DNA of 64,000 nucleotides from Ministeria vibrans ATCC 50519 (lineage: Eukaryota > Protista > Filasterea): NCBI GenBank assembly GCA_943704425.1, contig CALSCP010001494.1, forward strand, positions 86,848 through 150,847, given 5' to 3'. The position numbers and the translations under genes were made by a program. The notes under the pieces were generated by a model. The model was not told where the DNA came from. It did no database searches and was given only the letters and a program-made list of their open reading frames with translations. This document shows, in pieces, positions 1-64,000 of the stretch. Numbering within the stretch: the stretch's first letter is position 1; every line of letters begins with the position of its first letter.

Positions 1-49
1 AGAGTGATAGAAAGAGTGATAGAGAGAGACGCGTGATCGTCAAAGAGTA

Positions 50-1015
50 GGTGTACCTTCAATGGCCTTTTCGTGCAAGTGTGCGTCAAAGGTGCACTCG
101 TGCACCAGCAAATCGCAGTCCATGGCCACATCCACAATAGCAGACGAGTCGCACGTGTCGCCCAAAAGCACTACCTTCTTGGGAGGCACGGGCGCCTCGA
201 GTACTTGCGATGGGTCGACTGGCGAGCCGTCGGGTGCGCTCACGGGCAGTCCCTTGAGCAACTGACCCACTGCGCGTCCGTCCAGACCAAGTGCTGCCGC
301 TCGCGCCATGTTCACTTTGCCGCGCGCGGGCGCCTCAATCACCACATAGCCATGGCAGGCGGCTCGATGGACAAGAGGACGCGCGTGGACTGTCAGACCC
401 GACAGAGTCAGAGTGTGGTGAGAGCCCACTTCCAATTCGGTGAACTCGAGAGGATACGGAATCCATCCGTCCGTCGCCGTAACCACTGTGCGCACCAGTG
501 CTTCCAATCCAACCGGCCCTACTAAGTGCACGGGCGCAGTGCGTGCTAGTATGTCGTGAAAAGCAAAGAGCAAAATGAACTCAACCCAATCGCGTGTGTG
601 TGTCGCCCACCTGTCTTGAGTCCAAGCGACATCAGCAAGCCAAACACCCCCAGCACATGATCGCCGTGGAGATGCGTGATCAGAATGACATCAATGCGCG
701 ACGCCTTCACCTGCGATGCCTCGTGCTCCAGCTGCTGCTGCGTGCCTGGGAGGGACGAGGACGGTCGTTCGTTCATCACAACAATCACTGACGACGACTT
801 TGTCTTATGCAATCCATTACCCTCGCCGCAATCTAACAGCCACACCCGCCCCGTCTTTAGCACGAGTGCCTGGGATGTCACCTAAAGACGCCGGGCAGCG
901 TTGCAAAGGGCGTCAGTGCGTGGGTAGGGCGGATGGAGTACAGAGGGTTGAGTGTTACATTTCGCCGGCGCTGCGGAACGCCGCCACTCGTGCCGAGAAA
1001 CACGAGACGATCCAT
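50..1015 (-). CDS. ELAC1: Ribonuclease Z (short ELAC1-type tRNase Z), multi-exon; 3' end continues off the left edge
   Basis: Spliced peptide MDRLVFLGTSGGVPQRRRN|VTSQALVL..WLLDCGEG|TQQQL..ILITHLHGDH..LVHRAACHGY..KVVLLGDT..DLLVHECTF; metallo-beta-lactamase HxHxDH motif and exosite; ATG at 1015, GT-AG introns. Confidence 0.9.
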
Positions 1016-1144
1016 TCGTATGAAGCGACACTGATAAGCCGCGTCTTGAAGAGAGAGAGAAAGAAAAAAAGGTATGACTGCAGACCGATCGATCATTGAC
1101 TTGAGTTCGGTGAGCAGTTGAGATTCACAGTTTGTACAAATATT

Positions 1145-2292
1145 TCATTCAGTAAGATCTGCCTTCTTGCGAGCACCGCCCATACGATCACCCTTACGCT
1201 TGCGACTTTTAAACGCCACCACAGGTGCAGAGGGGTCGACGGCAGCAGCGGCACTCTCAGCAGCCACAGGGACCTCTCGCTCGCGAAACTCGATCCGCAG
1301 ACCGCGCGTGCTCCCGTCTGTCCCTGCAATATCGTCAATGTCGCACTTGACAGCCTCGCGTTCCTCACGTAGCCGTGCTTCCTCACGCGCCTCCTCTTCC
1401 TTCGCCTTGCGTGCCCGCGCCTTCTCTGCTGCCGTACCCCCCGCGTCGCTTTCGTCCACAATCCGCACCGAGACTGTGCTCCACTGCCCATACGCCGACT
1501 GCAATAAATTGTGTGTGAGAGTGGCCAATCAGTTCGCGCAGATTCATGCTTACCGCTCCATCGCTCGCCCCATCCCCATGAGCACCATGCTCCTCATCCT
1601 CCTCCTCCCCTCCCTCCTCCTCCTTCTTCACCACCCCAGCTGGCACACCTGCTCGAGCACCCTCGTCCCTTCTCGCTCCCCCCTTCTCCCTTTCCTCCTC
1701 CTCCTCCGCATCTTCCTTTTTCACAGCCATCGACAAGCGTCCTTCCACCTCGGCCGTTCTCCTCCTCGCCTCCGCCGCCTGATCATTCACCGGCACACTA
1801 TTGGCTCCTGTCCCAAACTGAATGCGCACCGGCTTACGTTCCTTCGTCTCCATCACTGCCCCTCCTCCCTTTCCTTCTGCCCCTTCCTCTTTGGGTTTCT
1901 TTGCATCATACAGCTCGGGGTGTGCTTTGATTTCCGCCAGTGCATCCGCGTCCGTCAGTACCTTCTTGCCCTTGAGAAAGCGGTCGACCGACGCAGCCAC
2001 CGTCGCACCGGCTCCCGGTGTATTCGTCCCAAAGCGTGATGGCGTGGGCACCGCGCGCGGCGGCAACACCGGTGGAGGCTTGCGCCCACCTCCCGCTCGC
2101 ACGGCGGGCGTCGGGCCGGCCCCAGCGCCCGTGCGAGGCGCCGCCCCGTGCATGGCAATGTCTTGGCTGTACGCTGCCAGCGCCGCCTACACCCACCCCC
2201 CGCCTTAGCTTACAACGCCCACAGTCCTCCAACACCTACCTGCTCAATCTGGTCCAGGTCCCTTTGCAGCGTCGAGTCCACGCTGGTCTATA

Positions 2293-2384
<92 letters not shown>

Positions 2385-2695
2385 TGTGTGTGTGTGTGTG
2401 AAAAAAAAAACGGAGGTGAAAGATCTTTTGAAAAACGTACATTGAACGTTGCCTTATGTCGAATATCATCCAAGTGGCGTTGCACATTGGACTTGTGTCG
2501 ATCTCCCATATTGTGTTTGTCGCGGCCCTATCCAGCAAGAGAGACATACGAGAGAAAGAGAGAGTGAGTGAGTGAGTGTGTGTGTTGTGTAATGTGTTTT
2601 GCTATGCTTCATCTTCCTACCGATTTGTTGTCTGTCACAAACACTTTGCAGTACTTGCACCATATTTTCCCAATAGACTTCCAATAGGTCGTCAT
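1145..2695 (-). CDS. WBP4: WBP4/FBP21-like U1-type (matrin) zinc-finger spliceosomal protein, multi-exon
   Basis: Exon 1 read by hand: MTTYWKSIGKIWCKYCKVFVTDNKS; next exon HNMGDRHKSNVQRHLDDIR; C-terminal AYGQWSTV..VAFKSRKRK. These match the WBP4 N- and C-terminal motifs; no WW domain seen. Confidence 0.75.
2295..2400. repeat. Compound (GA)n(GT)n microsatellite in an intron
   Basis: Perfect dinucleotide run seen directly. Confidence 0.95.
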
Positions 2696-2924
2696 ATTAA
2701 TTCAATCAGTGGTGTTAGATAAGTGCTGAACGCGAATGGAAAAAGAAAAGTGAAAGTTTTTTTGAATTGATTATTGATTATCTATCTCACTTCATCTGAG
2801 ATAGAGGGAGAAGAAGCGATACTTTTCATCGGTGACCATGAGAAAGAGTAAGACCAGTAAGTGAGTAAGAAATTTCACCTGTGCGTTAAAGTATGGGAAT
2901 TCGGTCCTGTGTATATAAGATTGT

Positions 2925-3092
2925 TTACAAATAGAGACTTGCAGCAAAGACAATGTCGCGCTTGATCTTAGTGATGCCCTCGGCAAACTTGTTCTCTAGC
3001 TCAGTGTTCCCAATGGCCTTCGCCGCCTAAAAGAAGCACAAACACACACGAGTTAAAAATACAGCGCGGGAGAAAAGTTGACGCGCGCGCGC

Positions 3093-3148
<56 letters not shown>

Positions 3149-6100
3149 GCGCGCGTGAGTTGTGATCGTACACGACAAAGCTGGCGCATGAGCTCCTCAA
3201 GACGACGCATACAGCGAATGATGGAGCCCTCAAAAATGTCAGTCATCTTGCAGACGTCGGCAAAGGAGGCCCCGTTGGCCCAGGCAAAGACAACATCCAT
3301 CATGTCAGACCGGAACGACTGCACATACTCCTCCTCGTCCACCTATGCGGTTATGGTTGTGATTATCAGTCTCTCTATCACATTATCTCTCTTGATCACT
3401 TTGCCTCTCTCAATCACTGTGTTTCTTTTTGCCCTCCTCTCTCTCTTGCTCTCTCCTCTCCTCGTACCTTCATTTTGGAGTCGAGGGACACGCGCGCAAT
3501 GCGTCGCGCACTCTCCTGCATCTGTCGCAGTGGCCCTGCTAATTCCTCTTTCAGTCGTGGAACAGTGTCCGACTACACACATATCAAGAGTAAGTAAGCA
3601 TCGCCGCTCGTTGAATTCACCTTCTCCTGGTAGACGAAGCACGAGAGAAGAGACACACACTGCTGGCAAGAAAGCTCGTTGAACACACCATTGAAGATCA
3701 TTTCCGTCAGCAGCAGCTCGTCCGCGCTGCTGATCTCGCACGCCACGCGGCCCTTGAGCTCAATCACGTCTGCAGCCGTCGTGTACCCCAGACGCCGCAG
3801 CACTCGCTTGCGGTTCTTCAGCTCGTCCAATTGCAGCACTGTCATGCTCTGGCGGATCTGTCGTCGCACCTCCTGAAGTGCATTCGACACGCGCAGCTAT
3901 AAACCAATCAAAATCACATCACTGTTAATCGTATCCTCTCTCTCTTCACTTCACTCTCCATCTCTGAGTCATCTTGATACCTTGTCCATAAACTGCTTGT
4001 AGAGGTCGCGAAGGCGCGTGTCCTTGACAATGGGGCGTGAGTGGAGGCGCTTCTCGAGCAGCTCAATCTTCTTGACGGTGCGTTGGAGCTCGGGGTCGCG
4101 AATGGCCATGTCCTCGGTGGGGTCGAGCGAAGGCAAGCCAGCAGGGAAGTTGCGCTGGGCCTCCTCTATGGATTTGAGGACGGCACGGCGATTGTCGTTG
4201 CTCTTGAGGTCCTTGGGGAAGTAGATGCGCACGGCGGACAGGGCGCGGAACATTTCGAGGGTGCAGGGAACGACGGTCATGGTGTGATTGTCGTCGCCGT
4301 CATCGCGAGTCCACGGCCGTGGCGTGCTCGTTGCCGTCCCAGATGAGCTCTCGCGCACACATTTAAGCAATACCTCCACCACAAAGACCATGTCGGACCC
4401 ATTCAGTCGCGCGCCTCCCCCGCCCGCACCTGCCACGGGTCGCCGTTGGAAGTTGACCACACAGCCCCAGCCCCAGTCTTCACTCTCCGCCGTCTCATTC
4501 AAAGGTGCGCCGGCCGTCGTTTTGGCAATGCGCACGAGTCGTCCAGGCTGCAGAAACGCCTTGACGTGTTCCTCGCGCATGACGATGGCACGCAGTGCAT
4601 TAGACAGACGGTCCAGTTCGGTGCGCAGTTGATGGTACTCTTGCAGCGCCGTCTCTTCGTCAATCTGAGTAGCTCGCAGCTCCGCCTCGAGCACCGCAGC
4701 GGACTCGCGCAGCGCAGGGATAGCCACGTTGTTCTGGTATTGAAAGAAGCTGCGCTGCAACATGTACTCGGGGTTGATCTCCTCGACACGCAGCAGATTA
4801 AGCACCATGTTGTACGTGAGACGGAATGCCGACGTTAGTGCGTCTGCTTGGCCCTTCAGCAGAGCCTTCCCAACCGCAGGTTCCATCTAAGTCAGACAGA
4901 AAAAAAGTGACAACGGAAGTGAGAGTGATCTCAACACAGATTCACTGAGTGCATTACGGTACCTTTGAGTCAAGCATGAGAATGACAATGCCGCGCTCGT
5001 CGAGTCCTCTGCGACCCGCTCGTCCACTCATCTGAATGTACTCTCCACTCGATACCCATCGGAAATCTTGTCCATCAAACTTGCGCACATTGGTAAACAC
5101 AACTGTTTTCGCAGGCTGGGTAGGCGCGAAGAGAGAAGAGAACGGGAGTGAGTAAAAGGGAGAGAGAAAAAGAGAGAAGGGGGAGGGAGAAAAAAACAAA
5201 GTGATAGAGAGGGAGAAAGAAACAAAGTGATAGAGAGAGAAGGGAGAAAGAAAAGAAATTCAGATGAGAGGGAAGGCAGGGAAAAGAACCCAAGTGATAG
5301 AGGAGGTAGGGAGAAGGAACAAAAAGACAGAGATTTAGGAAAGTACAAAACACTACTTCGTTGTACCATATTCAGACCCATCGCAAAGGTCTCAGTTGCA
5401 AACAGTGCCTTGATCAGTCCCTCCGAGAACAGAATCTCAATGGTCTACACCAACCAAACGACAATCAATCACACACACACACATACAAATTCGCCAAAAT
5501 CGCACACACCTCCTTGAGCAAGGGCAAGAGTCCGCCATGATGAATTCCAATGCCCCGTCGTAGCAAGGGCAAGATGTTGTCGACCTGCGGGAGCTTCTTG
5601 TCCTCGGCCGACAGCGAGTCGGTTGCGTTGCGGAACACCTCGTCAACGAGTGCTTTCTCTTGCGCTGTGTTGAAATCCAGGCGACTCATCTGCAGTGCAT
5701 ACGTTTCGCAGTCCTTTTTGCTAAAGCTGAACACAATCACAGGCTAAAAAAAANNNNNNNNCCGTGCATCCTGACCTCCTGCGTTGATCTGACCGCCTAC
5801 GTCTGCTGTTGCGTACCCGCCAAAGTACAACACCGAGTTGCCGTTGGGCTGCACAAATATGTCGAGCGCTAAGACCAATGGCACGATGAGCATGATGATC
5901 ATTAGTATAATATTATTATTATTATCAATGACGTTAAAATCTAGTACCGCGCGGAGTCACGGAGGAGAAGTAGGTACGGCCCCATACGAATGAGCCATCG
6001 TTTGTCGTGTAGCACGCAATAAAGGCCCCTGGTCCGCCCGAGTACAGTGATCCGGAATTGGTAGTGCCCTGGATGAAATAGGGAGAGATACGACTTAGAT

Positions 6101-7671
6101 CCACTTGCCCCAGAGCGTTGACGGCCACCAAAAACCCATCGTTGAGTGTAGTAATGCCATCCGTTGTTGTGCCGCCGTCAAAGTTGCCCACATAAAACAT
6201 GGTCAGTCCGTCGAAAGCACAAGATTATTCGCAGTTGTTTTTCGTTTTATATAATGTTTGTTTTGTTCTATTCCCTTTTATTAATAATTAATTTATAAAT
6301 TTACTATTATTTTTTGTATTATTTTTACTATAATTATCTATAATTATGATACAATTAGCTTGGGAAATCGACATACGCGATCGCGTCATAAGGCTCCATC
6401 ATCTGTTGGTCGAGTGACGCATAGGCATTGGACTCATTTTGCTTTTGAATTTGTGCGTAGAGATCGCTGGTGGAAGTCATTGGAATCATGTCGGACACCT
6501 GCGAGAGGGAAAGGCTGGACGAGTCGCGCTGGAGGAGAGTGCTTGCAATATGTTGGCTAGTCTCAAACTGCTGCTTGTAGCGTTTGCGGCGCCTTAGGAG
6601 GAGCAGGAGAAGCAAAAGCAAGAGGAGGATGAGGATTGCGCCAATAATGACGCCGTAGAGTACGCCGTCGGGAAGACTAGCCGTCCCACCCACAACATTG
6701 ACTACAATCTGGCTGCTTGTGGTTTCCGCCGCTGCATCAGTCGCGTCGGTCGCTAGAGGAACAACATTCGCTGATGTTGCAGTGTCTGCACCAGCAGCGG
6801 CCGAGTCGGTGACTCCTGCAGCATCAACAACCGCCGAGTCGGTGACTCCTGCAGCACCAACAACCGCCGAGTCGGTGACTCCTGCAGCACCAGCAACCTC
6901 AATGGGTGTTGTGGAAGCGCACGGAGTCATCCAGCGCTTCAAAGGCAACGGCCAGGCGCACTCAGAGGTCATTGTGGGCACTGCGACAAGCAACACGACT
7001 GCTATTGCCAATCTTCAGGTTGATCCACTCAGCGGTACTGTCTACGCTGTTGGCTCGAGCTCCATCGGCTCGCCAGTCACCGGTTCTCAGTGGGTCTTGG
7101 CAATAATTTAAGAAACTTGTACCTATGATATTTTTACATGGGCGAAATGTATACGACACAGTCACAGTGTGCTTGAGGGAAAAAGAAGGGGAAAATCGAG
7201 AGCTTTGTATTATGATGATCAACGCAAGGGAGAAAAAAAAAACAAAGTGTGTGAGAGAGCGAGCGAGAATTGTAGTTCGGTCAAGGGGAGTCTTCGTCGT
7301 CGTACTCGTCGTCGTCGTCGCCACTGCCCGCTGGGGATGCATCGAGGGCAGGGGATGCGGCGCCCGAGGTGCCACCAAGCTAGGAAAAGAGGACATAGAT
7401 GGTCATTCGAGTGATGGGCGTGACAACTTGGGAGTAGGTTTGGGGTTAGGGTTAACACTTGTCATCAAGGTTAGGGTTAGGGTTACGATTAGCGTCAGGG
7501 TTCCAGCGTCATTGTGCGTGTCTCTTACAATTGCTGCGCCCATTCGATCAAACAAAAGCGAAAAGTCTCGCACAAGAATCTGACTTTTGCTTTCCCACCG
7601 CTGAAGCACTGACCGGCTTTTCTCTTTTGTCGACAAAAGTGACTGACTCACCTAAAATAAACGTTTTTGTG

Positions 7672-7706
<35 letters not shown>

Positions 7707-9107
7707 ATCCACAAGTGTGCAAAAGGTTGAGAACCTACTGAAATCGTGTCATCGTGCAAAACTCATTCGGACCTGATAAGAACGCTCCATAATGAGTTTG
7801 ACAATCTTTGAAATGTCCGAGTCGGGCCCCTGTTGCTTGCGCTTGGGCCGGCCTTTGCCGGCGCCAGGCCCACCCGAGGATGATCGGGGCGCCGAGTCGT
7901 CTGCGGCAGTCGCAAGGGCGCTCATGGCCTGCGCAAAGTTGTCCTCGCGAAACTCACTATGTTCGTCGACGACCAAGTAGAGCCCACCCGCACCCGACGG
8001 ATGCAAGTAGTGCTGTAGCGGCGTCGGTCGGAAGTCCGTGTAAACGACGTGACAGGGCTGCAAATGCAACTCGCAGATCCACCGCGCAAACTCGCGTGCG
8101 TTGGGAATAGTTGCGCTGAGAAACACATAGTGAACATTGTTGGGCAGCAAAATCATAGTCTCCTCCCACACCACACCGCGCTCCTTGTCCCGCATGTAGT
8201 GCACCTCGTCAAAGATCACCCATGCCACTTCACGCATAATCTCCGAGCCGCGGTACAACATCGACCGCAGAATTTCGGTCGTCATGACGAGAACCGACGC
8301 CGACGGATTGATGGTCACGTCGCCTGTCATCAGACCCACGTCGGAGAATTCTTCGTAGAACTCGCGGTACTTTTGATTGCTCAGAGCTTTGATAGGCGTC
8401 GTGTACACCACTCGCTGGTGGTCGCGCAGCGACATTGCAATCGCTACAGAAAAAGTGAATGAGCACACAATACGATGAAGGTCTCAAGAAGCGTTGCACG
8501 AACAAACAGGGCGCTCCCTTCCTCGCCGCTGTTAAGCATATTATCACATTCATCACGCCACAATAAAAAGAGACTGCACACAGTGAGACTCACCGTATTC
8601 GGCGACAACCGTCTTTCCTGCACTCGTGTGCGCCGACACGAGCACCGACTCGTTGTGGTTCAGGCACTTGACAGCCTCCTGCTGAAACGGGTCGAGCTGG
8701 AAGGGATACTCCTTCGCCGGCGGCTTGCTCTGGTTGGCCGTCACCTTCCACTCGTGCGTGGCTGTCTCGGCGGGCAGCGCGACTTCGTGGACGCACCGCT
8801 GGGTCGATTCAACGTTCACAATGTGACTCGTGCCCCCCAAAACACACTCGCTCGCGTCCACAGTCACCTCTGTCGCTTCCTCCGCCGTATCCATCGCCTC
8901 ACTGCCCGCAGCAACAGCGATGGCCGAGGCCCCCGGCGCCCCAAGCGCACCAGGAGCGGCGCGCCCACGCTTCTCGTCGCGCGCCGCAACGTTGTCGTCC
9001 TCGTTCTTCCTCTTCGTCCGCTTCTTCGTCTTCTTGCTCTTCTCATCCCCTCTGCTCTGATCCCCGCCCGCCCCACGCGCATCGAACACCTCAAAAAGCT
9101 CGTCCAT
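2925..9107 (-). CDS. MTREX: Exosome RNA helicase MTR4 (Ski2-like DExH), multi-exon
   Basis: [92 protein letters not shown]/arch region, C-terminal [12 protein letters not shown] (stop 2925). Confidence 0.97.
5762..6230 (-). other. Foreign exon fragments of a beta-propeller (SBBP-like repeat) protein inside the MTR4 intron
   Basis: [39 protein letters not shown] and [34 protein letters not shown]; no start or stop; abuts an N-gap. Confidence 0.5.
6355..6920 (-). other. 3' fragment of a single-pass membrane protein (27-bp repeats, TM helix, Tyr-motif tail) inside the MTR4 intron
   Basis: AAGVTDSAV x3, [47 protein letters not shown], stop followed by AT-rich 3' UTR-like DNA. Confidence 0.6.
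7281..7651 (-). other. Two terminal exons resembling the choline-phosphate cytidylyltransferase (PCYT1/CCT) C-terminus, orphaned in the MTR4 intron
   Basis: After tttag: [41 protein letters not shown] (resembles the CCT amphipathic M domain, EEKSIDLIQKWEEKSREFI); last exon [32 protein letters not shown]. Confidence 0.5.
7436..7501 (+). repeat. Degenerate TTAGGG (telomere-like) tract
   Basis: ggggttagggtta...ggttagggttagggttacgattagcgtcagggtt. Confidence 0.6.
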
Positions 9108-9297
9108 TCGATAATAATAAAAAAGAATAAAGACTAAAGTCAAAAAAAAAAAAAAAAAAAAAAAAAATATTCAAGCATTAGTGATCTTATTAAGAGTTCG
9201 TAATGAGTAATCCGAATGCAGATATATTTGCACTCTTAGCCTCTCTATCTCTCCACAACCCCCTATTAACCGCATCGCACGTCCACCCCAGCCCAGC

Positions 9298-9964
9298 ATG
9301 AACGGTCCAAGCGCAGAAGGCAGAGACTTTGATCTGCTGTACAAAATCCTCTTGATTGGCGACACCAACGTCGGAAAGACCTGCTTCCTCTTCCGATACT
9401 GCGACGAGTCCTTTACCGCCACTCACATTTCCACCATTGGCATTGATTTTAAAGTATCTCTTGCACTTTGCTTGAGTGTGTTTGAGAGAGAGAGAGTTAA
9501 AAGAAGGGAGGACTTCCGTCCTCTGCCACGCCCCCTGCGCCTTAGGCGACTCGCCCCCCTAGCCCCCTCGTTGCAACTCCTTTCGTTCTCGTGCCCCTCG
9601 CCTTCCCGCCTCTGCCAGTGCGCCTGCACCCGCACCGCTGTCGAACCCCAACGCACTGTTGTCGCCACGGCACAATTACACCCAGCGCCTCCCTTCCCGC
9701 TCCTGCTCCCTCCCTGTCCATGCACCCCCCCGTCTTATGCGACCCTATGGACACCGTCTCACGCTTGCGCTCCTCCTCAGGTTCGCAATAATTCGCTTCA
9801 TATTAAGACCTCTTTCCTTTCAGGTTCGTACAGTCACCCACAACGGCAAGAAGATCAAACTACAGATTTGGGACACGGCAGGTCAAGAGCGCTTCCGAAC
9901 CATCACTACAGCTTACTACAGAGGCGCCCTTGGCTTCCTCATCCTCTATGACATCACCAACGAA
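9298..9964 (+). CDS. Rab GTPase of the Rab8/Rab3 group; first two exons, remainder lost in the N-gap
   Basis: [29 protein letters not shown]|[40 protein letters not shown]. Confidence 0.92.
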
Positions 9965-10114
9965 GTACCTTTTGTCTCTCTTGCGACCTCTCTCACACAC
10001 CACTTCTCTCTCTCTCTCTCTCAATCACTTTGTTTCTCCCCCCTTTCTCTCTCTCTATCACTTTGTTTCTCCCCCCTTTCTCTCTCTCTCTCTATCACTT
10101 TGTTTCTCCCCCCC

Positions 10115-10472
10115 NNNNNNNNNNNNNNNNNNNNNNNNNNNNNNNNNNNNNNNNNNNNNNNNNNNNNNNNNNNNNNNNNNNNNNNNNNNNNNNNNNNNNN
10201 NNNNNNNNNNNNNNNNNNNNNNNNNNNNNNNNNNNNNNNNNNNNNNNNNNNNNNNNNNNNNNNNNNNNNNNNNNNNNNNNNNNNNNNNNNNNNNNNNNNN
10301 NNNNNNNNNNNNNNNNNNNNNNNNNNNNNNNNNNNNNNNNNNNNNNNNNNNNNNNNNNNNNNNNNNNNNNNNNNNNNNNNNNNNNNNNNNNNNNNNNNNN
10401 NNNNNNNNNNNNNNNNNNNNNNNNNNNNNNNNNNNNNNNNNNNNNNNNNNNNNNNNNNNNNNNNNNNNNNNN
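10115..10472. other. Assembly gap hiding the 3' ends of the Rab gene and the convergent adhesion GPCR
   Basis: N run; both flanking genes are incomplete, so the true gap is probably longer. Confidence 0.9.
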
Positions 10473-10549
10473 GAAAAAAAAAAAAAAAAAAAAAGGTCAG
10501 CGACACTGTCTCTCTGTGTGCAGTGCGCATGTGCGTATGTGTTGACTTA

Positions 10550-13500
10550 CTTGATTGGGCGGGAACCATTCCACTAGTGCGCGAAGGAGTCATCTCCATC
10601 GCAAGATCAGCAAGGTCGCTGGTGCGGGGACCCAGGCGCGCGTGGCGAGCGGGTGACACGAGCTCGTCGTCGCGCAGTGCGGACGGCACGACCTGCATGC
10701 GCGACCGGGAGAGCGACGGTGCACCCAGTGACGAGCGTGGCGCAGACATCCGTGACTCCGTCGTCGACAGATTGTGCGCCATTAAATCATCATATAATGA
10801 TTGTTGGTCTAAGTTAATACAATCATTGTTAATAAATAAAAAAGCAAACAACACCCCGGTTCTCTCTCTTTCTCTTTGTCTTACCCATCACAAATTTTTC
10901 GGGCGTATCCCATTGGGCAACTGACGAAAGGTTAGACGAGGCTGGGGCAACAGAGAAGCGACGATCGAAGACGGAGATTTCAGAGATGGCCGACGGACGC
11001 GCTGAAAGATTGACATGCTCTGGGGGTACAACAGAGGTACGGCGACTTGCGCTGAGTGCCGAGTTGAACGCCACCTGTTTGTTGTTGGAGGATCCTGAGC
11101 CACTCTTCGTCTTGGTCTTGGTCTTGCCCGGAGTGCCCGACGTCGTCTTGGTGCCGGCCGACAGCGACGAGCGCGTCATCTGAACCCACCAGTAGGACCA
11201 TTCGGCGCGTACACGACGACGGAAGCAGTACGCAATGCACAGGAGGAGTCCCTGCAGCGAATTGAATACGACAAACGGGTAGTAGAATCCGTAGAGGCCC
11301 GAAATGACTGCGAGGTAACCAAAGGTCCACGTGAGGCCCAGCGACACAACGAGCGTCGCGGACACTGCGAAATGTTCACGGTAAAGCTGCATGCGAGGGC
11401 GTCGCTGCTGCAGCTTGGACGAAATCTTGCGCGACTCGTGCAGGATGTATGCAGATCGGGCAAACACACAGACGTTGATGAGGATCACAATTCCCACTGC
11501 ACAAGAGAGAAGTAGAAGAGAGAAAAGAAAAGAAAGGAAAGAAAAGAATACCGTCACGTGATTAGTTTAGTCCACAAAAAAAAAAACAAACCTGGAATGA
11601 GAAAGGCGCCAATGAGACCCCACTTGGAGGAGATCCAGCAGCGCGAGGTGTTGCCCAGACCAATAGAGTCGATAGCACTGTGCTCAATGATGACGACGAT
11701 AATGGTGAGCAGGGCCGGCAAGCCCCAGCCAACCATGGCGTAGTACTTGGTGCCCTTGCGCCACGACGAAGTGAAGCCACTCCACATGTTGTGGCCAATG
11801 CACGCCATCCAGGTGAAGGACGCCATGAGAAAATAGTACAGCAGAATGGCAACCGTCTCGCATCCGGCACGGTTCGACGTGCGATCAATGCCCACAAGGA
11901 AAACGAGGTTAACCAGAAAGATGGCCACCGACAGATGCATAATGAGCACAATGGGTCCGGTGCGCAACTTGGGCAACAACAAGAATGTGACGACCAGGAT
12001 GAAACAGCCAATCATGCTCAGGATGCAACCGACATAGGTGAACACCACCAAAACAGTGTCACTGCTGTCGAGCGAACCGGACGTGTCAAAGAGCACAGCA
12101 AAATTGGTCAAGTGATTGCACTGACACTCGGTATAGAGCGGATCCGTGCTCGCCAGCGTCACGCACCCCTCTTTGCTCCACAACGACTCGTCATCGTCCC
12201 AGAACACACACTGGCGCATGCTGCCGGTCGGCGGCGCAGCCGAGCCACTCTTGTGGTAGATGGTGAAGCGAAGACGACTGCGGTCGGGGACGCCGGCGAC
12301 GTTCACCGACGCGACACTCAGGCTGACCACGTCCGAGTCGATGAGTGACGACGCCTGTGACGACAGTGAGCTCTCGTAGGGATTTTCAAACACGGTCAAT
12401 TGCATGCCATAACAACCGTCGGTGTCCTTGCCAAACAACGTGTTGTTCATGTCGTTGTCAAAGGTAGACGGAATGAACACGGAGGCGGTGCCGCCCGGAT
12501 CGGCAAGGGTGCCCGCGATAAAGGCCTGACGACGAATCTGCGAGCGCACACTGTCAAGCTGAAGATTGCGCGCCTCGCCACAGGCTTGACCGTTGGCAAG
12601 ACCAGACATGAGAGATTCGGTGAGCGAGCCCACGTCGTTGTTCAGCTTGAACTGCTTGAGGGTCGCCACAAACGAAGGTTTGGTGAGCGCATTAACCATG
12701 TTCCAGACAGCGGTGGCCGAGTCCGAAAGGTTCCCAGTCGTCGTCGAGGTGTTTCCCAGGCCGCCCCCGCTGACGAGGCTCGAGATCTCTTTCAGCGAAA
12801 CAAACAACGTTGTGAGCGTCGCGTTGGCCGTCGTGTTGTCCGCAAAGGAGCTGTTGAGGATGGTCGACACCGACTCGATCATGGCCGTCTCGACCACCGT
12901 TGAGTCGTTGAGCGAATGGGCGGACACATAGCGCAGGGAACACTCGGTAGACGTCGCGTCGGCTCTGTTCCCCGAGCTGATAGATTCGACAGCAGGGGAG
13001 ACAACGGATGTGAATGGATAGGCAGGATCCAAACACAAGTCAGGGTTGTCGACAATGGAGACGCCGGAGCCGATGGAAAGGAGGCCCCGGCGAAGGAGAA
13101 CGACTTCCTGCAGGACATCGTTGTTCTCGATCGAGAGCACACCGCCAATGTGCAAAACGTTGTCAAAGCTCGGCGACAGCGTTTTGAGCGAGTCGAGAGA
13201 GCGCAGGACAAGCGAGTCGCTGATGTTTATAACCTTAGAAAACAACTCGGTGGTGGTCAGAGAAGGAAGTTCGCTCAGTTCGATGGAGTTCGAATGGACC
13301 GTCAGCAACGAGGGGGTGGCGGCGTGACCAAGTGTCTCGAGAACGCTATTGTTAGCGAAGACAATAGCATTGGAGACAGAAGTGAGCGATGGAAACCCCG
13401 CAACTGAAGTGAGAGCGGCGTTTTCGGTGACGGTGAGTGAACCTCCAATAGTGGTGAGGGACGGGAAATGCAGGATCGTCGACAGTTTAGTGTTATGAAA

Positions 13501-15045
13501 GACCAGGCTGCCAGCGATCGTGGTGAGCAAGTCGAAGCTGAAAAACGAGACGAGGGCAGGGCAGTCCTCGAATTGAAGGGAGCCACTGATGGTAGTGAGG
13601 CTCGGAGAGAACGCCGGGACGCTCGTGAGCAACGAAAGGTTTCGCAAGACGAAGCTGTTGCCAATGTAGTTGAGCGAATCAAATGACGGCAGTTGCGTGA
13701 GAAGTGAATTGTCACTGATAAGGACGCCGCCACCGATGGCGTTCAGCGAGCCGGGGCCAGGTGCCGACACGAGTTTGGCGTTGCGCGAAATATCCAAGCC
13801 ACCCTTGATCTGCAGCAGCGGTGCAAAAGCAAAGATGCTTTCGAGGGCGCTGTTGTCGCTGACGACGAGGTTTGACGCGGAGCTGAGCGAGGTGAACGAC
13901 CACGAGCCGAGCTGGGTGATGGCCGGGTTCTCGATGATGAGAATGGCCGAAACACTGGAGAGAGCGTTGAAAGTGGTGATGTTGGTGAGCAGTGGGTTCT
14001 TCTCGATGACGAGGTTGCCACCAATGGTGGTGAGAAGCTCGAATTGCGACAGACGCGTGAGACCATCACAGTTGGAGATGGTGAGGTGACCACCGACGGA
14101 CTTGAGTTTGTTGAAGTTGAGGTCGGGAACGATGTCCAGCAGGGTGACGGTGAAGCTACCGTTCACACTGTCAAGATTGTAAAAGCCTCCGTTGATGTCG
14201 GCGAGCAGCGGAAGGTTGTTGAGCGTGAGCGAACCCCCGACGGTCGTGAGCACCCTCATGGTGCTGAGTGTGGTAAGGGACGGCAAGTTTTCGAGGATCA
14301 CGTCGCCAAGTACGGTCGAAACCTCAGCGTGTCCTTGTACCGAGGTCATGGCGGCGTTGTCCTTGACAATAAGGCTACCGCCAATGGTCTGGATTGACGT
14401 GTTGAGGATGTTAACAAGCTTGGGACAGTTGGTGACGGTGTAGGTGCCGGAGAGAGTAGAAATGTCATTAAGTGTCGTCCAGCTGAGCAACTCGGGGTTG
14501 TTGTTGATGAAAAAGTCGTTGGCAATGCTGCTGAGTCGCGAGAGGCCGTTAAGCGAAGTGATTGCAGCGTTGCTGTCAACAATGAGACTGTCCGCGATTG
14601 TCTGGAGCTGAGATAGGCCTGAGAGGCTCGTGAGGCTCGCGGTGAAACGCACAATGAGCGACGCAACCGTGGCGAGATTGGGGAAGTCAACGCCGGTGAA
14701 GATGCCGCCGTTGAGGGTAAGGCTACCGAAGACCGTTTGCAAACCGGCCAGGCCATTGAGGTGAGCTTCGAGATTGTTCATGGTGAGAGAGCCCTCGATG
14801 GTCACTGTGTTGGCGAGCGGCGAAAGCGATGTCAATAAGTTACACTCATCCAGTGTGAGTGAGCCCTTGAAGACCTCCACGTTGGTGTACGGCGCGACAT
14901 CTTGATCGGTTGCTTGCGACGAAAACGTTACATCGCCAATGACTTCCGTGCAAGCGGTCGTCACAGCGGTTGATAGACACGTCACCGCCACACCAGATGA
15001 CACGCATGTCGCCAAGAGAAGGCCTACAGCCAAGGCGAAGCGCAT
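10550..15045 (-). CDS. Adhesion GPCR: signal peptide, long receptor-L-domain/LRR-like solenoid, GAIN/GPS, 7TM, Ser-rich tail; 3' end in gap
   Basis: MRFALAVGLLLATCVSSGVA; CTEVIGDV then repeated L..I.G.L.I..N..L units; CVFWDDDESLWSKEGC..CQCNHLTNFAVLF; secretin-family 7TM (LLYYFLMASFTWM, GWGLP, CWI, LGLTWTFG, FNSLQG). Confidence 0.93.
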
Positions 15046-15596
15046 CTGGGAACAGGCTAAGGTGACAAAAATAAAATTATTATTAAATTCTCACAAAAAA
15101 GAAGAAGAAAAAAAAAGAAAAAAGACGACAAGAGAGATTGGTGTTCAGAGCAAAGGCAGGATTGAAAGGTAGTCGTAGGAGGGGTATCTCATACACACAT
15201 GCGGCGAGATCGAGCGCCAGACGGCGAATAAGCACCGTACGTCCCGAATCGGGTCTGCGGGCGCGCCTCTAAATGCGTCACACAGTGCGCTTCCCACAAA
15301 AAGCAAACCAGAAGAGCCGCAGGCAGGGGAGGTGGCGCACGCCCACCGCGGTGGTTGTAGATTGTGTGTTGGAAGATGTCACAAGGACGGGGGTGCTCGC
15401 ATGAAGTCGGGGTGACACGGAAGAGCAGAAAAGAGAAGAAAAAAAAAATTCCTGCATTGTGGCGAAGAGGAATGCAAAAACGAAAAAAATGCATGACTGT
15501 GGCGGGAAGGGCAGCGCAACGTGGATTGAAGGAAGCCCCCAGTGACGAGAGTGGAGGTGGCGTGGGAGAAGGGGAAAAGCGACAAACACAGAAAGT

Positions 15597-15649
<53 letters not shown>

Positions 15650-16341
15650 TGCGGGGTCGACAAGTGGACGCGTCACACTCTGCAAGGGACAGGAAAGGGA
15701 AGGACGCATTGACAGTGTCCTCGGCTCGGCAGAGACAGCGCCCATGGACACCGCAGCAATGGTCGAGAGAGTGCGAAATATGCGTTTGCTGGTTTACTTA
15801 CGGAGAGAGAACACAAGTCGAGTAGAGGCGCAGGTGGATACACGAGAAGCTAACGAGTGTGAAAGGAAGCAGGTTCAAGCAAAACGACAGAAAAAATGAT
15901 GAAGAAAAAAATTAAACGAGAAAGTTCAATAGTTCATAAACAGTAAGAGCGAAGTAGCGAAGAAGGAAGCGGTCAACCGGAAGAAGAACAGAGATGACAA
16001 CAAAGACTATCCATCACGTTATTCACGTAAGCCAATAAAGCAATAGACAAGAGTCGTTAGACTTTAGAGTGCTGAATGGGAGGGAAAGAACAAACATACA
16101 CAATGACAGTAAATAAATAAAATATAATAATAATAATTATTATTAATGTTTATTAAATTTATTACTGTATTATTATTTAATAGAGAATCGAGAGCTTAAT
16201 AAAAGTGTAATAGCTTAAGAAATATAAATGGGCTGCATTCTTCTTCTTAGAAATTAATTACAAAAAGAGCTCAGTACGCGACAACCGCCGACAAGAGCGA
16301 CGAAAGGAATCGGAGACAGGTTGGGTCACTTAGGTGATGGC

Positions 16342-19300
16342 TCACACGCCCGAAGCGTCCACTCCATCAAGGAGACCGCCGAGATCGCGATGAGCCTCGG
16401 AGGCACACGCAGCACGGTCGCCCATTTGCGCAAGTTCGGCGGCAAGTTCGTTCATCGACGGACGACGAGCGGGGTCGCCGTGCCAGCACTCAAGCATGAG
16501 ACGATGCCATTGCACGGGGCAAGCGCGTGGCTGTGCTAGACGTCGGCCCTCAAGCAGTGCCTGTATGACCCGTCGGGCAGTCTGAAGCGCCTTGAACGGA
16601 CGTGAGGTGCCAAAAGTTGCCGCTTCCCACATGAGCACACCAAAGCTCCAAACATCGCTGGCACGCGAGTACCGCTGATGCGTCAGTGCCTCCACTGCCA
16701 TCCATCGCACAGGAAGACGACCGCTCGCCAAAAGCTCATCGCCCGTACCGTCCGCACTACCTTCGGGTTGCGCCAGTCCAAAGCCCGCCAATTTCACAAC
16801 ACCACCGTCGCACACAAGACAGTTGCGCGCCGCCACGTCGCGATGAACAATCCGTTTCTCAGCAAGGAACGCAACTGCATTAGCAATCTACAAAAGAAGA
16901 AAAGAAGAAGAAAAGAGGTAAACACGCGCAGGAGAGACCAACAACAAGAACAACAACAATAAAAAAATTTATATTCAAAAATACCTGCTTCACAATGCCA
17001 AGTTGATCGGCATACGTGATCTGAACTGTCGCACTGGTGGCACAGCGACGCAAAAAGTTGCGCAGATCACCGTACGTGCAGAGCTCCGTGACAAGGAGCC
17101 ATGGACGCTCGGGGAGACACACGCCAATGAGAGAGAGCACATTGTCGTGCCGGAGGGTTGCAAGCAGACGCGCAACGCGGAGTAGAGTGCTCTTGTGCGC
17201 CGCAGATGCGTCCGCTTCCAACACTTCGACAGCCACCGTGCGACGAGATCCACCCGCAACACCGTCCGTCGTGGTCGCCTCGACCATTAGACCAAACTCC
17301 CCCTGGCCCATGTCAGCAACCTTCTCGAGCCACGAGCGGTTGTACATCTCTCCTGACAGGTCGTTCAACTCCGTCGGTGCCGTCGACGTCATTTCCACCA
17401 TTTCAGTGTCGTTCTCAACGGCACTCTCGCCGCGCAAGTCACTCGTCTCAAGCATCAACACATCCCCAGTCGTGGCTGTGACAGGGTCCGTCGAGGCACC
17501 GTGCAAAGCAGCAGCAGCAGCAGAGCGGTAGGGACGATGGCGACTCGCACGCGAGCCTACTGACGCGTACAGGACCTCGTCAACCTCGTCGGTGCGTCCT
17601 GACTTGGTCGCCTCCTTGAACTTTTGGTAGTCGTCGCCGGGCTCGGCAAAGACCGTGTCGTACAGTCGCGACGCGAGCATGTCGCGCTCGGAGCGATTCT
17701 CGTAGACACCCTCGTCGGTCAGAGTGCCGTAGTTGAGCGTCGAATGGCGCTCCACGCGACGGTTGCCGTAGTTCGAGTCGACGCCCTCCTCATACGTGTT
17801 GCCGTACATCGCGACGGCCGCGTCGGGGCTGTTGCCGTATATCGCGTTGGTGTTAGCACCCACGCCATTCCAGTAGACGGGCCTGTCGGCGTTGCCACTG
17901 TTACCATATACCACAGACAAGGAAGGAACATCGGAGTAGACGGCTGGTCGAAGCGCACCATTGCTGTAGACGGGCGCTTCGTGCTCGCCCACTCCCGGAC
18001 GTGCCACGTCCGAATACGCGACTGAGTCGTGTCGACGCAGGTTGCTGCTCATGCCGCTGGGTGGACGATTGGCCTTTACTGACATGTAACTCACCGTCTC
18101 CTGACGGCGCAGCGCTCCTTCGCGTCGTCGACTGCCAGCACCACCACTACCACCAGCGTTGCCGCCCAGCTTAGAGAATGTCATGCTGGCACGACGACCG
18201 AACCCCTCGTTGTTGCCGTACTCGGCTGCAAGATCCGCTTCGGCAAACGACTCCCCACGATGGGGACGCTGGTGATTAGAGTACACGCCGTGGCTGTTGT
18301 CCCCAGCGTAGTCATACATGGGAGCGTCACGGCTGCCCGCACCATTGGCGTACAGTGTACCGTTCACGCTGTCTATGCCATCGGAGTACATTGTGTCCTC
18401 GCGGCCCGCACCATTCGCGTACATGCCACCAGCGGCATTTGTGTCAAGACGAGCTCTGCTCGCTGCATTTTCACTGGCATTGGCATAAAGCATAAAGTCG
18501 GCATTGACATAAAGTGCATCATCTTGGCCAGAGCCACTCCCTCCCGCGCGATTTCCGTAAGTACCGTACGTGGCCGGATCTTCATCCGCGCCGTTGGCAG
18601 TACGATTACTGAAGTCGCACGCATTTGCATACACGACCATGTGGTCGTCGCCCTCAAGGAGACCGCCCGCAACGTGCAGGACACGCTCGTGACCACGTCG
18701 ATTGCCGTACACCGCTGTACCATCGTCGGCGTACCAGACGCCGTCGCGACCCAGCGTCAGCGCATTCTGGTAGATGGCGTCTCCCTCGGCGTTGCGATAG
18801 ACCCCATCCGTACCGCGTGTCAGTCCGCGATTGCCGTACACCGGCTCGCTTTGTGCGTTGCGGTAAATGCCATCGTGGCCGAGCCGCAACGATTCGTCAG
18901 GCGCCGCCTTGTACACAATGTGACCCTGAAAGTCGGTGTAGATGTTGCACACGGGGTCGTGACGCAAACGCATGTCAACAACGGGACCCTTGCCATTGAC
19001 ACGATAGGCGCCGTCCCGGCCCAACACTGCGTACTGGATGGCAGCGTACACATAGTCTGATTCACCCGCAACCGTGTTCTTGACTGTGTCGTAAGCGCGG
19101 AGGCGCTCGGCACGCTGGGTAAACTCAATGGGTGCGACATAGTCAAGAAGCGAATCGTCGTCGCCATCGCCGCTGTCGTCGGAGCCCGGCAGTGTCTCGA
19201 GGCGCACCGAGTCAGCGTGGGTCAATTGGAAGGCGGGATTGGTGGACATGACGGAGAGGGAGTGCTCGAGCAGCATAGAATTGTCCGAGAGTGTTTGCTT

Positions 19301-22300
19301 GTGCAGACGATCGCGACGCAACACCAAAACTACAATGAGCACCAAGAGTACAATGCCCACACCTGCACCGGCAATCGCAGCGCCGATACTTGCGGAACTT
19401 GAAGCACCGTTTTGCGCGGCGCCTCCAGCAAACGTACAGTTGCCACACAGCTTGTCGGAGCAGACAAGGCCAAACGAGGCGCAGTCACAGGAGAAGTCAG
19501 TGCCGCCGGCGAGTTCGGTACATTCAACAAAATTCTGGCAGGGATTTGGAGTGCACGGGGTGGGGGTCTCGCAGAGGTCGCCGGCAAAATGATCGGGACA
19601 GGTGCATGTAAAGGATTGGTCCAGGTCGGTGCAATTGCCGCCGTTCTGGCACGGACTCGATGTGCACTCGTCGAAGGAGAAGATGGTCAGAGCTACGGAC
19701 GAGCCGTCGACGGAGCCACAGGCATCAATGTCATTTAGACACGCAAGCGCACGTCGTCGTGAAGAGCCTTCTTGCAAGGCAGGAAACCACTGGTCAACAA
19801 CGCCCGCAGCCTCCGTCCAATAGAGCTCGCCGTCCGTTTCGCTGGTGTCAGCGCCGCGAGCCAGAAGGACTTCGTACGGCAGATCAAATGCGGCACTGCC
19901 GAGTGCCGGCACATTCAAAGAGATGGCGGCCGGTAAGAGCGACTCGGCGCTCTCGGGGGCCTCGGGGAGCGTTGAAAAATCGACGTCCATATTGACAAAC
20001 ACGGTTACGTTGACAAAGACAGCGCCAGGCGGGAAGAAGACAATGAGATTGCCGAGGGAAAACTGACCGCCCGAAGGTGACAGGACAAATCCTTGCGAGT
20101 CACAGAGGTCACCAACGAAGCCAGAGGCACAGCGACAGTCAAACGCGTTCAAGAGGTCGGTGCAGGCGCCACCATTCTGACAAGGAGATGAACCACACTC
20201 GTCAATGTTGCTGGAACAATGGTCATCGGTAAATCCGGGAACGCACGTGCACAGGTAGCCAAGGTGTGTGTCCTGACATGTGCCACTGTTCTGGCACGGA
20301 GATGAAGAACACTCGTCAATGCTTGCAGCACAGTACATGCCGGTGTAGCCCGCAGCACAAAGGCATTCGTACGAAGCAATTCCGTCGATACAGGTGGCGC
20401 CATTCTGACATGAGGTCGAAGTGCAGTCGTCGATGTTCACCGCACACGCAGCCCCAGTGTAGCCAGCAACACAGGTGCACGCAAAACCGTCTACCGCATC
20501 CATGCAAGTGCCTGCATGTTGACAAGGGGTCGAAAGACACTCGTTGATATCAAGGTTACACAGAGTGCCTGAGAAGCCTGACGCGCAGCTGCATGTAAAA
20601 CCACTGAGATTGTCAGTGCAAGTGCCGCCGTTCCGGCATGGAGTTGAGGCACACTCGTTGATGTCAATCGCGCAGGTAGCGCCGTTGTAGCCCGGTGTGC
20701 AGGCACATGTGTACGAGTTGACTCCGTCACTGCAAGTGCCGCCGTTGGCACAAGGGTTGGGAGTGCACTCGTCAATGTCGTTGGAGCAAGTGACACCGTC
20801 GTATCCAGGAGCACAGGCACATGTGTACGAGTTGACTCCGTCACTGCAAGTGCCGCCGTTGGCGCAAGGGTTAGAAGAGCACTCGTTGATGTCGTTGGAG
20901 CAAGTGACACCGTCGTATCCAGAAGCACAGGCACATGTGTACGAGTTGACTCCGTCACTGCAAGTGCCGCCGTTGGCGCAAGGGTTAGAAGAGCACTCGT
21001 TGATGTTGTTGGAGCAAGTGACACCGTCGTATCCAGAAGCACAGTTGCAGCTGAACCCATTGACTGTGTCCACGCAAGCGCCTCCATTCCCACACGGTGA
21101 CGAGCCACACTCATCCTTCTCCGTCTCGCACAGCACTCCGTGGTAGCCGGGAACGCAGGTGCAACTGAAACTGTTGACTTGGTCGGCGCAAGTGCCACCG
21201 TTGCCACAAGGGTTGGGAGTGCATTCGTCTATGTCGATTGCGCAGGTAGCGCCGTTGTAGCCCGGTGTGCAGGCACATGTGTACGAGTTGACTCCGTCAC
21301 TGCAAGTGCCGCCGTTGGCACAAGGGTTGGGAGTGCACTCGTCAATGTCGTTGGAGCACGTGACACCGTCGTATCCAGAAGCACAGGCACAAGTGTACGA
21401 GTTGACTCCGTCACTGCACGTACCACCGTTCTGGCAGGGATTTGGCGAGCACTCGTCAATGTCGTTGGAGCAAGTGACACCGTCGTATCCAGAAGCACAG
21501 GCACAAGTGTACGAGTTGACTCCGTCACTGCACGTACCACCGTTCTGGCAGGAATTTGGCGAGCACTCGTCAATGTCGTTGGAGCACGTGACACCGTCGT
21601 ATCCAGAAGCACAGGCACAAGTGTACGAGTTGACTCCGTCACTGCACGTACCACCGTTCTGGCAGGAATTTGGCGAGCACTCGTCAATGTCGTTGGAGCA
21701 AGTGACACCGTCGTATCCAGAAGCACAGGCACAAGTGTACGAGTTGACTCCGTCACTGCAAGTGCCGCCGTTGGCGCAAGGGTTAGAAGAGCACTCGTTG
21801 ATGTTGTTGGAGCAAGTGACACCGTCGTATCCAGAAGCACAGTTGCAGCTGAACCCATTGACTGTGTCCACGCAAGCGCCTCCATTCCCACACGGTGACG
21901 AGCCACACTCATCCTTCTCCGTCTCGCACAGCACTCCGTGGTAGCCGGGAACGCAGGTGCAACTGAAACTGTTGACTTGGTCGGCGCAAGTGCCACCGTT
22001 GCCACAAGGGTTGGGAGTGCATTCGTCTATGTCGATTGCGCAGGTAGCGCCGTTGTAGCCCGGTGTGCAGGCACATGTGTACGAGTTGACTCCGTCACTG
22101 CAAGTGCCGCCGTTGGCACAAGGGTTGGGAGTGCACTCGTCAATGTCGTTGGAGCAAGTGACGCCGTCGTATCCAGGAGCACAGGCACATGTGTACGAGT
22201 TGACTCCGTCACTGCAAGTGCCGCCGTTGGCGCAAGGGTTAGAAGAGCACTCGTTGATGTTGTTGGAGCAAGTGACACCGTCGTATCCAGGAGCACAGGC

Positions 22301-23880
22301 ACATGTGTACGAGTTGACTCCGTCACTGCAAGTGCCGCCGTTGGCACAAGGGTTGGGAGTGCACTCGTCAATGTCGTTGGAGCAAGTGACACCGTCGTAT
22401 CCAGGAGCACAGGCACATGTGTACGAGTTGACTCCGTCACTGCACGTACCACCGTTCTGGCAGGAATTTGGCGAGCACTCGTCAATGTCGTTGGAGCAAG
22501 TGACACCGTCGTATCCAGGAGCACAGGCACAAGTGTACGAGTTGACTCCGTCACTGCAAGTGCCGCCGTTGGCGCAAGGGTTAGAAGAGCACTCGTTGAT
22601 GTCGTTGGAGCAAGTGACACCGTCGTATCCAGGAGCACAGGCACATGTGTACGAGTTGACTCCGTCACTGCAAGTGCCGCCGTTCTGGCAGGGGTTTGGC
22701 GAACACTCGTTGATGTTGTTGGCACAAGTGGCACCATTGTAGCCTGATCGGCATGAACAAGTGTACGAATTCACTCCATCACGACAGGTGCCACCATTCC
22801 GACACGGCGTGGATGCGCACTCGTTGATGTTGATGTCGCAAAAGTTTCCGCCGTAGCCTGCAGCACAGATGCAGGTCGTGGCGGTCGCACAGACACCTCC
22901 GTTCTGACAGTTGGCACAGCCGCCGCCACCCCCAAACGTACACCAGTTTTTGGCGGCAGTTGAGCCAAAGAACACCTGTGACGTCGAGAGTGAGGGGTTA
23001 CTCGAGAAGACACATGTTCCTGAAAAGGACACAAAGGAGATAAGACGAAAGTGGTTGAGCACTTGCATGGAGGAGACGGTGAGACCGCCGCTGATGCGAT
23101 GGAGCGACGAGATCTCGACTGTTGCCAGCCGGTCGTTGTCATGAAAGACAATGCCACCGCCCACTTCGTACAAACTAGGAAGATGCATTTGAACAGGAGA
23201 TGTGTTGCCCTCAACGTGGAACTCGGCCCAGATAGATGTGAGCCTAAATTTGCAATGGGTATCAGACTAAGAAAGAGACACAGGATACAGACATTCATAC
23301 CCGTTCATGTTAATGTTAGAGAGGGAATTACAGCCCAAGATGTAGAAACCAGACGCCTGCCACTGGACTCCCTGAATGCTATTCAAGGAATGCAGCCATT
23401 CAAGCGAATGCATCCCCGGAAGGTTCGAGAGCTGCCAAACGAACCAGACGAAACGAAAGGAAGTTTTATCAACACACGAAAAAAGAAAGGTTCCAATCCT
23501 TACGTAAACGCGGCCTTTGACAGTCTGTAGCCTGTTAAAGTCGCTCTTCAACGAGTTAAACTGCACAAGAGAGAAGAAGAGAAGAAACAAAGGCACGTTG
23601 TGGTTTCGTATTTCACAAGTTGGGCAAACGATTCCTCACCAGCGCATTCGTAATGGTCCGGTCCTTGATTTCAAGGTTCCCATTCAGTGTCGTGCACCCG
23701 CTGAAGCGACTGGATCCCCCGCCTGTCCACGCTCCGCCCTCGCAAGCTGGACAGAGAAGATTTTGTTTAAAAAAAAACATCTAGGAAACCGCGAGCAGGC
23801 AGACAGCGCCCTTCCCCAGGCTCCCCACAGCCGCTCGATGTCACAAGGCAACGGCAGGGGAGGACCGGACGGCGTGGACA

Positions 23881-23929
<49 letters not shown>

Positions 23930-24009
23930 GTGTCGCTACCTGCATCGCAGAGGGACGGGCCAAGGACAAGAAGAGCACACAGCAAAGCACACAGCGTCAT
24001 TCGCTTCAT
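16342..24009 (-). CDS. Receptor tyrosine (pseudo)kinase: signal peptide, receptor-L domain, ~25 Ca-EGF, ZU5-like module, 2 EGF, TM, Tyr-rich juxtamembrane region, TK domain
   Basis: Exon 1 [23 protein letters not shown]; [11 protein letters not shown]-domain exons; D/N-I-D/N-EC..C.NGGTC EGF array; [23 protein letters not shown]; [47 protein letters not shown]; intron 16890-16985. Confidence 0.92.
20650..22760 (-). repeat. Near-identical 114-bp EGF-coding tandem repeats with a higher-order block duplication
   Basis: 38-aa units almost identical at the DNA level; the ETEKDEC-containing block recurs 798 bp (7x114) apart. Confidence 0.92.
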
Positions 24010-24292
24010 CGCTTGCTGCTCGTCCCGTCCTATCGAGGTGACACAATCAAAATAATCAATGAAGAAAAAACTGATTATCTTGAGCAGATGAACAATAAAG
24101 CCCGATTCCGCTTCTTTTCTTTCTCAGCTACAACAGCCTGAAGCCACTCACACCTCAAACCTCACCCCTGAAACAAGACAGCCCCTCTCTTTAATCCTGT
24201 GAGAAGAGTGATGGTCCGTAGCTTTATGTGAAATTCATCGGGAATTTACAAATGAGTGAACTCATCTCATTGACCATTGTCAATTTTCTTAC

Positions 24293-26906
24293 ATGCTTCG
24301 TTTGGTCTTTGTCGCGTCGCTTATTGCCGTGGCAAGTAGTGTGCGCCTGCCACCCGTCATTGGCTCCAACATGGTGCTTCAGCGGGCCCCCACTAAGGCT
24401 GTTCTGTGGGGTACGAGATGGTTTGGATGTCACCGCCAGACCTGTGACTGGCGCGTTCCCGCCCCCCTCCCCCCCCCCATCAGCACCCACTGGGCCTCTT
24501 TCTAATGGGTCTTTGTAGGCTGGGGTGCGCCAAAGGACACTGTGAAGCTGGTTCTTGTCGAAAAGAGCATTTCGACGACGGCCACTGTTGATTCGCGTAC
24601 GGTCTACGCTGCGCGCCTCGCCTTCCGCCTCCTGCACGATTCACATTCTCACCCACGCCTCCTTCTCTCCCTCTCCTTGTTCTTTTCCTTCTTTCTTTTT
24701 CGTCTGTTTTTTTTTCCGTTGTCTCCTATTGTGTATTGTGTGTTGTAGAGGGTGCTTGGAAGGCCCACTTCGATCCTGTCGCTCCCGGCGGTCCGTTCAC
24801 CATCACCATTACAGACTCTGCCAATACGACGACGCTGCACAATGTGTTGTTTGGCGATGTGTTCTTGTGCTCGGTAGCAAGAAACGCCAATGCAAAGCAC
24901 AGCCCGTCACACTCATCCGTGTATTGTTCTGCAGGGTCAGAGCAACATGGAATTTTCTGTGTCCATGGCGTTTAACGCAACAAACGAGATCACAGCCGCC
25001 GGTGACTTTCCTTCCATTCGCGTGTTTACTGGTACATTGTTGTTGTTTTTTTTCCAACCTGTAATTACGTTTTTGTCTCATCTCATCTGTTCATTAGTGA
25101 ACAAGAATGTGTCGCTCACGCCGATTGACACGTTCTCGTCGGCCGCGCCGTACGAGTGGGGTGTGAGCAGTCCCACGACCATTGGTGGACCGCAATGGCA
25201 ATACTTCTCGGCAACGTGCTACTTCTTTGGTCGCGAAGTGTACAAGCGTGACCAGACAGTGCCGGTAGGACTGGTGGCGAGTGACTGGGGCGGAACCTAC
25301 GTGCAGGCATGGAGCTCGCCCGACGCACTTGCTCAGTGTAACACAACAGCGACGGCAGCATCGCCACCTGTGAAGCACATGCTAGGCGATCCAAACCCGA
25401 ACCAGCCGTCAGTTCTGTGGAACGCCATGATTTACCCTCTGCTCAACGTATCGTCGAACATTGAGCGTTTTCCGAGAATCTTCTCACACCCATTGTTTTA
25501 AATATTGTTGTTGCAGATGCGCTTTGGCGGGTTTGTATGGTACCAGGGTGAGGCCAATGCCAAAGACGCAGACCATTACACGTGCATGTTCTCCGCCATG
25601 ATCAGCGACTGGCGCGACAAGTTTGACGCCACTGTCCACGACACCCCCTTCCTCTTTGTCCAGCTCGCCCCGTACGTCGACAGCGGCAATAGTAACTTCC
25701 CGGCGCTTCGCTGGGCTCAGACGGTAAGGCAACATGATAAGACAGTGACAGAGTGTATGTGTATTCTCTGATTGTGCGTGTGTGTTTCTTTTCGAACAGG
25801 GTGCTCTGAAACTTCCTAACGTGGGAATGGCCGTTGCAATTGATCTCGGGTGAGTATATCAGAATAATAATAATAATAATAATTATTATTATTAATGTTA
25901 TTATATATACGTGCGTATGTGTATCTAACAAGTATATTTTTGAGTAGTGATCCAACCTCTCCTTTTGGCTCCATTCACCCCCGAAACAAGCAAGAAGTAA
26001 GTGTGTGAGTGGTCATTGTGTCTCTATGTGGGGTGTTGTTGAAGTGGTAACTGACTGTGTGTTGCGAGCGAGTGTATGTGTGTATAAGTGTGATTTTTCA
26101 ACTGACAATCTGCTGTGTGTAGGTTGGTCGGCGCCTGGCACTCTGGGCTGAGCGCATAATGTACCATCGCGATGTGCCTGCCAGTGGGCCCGTGCCTGCC
26201 AAAGCCACCCGTCAACAGTGTACGATACACCCAGATAAGAGTGACTTGGCCATGAGAGAGAGAAAGAAAGAGATAGAGAGACAGAGAGGAGGGGGAAAGA
26301 ACAAAGTGATAGAGAGACAGAGACCAAGTGAGAGAGAAGANNNNNGGAGAGACCAAGTGAGAGAGAGAGAAACAAATTCATAGAGAGAGGAGAGATAAAG
26401 TTACAAAGTGATAGAGATCAAACTCTCCTTCTTTTTTTAGTTGGTGATAAGTGGATGATCACTTTGACATTTTCCAACAGTGAACTTCTGACTCTCATTG
26501 GCACTGAGGTATGGAAAAGAGGCACAACCGACAACGACCGCAACTCACTGTTATATGTGTCAATCAATCGACTTAGGCGTGTGACGAGTGCTGTCGGGTG
26601 GCGGGTGCTGGTTTTGAACTGCAGCAGGATGACGGGACGTGGGAGACGGCTGACGCTGCTTTTGTCAACCAAGGTGGAGCATGAGAGAGACAGAGCGAAG
26701 ACGCAAACGCACAGTCACAAAAACACAAAAATACGCATAATGTACTCACACTTCTCTTGTTTTGTGTTGCAGCGTCTGTGGTCGTGTCCAAGAGCGGCAG
26801 CGGTACTCCTGTGGCGGTGCGCTTTGCCTGGTCCGAGTACCCTCAGTGCGCTCTCTACAACTCGGCTCTGCTTGCGAGTGCGCCCTTTGAAGTCCCTTGT
26901 GCCTAA
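24293..26906 (+). CDS. SIAE: Sialate O-acetylesterase (SGNH), secreted/lysosomal, multi-exon
   Basis: Signal peptide, GSNMVLQR, FGDVFLCS|GQSNME, FSATCYFFG, GLVASDWGGT, LWNAMIYP, WYQGEAN, VQLAP, IHPRNKQEV, VRFAWSEYPQCALYN..PF. Confidence 0.92.
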
Positions 26907-26974
26907 CACTTACACAACTTTAGCTTCTTCCTATTGCTTCTCATCAGCTGTATACGATGTGACCAATCTGTTTT

Positions 26975-28105
26975 TCATTCCACCCACGGCATGCGTGGCA
27001 AGTCCACCGGCGTGGCGTTGCAGAACTTGAAGTGGTCTTCGTCGTAAAACCCTTTGCATTGCCACGTCACGTTGGTCTGGTCGTACGGCACGTTTCCCTT
27101 GTACTTGGGCACAGGGCGTCCGCCAAAGCACTTTGGACACCGTCCCCATGCGCCATATAGTGCTCCGTCTAGAAACAAAGAAAACGCAGACGCGCCAGTT
27201 TCTTCACTTGGTCTCCACCCTTTGTCTTACCCACGACACGCGCGAGACATTCGGGTTTGTTGGCGGGCTTGACCATGCCATTCTTCCCAAGCAGTTCTTT
27301 GAGTGCCACCAAGGAGTACTTTTCGTACTTCTCCTTCAGCGAGTCGTACTTGAGACGGTCTGCCGACATCCCCTTTGCCTTCTTCTTCACAGGTGTCACC
27401 TTCTTCTTAGGCACAGTCGCCGCCTTTGTCGGTGTCGCCTTCTTGGGTGTTGCCTTTGTCGGTGTCGCCTTCTTGGGTGTTGCCTTTGTCGGTGTCGCCT
27501 TCTTGGGTGTTGCCTTTGTCGGTGTCGCCTTGGCCTTTCTGGCTGGCGTTGCGTCCTTCTTCACAGTTGTCTTGGCAGCAGATGCCCTTTTAGTGGGCTT
27601 CTTCGCCGGCGCCGTCTGATCACTGTCGTCGTCACTCTCCGAGTCGGAGTCCGTTGCGGTGGCGGCAGCAGCAGCAGCAGCAGCCGCGCGCGATGATGGT
27701 TTCCGCACTCGCCCGCCCGTCACAGCCGTTGCGGGAGCAGCCGACTTCTTCTTCCCCTTCGCCCCCTTTGCCGGTGGAGTCGCGGTCTTTGCCACAGCCT
27801 TCTGCTTGGGAGAGGCGCCCGCCTTGGCGGGTGTGGCAGAAGTGGCCTAACAAGAGAGAGAGGGCATTTTTTTGAAATTTGTTTATAAACAAATTTAGGT
27901 TCTTCCGTACGACAGTGTAGCGACTGCGGCTCTTTGAAAGTGCTCCAGCTTTGGTCATTTTGGCGAGTTCTGCTGTGATCTTTGTCATGTACTTGTTGGC
28001 GTCGGTGCCGTAAAGGGTCTTGGCAACGGCCGTCACTGTGCTTCCATTTCGCTCTTTCAGCTGAGAAATCGAGTCCAGGATCTTGCTCGACAGTGAGACG
28101 GGCAT
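26975..28105 (-). CDS. Linker histone H1-like protein fused to a C-terminal PADR1 (PARP1 Zn3-like) domain; 3 exons
   Basis: Exon 1 (28105-27911) winged-helix SKILDSISQLKERNGST..AGALSKSRSRYTV; exon 2 (27846-27231) K/A/P/T tail then LKELLGKNGMVKPANKPECLARVV; exon 3 (27168-26975) DGALYGAWGRCPKCFGG..WQCKGFYDEDHFKFC..RMPW; both splices keep frame. Confidence 0.8.
27415..27532 (-). repeat. 30-bp coding tandem repeat (KATPKKATPT) in the H1 tail
   Basis: gcctttgtcggtgtcgccttcttgggtgtt x3.5. Confidence 0.9.
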
Positions 28106-28235
28106 CTCGTAAGAGTCACAAAAGCCAGACGCTAAGAAGATAAGAAAGTGATCAGCGTTTGAGATTTCAGGACTCACAGTTCACTTCAGAAACTAAACCC
28201 TCAAATTAATATCAAAACTCAAACAATTTTATCGT

Positions 28236-28541
28236 ATGGCGGCTGAAAAAGAGAGAATACAGCGCGCTGTTGTGAGACTGGAGGCGTACGCCGTATCGCA
28301 AGGATACGAGTCAGCTGGATGCGACGACTCAAACACGACTTCGCGACTCACTTCAATAACAGCCTTTCTGGAGGCTCTTGCGCCTGCACCTGATGCAGAC
28401 GTGCCAGAGGACGCTGATCAAGAGACGTTGCCATCGACTGGCGCAGCGAAGGAGTCAAGGGGGAAGGCAGCGAAGAAGAAAGCGGAACGGAAAGAGACAT
28501 CCAAGGAGACAAAGAAGAAGAAGGGCTGTATTGTAATGTAG
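28236..28541 (+). CDS. 101-aa single-exon protein with RLE-like helices, polybasic tail and CaaX box (CIVM)
   Basis: ATG to TAG intact; ends KETKKKKGCIVM; N-terminal RIQRAVVRLEAYA. Confidence 0.75.
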   Translation: MAAEKERIQRAVVRLEAYAVSQGYESAGCDDSNTTSRLTSITAFLEALAPAPDADVPEDADQETLPSTGAAKESRGKAAKKKAERKETSKETKKKKGCIVM

Positions 28542-28731
28542 TCTATCGTGTATGTAACTTGCAGCTAAGGGTACTGACATCTGTCTTGTGTGCATAAGAC
28601 GTAGAGGATAAGACGTTGTTACCTTTTGACCATTGACTATTCACAAAAATCAAAAATGAAAACAAATAATTATTTAACAAATCATTAGATTTTTCACGAG
28701 TTCTCCGTTGTAACTTGTATCTTGCTCAGGG

Positions 28732-29691
28732 ATGCGGGCTGCAGCTGCGTTTGGACTGTCGTCGTTTTCGCTGACGCTCCTACACAACGTTTTTATTTTA
28801 TACTATGTATTGAAATTGTTATCTCGATCGATCTTTCCGACTCACAAATGCCCTCTGTCTCTCGTTCTTGCCCTCCCCAAAGGTCCATATGTTTGTAATA
28901 TACTACGGCATGAGCGCGTCTGCCTTCTACTATGGACAGATCTTCTTTTTGCTGTGGAACTGTGCGAACGATCCACTCATCGCTTGGCTTCAAGATCAGA
29001 CATCACTCTCGGCCGAAGCGTACGTTTTATCGTCTGGCAGGGAGGCGTGACGAGGAGAGGGAGGGGTGGGCTGCTCGACACGCCATATACATGCTTACCT
29101 CCTCAAATCAATGATCCCCTGCAGGACTCGCACTCGCGTTGCCCTCTCGACGATCCGCAAGCGCATCCGGGCACTGCGCCTGGGCGGACCCCTCTTTGCA
29201 ACCATCTTTGTGCTCGTATGGATTCCCTGGTTGCCTTCCGTCGAACTACAGTTTGTCGTGTGCATCGTGCTCTACGACGGCTTTCTGACATACGTCGAGC
29301 TCAACCAACAGGTACTAATGATCAATGTCTATTCATCATTGCAATTATGAGCTTTAATCTTCTCCTATTCCTTTCCAAGGCTCTACTGGCGGATATGTCG
29401 CTGGACGAACATGTACGCACACGTATGAGTATGTGGAGCAGCGTGTGCTCGACGGTCGGTTCACTCTCCGTCTTTGTCTCTTACTCCCTCTGGCACACCT
29501 CCGACCTCTTCTACTTTCGCTTTTTCACCTTTGTCATTGCCGCCATCTCTGCCACGGGATTTATAATATCGGCGTATCTCTTTGAACGTGAGATTGGTAC
29601 TACATCCACGATATTTGTATATGCAGAGAGACAGAGAGGAGAGAGAGACAGAGAGACAGAGACAGAGAGAGAGAGACAGAGAGAGAGAGAC

Positions 29692-29780
<89 letters not shown>

Positions 29781-31028
29781 AAAGTGAGAGAGAACAAAGT
29801 GAGAGAGAACAAAGTGAGAGAGAACAAAGTGAGAGAGAACAAAGTGAGAGAGAACAAAGTGAGAGAGAACAAAGTGAGAGAGGGGAGACAGAAAGAAACA
29901 ACGTGGGTGGGTGAGAGAATATACCATTTAATTACGCCACACACAGATAGCCGTCCGCCCGAGCACACCAGCAGCACACAGACGAACAGCCCTCAAGACG
30001 CACCCCCTAGCCTCTCGTGGTTTGCCTTCCTTCGCCAGATGCTTGCCTACCCCAACTTTGTCATGTACACCATGGTGTCCCTCATCCAGTGCTTCCACTG
30101 CCACTTCAACAGCAACTTCTTCCCGCTCATCATCACCACTCTCCTGTCCCTCACTCCTGCTCGTACGTCACAATGACAAAAACATAGCTATAATTAATTT
30201 TATATATATATGAGTGTGGTGTGAGTGTAATTGAGAAGAACAGAGATGAACGACAAGGAACGGCTCTCATTAAAGACTGTTTTGCAGAGGGTAGTCTCCT
30301 ACTGGGCGTTTCGTTTGTCGCGCCGCACCTCAACAACATCTACTTCAGCCATCTGAGTGAGCGGCTGGGGACCTACCGGGTCATCCGCGGGCTCTTCTTC
30401 ACCAAAGTTCTCCTTGCCCTCGCTGTGTGGATGTCGGGCAGGGATGCGGTGGTGCCCTTGGCTCTCTATGTCGTCAGCAACCGCATCTTCACCGAAGGTG
30501 ATCTAAATTATTTTTACACGCCTATTGTGGCACTCGAGTAACCTTCTACTTGGATATGGGGTGTGCTAGGGACGTGCAAGCTGAGTGCGCTGATTGTGTC
30601 GGACATTGCTGACGAAGACTATCTGCTGCATGGCCGTCGCCAACAGGTGTCTGCGCTCGTTCTGAGTGCCAGTGCCCTTCTCACCAAGGCCGGCCAGACC
30701 ATCGCCCCCATTCTTGGTACGCACCCTTTTACCCCCAGTCACTCACTCACTTCCCTTTCGCTTGCTTGTGTCCTCGCCGCTTTTTTTTCTCTCAGGCACA
30801 TTCTTCCTGAGTGGACATCTCAGCAGCGCTTTCGGTTCTGATCTCGCTCCCGAAGCTGAGTCCGAATCTGATGAATCTACAGCGAGTGATACCCAAACTG
30901 TCCTCTTTCGTCTCATTGTGTTTGTCCCGCTCGTGTGTGGTGCCCTTCAATTGTTCCTCTGGCGCTTCTTCACCCTGCACTCGCGTCGTCTCGCCGACGT
31001 TAAGCACGCCATTGCCTCTCGTGTCTAG
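28732..31028 (+). CDS. MFSD13A: MFS transporter TMEM180/MFSD13A, multi-exon
   Basis: LLHNVFILYY|V, FLLWNCANDPL, LYDGFLTYV, QCFHCHFNSNFFP, SNRIFTEG|TCKL, DIADED, TKAGQTIAP, CGALQLFLWRFFTLH. Confidence 0.9.
29778..29882 (+). repeat. 15-bp tandem repeat GAGAGAGAACAAAGT x7 (member of the dispersed intronic motif family)
   Basis: Seen directly, following a (GA)n tract in an MFSD13A intron. Confidence 0.92.
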
Positions 31029-31044
31029 CATACACACACTCACA

Positions 31045-31113
<69 letters not shown>

Positions 31114-31259
31114 TCACACTCACACTCACTCACACACACACACACACACTACTCATTTCCGCACTGAGTTCTCCCCTTTGTAGTATATTTTTAAACAAGC
31201 GTTTCATGTACTTTTCTTTTCTATCTTACATTGCATTTCTTCTGGTTCTCCTTCCTTCC

Positions 31260-32811
31260 TCACTGTCCCCAATCAATCGCAAACTTGGTCACTCGCGGCT
31301 TATCCAGAATGTTCCGTACCACTTTCCCAATGTCAATTCTCGTCGGAGGGTTTTCTCTGCACGCACAATCAGTCGCGGGTCCATAAAAAACAACAACAAC
31401 AGGCATACCTCATTTCGGGATCACCATACTCATTGTTCACGTAGTAGCCGACGCGGATAAACTCTTGGCCCTTGTACGAGCATGTCACAAGAACGACTGT
31501 AACCCCGAGAATCTCGCCTTCGGGAATCGACGATGCTTTGGGGGGGTCCGCCTAGGAAGACAATGAGAAACGCAAATAAGTATGGTGGCTTAATGACGCC
31601 GAGGAGTATGCGCATCACAAGAGAAGGGGAAGAAACGAACAAAAAATTAGAGCACTCAAAAGAAACAGAAACAGAGAGAAGAGAGGCCGCGATGGAAAAA
31701 AGGCCGAACAATCTAATCACAACACTTTAAATGGTGCAACAGAGTGAGAGCGACATTTAATAATAAAAAATTCACATCGGCAGACGAGATAATGTGATAG
31801 AACATTTCAATTGAGTCATCACACACAACCCCTCGTAATCGCCACAGAATCAATATGTGCAGAGGGAGACAGGTTGAATTGAGATAACATACATCACAAC
31901 ACTTCAAAACGTCATCACACACACACAACCCCCCCCCGTAATCCCCACGGAATCCAGTATGTGCAGAAGGAGACATATTGAATTGAGATAACATACATCA
32001 CAACACTTCAAAACGTCATCACACACACAACCCCCCGTGATCCCCACAGAATTCAGTATGTGCAGAAGGAGACATATTGAATTGAGATAACATACATCAC
32101 AACACTTCAAAACGTCATCACAACAGAATTGACAATATGAAGACATACCGTAAATACAAACTGATTGAGACCAACAGGTACGGGCCCTACTAAGATGGAG
32201 TCGAGAACCTAAGTGAGAGTACAGTCGTTTCACAAACAGAGATCAAACTTCAAGCCAAACATACCTGGTCGTGCTCTTCGCTCTCGGCCGAGCCCACATA
32301 AATAAGCTTCCATTCTAGATCTACAGATCAACATACGTGAGTCGTTGCGTGTGTTTCTCGTCTGTTGTGCAAACACAAAAAGAACGTCGCGCCATCAACG
32401 AAACAGACACGTCTCCTATGCGCCAGTCTACGGCATCCCTCAGCGCTTCCACGCGCCCCAGGCAATTGTACCCCAAGCATCATTCATCGCGATGCGTCAT
32501 AATCGTCAAGGAACATCGTGCGTTCTCGCAACAGAAATCGCCATTGTTTTTTTTTTTTTTTTTCTTTTTCAATTTGCGCGCGATTCATTGCAAACGACCC
32601 ATTCCGTCCGTCGACGCTCGCGGACCGCGCGGGCAGCATGGCTGTACACAAGCAGGACACGCATAGGGTTCGAGGGACACTTGAAACAGGCTGGTTGCTC
32701 ACCGTCTTCAAGTGCGCTGAGACACTCAAAGTTTATTTGGAATTGAAAGGGCGCCGAGAATTCCGTAGGATTGTCCAACACGCTTATGTCCGTCACGGTG
32801 ATTACACTCAT
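31260..32811 (-). CDS. ASF1: Histone chaperone ASF1 (core domain only, ~157 aa, 5 exons)
   Basis: [24 protein letters not shown]|[18 protein letters not shown]|[20 protein letters not shown]|[19 protein letters not shown]..|[22 protein letters not shown]. Confidence 0.95.
31815..32125. repeat. ~100-bp tandem repeat x3 inside ASF1 intron 3
   Basis: gaattgagataacatacatcacaacacttcaaaacgtcatcaca recurs at about 31876, 31980 and 32079. Confidence 0.88.
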
Positions 32812-33582
32812 TGATAAGCTATATGGTACAGAGAGCAGACAAAAAAAAGTGTGTGAACTATGGAAACAGACTACAAGACGATCTCGGCTCAAAATCAATT
32901 CAAGCCTCAACGATTTGTTAATAATCGACCTTTTTTTTTGTTGACATAAACACACTCGGTACGTAGTGGTTGTGTTGCGCACATCGCTCGCCGTGAACGA
33001 GACCAGCCTAGCGGCGTTTCCCTGATTATGCTCAGCCCTTCCTTCAACTCACCAACGCCGCCCATTGAAGCTTCTGAATGCACCCCCCTGCCTTGTATAC
33101 GCTCTTCATGCATGCGTAGGGCGCACGCTGACCCGCGCGCAGCCCGTCGTTGCCGCGCACGACCCTCCTGCACGTTTCTTTCGCCGTGCTCCTCGTCATT
33201 CTCAGCGCCACCCCAATCCCCCCCTGCACGACGCCTGTCCCTCTCTCGTCGCTAGCCACCTTCCCCGACACCCCTCACACCCCTACCGCCGTTGCGCAAG
33301 ACCATCTCTTGTCACGCCGAGTCCCTTTTTTTTTTTTTNNNNNNNNNNTTTTTTTTTTTTTTTTTTTTTTTTGCTCTCCTCGCGTCAGCCGCTTCATACA
33401 GGCCGCTTGCCTTCGCTCTCGACGAATCTACATTGCCGCCCTGCCGTCCACCACGCCAACACCGCCGTCTGGCCTTTCTTTGTTTTCCATCATGGCTTTT
33501 TTTTTTTTTTTTTTTTTGGTCTTGTTCACTTTTGCCCTTTCCCTTACCGCCTCTCTTTTTTCTCTGCCCACGCTCTGTAGCC

Positions 33583-33797
33583 ATGTCGACAGAGCTCGAA
33601 ATCGCCGCGATGAAGAAAAAGCGTGCTTTCCGCAAGTACAGCTACCGTGGTGTTGACCTCGACAAGCTTCTGGAGGTCTCCAACGAGCAGGTAAGGCGAA
33701 GAAAAAAAAAAAGAAGAAGAAAGAACGGTGTCTGGCACACGCTATCCCCTGCACACGAGTGCCCATTCTGCATCCGAGAGCACTTGCATTGTAGACT

Positions 33798-33830
<33 letters not shown>

Positions 33831-34412
33831 TCGCTCTCTCTCTCTCTCTCTCTCGCTTCGCTTTTTGACACTTGTTCTTGCAGCTCCTCGAGCTTGTGCA
33901 CTCTCGTGCTCGCCGACGCTTCAACCGCGGCCTCAAGCGCAAGCCCATGCTTCTGATCAAGAAGCTGCGCAAGGCCAAGAAGGAGGCGTCCGTGCTGGAG
34001 AAGCCCGCGACAGTCAAGACGCATCTGCGCAACATGATCATCATGCCCGAGATGATCGGTTCCGTCGTCGGTGTGTACAACGGCAAGGCGTTCACCCAGG
34101 TCGAAATCAAGCCCGGTACGTGTGTGTTTGATCGTATGTATGTATTTTCGAGATACTCACACATGCCATTGTTGTGTAGACATGACTGGACAGTAAGCGA
34201 AAGACACCACCAGTGGATTTCCATCCTTCACATCTCATTCCTAACTTTCTTTTGTATCCTTTAGCTACCTTGGTGAGTTCTCCATCACGTACAAGCCCAT
34301 CTTCCACGGCCGCCCCGGTAATCACCTCACATTCAACATTGTGTCTTACTAAACTGAGTGCTCTCTTTCAGGCATGGGATCGACCGCGACCTCCCGTTTC
34401 ATCCCTCTCTGA
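33583..34412 (+). CDS. RPS15: 40S ribosomal protein S15 (uS19), 5 coding exons including a 13-nt microexon
   Basis: [57 protein letters not shown](D)MTGH|[15 protein letters not shown]|[13 protein letters not shown]. Confidence 0.97.
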
Positions 34413-34621
34413 GCATTGAAACACCACCTCTGTTTGAATGAAACCCCCCACTTGCCATTTATCAATATTGTTCAGTACTGAGACTACCCCGAGAGAATTC
34501 TCTCTCTCGTGACGAAAGAACTAGCTGTTATTACTCTTTAGCTGGCGTCTCAAGACTAAATCGAAATAAACTTAAAACTTTATCGGTTCATTAAATTTAT
34601 TTTGTGGTTCGCATTTTTGCC

Positions 34622-35531
34622 ATGTTTGGTGATGTAGCTGTTGAACTGGTAAAGGAGCTCCAGCGAGCACTGCAGACGGGGCGAATAGGGCCGTATAACG
34701 TAGGAAAATTTGAGTGACTTTTGATCGTCCTTTTCACACTTTGCATAGGAAAATGCGGTCCGGAAAATCGTTCAAGAGATCAATGCCATCTTTGAAGAGG
34801 TCCAATCGACGATTCGGTAAGCATCCACCGGCGTTTCATCGTGTCTTTTTTCGGCTTTTGTCTTGAACTCGCGTTTTTGGCGCCATTTCAGTTCGGCCGA
34901 CTTTGACGCGGAAGACCCGGAGATGTCGTGCGGCATGAACGTGTACTTCACCTCGATTCAACGAAACAAACGCTGTGCGTTGGCCTACTTGTAAGTGCGA
35001 CAGTCCTATATGTGTGTGTGTGTGTGTACGTGTGTGTGAAGACATATACTATTAGAATCAATCGTCTGCATCAACTCATTGCCATGCGATGGAGCTACGG
35101 CACTGTCTTGCCCGAAGATGTTCGTGAGTGTATGTCACCAATGGAGGTATGCGCGTCTGGATGTGTGTGTGTGTGTGTGCATTAGAGATGAAACGTTACA
35201 ACTTTCTTTTGTTTTGGGTTTGTTCACAGGCGGCATCGTTTGCGTCGTACAACACATTGTTAGGACAGTACATTCGGTCGTCGGGGATCGACGTGACTTC
35301 AGTTGAGTGATTCAAAAAAAAGGCATCAAGAGAGAACTCACCTGGAATGCATAGGACCTGACACCGCCCAAAGAGCCCTACATCGAAGTACGCTGCCTTG
35401 TCGAGTATGGTGAGATCCAGACACTGGGCGGAGTGGTGACAATGCAGCGCGACAGTCAGCACCTAGTGCGACGTGCCGATGTGGAACATCTCATTCGCCA
35501 GGGGGTCGTCGAACACGTCACACGGGCGTAA
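34622..35531 (+). CDS. GINS1: GINS complex subunit 1 (Psf1), multi-exon
   Basis: MFGDVAVELVKEL.., RNKRCALAY, RWSYG, DLTPPKSPYIEVRCLVEYGEI, VEHLIRQGVVEH. Confidence 0.93.
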
Positions 35532-35612
35532 ATGAGAGGGAGAGGGGAAAGAAATGATGCATTGTAAAAAAGTGGTTGTGGATTGTACAGAAATTTTCGG
35601 TGGCTGTCATTA

Positions 35613-37204
<1,592 letters not shown>

Positions 37205-37443
37205 GGCCGCTACAATTTACACTGGATTAGGACCTCTTGCACTACAACAAAAAAAAACTTGTGAACTTTGGTCTTTCATAAAGATTTTGGATTAATCATT
37301 TTTTTTTCAATCTTGTGGTGTTCCGCTTCTGTTCCGCGGCACTTCTCTCACCGACAACGAATCGGCCAGAAGGCCCCCCCCCCCCCCCCCCCCCCCCCTC
37401 GATTTCCACCATCTACTGACTCCGCGCAGCCCACGCCGCAGCC

Positions 37444-40400
37444 ATGGACGCACACGGGCGTCGCGCGCCACTCTGCTTTACGACTTTGCTGATAGCACTC
37501 GTCACACTCACGAGCAAACAAGGTATTTCGGCTCGTGCCCTCCAATTTGCCCCGCCATCTCTATCTTGACACTTCTACATTGTACATGCCACGCTGCCCA
37601 GTGAGAAACGGCTCATTTTTTGCCTTCTTCCACTTTTTTCGTTTCGCTAGTTTTTATTGTGTTGACGTCTACAAACGTAATAAACTCACTCACGCGTTCC
37701 TCCTTTCTCTCTGTAGCTCTGTCGCACCCTGTCGTTCTCAGTACAGCTACTGCTGAGAGTCTCGCAGAGAGCATGTTCGCTTTCCCGCTTTCCCTGCCTC
37801 CCCACACGGGTAATAGCGATTTGCAACTGGTGGTATTTTTCGCCGTTTCTGCCGTCAATGAGACGACAGCGTTGCCGGCCATTGACGAAGTCAGCTTTGG
37901 CGCATACACGCTGCAATCGGTCGAGTCCAGCTCCTTCGGCGGCGCGGGTCTCGTCGTGTTTGGCACAGAGTACGGCGAAGATGTCCATCTGGCGGGCGGA
38001 ACAAACGTCACCGTCGGTCTGTCGTCTGCGACCGGCAATGTCGCTGCCTTCGCGCTCATCATGTCCGTGCCCACAGAGCAGTTCAGGGAAGCTGTTGTGA
38101 GCCAGGGCGTGTTCAACGACTCCGCCATTCTCCAAGTAAGTTCTCCAGACCACAACACTCGCGCGATGCTCGCTGTCTCCTTCCTCAGCATCAAGGCAGC
38201 CTCTGCAACGCAGGTAAGATCCATTACAGCCCCGGTGCACACTCAACACAAACTTATATTGACTGTGCTTTTTTTTTTGTGTGTGTGTGTACACTGTGTG
38301 TGTGTGTGTTACAGCTGACTCCAATCAACTCTGCGATTCTGAGTAACACGTCAGCCTTAAACACGTTTGGCGCTCTATCCAGCACGATGGTGCTGGCGAA
38401 CAGTTCCATCGAAGTCGGCTACTCGTGGAACACAACCGAGCCCAACACACCCGCCCTCATGTACACCATCTTCTTTTCCAACGTATCCGTGTGCGACTCA
38501 GGACCGTGCGCAAACGGCGGCGTCTGCTACGACGCAGATTCCGAGGTGACCTGCCTATGTCCGTCCGAGACCACCGGCGAATACTGCGACGAGTATATTG
38601 ATCGGTGCGAGTCGAGTCCCTGTACCAACGATGGCACATGCCACAACTTACAGACTGGCGGCTACAGCTGTGAGTGCGACTACGCCTACTTCATGGGCGA
38701 CCATTGCGAAATTACCCTCGACGACTGCACCGTCAACCCCTGTGAGAACGGCGCATCGTGCACGCCACTCGGCGGTCTCGGCGACGGCCTCATCTGCGAC
38801 TGCTTATTAGGATTCTCTGGCTTCTACTGCTCCATTGGCTTTTCCTTCTGCTTGCTCCACACCTGCGTCAACGGCGGCAGCTGCAACCTCCTGTCCGGTT
38901 TGTGCGAGTGCCCCGTCGGTTACACCGGCTTTGGGTGCCTTCAACTTGACTACCCTACGCTGTGTGCAAACTGTCCGCCTACCAGTACCTGCATTGCGTA
39001 CACTCCCGACGACGTAAGTTGCGTCTGTCCCTTCCGCTACTACGGCGATGACTGTCTCAACACAACTGCCTGCTTCGACGACCCCTGCTCTGGAGAAGCC
39101 TACTGCGTTGACGTCGACAAGGAGTTGCAAACCTTTGAGTGTAGCTGCCCCTACCCTCACTACAGCGAGCTCTGTGAGAACACAACAGCGTGCTACGACG
39201 AACCCTGCCTCAACATGGGCACATGTGTAGACCTCGACATACACATGCGTCTGTACGAGTGTACGTGTCCCTTAGACTTTGAGGGCGCACACTGCGAGAA
39301 CACCAAATCACTTGATGCCATTGCAACGGAACTCGTGGCGAACGCCACGCTCGAGAACGATGGGGTTGTCGTAGTCAATGCCATTGCTAATGCGACGTTC
39401 ACGGCTGAGTCCTTCGCGCCCTACGTCGCCCTTGTCGCTAACGTCACGCTGGGCGCAGACACTACTCTCTCGCCCGAGCTTGCCAATGGCGTCATCGATG
39501 TGCTCAACGTCATCTTCGACACAGGCGCGACCGACGACAACAGTAGTAGTGTCATTGACATGCACTCAATGATCAACTCGTCGGCCATCGACAACCTCGT
39601 CAACATCTTCTCCTCACTCTTGAGTTCGAGCACATCCGTCCAAACAGCGCTCAAGAGCTCGTCGACCAAGAAGAGCCCCGCCGTGGCTCTCGAGCGCATG
39701 TCCGAACGTCTGCTCGGCTCCAACATGTCTGAGTGCAGTCGGACCATGGAACTTGTCGACCCCAACAATGTCGTGCGCCTCACGGGTCGCCTTGTGAGCA
39801 CCAGCTCGCTCGCGAACAACCGCTCGTGGGTCGCGGGCGCCACGTCGTTTGCAGTCAGTCCCGAGATTGCTTCGGCATCTTCCTTTGTCAGCACAAACTG
39901 CACGCGACTCATTATCAATGTCATGCGTGGCGCTGCCTTCTTTGCAGGCACCGACGGCAACGACGCAAACATTGTCTCGTCCATCATGACCGCGACCTTT
40001 TCAGACCTCTCGCTGCCCAATCCACTGCCGAGCAACGCCACCGTCAACCTCACACTGCCCCTCGACGCGTCCGCCCAGAGTGCATCACTTGCGCAGCTGC
40101 GCTGTGTCGCTTGGAACTTTACCTCACGTGTGTGGTCCGAGGACGGTTGTGTGCTTGTGTCACGTGACGGCAGTGACGTTACCTGCCGCTGCAATCACAT
40201 GACCAATTTTGCTATTCTATTTGACGTGAATGGTGACGCAGCGCAGTCAACGGCAATCAATGTGGTCACCTACTTTGCGTCCGCCATCTACATTGGCGGC
40301 TGTGCCTCCGTAGTATTTGTATATTGCGTGCTCCATCGTCTTGTCACGCGCCCCCTTGCCCTCGTGGTCATATGCTGTGCCGCGTCGCTCCTCTCCGCTC

Positions 40401-41932
40401 TCCTCTACCTTGTCAACTACATCGCAAGCGACTCTATCTCCTCATCCGGCTGCTACGCTCTCGGCCTTGTCTATCACTATGTATTATTGGCACAACTCAC
40501 GGCTCTTGGCTGCATCGGCCTTGCTTTCGATATTCTGCTTTTCCACGCCCGCTTGTTGACCTCGCGTGACATGAGACGCATTGTGCTTGCTGTATTGTTG
40601 CTCCCCCTTGTCATTATTGGCGTCTACCTAGCGATTCTGGCGAGTCTTCCGTCCACCTCGATCTCCAGTGCGTACACTAATCGAAATGGCGGCTTGTGCT
40701 TTCTGCCGAGCACCGACCGCCTGTGGGCGCTGGTGGGCGCGCCGCTGCTTGTAATGATTACGCTGAACGCAGTGCTTTACTGTCGAATAGTACACTCGCT
40801 GCACACGTCCCAGACGAGACTGAGCGAGTCGGCACGCGAGAGCCGCTTGAACGCGAGTCTGTCGCTCTTCGTGCTTCTGGGCCTCACCTGGGTATTTGGC
40901 GTGCTCTCCATTGGTGTGTCACATGTCTCAATGCAGTACGCCCACTACTTGATGATGGCAGCGACGGGTGTTTTCATGGCGGTCGCCTACGCCTTCTCAC
41001 CGACCATGCGCAAAGGATTGCGCGATCTCTGGCGCAGTGCCCACAGTTCGTCGTCGAGCAACGCCAACAAGCGTCATCGCCGCGACGCGCAACCCGTGCC
41101 CCTCAACAGTCCTGTGCTTGCACGCAAATCCAGTCTGGCCCGGCGCACCATGGCCGTGCTGACCAATGGACGCGTGCGCGTAGCCGATGTACACGCGCGG
41201 ATGCCAGGCAATCCCCTGGGATTGGCCTCAGCATCAACCGCGTCCACGCTCAGCACCGACCCCAGCTTGTTGACCATGGCTATGTCACCAGGTGCTGGCT
41301 CACGGGGCACCCAACTGCATCAGTTGCCACTGCTGATTGACCATGTGTATGACCCCACCGAGAAACGCTACGTACCTGTTTCGAGTCCATTGTCGACTCC
41401 TATTGCGGTGCAGCGTAGTGCGCATCGACGCAAGAAGGAAGTACCCGCAGCAGCAGTAGCAATGACGGTGGGAAATGTGCCAGTCCTGACGATTGAGGCG
41501 GACGCCAACACACAATGGGTGTGCAACGACGACGAGCCGTCGCAGCATCTGGGACCATTGGCAGAGCAAAGTCGTCACGAAGAGGCACAGCAACAGAAAG
41601 CAAAGCGTGCGCTGTCGCCCAAGACACACAGCTCCTCTGCGCATGACTGGACCAAAGCGCGCTACCAGTCGAGCATTTACTCGATTGCCTCGGTTGAAAC
41701 GACCGTGTCGCTTGCAGGCGACCGCGGCTCCTACAACCCGCACAAGCAAGCAGTCGATGGTGTAGCGGGCGCACCGCAACACTGGACGTGCGAAGTGGCG
41801 GGGGCGGACGCAGACGACGACGATGACGGGTTCGACATGGACGACGACACGGACAAGGCTCATGATGCCATCACCATGACTGTGCTCAACCCTCGGCGCC
41901 TCTCCTTCACTGAGGACGAGCCTATCAGCTAA
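37444..41932 (+). CDS. Adhesion GPCR: signal peptide, unassigned ~230-aa beta-rich domain, 7 EGF, GAIN/GPS, 7TM, long tail
   Basis: Exon 1 MDAHGRRAPLCFTTLLIALVTLTSKQ spliced in frame to ALSHPVV; EGF array; CVAWNFTSRVWSEDGC..CRCNHMTNFAILF; LLGLTWVFG. Confidence 0.9.
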
Positions 41933-42141
41933 AAGCTGTGAGCAGAGGAAACGGCGATAAACCACCTCGCGTATGTATTGCATATCCTGTACAATTTCAA
42001 ATCATTGAAACAAACGTCATTGATTTGATTAATAATATTTTTGACACAACAGAAAGAAAGGGGGTAGTGGAAAGGATACCCAAAAAAAATTGGTGTATTG
42101 TGTGAAAAAACTGTAAAAAAAAACCCCCCCCTCCAGGCAGG

Positions 42142-42707
42142 TCAGAGAGAAGAGGGCCTAAAAAAGCGAGTGTGAGACACACACAATGAGAGACAGAGAC
42201 ACACAGAGACATAATCAAAGAGACAGAAACAGAAAAGAGCAACGCACCAGGAGTATTCAAGATGGTCCTGGCGGACATAGCCGACACTGCGGATGAGAGT
42301 GTCGCTGCTGGCGGGCCCACGACTGCCATAGTCGTACATCTCCGGCTCAATGTGCTCATCCTCAATGCGGTGCAGCAGTGGCGTGAAGATGCGCCATGCC
42401 TCATCCAGCTCATCGCTGCGTACAAAGTTCGCTCGATCACCCTATGAAAACATACGACAGAGGGGACGAGAGAGTGGGACAGCGACAGAGCCAGACATGC
42501 AAAAACAAATTAAGATGAGTGTGTGCGCGCTGTTGCTCGCTTGTGAATCTATATGGCTACTTTAAGAGCGTCAAGAATAAGCGACTCGTACGCATCGGGA
42601 ATGGTTAGCTTGTCAAAGCGCGTCTTGTAGCTCAGGTCCAGCTAAAATCGAGAGAATGAAGAACGAGAAACACAAAATTATTATAGAAAGATCAAGAGAA
42701 AAAGATA

Positions 42708-42797
<90 letters not shown>

Positions 42798-43075
42798 CTC
42801 TGATGCAATGGTATCTGAGGTGAGGCCTGGCTTCTTGGTGACGACTTTGCAGTAGACGGCCTCGTCCGGCTGCAACCGGAATACAAGCTCATTACGTGCA
42901 TTGTGGTCCCGCCCAAAGATGGTTCCTGTGTGGTGAATGAGAGTTGGAAGGGTATTCAAAAACTATGAGTGGCAACGACACTCGGGTGGTACCTGGCATG
43001 TCTTTGAGCTGAATGCGGATTTCAGCTTTTTTCTCATTGAGTGCCTTTCCGCAACGCAGAATGAACGGAACTCCT

Positions 43076-43114
<39 letters not shown>

Positions 43115-43345
43115 AGAATGAAAAAGAAGGACAAAAACGAGGGGGGAGGATTACCGTCCCATCGCTCGTTGTTGACGTAGAGCACTGCGGTGGCAAAGGT
43201 TGGCGTCACCGAGTCGGACGGGACCCCTGCGTCGTCCTTGTACGCCGGTTTGCTCCCGTCAAGACTCTTTCCATACTACAAAAAATCTATTTAATTCATT
43301 CCCATTCAAGTAGGTAAGTTTTCCCCACGCACACACACACATGCA

Positions 43346-43430
<85 letters not shown>

Positions 43431-44525
43431 TACATACACACACACACACACACTTGAGTGCTCTCTGACCTGTCCCAACACACAGTTCTCCAGCTCAACC
43501 GGCGCAATCGACTTGAGAACCTTCACCTTCTCATCGCGAATGTCATCGCTCTTCAGACTCACCGGTGTTTCCATCGCAACAATCGTAAGAACCTGCGCAA
43601 AAACCCCCCCCGGGGAGCGCGTATAAAAGACGAACAGTGTCATGATCGCGTGAAAAGGATATAGAAAGAGAGTGACCCACACTGACCTGCAGCAAATGAT
43701 TCTGCATTACATCTCGCACCATTCCAATGCCATCAAAGTAGCCGCCACGTCCCTCAGTCTACACAAAAGCAAAAAGATACAGAGAGAGAGATTAAACAAT
43801 GCAAAGGGTACTCTTCTTTCTATCGCTCGTTTTTCCCTTCTCTCCATCACGTCTTTGTTTCTCTATCACTTTGTTTCTCTCTTCTTCTATATATCACTTT
43901 GTTTCTCCTTTCTCTCCATCACTTTGTTTTTCTCTCCCTCCTTTCTCTCTATCACGTTGTCTCTCCTTTCTCACTCTGTATCACTTTGTTTCTCCCTCCT
44001 CTCACACACAGATGTCCGTACCCCAAATGGCTCTTTGAACGTGATCTGCACGTTTGCAATGCGAATGCGGTTCCACATTGCACTGAAGAGCACATTGGCA
44101 AACCGAATCACAAGCACATTTTTAACCATTTCCTTTCCCAAATAATGGTCAATACGGTAAATCTAATAAATAAACAAAAAGAACACAAAGTCATTCCCCC
44201 CACAGGTATTCCTTTGGCCTGTTCCTTACGTGATCCTCAGTGAAGAGGTTCAAAAGATCCTTTGAGAGCACACGAGAGCTCTCCAGATCATGGCCAAAGG
44301 GCTTTTCAACAATGACACGACTGGGCAGACACGGCACAAGTAGAGTTAGGGTTAAGTTTAGGGATTAGGGTTTGCGTTTCCGTATTGGTGTGTTACAAGT
44401 AGCCTGAGACGGAGCAAAGGTGGTTTGAGATACGCGTGGCCACTGTGACAAATACTGAGGGTGGTAGAGCCATGTAGAACAGACGGTTGGCGGCCTTGTA
44501 GCCCGTCTCAGCCACATGCATTGTC
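42142..44525 (-). CDS. G6PD: Glucose-6-phosphate dehydrogenase, multi-exon; 5' part in or beyond the N-gap
   Basis: [65 protein letters not shown]|[41 protein letters not shown]. Confidence 0.95.
44343..44373 (+). repeat. Short degenerate TTAGGG tract in a G6PD intron
   Basis: gagttagggttaagtttagggattagggttt. Confidence 0.5.
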
Positions 44526-44585
44526 TTGTTGAGCAGTTCAAAGGCCTATGCACAACACATCAACTGAGCTCATCTTTTCCTCTTG

Positions 44586-44695
<110 letters not shown>

Positions 44696-45079
44696 NNNNN
44701 NNNNNNNNNNNNNNNNNNNNNNNNNNNNNNNNNNNNNNNNNNNNNNNNNNNNNNNNNNNNNNNNNNNNNNNNNNNNNNNNNNNNNNNNNNNNNNNNNNNN
44801 NNNNNNNNNNNNNNNNNNNNNNNNNNNNNNNNNNNNNNNNNNNNNNNNNNNNNNNNNNNNNNNNNNNNNNNNNNNNNNNNNNNNNNNNNNNNNNNNNNNN
44901 NNNNNNNNNNNNNNNNNNNNNNNNNNNNNNNNNNNNNNNNNNNNNNNNNNNNNNNNNNNNNNNNNNNNNNNNNNNNNNNNNNNNNNNNNNNNNNNNNNNN
45001 NNNNNNNNNNNNNNNNNNNNNNNNNNNNNNNNNNNNNNNNNNNNNNNNNNNNNNNNNNNNNNNNNNNNNNNNNNNNNNN
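44696..45079. other. Assembly gap
   Basis: N run flanked by (GT)n and poly-T. Confidence 0.95.
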
Positions 45080-45525
45080 GAGCCAAGTTTTTTTTTTTTT
45101 TTTTTTTTGGGTTGTTGTTGTTATTCTTCGTATTCACTCTGCTGAGAGAGTGAGGCTCTCTCGTTTCGATGCGGAACACGTGTGCCGACTTGATCACACA
45201 GACGTTGACAGTCACAGTGTGCGGCAATAGTGAAGGAGAGGGGTTTTACCGTAATCTGTTCGGTTGACATTGTTTGATGAAATTGCGCCGCTGAGTGATC
45301 TGACTTGATTCCGGCTGAAAGAGTGAGGCAGGTTCTGCGTCAAAGCGGTAGCAAAGAGTAGGCAAAACAACGAGAAAAAAATATAGGGAGTATGAGTGAG
45401 AGTCCTATTGTGGTGATGACTGAGAGAGAGAGACGAATGAGTAATGACGATCATAGTTCTAAAACACTCAGCAGAATTATTTGACTTGACGCTGCACTCA
45501 CTACAGAGTAGCGTCTTTCTCTGCC

Positions 45526-46259
45526 ATGTTACTGTTTTGCCCACGATGCGGCAACATGCTGGTCACGTCGACGGTGACCTCTCGCACTATGGAGGACAGA
45601 GGAAACTGCTTCAAGTGCCCCACCTGTCCCTTTGCCTATCGGTCAGAGACACAGACCCAGACACAGACACACACAGAGAGAGACAGACAGACAGAGAGAC
45701 ACACACACACACACATACAGAGAGAGAGAGAGAGAGAAAGACACAGAGAGTCAAATTTCTCATTTCGCTCTTGCTCTCGTTCTGTCCTATAGGATTCGAA
45801 AAAAGGTTGCTGAGAAGAAGTTTACGACACTCAAGAGTGTTGACGATGTTCTCGGCGGCGAAGGCGCCTGGAAGAACGTCGAGACGACCAACGGTAGAGC
45901 AACGAAAAGATTGATTCAGACTTAACTTTTTCTCTCACTCTATCACTTTGTCTCTCTATCACTTTGTCTCTCTATCACTTTGTCTCTCTATCACTTTTGT
46001 TTTTCTCTCTCTATCACTTTGTTTCTTTCTCCTCTCTCTCTCTCTCAAACTCTCTCTCTCTCTCTCTCTCTCTCCCTCTCTCTCTCCCTCTCTCTCTCCC
46101 TCTCTCTCTCCCTCTCTCTCTTTCTCTCTTGTCGCAGTCACTTGTCCACAGTGCTCGCACGACAGTGCCTACTTTATGCAGATGCAGACACGCAGTGCGG
46201 ACGAGCCCATGACCATTTTCTACCGGTGTTGCGAGTGTCGCTACCAGTGGCGTGACTGA
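45526..46259 (+). CDS. POLR3K: RNA polymerase III subunit RPC10/C11, 3 exons
   Basis: MLLFCPRCGNML..FKCPTCPF, VDDVLGGEGAWKNV, CPQC..AYFMQMQTRSADEPMTIFYRCCEC..QWRD*. Confidence 0.96.
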
Positions 46260-46345
46260 TTAGTGGAAGTGTGTTGGATGAAAAATCAATGTACAACATG
46301 TGTGTAGTTTATATACAGAAGAAGTAAGGAGGAAGTGCTCGTCGC

Positions 46346-47948
46346 TCAGTCGTAGCCCTGGTTTTTGGGATTGAGGGGGGAACGAGACTGGTACGAGAGG
46401 GAGAGATAGCCGACGTGGGTAGCGCCGGTGGAGCGTCCGAGGAGGGGTGAGGAGGGTGAGGAGGCGAGCGGGTCATCGCCGGCACCAGTGTCCGTGTAGT
46501 AGAGGTAGTCAACGCCCGACTGGTTGATGGCGCTGCTGCCGCTGCTAATGTTGTTGTTGTTGCGAGGGGAAAATGGAGGTGGGGAGGGGGCGGAGGGGCG
46601 GGCGGAGGCGGCGGGGGAGTTTTGCTGCTGGCGTTTGGCGGCAATGGACGAGCGGGGCAGGATGTCGTCCTCCCATGTGAAATGGGCCGACTGGACGAGA
46701 GCCGACTGGCGCGCCCGATACCAGCGTGGGATGAAGATGACGGCGAGCAGAATGGCGCCAACGCCCGCAATGACGGACGGGACGACATACGCCACAAGAA
46801 GCAAGTTCTGATGTGCAGGCGACGCCTCTTTAATGGCAATGAAGCGCGTTGTGTGCGCGGTATTAAGTGGATTCTGTGCAGTCAGGTTCACCACAAAGGA
46901 CCCTATCAGACGACAAGGTAAGAAAAAGAGTCATTTTTCTTTGTTCGTCCCATTTTTTTTCTCTCTTCCATCACTTTGATTCACACACCAACTCCCTATC
47001 TTCTCAAACTCTTTCAAACTCAAACTCACTCACACAAAAGGAACAAGTACGTACCAGTCGAGTTGTACGTGTGAGTGAAGAGACCCGAGGAGTTGCTCGA
47101 CTCGCTCGCGCCATCGCCAAACTCAATGGTGTAGACGCGCGGAAAAGACCCAGTGCACGAGATGGAGAACACGACAACGGCCCCTGGCTTGGCCGTGGCC
47201 GGGCCAATGCTCGCGACATTCCCAATGGGATCTGCCGCAAAACATGGAAGAGAAAACGAATGTTGAGTGCGTATCATGCGTGTGTGGGTGTGTGTGGAGT
47301 GTGTGTACCGAGAACTGTGTAATTGAGGGCCACTTTGGCGTAGCTAATGTTGTTTGCGACAACAACTTGAATGGGATAGATGCCTGCGTACGGGTACTGG
47401 TACTGGGCAACGTTGGTTTGTGTCAGGCGAGTGTCGTTGGCGTGCTCGGACGGGTCGCCGAAGATCCAGGCGTACGCAATGAACGAGCCGTTTACACAGC
47501 CGTGGCACGATGCAATTAGCGTGCTGGGTGATGCTGAGCTGCCGTAGGGGGTTTCTCCTCGCAGCGACATGGCCGAAAGAGAGTCTGTGTGCGAGAGAAG
47601 GGCAGTGAGTCGCGAGTTCACATGCACCGCCGTACCTTCAACCCACGCGAGGGTGTAGCCCGTGCCAACCTCCTTCAGGCCACTTCTCACGGTGACGGTG
47701 ACATTGAAGATGCCTTGGTTCGCATACGTATACGACTGCGGTGCAAAAGTGGGAAATTTCCAACAGGAGTCAAAAAAACGTTTTTTTTTTTTCTCGTGTC
47801 GTCTTCGTTTTCGCTCTTCTGCTCGTTTGTACACCACCGCTCTTTCGTTGCCGTACCTGCTTCGACGACGCCGTCTGCGTCTGGTCTACAACGACTTTTG
47901 AACCATCGCCAAAGTGCCAGCGAAACGTGTACGACTCCTACGGGGAGT

Positions 47949-47987
<39 letters not shown>

Positions 47988-48181
47988 GAAAGATCATAAG
48001 ATCAAAACGCAACTGACTGCTGGTTTACCGCTGGCGAGTCGGTCTGAAGGGTTGCAACCACTGTCGTGGCTGAGCCCAGCTGGGTCACGGCCGTGCCGAG
48101 GATCGACACGTTGACCACACTGACACTGTGGACGAGACTCAGGCACACTGCGAAAACCACGACAAGACGCACGGGGCGCAT
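46346..48181 (-). CDS. Single-pass membrane protein with about three PKD (Ig-like) domains
   Basis: Signal peptide MRPVRLVVVFAVCLSLVHS; FRWHFGDG, YAWIFGDP and IEFGDG PKD signatures; YTYANQGIFNVTVTV; TM VVPSVIAGVGAILLAVIFI; Pro/Tyr-containing tail. Confidence 0.8.
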
Positions 48182-48437
48182 GGGCAAGGCGGGCGGATGG
48201 GGCTGAAAGGAGCACGAGACAATTGGCAGGCGCCAGCAGAAGATGAAGTGTCAAGTAAGTGAGTGAGTGATGAACTAAAGTCTAAATGTCATGAAATTTA
48301 ATTTAATCATCTATAAAATTAACATTTTATACGATCTGCGTCACGTTGAAGCTGGTGGAGTGTGTGTTTCGGCGTTCAAATTCCCGCTTTGTAAATTGTG
48401 CGGGATCAAGGCTTTGCTAAGAAAAGAAAAAAAGAGT

Positions 48438-48570
48438 ATGCTGCGGATACGCACTGGAGCTGTAGTTACCTGTGTCTGCGGCGTTGCTGTGGTCGCCCTG
48501 CTTGGTCTGGCGTACTGGGATGCTCTCCCGGGCGGCAGTGGGATGGTTGACGATGCGCAGGGTACGGTGC

Positions 48571-48617
<47 letters not shown>

Positions 48618-50685
48618 TGAAACGAACGCGTTGTACTATTTCGTAGGTCGCGTGCGCGAGAACGATCCTTTAGAGCAAGCTCGTCGTGAGCTGAAGGGCA
48701 TGCAGATTGCATTAGACATTGCGCTGAAGGAAAAGCGCGAAATGGAACAGACTGGTAAGAAATCGGAGAAGAGACACTGCTGCTGATGCTGCTGCTTTTT
48801 GCCCCCGCCAGTCGACCATATGCGCAAGCAGGAGGCTCAACGACGCACCGCAGCTGAGGCGGAGGCAGTGCTGGCTGCGACAGTGTCAGAGAAGGCGTCG
48901 GACGCCATTGGGGACATTGATTGTCTGTCGCGCACCTCAACCCAACCACGCTTTCTCGTTGTGTGGCGCGCGGCTGTCTTTGAGGATTCGTGGATCTTCC
49001 ACATGTTCAAGGGCGTCTGTTTTGACCTCATGCATGACCAACTGCCCACAACCTTCCACAAACATGTCATTCTCGTGGCAAACAAACGCGACGACGTAAG
49101 CGTGCGCTGTTGTCTTATTGGGAGTGTGTGTCTGTGTTCTCATTTGCGTGTGTATCGGTTTTAGGTGAGTTCCTGGTTAGATCACGTTGCGAGCCACAAC
49201 TGGACATACAATGAGATTGACGAAGAGACGCAAACGTACAAATCCACAATGGATTTCTTTCACTTGAGCGGTATAAACGGAAGTGCAAAACAAGGGAGAC
49301 GAAGCGAGTGAATTTTCTCTGTTAGATGAGCTGTTTAATGTGGTGTTCTTTGGAAAGTTCTACGCAAAAGGATTGTTTCGGAGCATTTTCCGGAACTACT
49401 GGAGCGACCATAAGTACGGACCACCGTACACCAACGCAGAGCACGTCAAGTGGCTGCCCCTCGGTACGCATGATGAGCATGTGTGTGTGAGTTCTCGTGA
49501 TGTGTCTGTGTGTGTTTGCGACAACGCTAATCATTGCTCGAACCTCATTGTTCCTAATGTGACAAGTGGACACTGACAAGTCTTACCTTAGGATGGACTC
49601 CTGGCTACGGGCCCATCTCCTCTTCTCTCATCACACCTGCTTCCACTCGCCGTTACAACATCACCTTTCTTGGCCAAGAAATCGTTTCTGAGGTACACAA
49701 ACACACATTTATATAAGCACCCGCATAATATTCACCCCCCCCCCAATTCCCGTTCAAGTTGAATATATGAATGTATTATTATTATGTTTTTATTATTGAT
49801 GTAATTAATTAAATGTTATTGTTTCTTTTTTGTTTTGTCCGTAAAGGAACGTAAAAAGTATCTTCCTAAATGGAAAGAAGACGCTCGATTGGATTTTCAC
49901 TCGGAAATCAGCAAAGGATTTATGAAAGTACGGGGAAAAACGAAGGAGAGGAGAGAACTTCTATACTGATTTGATTGTGCGTGTGGTTTGTAAAGGGACT
50001 GAATGTGCCAGACTATCGGGCGTTTATGCTGAACTCAATCATTGTACCGAATCTGAAGGGAGTCAATGACGATTGCTATCGGTAGACACATAGAGAGAGA
50101 GAACAAAGTATTGACAGAGACAGAGAAACAAAGTGATAGAGACGGAGAGACACAGTGTGTGTGTGTGTGTGTGTGTGCCTTTGTGGTGTGTATGTGTGTT
50201 ATTGGGTTGCTCCTTTGCCATCTCTCTCTATCTCTTGGTGTCTTACGTGCGGGATTGTATGTAGTCTGTGGGAGGCACTTGAGGCTGGATGCATTCCAGT
50301 AGTGAAGCGCAGTGAGAAATTCCACTGGATTGGTGTGTCGCGCCAAGGTCAGAGCAGCGACGAGACAGCGCCCTTTCCGCTTGTCGACTCATTCGATGAG
50401 GTACGCACCACACAACACAGCCCCATTCATCAAGGCTCATTCATACTATACTCATAAACTTTGACAAGTGCAAACCCAATGCCCAAGAGTTACCCTTCCT
50501 CATCTCTCCCAATTCTCCCCCTCTCTGGCTCTGTGTAGTTTGAGGACGTTGCGCTGTCGCTTTTGTCGGACCCAGTGCGCCTCGATGCCGTCCAGGCTTC
50601 CTCGTACGCCTGGTGGTCCCATTTCAAGCGCTCTGAGCAACGCGCGCTTAGAACCATTCTCCTCAGCAAAATCAGGAGAGGATAA
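48438..50685 (+). CDS. Type II membrane glycosyltransferase, RXYLT1/TMEM5-like (exostosin/GT47-related)
   Basis: N-terminal TM plus coiled coil; FRNYW, WLPLG, GVNDDCYR|LWEALEAGCIPVV, APFP, WWSHFK motifs. Confidence 0.7.
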
Positions 50686-50758
50686 CATTATTATTAGAAA
50701 TGAACGTTTATGTACAATTTCATAAAGATGAATAAACACAAGAAGAAAAAAACACAGA

Positions 50759-51425
50759 TCACTCTTTGTCTTTGTTTTTGCGAGTAATGAGTGGACGGAG
50801 AAGACCGTGTTGGCGCTTGTGATGAAGCACTACAAAGGGTCCCTGAGTAAACGAGAAAGAGAGAGAGAGAGAGGAGGGAGAAAGAAATGAAGAGAAAGAT
50901 GAGTGGCGCGAAGGCTACAAGGAGCGTGGTTTGTCGTGTGTTGATATTACTGTGACAATGAAGTGGAAGTGAGAAGCAAGCTGGGCTTGAATGTGGGTAA
51001 AAAAGACGTCAGCGGAAGCACGGAGGACAGCGGGGTCGGAAAGCGGAGCATCGGGGGTCTTGCTCTTGCGGTCGCCCTTGGAGTGGTTGCTCTTTGTGTG
51101 CGCTGTCGTCGTTGTGGCGGGGGCTGCTTTGGTGCCGCGCGCGAGCACCTCGAGGCCTACCTGCGTGTATGCGTCTGGATGAAGAACACAATCAACGGTG
51201 AGACAGCGAGCGCCTTTTGCGTCTGTGTCGTCGCGCACGGGGCTCCATGCGCAGGTAGGTGGGTCAAGGTCCGCTGAGGGGGTCATGAGCAGGGACTGTG
51301 CCGGAGTTGTCGGCATGTCTTGGCAGTGTGTTATGTTGACAAAGAGCTTCTGAGGCGCCGAAGGCTCGGACGCGTGTCCATGTTCCATGATAGAAATCAT
51401 TCTATGGCGAACATTAACACAGATG

Positions 51426-51458
<33 letters not shown>

Positions 51459-52068
51459 ATTCGCTTACACTTTGACACACACTCCAGCCTTTGGTGTCAG
51501 AAACAGATCCACTTCGGCGCCTCGTTCTCGCTCAACGCGACGCACATACTCTTGATACTCTTTGGTTTGACTTGCATCTTGCGACTGCAACGAGAGAAAC
51601 GAAGTTGTGTGTGAGAGACAAAGTGTGAACGGAATGCATTTGTCGATGTGTCGCCAAGAAGAGCGACAGAGACAAAAGAACGCGGTTCCGTGGCACGAGA
51701 GTCGCGGGAAGAGATGAGGTTCAGACGGAGTACACGCGTGACGGGGAGCGCAGTGCGACGAGAGGGTGGTGAGGGGGACGGTCACCGTAACAACGGTCAC
51801 CGTAACAACGGTCACCGTAACAACAACGCAGACAAACGCGAAGCACAGGAGAGATCAAAAGACGTATGTCTACCTGCTTGGCGTATTCCTGCAGCAATTC
51901 GCAGAAGTCGGTGTTTGACATGGCCTCGGTGAGGCGCTGCACCTCAGACTGGGTTAACGCCTCGCGAAGAATGTCGGCACTGGGCTCGTTTGGTCGACCA
52001 CCGCCGTGGTGCTCGGCGATCGAGAGGAGCCACTGTTCGTCGGGATGAATAGAGGATGACCCAGCCAT
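50759..52068 (-). CDS. DNAAF2: Short kintoun/DNAAF2-like PIH1-domain protein
   Basis: LTQSEVQRLTEAMSNTDFCELLQEYAKQ|..YVRRVERERGAEVDLFLTPKAGVCVK|..KLFVNI..VDCVLHPDA matches the KTU N-terminus; stop at 50915 if unspliced or 50759 if spliced. Confidence 0.7.
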
Positions 52069-52374
52069 CGGAGTGCGGGACAGGAAACGAAGTGACTAAA
52101 TACTGAATATTTATTGTAACAATAAATATACGTGGTAGCTTTGAGAAGAGTCCACCAATCACACGAGGGAGCGGAGAAAGGTTGACCGATGGAAGAGACA
52201 AGTGATGCACAAGCGAGTGATGCGATACATATCAATATGGGACCGACGGCTCAACCTCATACGCATTGCTCAACTAAAGGTGTAAAGATGACCTATATCA
52301 ACGGCGTGTACTGAATCAATGAAATAACGATGCGCATTACAGAAGAAAATAAAAATAAACACCAAAAAAAAGTG

Positions 52375-53534
52375 TCAATGAGAGACGGGTGAAGAAGACG
52401 AGCCCATTTGAGTACGGGCAAACTCGATGCGAAGACCACCGGAGGGAGAGTGATGAAGGGGAGGGGTGGAGGAGGATGGGACTGAAGAGAGGTCAAGGGT
52501 GGAGTTGGAGGGGGACGGGAGGTGGTGGCCCTGAAGACGAGCAAGGGCCGCCTGGGCCTGCGGAATGTCTGTGAATTCGGCAAAGCAAAGAGGTTGTCCA
52601 GCCTTCTTGTACATGCGCAGACGACGGTACCCTGAGCAACTGTAGAGAGGGGGAAAGAAAAGAAAGATCGACAAGTGTTACAAAGACGGTAAGGAACATA
52701 ACGCGGGGAAAAACAAGAAGGCATGAGAATGCAAATGGGCACAAACCTGCTAAAGAGCGCTTTCAGGTGTGTATCCGAGACGTCGGAGGGGAGGTTGGCA
52801 ACAAAGAGGGTGGAACAAGGGCGAGAGGAGGAGGAAGAGGTGGAGGAGGATGTGGCATCAGCTGGCTCAACCACGACGGGTGTGTCAATGTTCGCAATCG
52901 CAGTTGGAGTGGCAGCTGCGGGAGGCGTGAAAGAAGAAGGAGTAGCGGTAGAAGTGGCGAATGGTTGGGAAATGACCGTGTCTGAATTGGGAAGTTGCTT
53001 TTGTGGCTGTGGTTGTGGCTGTGGTTGTGACTGTGGCGATGAAGAAGAGAGGAAAGAGGGTGTAAGGATGTGTGTGGGTTGTTGTTGGTATTGCTGCGAT
53101 GACTGTGCCGGCTGTAGGCCAAAGTGCGGCGCAGAGAAAGCACCGTTGAAGGAAGAATCGCCAAAAAGAGCAAATGAGTGGCTCTTGCGCGTAGGAGGTG
53201 GAGAGCTGGCGTTTCGTTGGGCGGCGGGAGCAGAGAAACGATGGCCAGCATCCTGACGGTGGTGATTGGTGTGCGACTCGGGAGGACCGGACTGCGGCGC
53301 ATGTTGGGCGAGCGATGAGTCGGAGGCCCAGTGGTTGGGAGAGGTGGATGTCGGGGGAGGGGTTACGGTGGTGTTGGTGGGCGAAGTGATGACGTGGGGA
53401 GCGTAGAGCGAGGAGGTAGCACCATGGCTGAGATCGGAGACGTGAACGTTGAGGGAGTGGTGCTGTTGTTGCTGTGTGGCGGGAGGTTGCACATGGTAGG
53501 GTGGGAGCTGGTGTTGTTGTTGTTGTTGTTGCTG

Positions 53535-53580
<46 letters not shown>

Positions 53581-53598
53581 GCTGGTGGTGGCGGCTGG

Positions 53599-53671
<73 letters not shown>

Positions 53672-55120
53672 GGTGGTGGTGTTGTTGTTGTTGTTGTTGG
53701 TGCTGTTGTTGGTGTTGTTGCTGCTGCTGTTGTTGGTGCTGTTGGTGTTGTGGTGAAGCAGGAGGCGGGTGCTGCTGTTGAGGTTCAGGATGTGCTTGAA
53801 GTTGTGGTTGCAAGTGGTGCTGGTACTGAAGGTGAGTGGGTTGCTGTTGTGGTTGTGTCGGGGGATAAACCGGTGGCTGCTGTTGCTGCGACTGTTGTTG
53901 TAGTTGATGTGATGGATGTGGCTGCTCAACGTGAGTAGCCATGGGCGCTGTTTGAGGGTGCTTCGCTGATGGCAACGCTGCGGTAGAGGGTGGGCCGGTA
54001 GCGAGCGAAAGCGCCTCCACATCAGTCAGAAGTGTCGAGGGAAAGAGCGCGAGGGAGACGGGAAGCGAGCCGGAACGATGGGGTGCTGCTGTCTCGTTGA
54101 AAGGTTGTGCGAGGGATCCTGTTGAGGCATTGACGCGCAATTTACGGGAATCTTCGCCAGGTCGTTTCGTCTTGGTGTTGGCACGCGCAAACTCGAGACG
54201 TAAGAAAAAGGGTACTTCAGGATCAAAGCGAATACCCTAAACGCAACCAGACGCACAAAGCACAAAAAAAAAAACAAAACTTAGCTAAACGAAGATGTCC
54301 TGGAACCACGCGAGTCGCCTTAACGGTACCTGGAGGTCTTGTTTCGCTATTTCAGCCGCATGACGATCTCGGAACGTCGCAAAAGCAACCGGCTACGACA
54401 AGTGAAGAGTGTCAAAATCACAATGATAATCATAAACAAACGTTCGTTTTTAAAAAAAAAAAAAAAAAACCTCCGCACAAGTAAGTGGGAGAATCAAAAC
54501 GAAGAATCGGGGAGATGAGTGGCTGGATGGAGGTCGATGGAAGCGCCAGGAGTGCAGAGGGCGCTGAGCGACGGCGTTGTCGGAATGTTGGTATTTTGCG
54601 ACAGAAAGGGCCTTCGGGCGAAGCGCAGGCAGGAGGGCCAGACCCAGCGCCCAAAGGCGAGAGAGAGGGGGGAGGGGGGTTCAAATGGAGCTTGGTTCAG
54701 TTTTGGCGCGAGAGGTGGACGGGAAAACGAGCAGAGTGGACGGAAGGGAAAATGCGAGGCGGTGACGGAACGTGTTAGAACGAGGCTGTTTGGACAGAAG
54801 GGAGCAAATGGCAACCAAACGCGCTGGAAGAGATAACTCGGTGTCGTGCAAGGCGAGTAGGACGCGTCGCCGAGGCGCAAGTGTCGCGCGGACGACATAC
54901 CAGTTTCGATGTGACGCGAAGAAGGCAATCCTCGTAGCCCGGGTACGTCCGAAAGAGCAGGTACAGTTCACGAGGCTTCACGTCCGCCGGCAGGCCCGAA
55001 ACAAAGAGGGTGCGGACCTAGGGGAACGCAGAAAACACCGCAAGAGTATTATTATCTGCCTCTCGCGCTCTCCGCCCTTCAACGCGCCCTGTCACTCACC
55101 TCGTCCATGTCGTCATCCAT
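52375..55120 (-). CDS. Two-RRM RNA-binding protein (RBPMS/couch potato/MEC-8/Whi3-like) with a polyQ/H linker
   Basis: E|[32 protein letters not shown]|[15 protein letters not shown]; C-terminal [30 protein letters not shown]. Confidence 0.88.
53460..53905 (-). repeat. Coding CAA/CAG/CAC trinucleotide repeats (polyQ/polyH)
   Basis: Seen directly within the 52293..54140 ORF. Confidence 0.92.
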
Positions 55121-55296
55121 GATGGGTGGTCCCTACAATGTAGCAGCACCTGAGAAACAATTCGACCGGCGAGACTGTTTTTTATTGACTTTTTATAATA
55201 ATTTCGAAAACCAACGTTGAGAACAACCAAGCAAGAAGTCGCAGAACGATCAGAAATTCAAAAAGTAAAAAAATTGAAAAATCTTTCTCTTCTACG

Positions 55297-55670
55297 ATGG
55301 GCGGAACGGACTTTCCCTGGCCTATGGCGAAGCATCGAAGAGTTGCCACTGCTCTGGGTGCTCTTACTTGGTTTTGGATTATGTGGCGAATGAAACAAGA
55401 TGGCAAAACCAAACTGGTACGCCAAAACGAATGGTGGTGTGTGCCATGCTGCATGTAATGGCACTACATGGTTGTGGTGTGCTGCCCTTGCTGTGTTGCT
55501 CTTTGCGCTCCATTCTTCTTTTTTTTTTTTGACTCTTGTCCCTTTTGCTCTCTTAGGGCTTTGCACATCCTTGGGATGGGCACAAACTCCATGTATCCGA
55601 AGACTACAAGGGTCCTGAGGTGGTTCTAGGCGGAACGGAGGTGCCGTATGTCCCGAGAATGCGCGACTAG
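55297..55670 (+). CDS. NDUFB2: NADH:ubiquinone oxidoreductase subunit B2 (AGGG), 2 exons; not in the ORF track
   Basis: 55297-55416 MGGTDFPWPMAKHRRVATALGALTWFWIMWRMKQDGKTKL, intron, 55557-55670 GFAHPWDGHK..MRD*; WFW..R.K.DG..G..HPW signature. Confidence 0.85.
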
Positions 55671-55739
55671 AGCGCTCGAAAATTTGTACAAAAGAAAAAC
55701 GAAAACCTCTCCTCCGTCACACTCTTGGGACGAGCTCAC

Positions 55740-58210
55740 AAGGCAACAGTGCACGTACAATGCACTTGCAGAGACTGATCAGTGCGATGTGTCAATGGCG
55801 AACAGATCGACATGAATATTGCGTCGTTGTGTGTGCACTGTGCAGTGCCACACAAACGACTGACAAGAGATTGCCGCCAATCCCAAGGCCTCTCTGTGTT
55901 TCTGGTGGCCNNNNNNNNNNGGGGGGGGGGGGTGGGGGAGGGGGCAATGTAGAGGCCGTAGCGGCGCCCAGCGATGAAGTGAGTCATGGCGCACAGCATG
56001 CACGTCCGATGTGTTGTCATGATGGTGCTGGTGGAGAAGGGAGAGGGTGGGAGGGGGGAATCGCTAGTTGTGCTCTTGTCTCACGTAGCAGAGATGCCCG
56101 CCTCCGCCTCGCCGTTCAAAGTTAAGCAAGTGAACGCCTCTTGAGCGACCCCATGATGCGTATTGCCCCGTTTGTGCGCCTTTGAGTGCACTTCCTGGAC
56201 GGCCCATCCAGAGCGTATTTGTTCGGTTCTGTCCCAAGACGTACTTCTGTAGCATGAGCAATTACTCATTATTTTCTTCAAGTACTATTTCACTGCCGAC
56301 GCATGCACTAGGCCACAGTTTGAACTCCAGATGTTTGCATGACAACTTTTGATTAATAAAAATAACCTTGTTGAAAGGGAGAATGGTTTGCGTTTTGTTT
56401 ATATGTTGAGTGGGAAGGCAAGGATGCTGACGGTTTCCGTCCTTCACGCGTTGAGGGGCGGCGGGTCTGTAGGGTAATTGGCGAGTGCTTTCACTGCATA
56501 CTCGTGAAAGACATAAAGATCAAGACGCAGCCCTCTGGCATGACACCACCGTCGCAGATGTCAGTCGTCGGAATAGGAATCATTTTCGCACCGCTACACG
56601 CCTGAGCCCACGCAGTACCCACATCCTCATGCAAGATGCACGTTGCGCCTACTGGCTACTGCTGTACGTTGCAGCACCTAAACAATGACAGGGGGGTTGC
56701 TGGGCAACACTTCAATGTCATGTGCGGCGCAGCTGCTACGTCGTGGGTTCGCCCCACGAGACCAAGGTGCGGTACAGTCGCTTTGCAACGAGCACCACAT
56801 ACTTGACACCGCAATTAATCCACATCGCCCCTTTGCGCTGCAGTGACGCGTACGACTGCAACACGCCCACCTCGACTTACACAAGAGGTACTGTAGTTCT
56901 ACTGTAGCACACCTGTCCAAAAACTCAAACATCGAGCGCTTTGGTTTGGCAGCGCACCCCATAGCTGAGTACGCCGCGCTAAGCCTCGTTGCGTGGGAGT
57001 AGCGATGTAGAAGCCGAAGTCTGCCTCACGCTCTCCACCGTCGCCAGCAAGTTGGTCAATCAGCGCACCGAGAACGATGAACTGATTGGCTGCATCGATA
57101 TCGGCACGGCCACGACATAGACGCACGTCGACGGGAAAAGGAACTTTCCTGTGTCTCCAGTGGATACTCGTCGAAGGTGACGAGGTCGTTAGAGGGAATG
57201 AAGCTCTTGTGCCTGATTGAGTTGAGGTTGTGGTACAGCGCGATGAGTGCGCCGACCACCAGCGCAATGTTGCTATGGTGCATACGTTGCGGTTGGCGTT
57301 GTGCGCCCGCTCGACCTTGTCCGCCGCCTCGTCAAGGGTGACGAGCCGCCATCCTGCTTGCTGTAGTGTGTCGTCCAATTTGCAAATCACAACAGTGTAT
57401 GGGGGAATGGTGAGTTCTAGAGTGGTTCCCTCAATAGTAATGGCACGTCAAATCTGCAAATCGATCCCGAAACGAGGGTAATCTGCGTCGCGACACGAAG
57501 AAACAAAAGACAAATCAGAGCAGCTGTGAGGACAATTGCAATTTTCCGTGTTGGTATGTATACCATGGGCTGTGGAAACTTGAGGCACTTCGCCACCAAT
57601 TGCAGCGGACGTCATTAATGTCTCTGAAGTGGTTTTGTGTGTCTGAAAAAAAAAAGCAAAACAAAAAAGACGCTATTTCGACGGGCAAAGCGACACACAA
57701 AAGCTCAACTAACCTTGAGGGGACGTATGCTGCTCTGACTTGTACGCGTGATTGGACACGGTCGTGATGTAGTACTTGGGGTCGGCGCACTGGTGCTCTT
57801 CAGCAGAACTGTGTGCTGGAACTGTCTCATATCAAAGACGAAAAAAAAGAGAGAGTTAATACTACGTTAATCCACAAGTTCATTAGAAGACATTGAAGCA
57901 CACCGTCGTCGCAAGAAGGTGGTGGCTGTACACAAGATATGGGCACTGTGCATGTGCTTACGGGCGATGGGCATTGTTCTACGGAAGAGCTGCTGTCGAC
58001 CAATTGCGAGAGTGTTTATCAGCTTTTTCGAGACTCGACGGACTCTTCTTGTATCACCACAGTATAGTGAATGCTCCTTCAATGCCTTTTCAAATTTTGG
58101 TCTCTCATCGAATGGACATCGGATACAATGGTAAATTTTATCTCCAGTGATTTCGTCCCCAAAGAAAGACCACGCTTTTGCAGGAGTCTCTCTCCCCTAC
58201 CGTTTCCTCC
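55740..58210 (-). pseudogene. Fragmented coding-like region (frameshifts, stops); possible decayed gene(s) or transposon relic with a BED-finger-like start
   Basis: Protein-like segments switch frames; 58200-58040 reads PAKAWSFFGDEITGDKIYHCIRC..KALKEHSLYC. Confidence 0.3.
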
Positions 58211-59193
58211 TAAACTCAACGGCGTTATATATAATGAGTTATTTGAGACTCTATGAGTATTGATAAATAATTGAGTGGCTCAATGTTCATGGTGTAGTGA
58301 GGGTGTAGCGGCGCTGTGTTGTTAATTCAAGAATTGGAATTGGAATAATTAATTTTAAAAATTTAAAAATTAGGTTTATTCGTTCAATCAAACTCCAACC
58401 CCACCGCACCTTTTTGCCCTACGAACTCCCTTCGTAACCCAGTTCCTCTTTGTAAGCCGAATCGAAATTGCTTTTTTGCTCAATGCTCTTGCCGGCTTTT
58501 TTCGTTCTCCCCGGACGGATTCAACGCCGCATTGCGCATCGGTTGCCGCCAAACCGGCCCGCCCTACCCATCAGACAACACGCCCTACCCCTTCTCCACG
58601 CACAACCTACACTGCGTCTTTTTTTTTTCTTTTTCTTCGTCGCTTTTTGTTCGTCTTCGCAACGCTCATTGCGTACCCTCACGCCCTGCCGTCTCCATCA
58701 TCCCCGCCGCTCCTTCCATTCGTGCTTGCAGGGCATGTCGGTGCACGCATGAGCACTCGCTGTGTGTCTTCGGCTTTTTTTTTCTCTCTTTTTCGTTCTC
58801 GTCGTTTCGCCATTTCCCTCACGTCTACGCCCTCTGTGCTTGAGCGCCACGCCAACTTGCAGTTGCCATTGCACATGTTCACGTGGAAGTATCAGTGTGT
58901 GCGCGATGTCCGGCATATTATGTCATGATGAGTTTTTATGTTTTTTTTAAAAAAAAAAAAAAAAAAAAGAGTCGCTCTCGTGTCTCCTGTACCTTGCTCT
59001 GCTCAAGGCGCACTTCTCCCTACTGATTGAGACGTGTGGCTACCCATTGGTGCACCGATGTTCAAGTGGGAACGTTTTTTTCCCGTCTCATTCTTATTAC
59101 ATAACTTGTTTAACACTTATTATTATTATTATTGTTATTATAATAATAAATTTTTTATTATTTTCTCACTGTCGTCTCTTCTCGTCCAGCATC

Positions 59194-59949
59194 ATGGCCG
59201 CCACTGAAGCCCCTTCCGAAACCATCGCCTTTGTTGGAAACCTTCCGTTCTCGACGACGGAGGAGACGCTCCACGAGCTCTTCAGCGAGTCGGGCGATGT
59301 CTCCACTGCCAAGATTGTGAAGCAGGGCTCTCGGTCGCGTGGCTACGGCTTCGTTGAGTTCGCCAACGCGGACGCTCTCAACGCTGCCGTTGCCAAGTTC
59401 AACGAGCATGTTCTGGAGGACCGCTCCATCTCGGTGCAGCCTGCCAAGTCGCGCCCGCAGCTCGAGGGAGATGGTGTTGCTGCGCCCCGTCGCAAGCGCA
59501 CTCGCAACCGAAAGAGTGCTGGTGCCGCCGCCGCCGCCGCCGCTGCCGAGGGCGGTGAGGCCGGTCCTTCCGAGGGTGCTGCCCCGCGTGCGTCGCGCTC
59601 GCGTCGCCGCAAGCCGACCAAGGACGCCAGCGGCGAGCCGCGTCCCCCGCGCGTCGTCGTGGCGCCCGAAGACCGCGTTGACTCCAAGACGCAGGTCTTT
59701 GTCGCCAACCTGCCCTTCTCCGTCACCGACGAGGGTCTTAAGACAGAGGTGTTTGCAGGCTTTTCGATCAAGGCGGCCAAGGTGGTCGTGAAGCGCACGG
59801 GCCGCAGCAAGGGCTTTGGCTTTGTCGACTTCAACTCGGAGGAGGAGCAGAAGCGTGCCATTGAGTCGTGCAACGGCAAGGTGGTCGACGAGCGCGAGAT
59901 CCGTGTCACCGTCGCCCAGGAGCACCAGGCTATCACCCCCGCCGAGTAG
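59194..59949 (+). CDS. Single-exon two-RRM RNA-binding protein with an Arg-rich linker
   Basis: AFVGNLPF..RGYGFVEF and VFVANLPF..KGFGFVDF; strong C/G-ending codon bias. Confidence 0.92.
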   Translation: MAATEAPSETIAFVGNLPFSTTEETLHELFSESGDVSTAKIVKQGSRSRGYGFVEFANADALNAAVAKFNEHVLEDRSISVQPAKSRPQLEGDGVAAPRRKRTRNRKSAGAAAAAAAAEGGEAGPSEGAAPRASRSRRRKPTKDASGEPRPPRVVVAPEDRVDSKTQVFVANLPFSVTDEGLKTEVFAGFSIKAAKVVVKRTGRSKGFGFVDFNSEEEQKRAIESCNGKVVDEREIRVTVAQEHQAITPAE

Positions 59950-60090
59950 GCTGGCGGTGTCTCCTGTACAGAGCTGTTCCTTTTTTCTTTGCAATGTATT
60001 TGTGCAACACCCTTTTTTTTTCTTTTTTTTTTCTACAGACCGCACTACGTCGTTTTTTTTTATTCATCATTAATAATAATTATTGTTTAT

Positions 60091-61510
60091 TTACTTCTTT
60101 GACTTTGCAGCGGCAATCTGTTCGTTGAGGGCGGGCAAGAGCTGTCCGTTGCGCGCGAGTGCCTCGAGAAAGCGAATGATAAAGGGAATGTAGTTGTGTT
60201 TGCGCCGCTCATTCTCAATGTGGTACTGAGAGAACTTTTCTTGCTCGGCTGAAATGCGCACACGCAGACTGTCGACGCGCTCTGTTGCCGCAGCAACATC
60301 GCCATCGGGTGTCGCTTGTGCCCGTGCCAGTGCTGCCTCTGCCTCTACCAACTCCGCCTCGGCCCGCGCCCGGATGCTGTCCACCACTGCCATGAGCGCA
60401 AAGTGGATCTCGCCCGACGCATATCGCTCCATTCGTTGCTGCACCGCCGGCCGTGCCTTCTCCAGCCAGTCGTCACCCCCGTACTCACCTACACCATATA
60501 ATTAATATTCGACACACCTTTTGTGTCTCGTACCAAGGTCAATGGGCCCATCCAGCAGCCCGTCCAGCTCGTAAACGTGTCCTTTGAAGGGCAGGTACGC
60601 CACAAAATGGTATACGTCGTCGTCCTTGGTCGCACGCCTCGTCGACTGCTCCAGTGTATAGTCTTCCTGTCGTGCAAAGCTGTTGTGCACTCGTCGCATC
60701 ACCTCACTGTTACTGATACACATTCCTTTCATCTACATACATATTGGTGAGTTGCATTCATCGTCGCGTCTCTGAGTTCCCGACTGCTTTTTGTGTACAT
60801 AACTGCAAGTCAGTTACGTACCTCAGCTGGAAATTCGGCTGTAAACTCTTTGAATCGACTCAATTCGTCGCCCAATTCCAGGTTCTCGGCGTTGAGCAAA
60901 ATGTTCAAAATGGCCTGTGTGCCACAGGCGTTTTGAATCGTCTACGGCGCAAATCAGACATTGCAATCATTCAGTGTGAGTGAACTTTTAACTTTGACTT
61001 GAGTCAAACCTGCTTGGCAAAAAACAGCCCTGGTGGTGGCTCCACTGTGCTGGCGGACGAAGACTTGGTTGCTTCGGTCCACTTGAAGAGGAAGATGAGG
61101 CCGTGGACAGGTCTGAAAATGGCAGAGAGCAACAGACAGAGAACACGGAGGTGAGTGAGTCATGAACAATCAAGTCGAAGCGGAGCAGCGTAAGCATGCG
61201 CGACGGAGCGGGGAAGCGGACGAGGGGATGGGCGATGACTATCTGTCGCGCGCGAGCGAGCTCGTCGAGTGGCNNNNNNNNNNGGGGGGGGGCACGCCGT
61301 TGTATAGCGCTCTCGTGCGCCGTGTGGTCGGACACGCGTAAGCGCAGTGGACGTGCGAGCGAGAGCAGAGCCGTACCGGACAGCTTGGAAGCTCCCTTCG
61401 TCCATCGAGTAGATTTCCTCCACCTGCGCATTTTTGACGCCAATGTTGTTGATCAGCTCAGTGAACACACCCGGATCCGACTCGATGGTGCACCAGCCAG
61501 AAGAAGACAT
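60091..61510 (-). CDS. UCHL5: Ubiquitin C-terminal hydrolase L5 (UCH37), multi-exon
   Basis: [30 protein letters not shown]|[44 protein letters not shown]. Confidence 0.96.
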
Positions 61511-61582
61511 AATGGACGGATGAAAAATATGATTATTATTCGAATAATCAATAAATTCAGTAATTTACTTTCTTTTTACGCC

Positions 61583-62220
61583 ATGAGTGCTATGGAAGAC
61601 GATGAGTACATGGGCGAGGTAAGTCGAGCTATCCCTCAAAACCAGATTGCTCCTTCAGCCTCTTGATATTCTTCCTCTTGTCATTGTCTCACTGGTTGTG
61701 TATAGCGCGAACCTCTTTCGCCAGCTGAATCACTGCCCACAGCGATGCTGGTACGAATGCGTTCTCAGGCTACAGTCGAGAGAGCACCACACACATACAT
61801 ACACACACACACACATACAAATAATATTTTATCGTTGGTTGAGCTGTTCGTTTTTCGCTTCGTCTCTTTTCACAGACGGATTCCGTCGATGCAGCGCCCC
61901 TGCAGCAGCCAGCCGCCGACAAGCTGCTTGTTGAAGACCACTCTCTGGTACGGCGTCATCTGTGCGACGTGCCTGGCTCCACAGCACACACACACACACA
62001 CTAACTGTTTCGCTTTCCCTTCATCTGCGCAAAGGATCTCGAAATGTACATTGCGAACTACCAGGGACCCACAAAGGTTGCTCGCCTTCAGCACATCGCC
62101 TCAGTCTGTCCATCTCTGGCAGTAAGTGTTCAATCCCATTATTGTGTCATTTTGTGTGTGTGTGTCTGTGTTGCATTAGTACTCTTCCTGTCACTTTGTA
62201 CTTTGTTTCTTTCTTCTCTC

Positions 62221-62309
<89 letters not shown>

Positions 62310-63319
62310 CACACACACTTTCTTTCTCCCTCCTTTCTATCACTTTGTTTCTTTCTCCCTCCTTTCTATCACTTTGTTCTTTCTCTCTCCTTTCTCTCTC
62401 TATCACTGTGCCTTATCCATTTTGAACATTTTTTTACTTCTTCTTGTCCCTTTGTTTCTTTCTTACCTCTCTTCTTTGTCCTCTCTCTCTCTCTCTCGCT
62501 TGTAGGTTGATGCCTTGCGAATGGCCGCACGTGATCTGAAGAATACAGTCAACACCGCTCAGTATGTGCGTATCATTGAATTGCTCTATGCAACCCTGTA
62601 AGTTGAACATGTTGTTGCGTTTTCTTCACGTTTACTCAATGCACTTTCTTGTTTGCAGTGCCAACGCTAATGTAACTCCTGCCGCCGAAGACCAGTTAGA
62701 TCATGCCTGGGTCGAATCTGTCAACAGAAAGGTGCATCTATGCAGCTTTTGTCTTTGTTCATCTTTTGTCCACATTGTGTAGGCGAATGCAACACTGGTA
62801 CGACTCAACGACGAACTCAAATCGTACCGCAACACATCGATCAAGGAGAGCATTCGCTTGGGTTCCACCGAGATTGGCAACTTCCAGTATGCACGTGGGG
62901 ACTATGGCGAGGCAGGCAAGTCGTACATGCGCACTCGCGACAACTGCACCACTCCCATCCACATTGCCGAGCTCTGCCTCAACGTCATGCGTGTCGGCAT
63001 CCAACAGCGTGCCTGGCAGCAGGTTATGAGCTACGTCAAGAGGGCTGAGACAACTCCGGGCGTGCCTACTTCCTCTCCCGAACTCGCGTACCTCCTGAAG
63101 GTACAAAGACGAAAAAAGAACGAAAAAATGTTCGATCGCGACTCATTAACTCTCCTCTCTTGCATGTGCAGTGTTGTGCTGGTCTTGCGTCGCTCTCCTG
63201 CAGTTCGTATCGTCAAGCAGCCGTTGCATTCCTCGAGGCCAAAATTGATCCTTCCATTTCTTCTCCTTCCGAGTTCTTCTCCTTCCAGGTTCGCTTCTTT
63301 TTCTTTCATATGCACACAC

Positions 63320-63356
<37 letters not shown>

Positions 63357-63765
63357 GAAAGAAACAAAGTGATAGAGAGAGAGGAAGAAAGAAACAAAGT
63401 GATAGAGAGAGAGAGGAAGAAAGAAACAAAGTGATAGAGAGAGAGGAAGAAAGAAACAATGTGATAGAGAGAGAGAGAGAGAGAAAGGAGGGAGAAAGAA
63501 ACAAAGCGATAGAGGGAGTTGGAAGAAATGAGATAGAGAGAAACAAAGTGATAGAGCGAGAGAGAAAAAGAGAGAGGGAGTAAGACACACACACCACTCA
63601 TTTATACACTTCTTAACGTTTTTGTGCGGGTTTCTTTTCTTGTCATGTAGGACATTGCAGTTTACAGTGTCCTCTGTGCCCTTTCCACCTTCACACGACC
63701 CGAAATCAAGCGCCGCCTCATTGAGAATCCTTCCTTCAAAGGATTCCTAGAATACTCTCCAGAGG
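61583..63765 (+). CDS. GPS1: COP9 signalosome subunit 1, multi-exon; continues past the window
   Basis: DLEMYIANYQG..RLQHIA..CP, LDHAWVE, ELKSYRNTSIKESIR.G, GD...A.KSY.RTRDNCT, DIAVYSVLCALSTF.R. Confidence 0.93.
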
Positions 63766-64000
63766 TAACTTATTTGTTTTTGCTATTGTCCTTTTTTTTA
63801 AAAGGGGTTCTTTCTCACCGCTCAATGGCACACTCACTCTATCTATCGCCTTTCAATCAATATGAAACAACCCACTCGCAATATATTTGTCAATGAGAGC
63901 GAAAGAGAGTCCATATGAGCGAAGATTAAAAACAAATCAAAATATATATTTCCGTTTGTTCCACTGCAATCAACTCAGCTGAGATAAATTCCTTCCCTTT

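Follow-up and report, generated by a model that had tools for sequence, protein, structure and literature searches.

The window, i.e., the whole stretch of 64,000 nucleotides that was analysed, contains on its minus strand a gene of three exons, whose in-frame joining gives a protein of 334 aa. The protein is predicted to comprise a winged-helix domain of the linker histone type (H15), a basic tail of the H1 type, and a C-terminal PADR1 domain, of the kind known as Zn3 in PARP1. The features of this H1-PADR1 fusion gene, in window coordinates, are as follows:

28105-27911 (-): exon 1, 195 nt, 65 codons, ATG at 28105-28103; predicted divergent H15 winged-helix domain, without an N-terminal tail
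27910-27847 (-): intron 1, 64 nt, GT..AG, phase 0
27846-27231 (-): exon 2, 616 nt
27352-27846 (-): main part of exon 2, H1-type tail, as assigned from composition and motif count
27619-27651 (-): acidic patch DSDSESDDDSD, residues 131-141
27422-27531 (-): tandem repeat encoding ATPTKATPKK units, 30 nt x 3.7 copies with 100% matches (Tandem Repeats Finder)
27231-27351 (-): end of exon 2, predicted helical, SAP-like N-terminal half of PADR1 (KYDSLKEKYEKYSLVALKELLGKNG...ECLARVV and the first base of the split Asp codon)
27230-27169 (-): intron 2, 62 nt, GTAAGA..TAG, phase 1, inside the PADR1 domain
27168-26975 (-): exon 3, 194 nt including the stop codon at 26977-26975, predicted zinc-ribbon half of PADR1

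The exons, joined by a script with a check of the frame, give 1005 nt, i.e., 334 codons and a stop codon, with no internal stop. The V-D-G stretch is rebuilt across intron 2 (junction GTG/G..AC/GGA), and the listing of open reading frames divides the gene into the frames 27169-27795 (-) and 26975-27178 (-). Both the splitting of the domain between two ORFs and the model of three exons joined in frame at GT-AG junctions had been described in the first-pass annotation of this DNA, and both hold: the frame of 334 codons is intact, the two introns are absent from transcript-like contigs, and the peptides quoted in that annotation are present in the sequence. No further minus-strand ATG occurs upstream of the one at 28105-28103 as far as 28235. 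The stop codon lies two codons past the closing RMPW of the domain. The gene downstream of the 3' end of the fusion is convergent, on the plus strand. With the stop directly behind PADR1 and a gene in the opposite orientation beyond it, neither a WGR or BRCT exon nor a catalytic one comes after PADR1, as the same annotation had stated. The host genome has a size of 29.7 Mb and short introns.

Expression of the fusion gene and its neighbours

The fusion gene is real, spliced, and expressed. In runs X1 and X3 of study P1 and in run X5 of study P2, contigs lack exactly the positions 27169-27230 (62 nt) and 27846/7-27909/10 (64 nt), and both gaps have CT..AC ends on the plus strand, which correspond to GT..AG on the strand of the gene. 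The confirmation of splicing at the RNA level that had been suggested in the first-pass annotation is provided by this precise removal of the two predicted introns in two studies. The contigs of the DNA-like run X13 are colinear with the genome, keep both introns, and contain zero joints. Transcript-like contigs extend in the 5' direction to at least 28132. No contig of X1, X3, X5, or X13 reaches across all three exons; the breaks are confined to the perfect 30-nt repeat (27422-27531) in all runs, and because the contigs of the DNA run break there too, the break represents an effect of assembly rather than a transcript boundary. In run X5, a poly-A loose end is present at 26943, on the contig of the neighbouring gene, which indicates that the material of this run is RNA-derived.

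The convergent neighbour (26771-26943, plus strand) has its poly-A site at this position 26943, where it overlaps, at its 3' end, with the 3' UTR of the histone gene; loose ends matching 26644-26673 reveal its intron (26674-26770). The head-to-head neighbour (28232-28541, plus strand) contains a 101-aa ORF that starts at 28236, and its contigs begin at 28232 or 28233 in two runs. As these starts are only ~130 nt away from the ATG of the histone gene, a bidirectional promoter shared by the two genes is probable. One contig of X3, in this run only, joins 28108 to 28252 on the plus strand, skipping 143 nt with GT..AG ends (donor GTAAGA). The joint suggests a spliced plus-strand transcript that is antisense to the start-codon region of the histone gene and enters the small neighbouring gene, whose ATG at 28236 it bypasses. 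The same contig includes exon 1 of the histone gene and a part of its exon 2.

Domains of the predicted protein

The assignment of the N-terminus to the H1 type, made in the first-pass annotation, agrees with the results of our analysis. Exon 1 matches the Pfam family Linker_histone (PF00538) with 24.0 bits at a cut-off of 22.4 (E 4.6e-5, profile positions 5-62 of 74), and it resembles the canonical H1 encoded in the same genome on contig C928 (50% identity over 22 aa, pairwise E 2e-7), with which it has the LKERNGS motif in common. On the strength of these similarities, exon 1 probably encodes an H15 domain, which scores marginally above the cut-off. The single-sequence AlphaFold2 model of exon 1 consists of one long helix (pLDDT 64.5). 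A phmmer search of the PDB sequences with this short single piece gave no match to H1 or H5, and its nearest named clusters in the ESM Atlas are bacterial winged-helix families with low scores (0.80-0.81). The canonical H1 gene of the genome is located at G000:C928:21480-22800 (L002); the sequence for its H15 domain is interrupted twice, first by a short intron and then by a gap of ~1.15 kb, and a tail of the KKAAAP type comes after the domain.

The region encoded by exon 2 is rich in Ala (22%), Lys (21%), Thr (13%), and Pro (10%); the (S/T)PxK/R motif occurs ten times in it, and a run of nine Ala residues and the acidic patch DSDSESDDDSD are also present. This composition and the motif count bear out the earlier description of a Lys/Ala/Pro tail with CDK-type sites and an acidic patch. 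The identity of 100% between the 3.7 copies of the 30-nt repeat points to its recent expansion. The Pfam scan of whole exon 2 at E up to 1 detected no family, including the model of the helical N-terminal part of PADR1 (PF21728), and a search for homologues in the protein collection with the tail gave no match.

Exon 3 encodes a zinc ribbon of the form C-x2-C-x23-C-x11-C, followed by R-x-P-W. Its score with the Pfam family Zn_ribbon_PADR1 (PF08063) is 19.8 bits (E 7e-4), below the cut-off of 25.1, so that of the two Pfam models named for comparison in the first-pass annotation, PF00538 reaches its cut-off (24.0 bits) and PF08063 does not (19.8 vs. 25.1). Since the Pfam models fall below their cut-offs on the PADR1 pieces of the window, the assignment to PADR1 rests on a family-specific profile, built from 14 stand-alone homologues with the window's own row left out. 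With this profile, exon 3 scores 69.2 bits at positions 45-105, and the 40 residues at the end of exon 2 reach 12.5 bits at positions 3-42. The two positions that are absent between these matches correspond to the Asp whose codon is divided by intron 2 and to the first Gly encoded by exon 3. In the genome-wide search with the profile of alignment A1, the end of exon 2 matches positions 31-152, adjoining the match of exon 3. As the end of exon 2 and exon 3 abut on the profile, splicing restores one continuous PADR1 domain. The four Cys, as well as the closing Arg and Trp, are invariant in alignments A1-A3, the window row included. A C-terminal PADR1 domain with all four Cys retained, which the first-pass annotation had recognized, is thus supported by both the family profile (69.2 bits) and the invariance of the Cys columns.

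For the searches of structure, either single exons or natural homologues were used as queries, and the fold was modelled on the homologue P0013, a domain-only protein whose ribbon is 40% identical to that of the window. The AlphaFold2 model of P0013 has a pLDDT of 93.8. All 13 best PDB matches listed by Foldseek for this model are PARP1 Zn3 domains, 12 of them, including 2riq, 4dqy, and 7s81, with TM scores of 0.67-0.72 over ~104 columns. The next after them are SAP domains of Tho1, DEK, and PIAS, on which the helical half of the model superposes. The structural comparison with PARP1 Zn3 that the first-pass annotation had in view is therefore positive for the homologue, while the domain of the window itself is matched by the profile. 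The profile of A1 also matches PARP1 Zn3 in the PDB (2riq, E 9.9e-12; 2jvn, E 2.7e-10), and the three clusters of the ESM Atlas that are nearest to exon 3 all contain PF08063 (best score 0.89). The phmmer searches of PDB sequences with each exon, i.e., with short pieces, gave no PARP1 or H1 and only chance-level matches (CW fingers and designed repeats). Taken through the family profile and the model of the homologue, the end of exon 2 and exon 3 are predicted to form one PADR1 domain with the fold of PARP1 Zn3.

An artefact, i.e., a chance arrangement of ORFs, a chimeric assembly, or a dead gene, is a highly improbable explanation of the locus. While the RNA nature of the runs is only guessed and no one contig covers the three exons, the introns were removed precisely and canonically in two independent studies and retained in the DNA run, and X5 is marked as RNA-derived by the poly-A end on the contig of the neighbour. 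Moreover, the sole break falls on a perfect repeat that also breaks the DNA contigs, the frame is intact across 334 codons, and the domain profile runs on over the splice site. It is also quite unlikely, in our estimation, that the N-terminus is a generic winged helix and not a true H15, which would make the protein another DNA-repair or chromatin factor of the "basic tail plus PADR1" kind. The marginal H15 score (24.0 vs. 22.4 bits), the shortened wing, the phmmer search of the PDB without H1 or H5, the bacterial winged-helix neighbours in the ESM Atlas (0.80-0.81), and the build of the closest PADR1 relative, the Hemimastix protein P0001 with a basic tail and without a globular domain, would all be in line with such a protein. 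On the other hand, the match to PF00538 exceeds the curated cut-off of Pfam, LKERNGS and 50% identity over 22 aa link exon 1 with the canonical H1 of the genome, and the tail that comes next is typical of H1, (S/T)PxK sites included.

The PADR1 family and the apparent novelty of the fusion

An exhaustive HMMER search of 1.84 billion representative proteins with exon 3 resulted in 16 matches, none of them as strong as 1e-10. Real relatives account for 14 of these matches. Twelve of them carry the matching segment at most ~20 residues from the C-terminus, and a PARP catalytic domain is present in none of the 14. Together with exon 3 of the window, they form the 15 sequences of alignment A1, in which Pfam recognizes Zn_ribbon_PADR1 in 12, PADR1_N in 10, SAP in 10, zf-PARP in three, and BRCT in one, some of the 10 SAP-matching members having also a separate SAP domain. 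The closest member that we found is P0001 of Hemimastix kukwesjijk, with 60% identity in the ribbon and with a basic tail that lacks a globular domain. Further members are encoded by Paramecium (named in UniRef "PARP1-like PADR1 domain-containing protein"), a foraminiferan, MMETSP algae, and many metagenomes, to which the clusters of the ESM Atlas add plants, rotifers, and haptophytes. The relatives L034, L013, L016, L039, and L026 pass the PF08063 cut-off. The motifs of the family are P(R/K)CPxC(G/F)GG, CxG(F/Y)xD(D/E)D.F..C, and R.PW; their counterparts in the window are RCPKCFGG, in which the leading Pro/Leu is replaced by WG, CKGFYDEDHFKFC, and RMPW followed by the stop. The partners of PADR1, identified with Pfam or by eye, comprise zf-PARP with SAP, Lys-rich stretches resembling the H1 tail without a globular domain, acidic-basic tails, BRCT, and SWIM-like fingers. 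These profile and motif matches place the module of the fusion in an old and widespread PADR1 family that is devoid of a catalytic domain.

This family is known in outline (Ashraf et al.), and stand-alone PADR1 has already been noted in Tetrahymena (PMC6502085). The metagenome loci L022-L024, L032, L040, and L048 have in-frame stops inside the conserved PADR1 domain, which a genetic code of the ciliate type would explain. The family seems to be common in ciliates.

The PARP1 of the same genome, encoded on contig C1877, contains zf-PARP, PADR1, and WGR; its gene is located at G000:C1877:13866-16251 (L001), with zf-PARP, short-ribbon PADR1, and WGR exons. An ORF of low complexity, rich in poly-Tyr/Asp, is present near it on the same strand (L001, 772-1215). 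The WGR domain was detected in the genome only on contigs C1877 and C2175. The Zn3 of this PARP1 has the short ribbon of the PARP1 type and scores 12 bits on the stand-alone profile, compared to 69 bits for exon 3, and because of this low score the PADR1 of the histone is not a recent copy of it. We therefore ruled out an origin by recent duplication of the genome's own Zn3, and the proposal of the first-pass annotation that the module is PARP-derived does not stand in any recent sense. That annotation had also pointed to the replacement of the activating Trp (W318 of human PARP1). The residue at this place is indeed replaced, by Phe, but the loss of an activating function does not follow, as Phe is present also in the genome's own PARP1 and almost all members of the stand-alone family have an aromatic residue there. 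An inactive module was for this reason rejected as an interpretation.

The architecture of the fusion was looked for in 19 related proteins and in the reading frames that had matched at 39 metagenome loci, with Pfam run on 24 of these sequences. Among the relatives so inspected we found no orthologue with the same architecture, and the collection returned not even the protein of this genome. In the tblastn search of the 39 metagenome PADR1 loci with exon 1 and a piece of the canonical H1, no significant H15 was detected upstream. The search of the protein collection with alignment A2 gave just 7 matches, its list of candidates being filled by low-complexity words. The only similar relative that was inspected is L034, which combines an H15-like start with SWIM-like and PADR1 regions. 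It is an intron-less ORF of 493 aa (L034:1002-2480, metagenome contig Ga0257110_1005067, protein P0047), whose start scores 20.4 bits with PF00538 (E 6e-4), below the cut-off and over the same profile span as that of the window; a SWIM-like zinc finger, SAP/PADR1 above the cut-off, and a Ser-rich acidic end follow. The N-terminus of L034 has no direct similarity to exon 1 and could therefore represent at best a distant or an independent case; in the protein collection it found only the protein of L034 itself. Three related proteins, P0002, P0018, and P0020, begin with a region rich in Lys and Pro, which is followed by SWIM and PADR1. Our search of the literature found no description of PADR1 joined to a linker-histone domain, in keeping with the earlier impression that the combination of H15 and PADR1 had not been reported. 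The fusion thus apparently joins parts from two known families in a new combination, and its novelty lies in domain shuffling and not in a new kind of system.

Possible function and comparison with known systems

We propose, with a probability of about 0.6, that the fusion is a variant linker histone in which PADR1 adds a second folded contact with DNA or chromatin and helps to bridge or compact chromatin. The H15 winged helix and the Lys/Ala/Thr/Pro tail with CDK-type sites would place the protein on nucleosomes and linker DNA in the way of H1, as is expected from its membership in the H1 family. The C-terminal PADR1, with its SAP-like helical pair and four-Cys ribbon, would provide the second folded contact at the far end of the tail, by which the bridging or compaction of chromatin could be aided, and phosphorylation of the tail may tune this effect. 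The usual C-terminal position of PADR1, the resemblance of one of its halves to SAP, and the fact that all of its partners bind DNA favour an autonomous contact of the module with DNA or chromatin. The Zn3 of human PARP1 reportedly contacts DNA and is needed for the compaction of chromatin by PARP1 (Langelier et al. 2010, J Biol Chem), which, added to these points, suggests a bridging or compacting variant of H1. To our knowledge, PARP1 Zn3 has been studied only within the enzyme. While the identities of the parts are well supported, the mechanism is one that we infer, and the roles of PARP decoy, damage sensor, or compaction factor put forward in the first-pass annotation are likewise hypothetical.

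H1 and PARP1 oppose one another on chromatin. A different and rather unlikely role of the fusion would be that PADR1 serves as a protein bridge to WGR and catalytic domains, so that the histone acts in trans on the PARPs of chromatin, either as their cofactor or as a decoy, by recruiting, activating, or blocking them. In PARP1, Zn3 bridges Zn1, WGR, and the helical domain (4dqy and 7s81, which are among the top Foldseek matches), the aromatic character of the W318 place is kept here as Phe, and many relatives are built like PARP1's N-terminal half, with zf-PARP, SAP, and PADR1, but have no enzyme part. The genome has at least one WGR locus besides PARP1 (C2175), and the authors of the Tetrahymena study suggested that PARPs devoid of these domains might depend on further proteins as factors (PMC6502085). 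What speaks against a bridge to PARPs is that the PARP1 of the genome has its own Zn3, hence no missing part to supply, and that the stand-alone family is far from PARP1 Zn3, as seen from the long insertion in the ribbon and the cross-score of 12 bits. Less likely still is a more general possibility, namely that PADR1 docks on the WGR-catalytic part of PARP or competes with PARP1 Zn3, and that the whole family consists of trans-acting PARP cofactors. If such docking took place, chromatin marked by H1 would directly gate local ADP-ribosylation, and the DNA-binding heads of the family would deliver the cofactors. A PARP-directed role of the histone would be the more interesting outcome, and it would tie H1 occupancy directly to ADP-ribosylation.

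Whether as the bridging linker histone that we prefer or as a partner of PARPs, the fusion may offer a simple natural system for the action of PADR1 without the enzyme, be it bridging and compaction or contact with PARP. As the gene shows, the Zn3-type module has an independent existence, in a widespread and unstudied family in which it is mostly C-terminal and accompanied by many DNA-binding heads. The short list of linker-histone variants would also gain a member with a structured domain at the C-terminus.

The fusion resembles the members of the stand-alone PADR1 family in the C-terminal position of the module, in its motifs, and in the presence of a DNA- or chromatin-binding part ahead of it, often with a Lys-rich tail. 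It differs from them in its N-terminal partner, which here is an H15 domain passing the Pfam cut-off. With PARP1 Zn3 (2riq, 2jvn, 4dqy) the predicted domain has in common the helical SAP-like half and the four-Cys zinc ribbon, the start LKELL..N....RV.DG..(F/Y)GA..C..C, the closing R..W, and an aromatic residue three positions ahead of the fourth Cys. However, the second and third Cys are separated by 23 residues here and by 12 in human PARP1, and the domain of the fusion has the YD(E/D)DHF motif of the stand-alone family. It forms the C-terminus of the fusion, which lacks zf-PARP, BRCT, WGR, and the catalytic domain, whereas Zn3 is internal in PARP1. The similarity to the linker histones H1/H5 (PF00538) concerns the predicted winged-helix globular domain with LKERNGS and the long Lys/Ala/Pro-rich tail with (S/T)PxK sites. 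The differences are the absence of an N-terminal tail and the shortened wing in the fusion protein, the acidic Ser/Asp patch and poly-Ala run within its tail, and, in comparison to canonical H1, which has no such domain, the folded zinc domain at its C-terminus.
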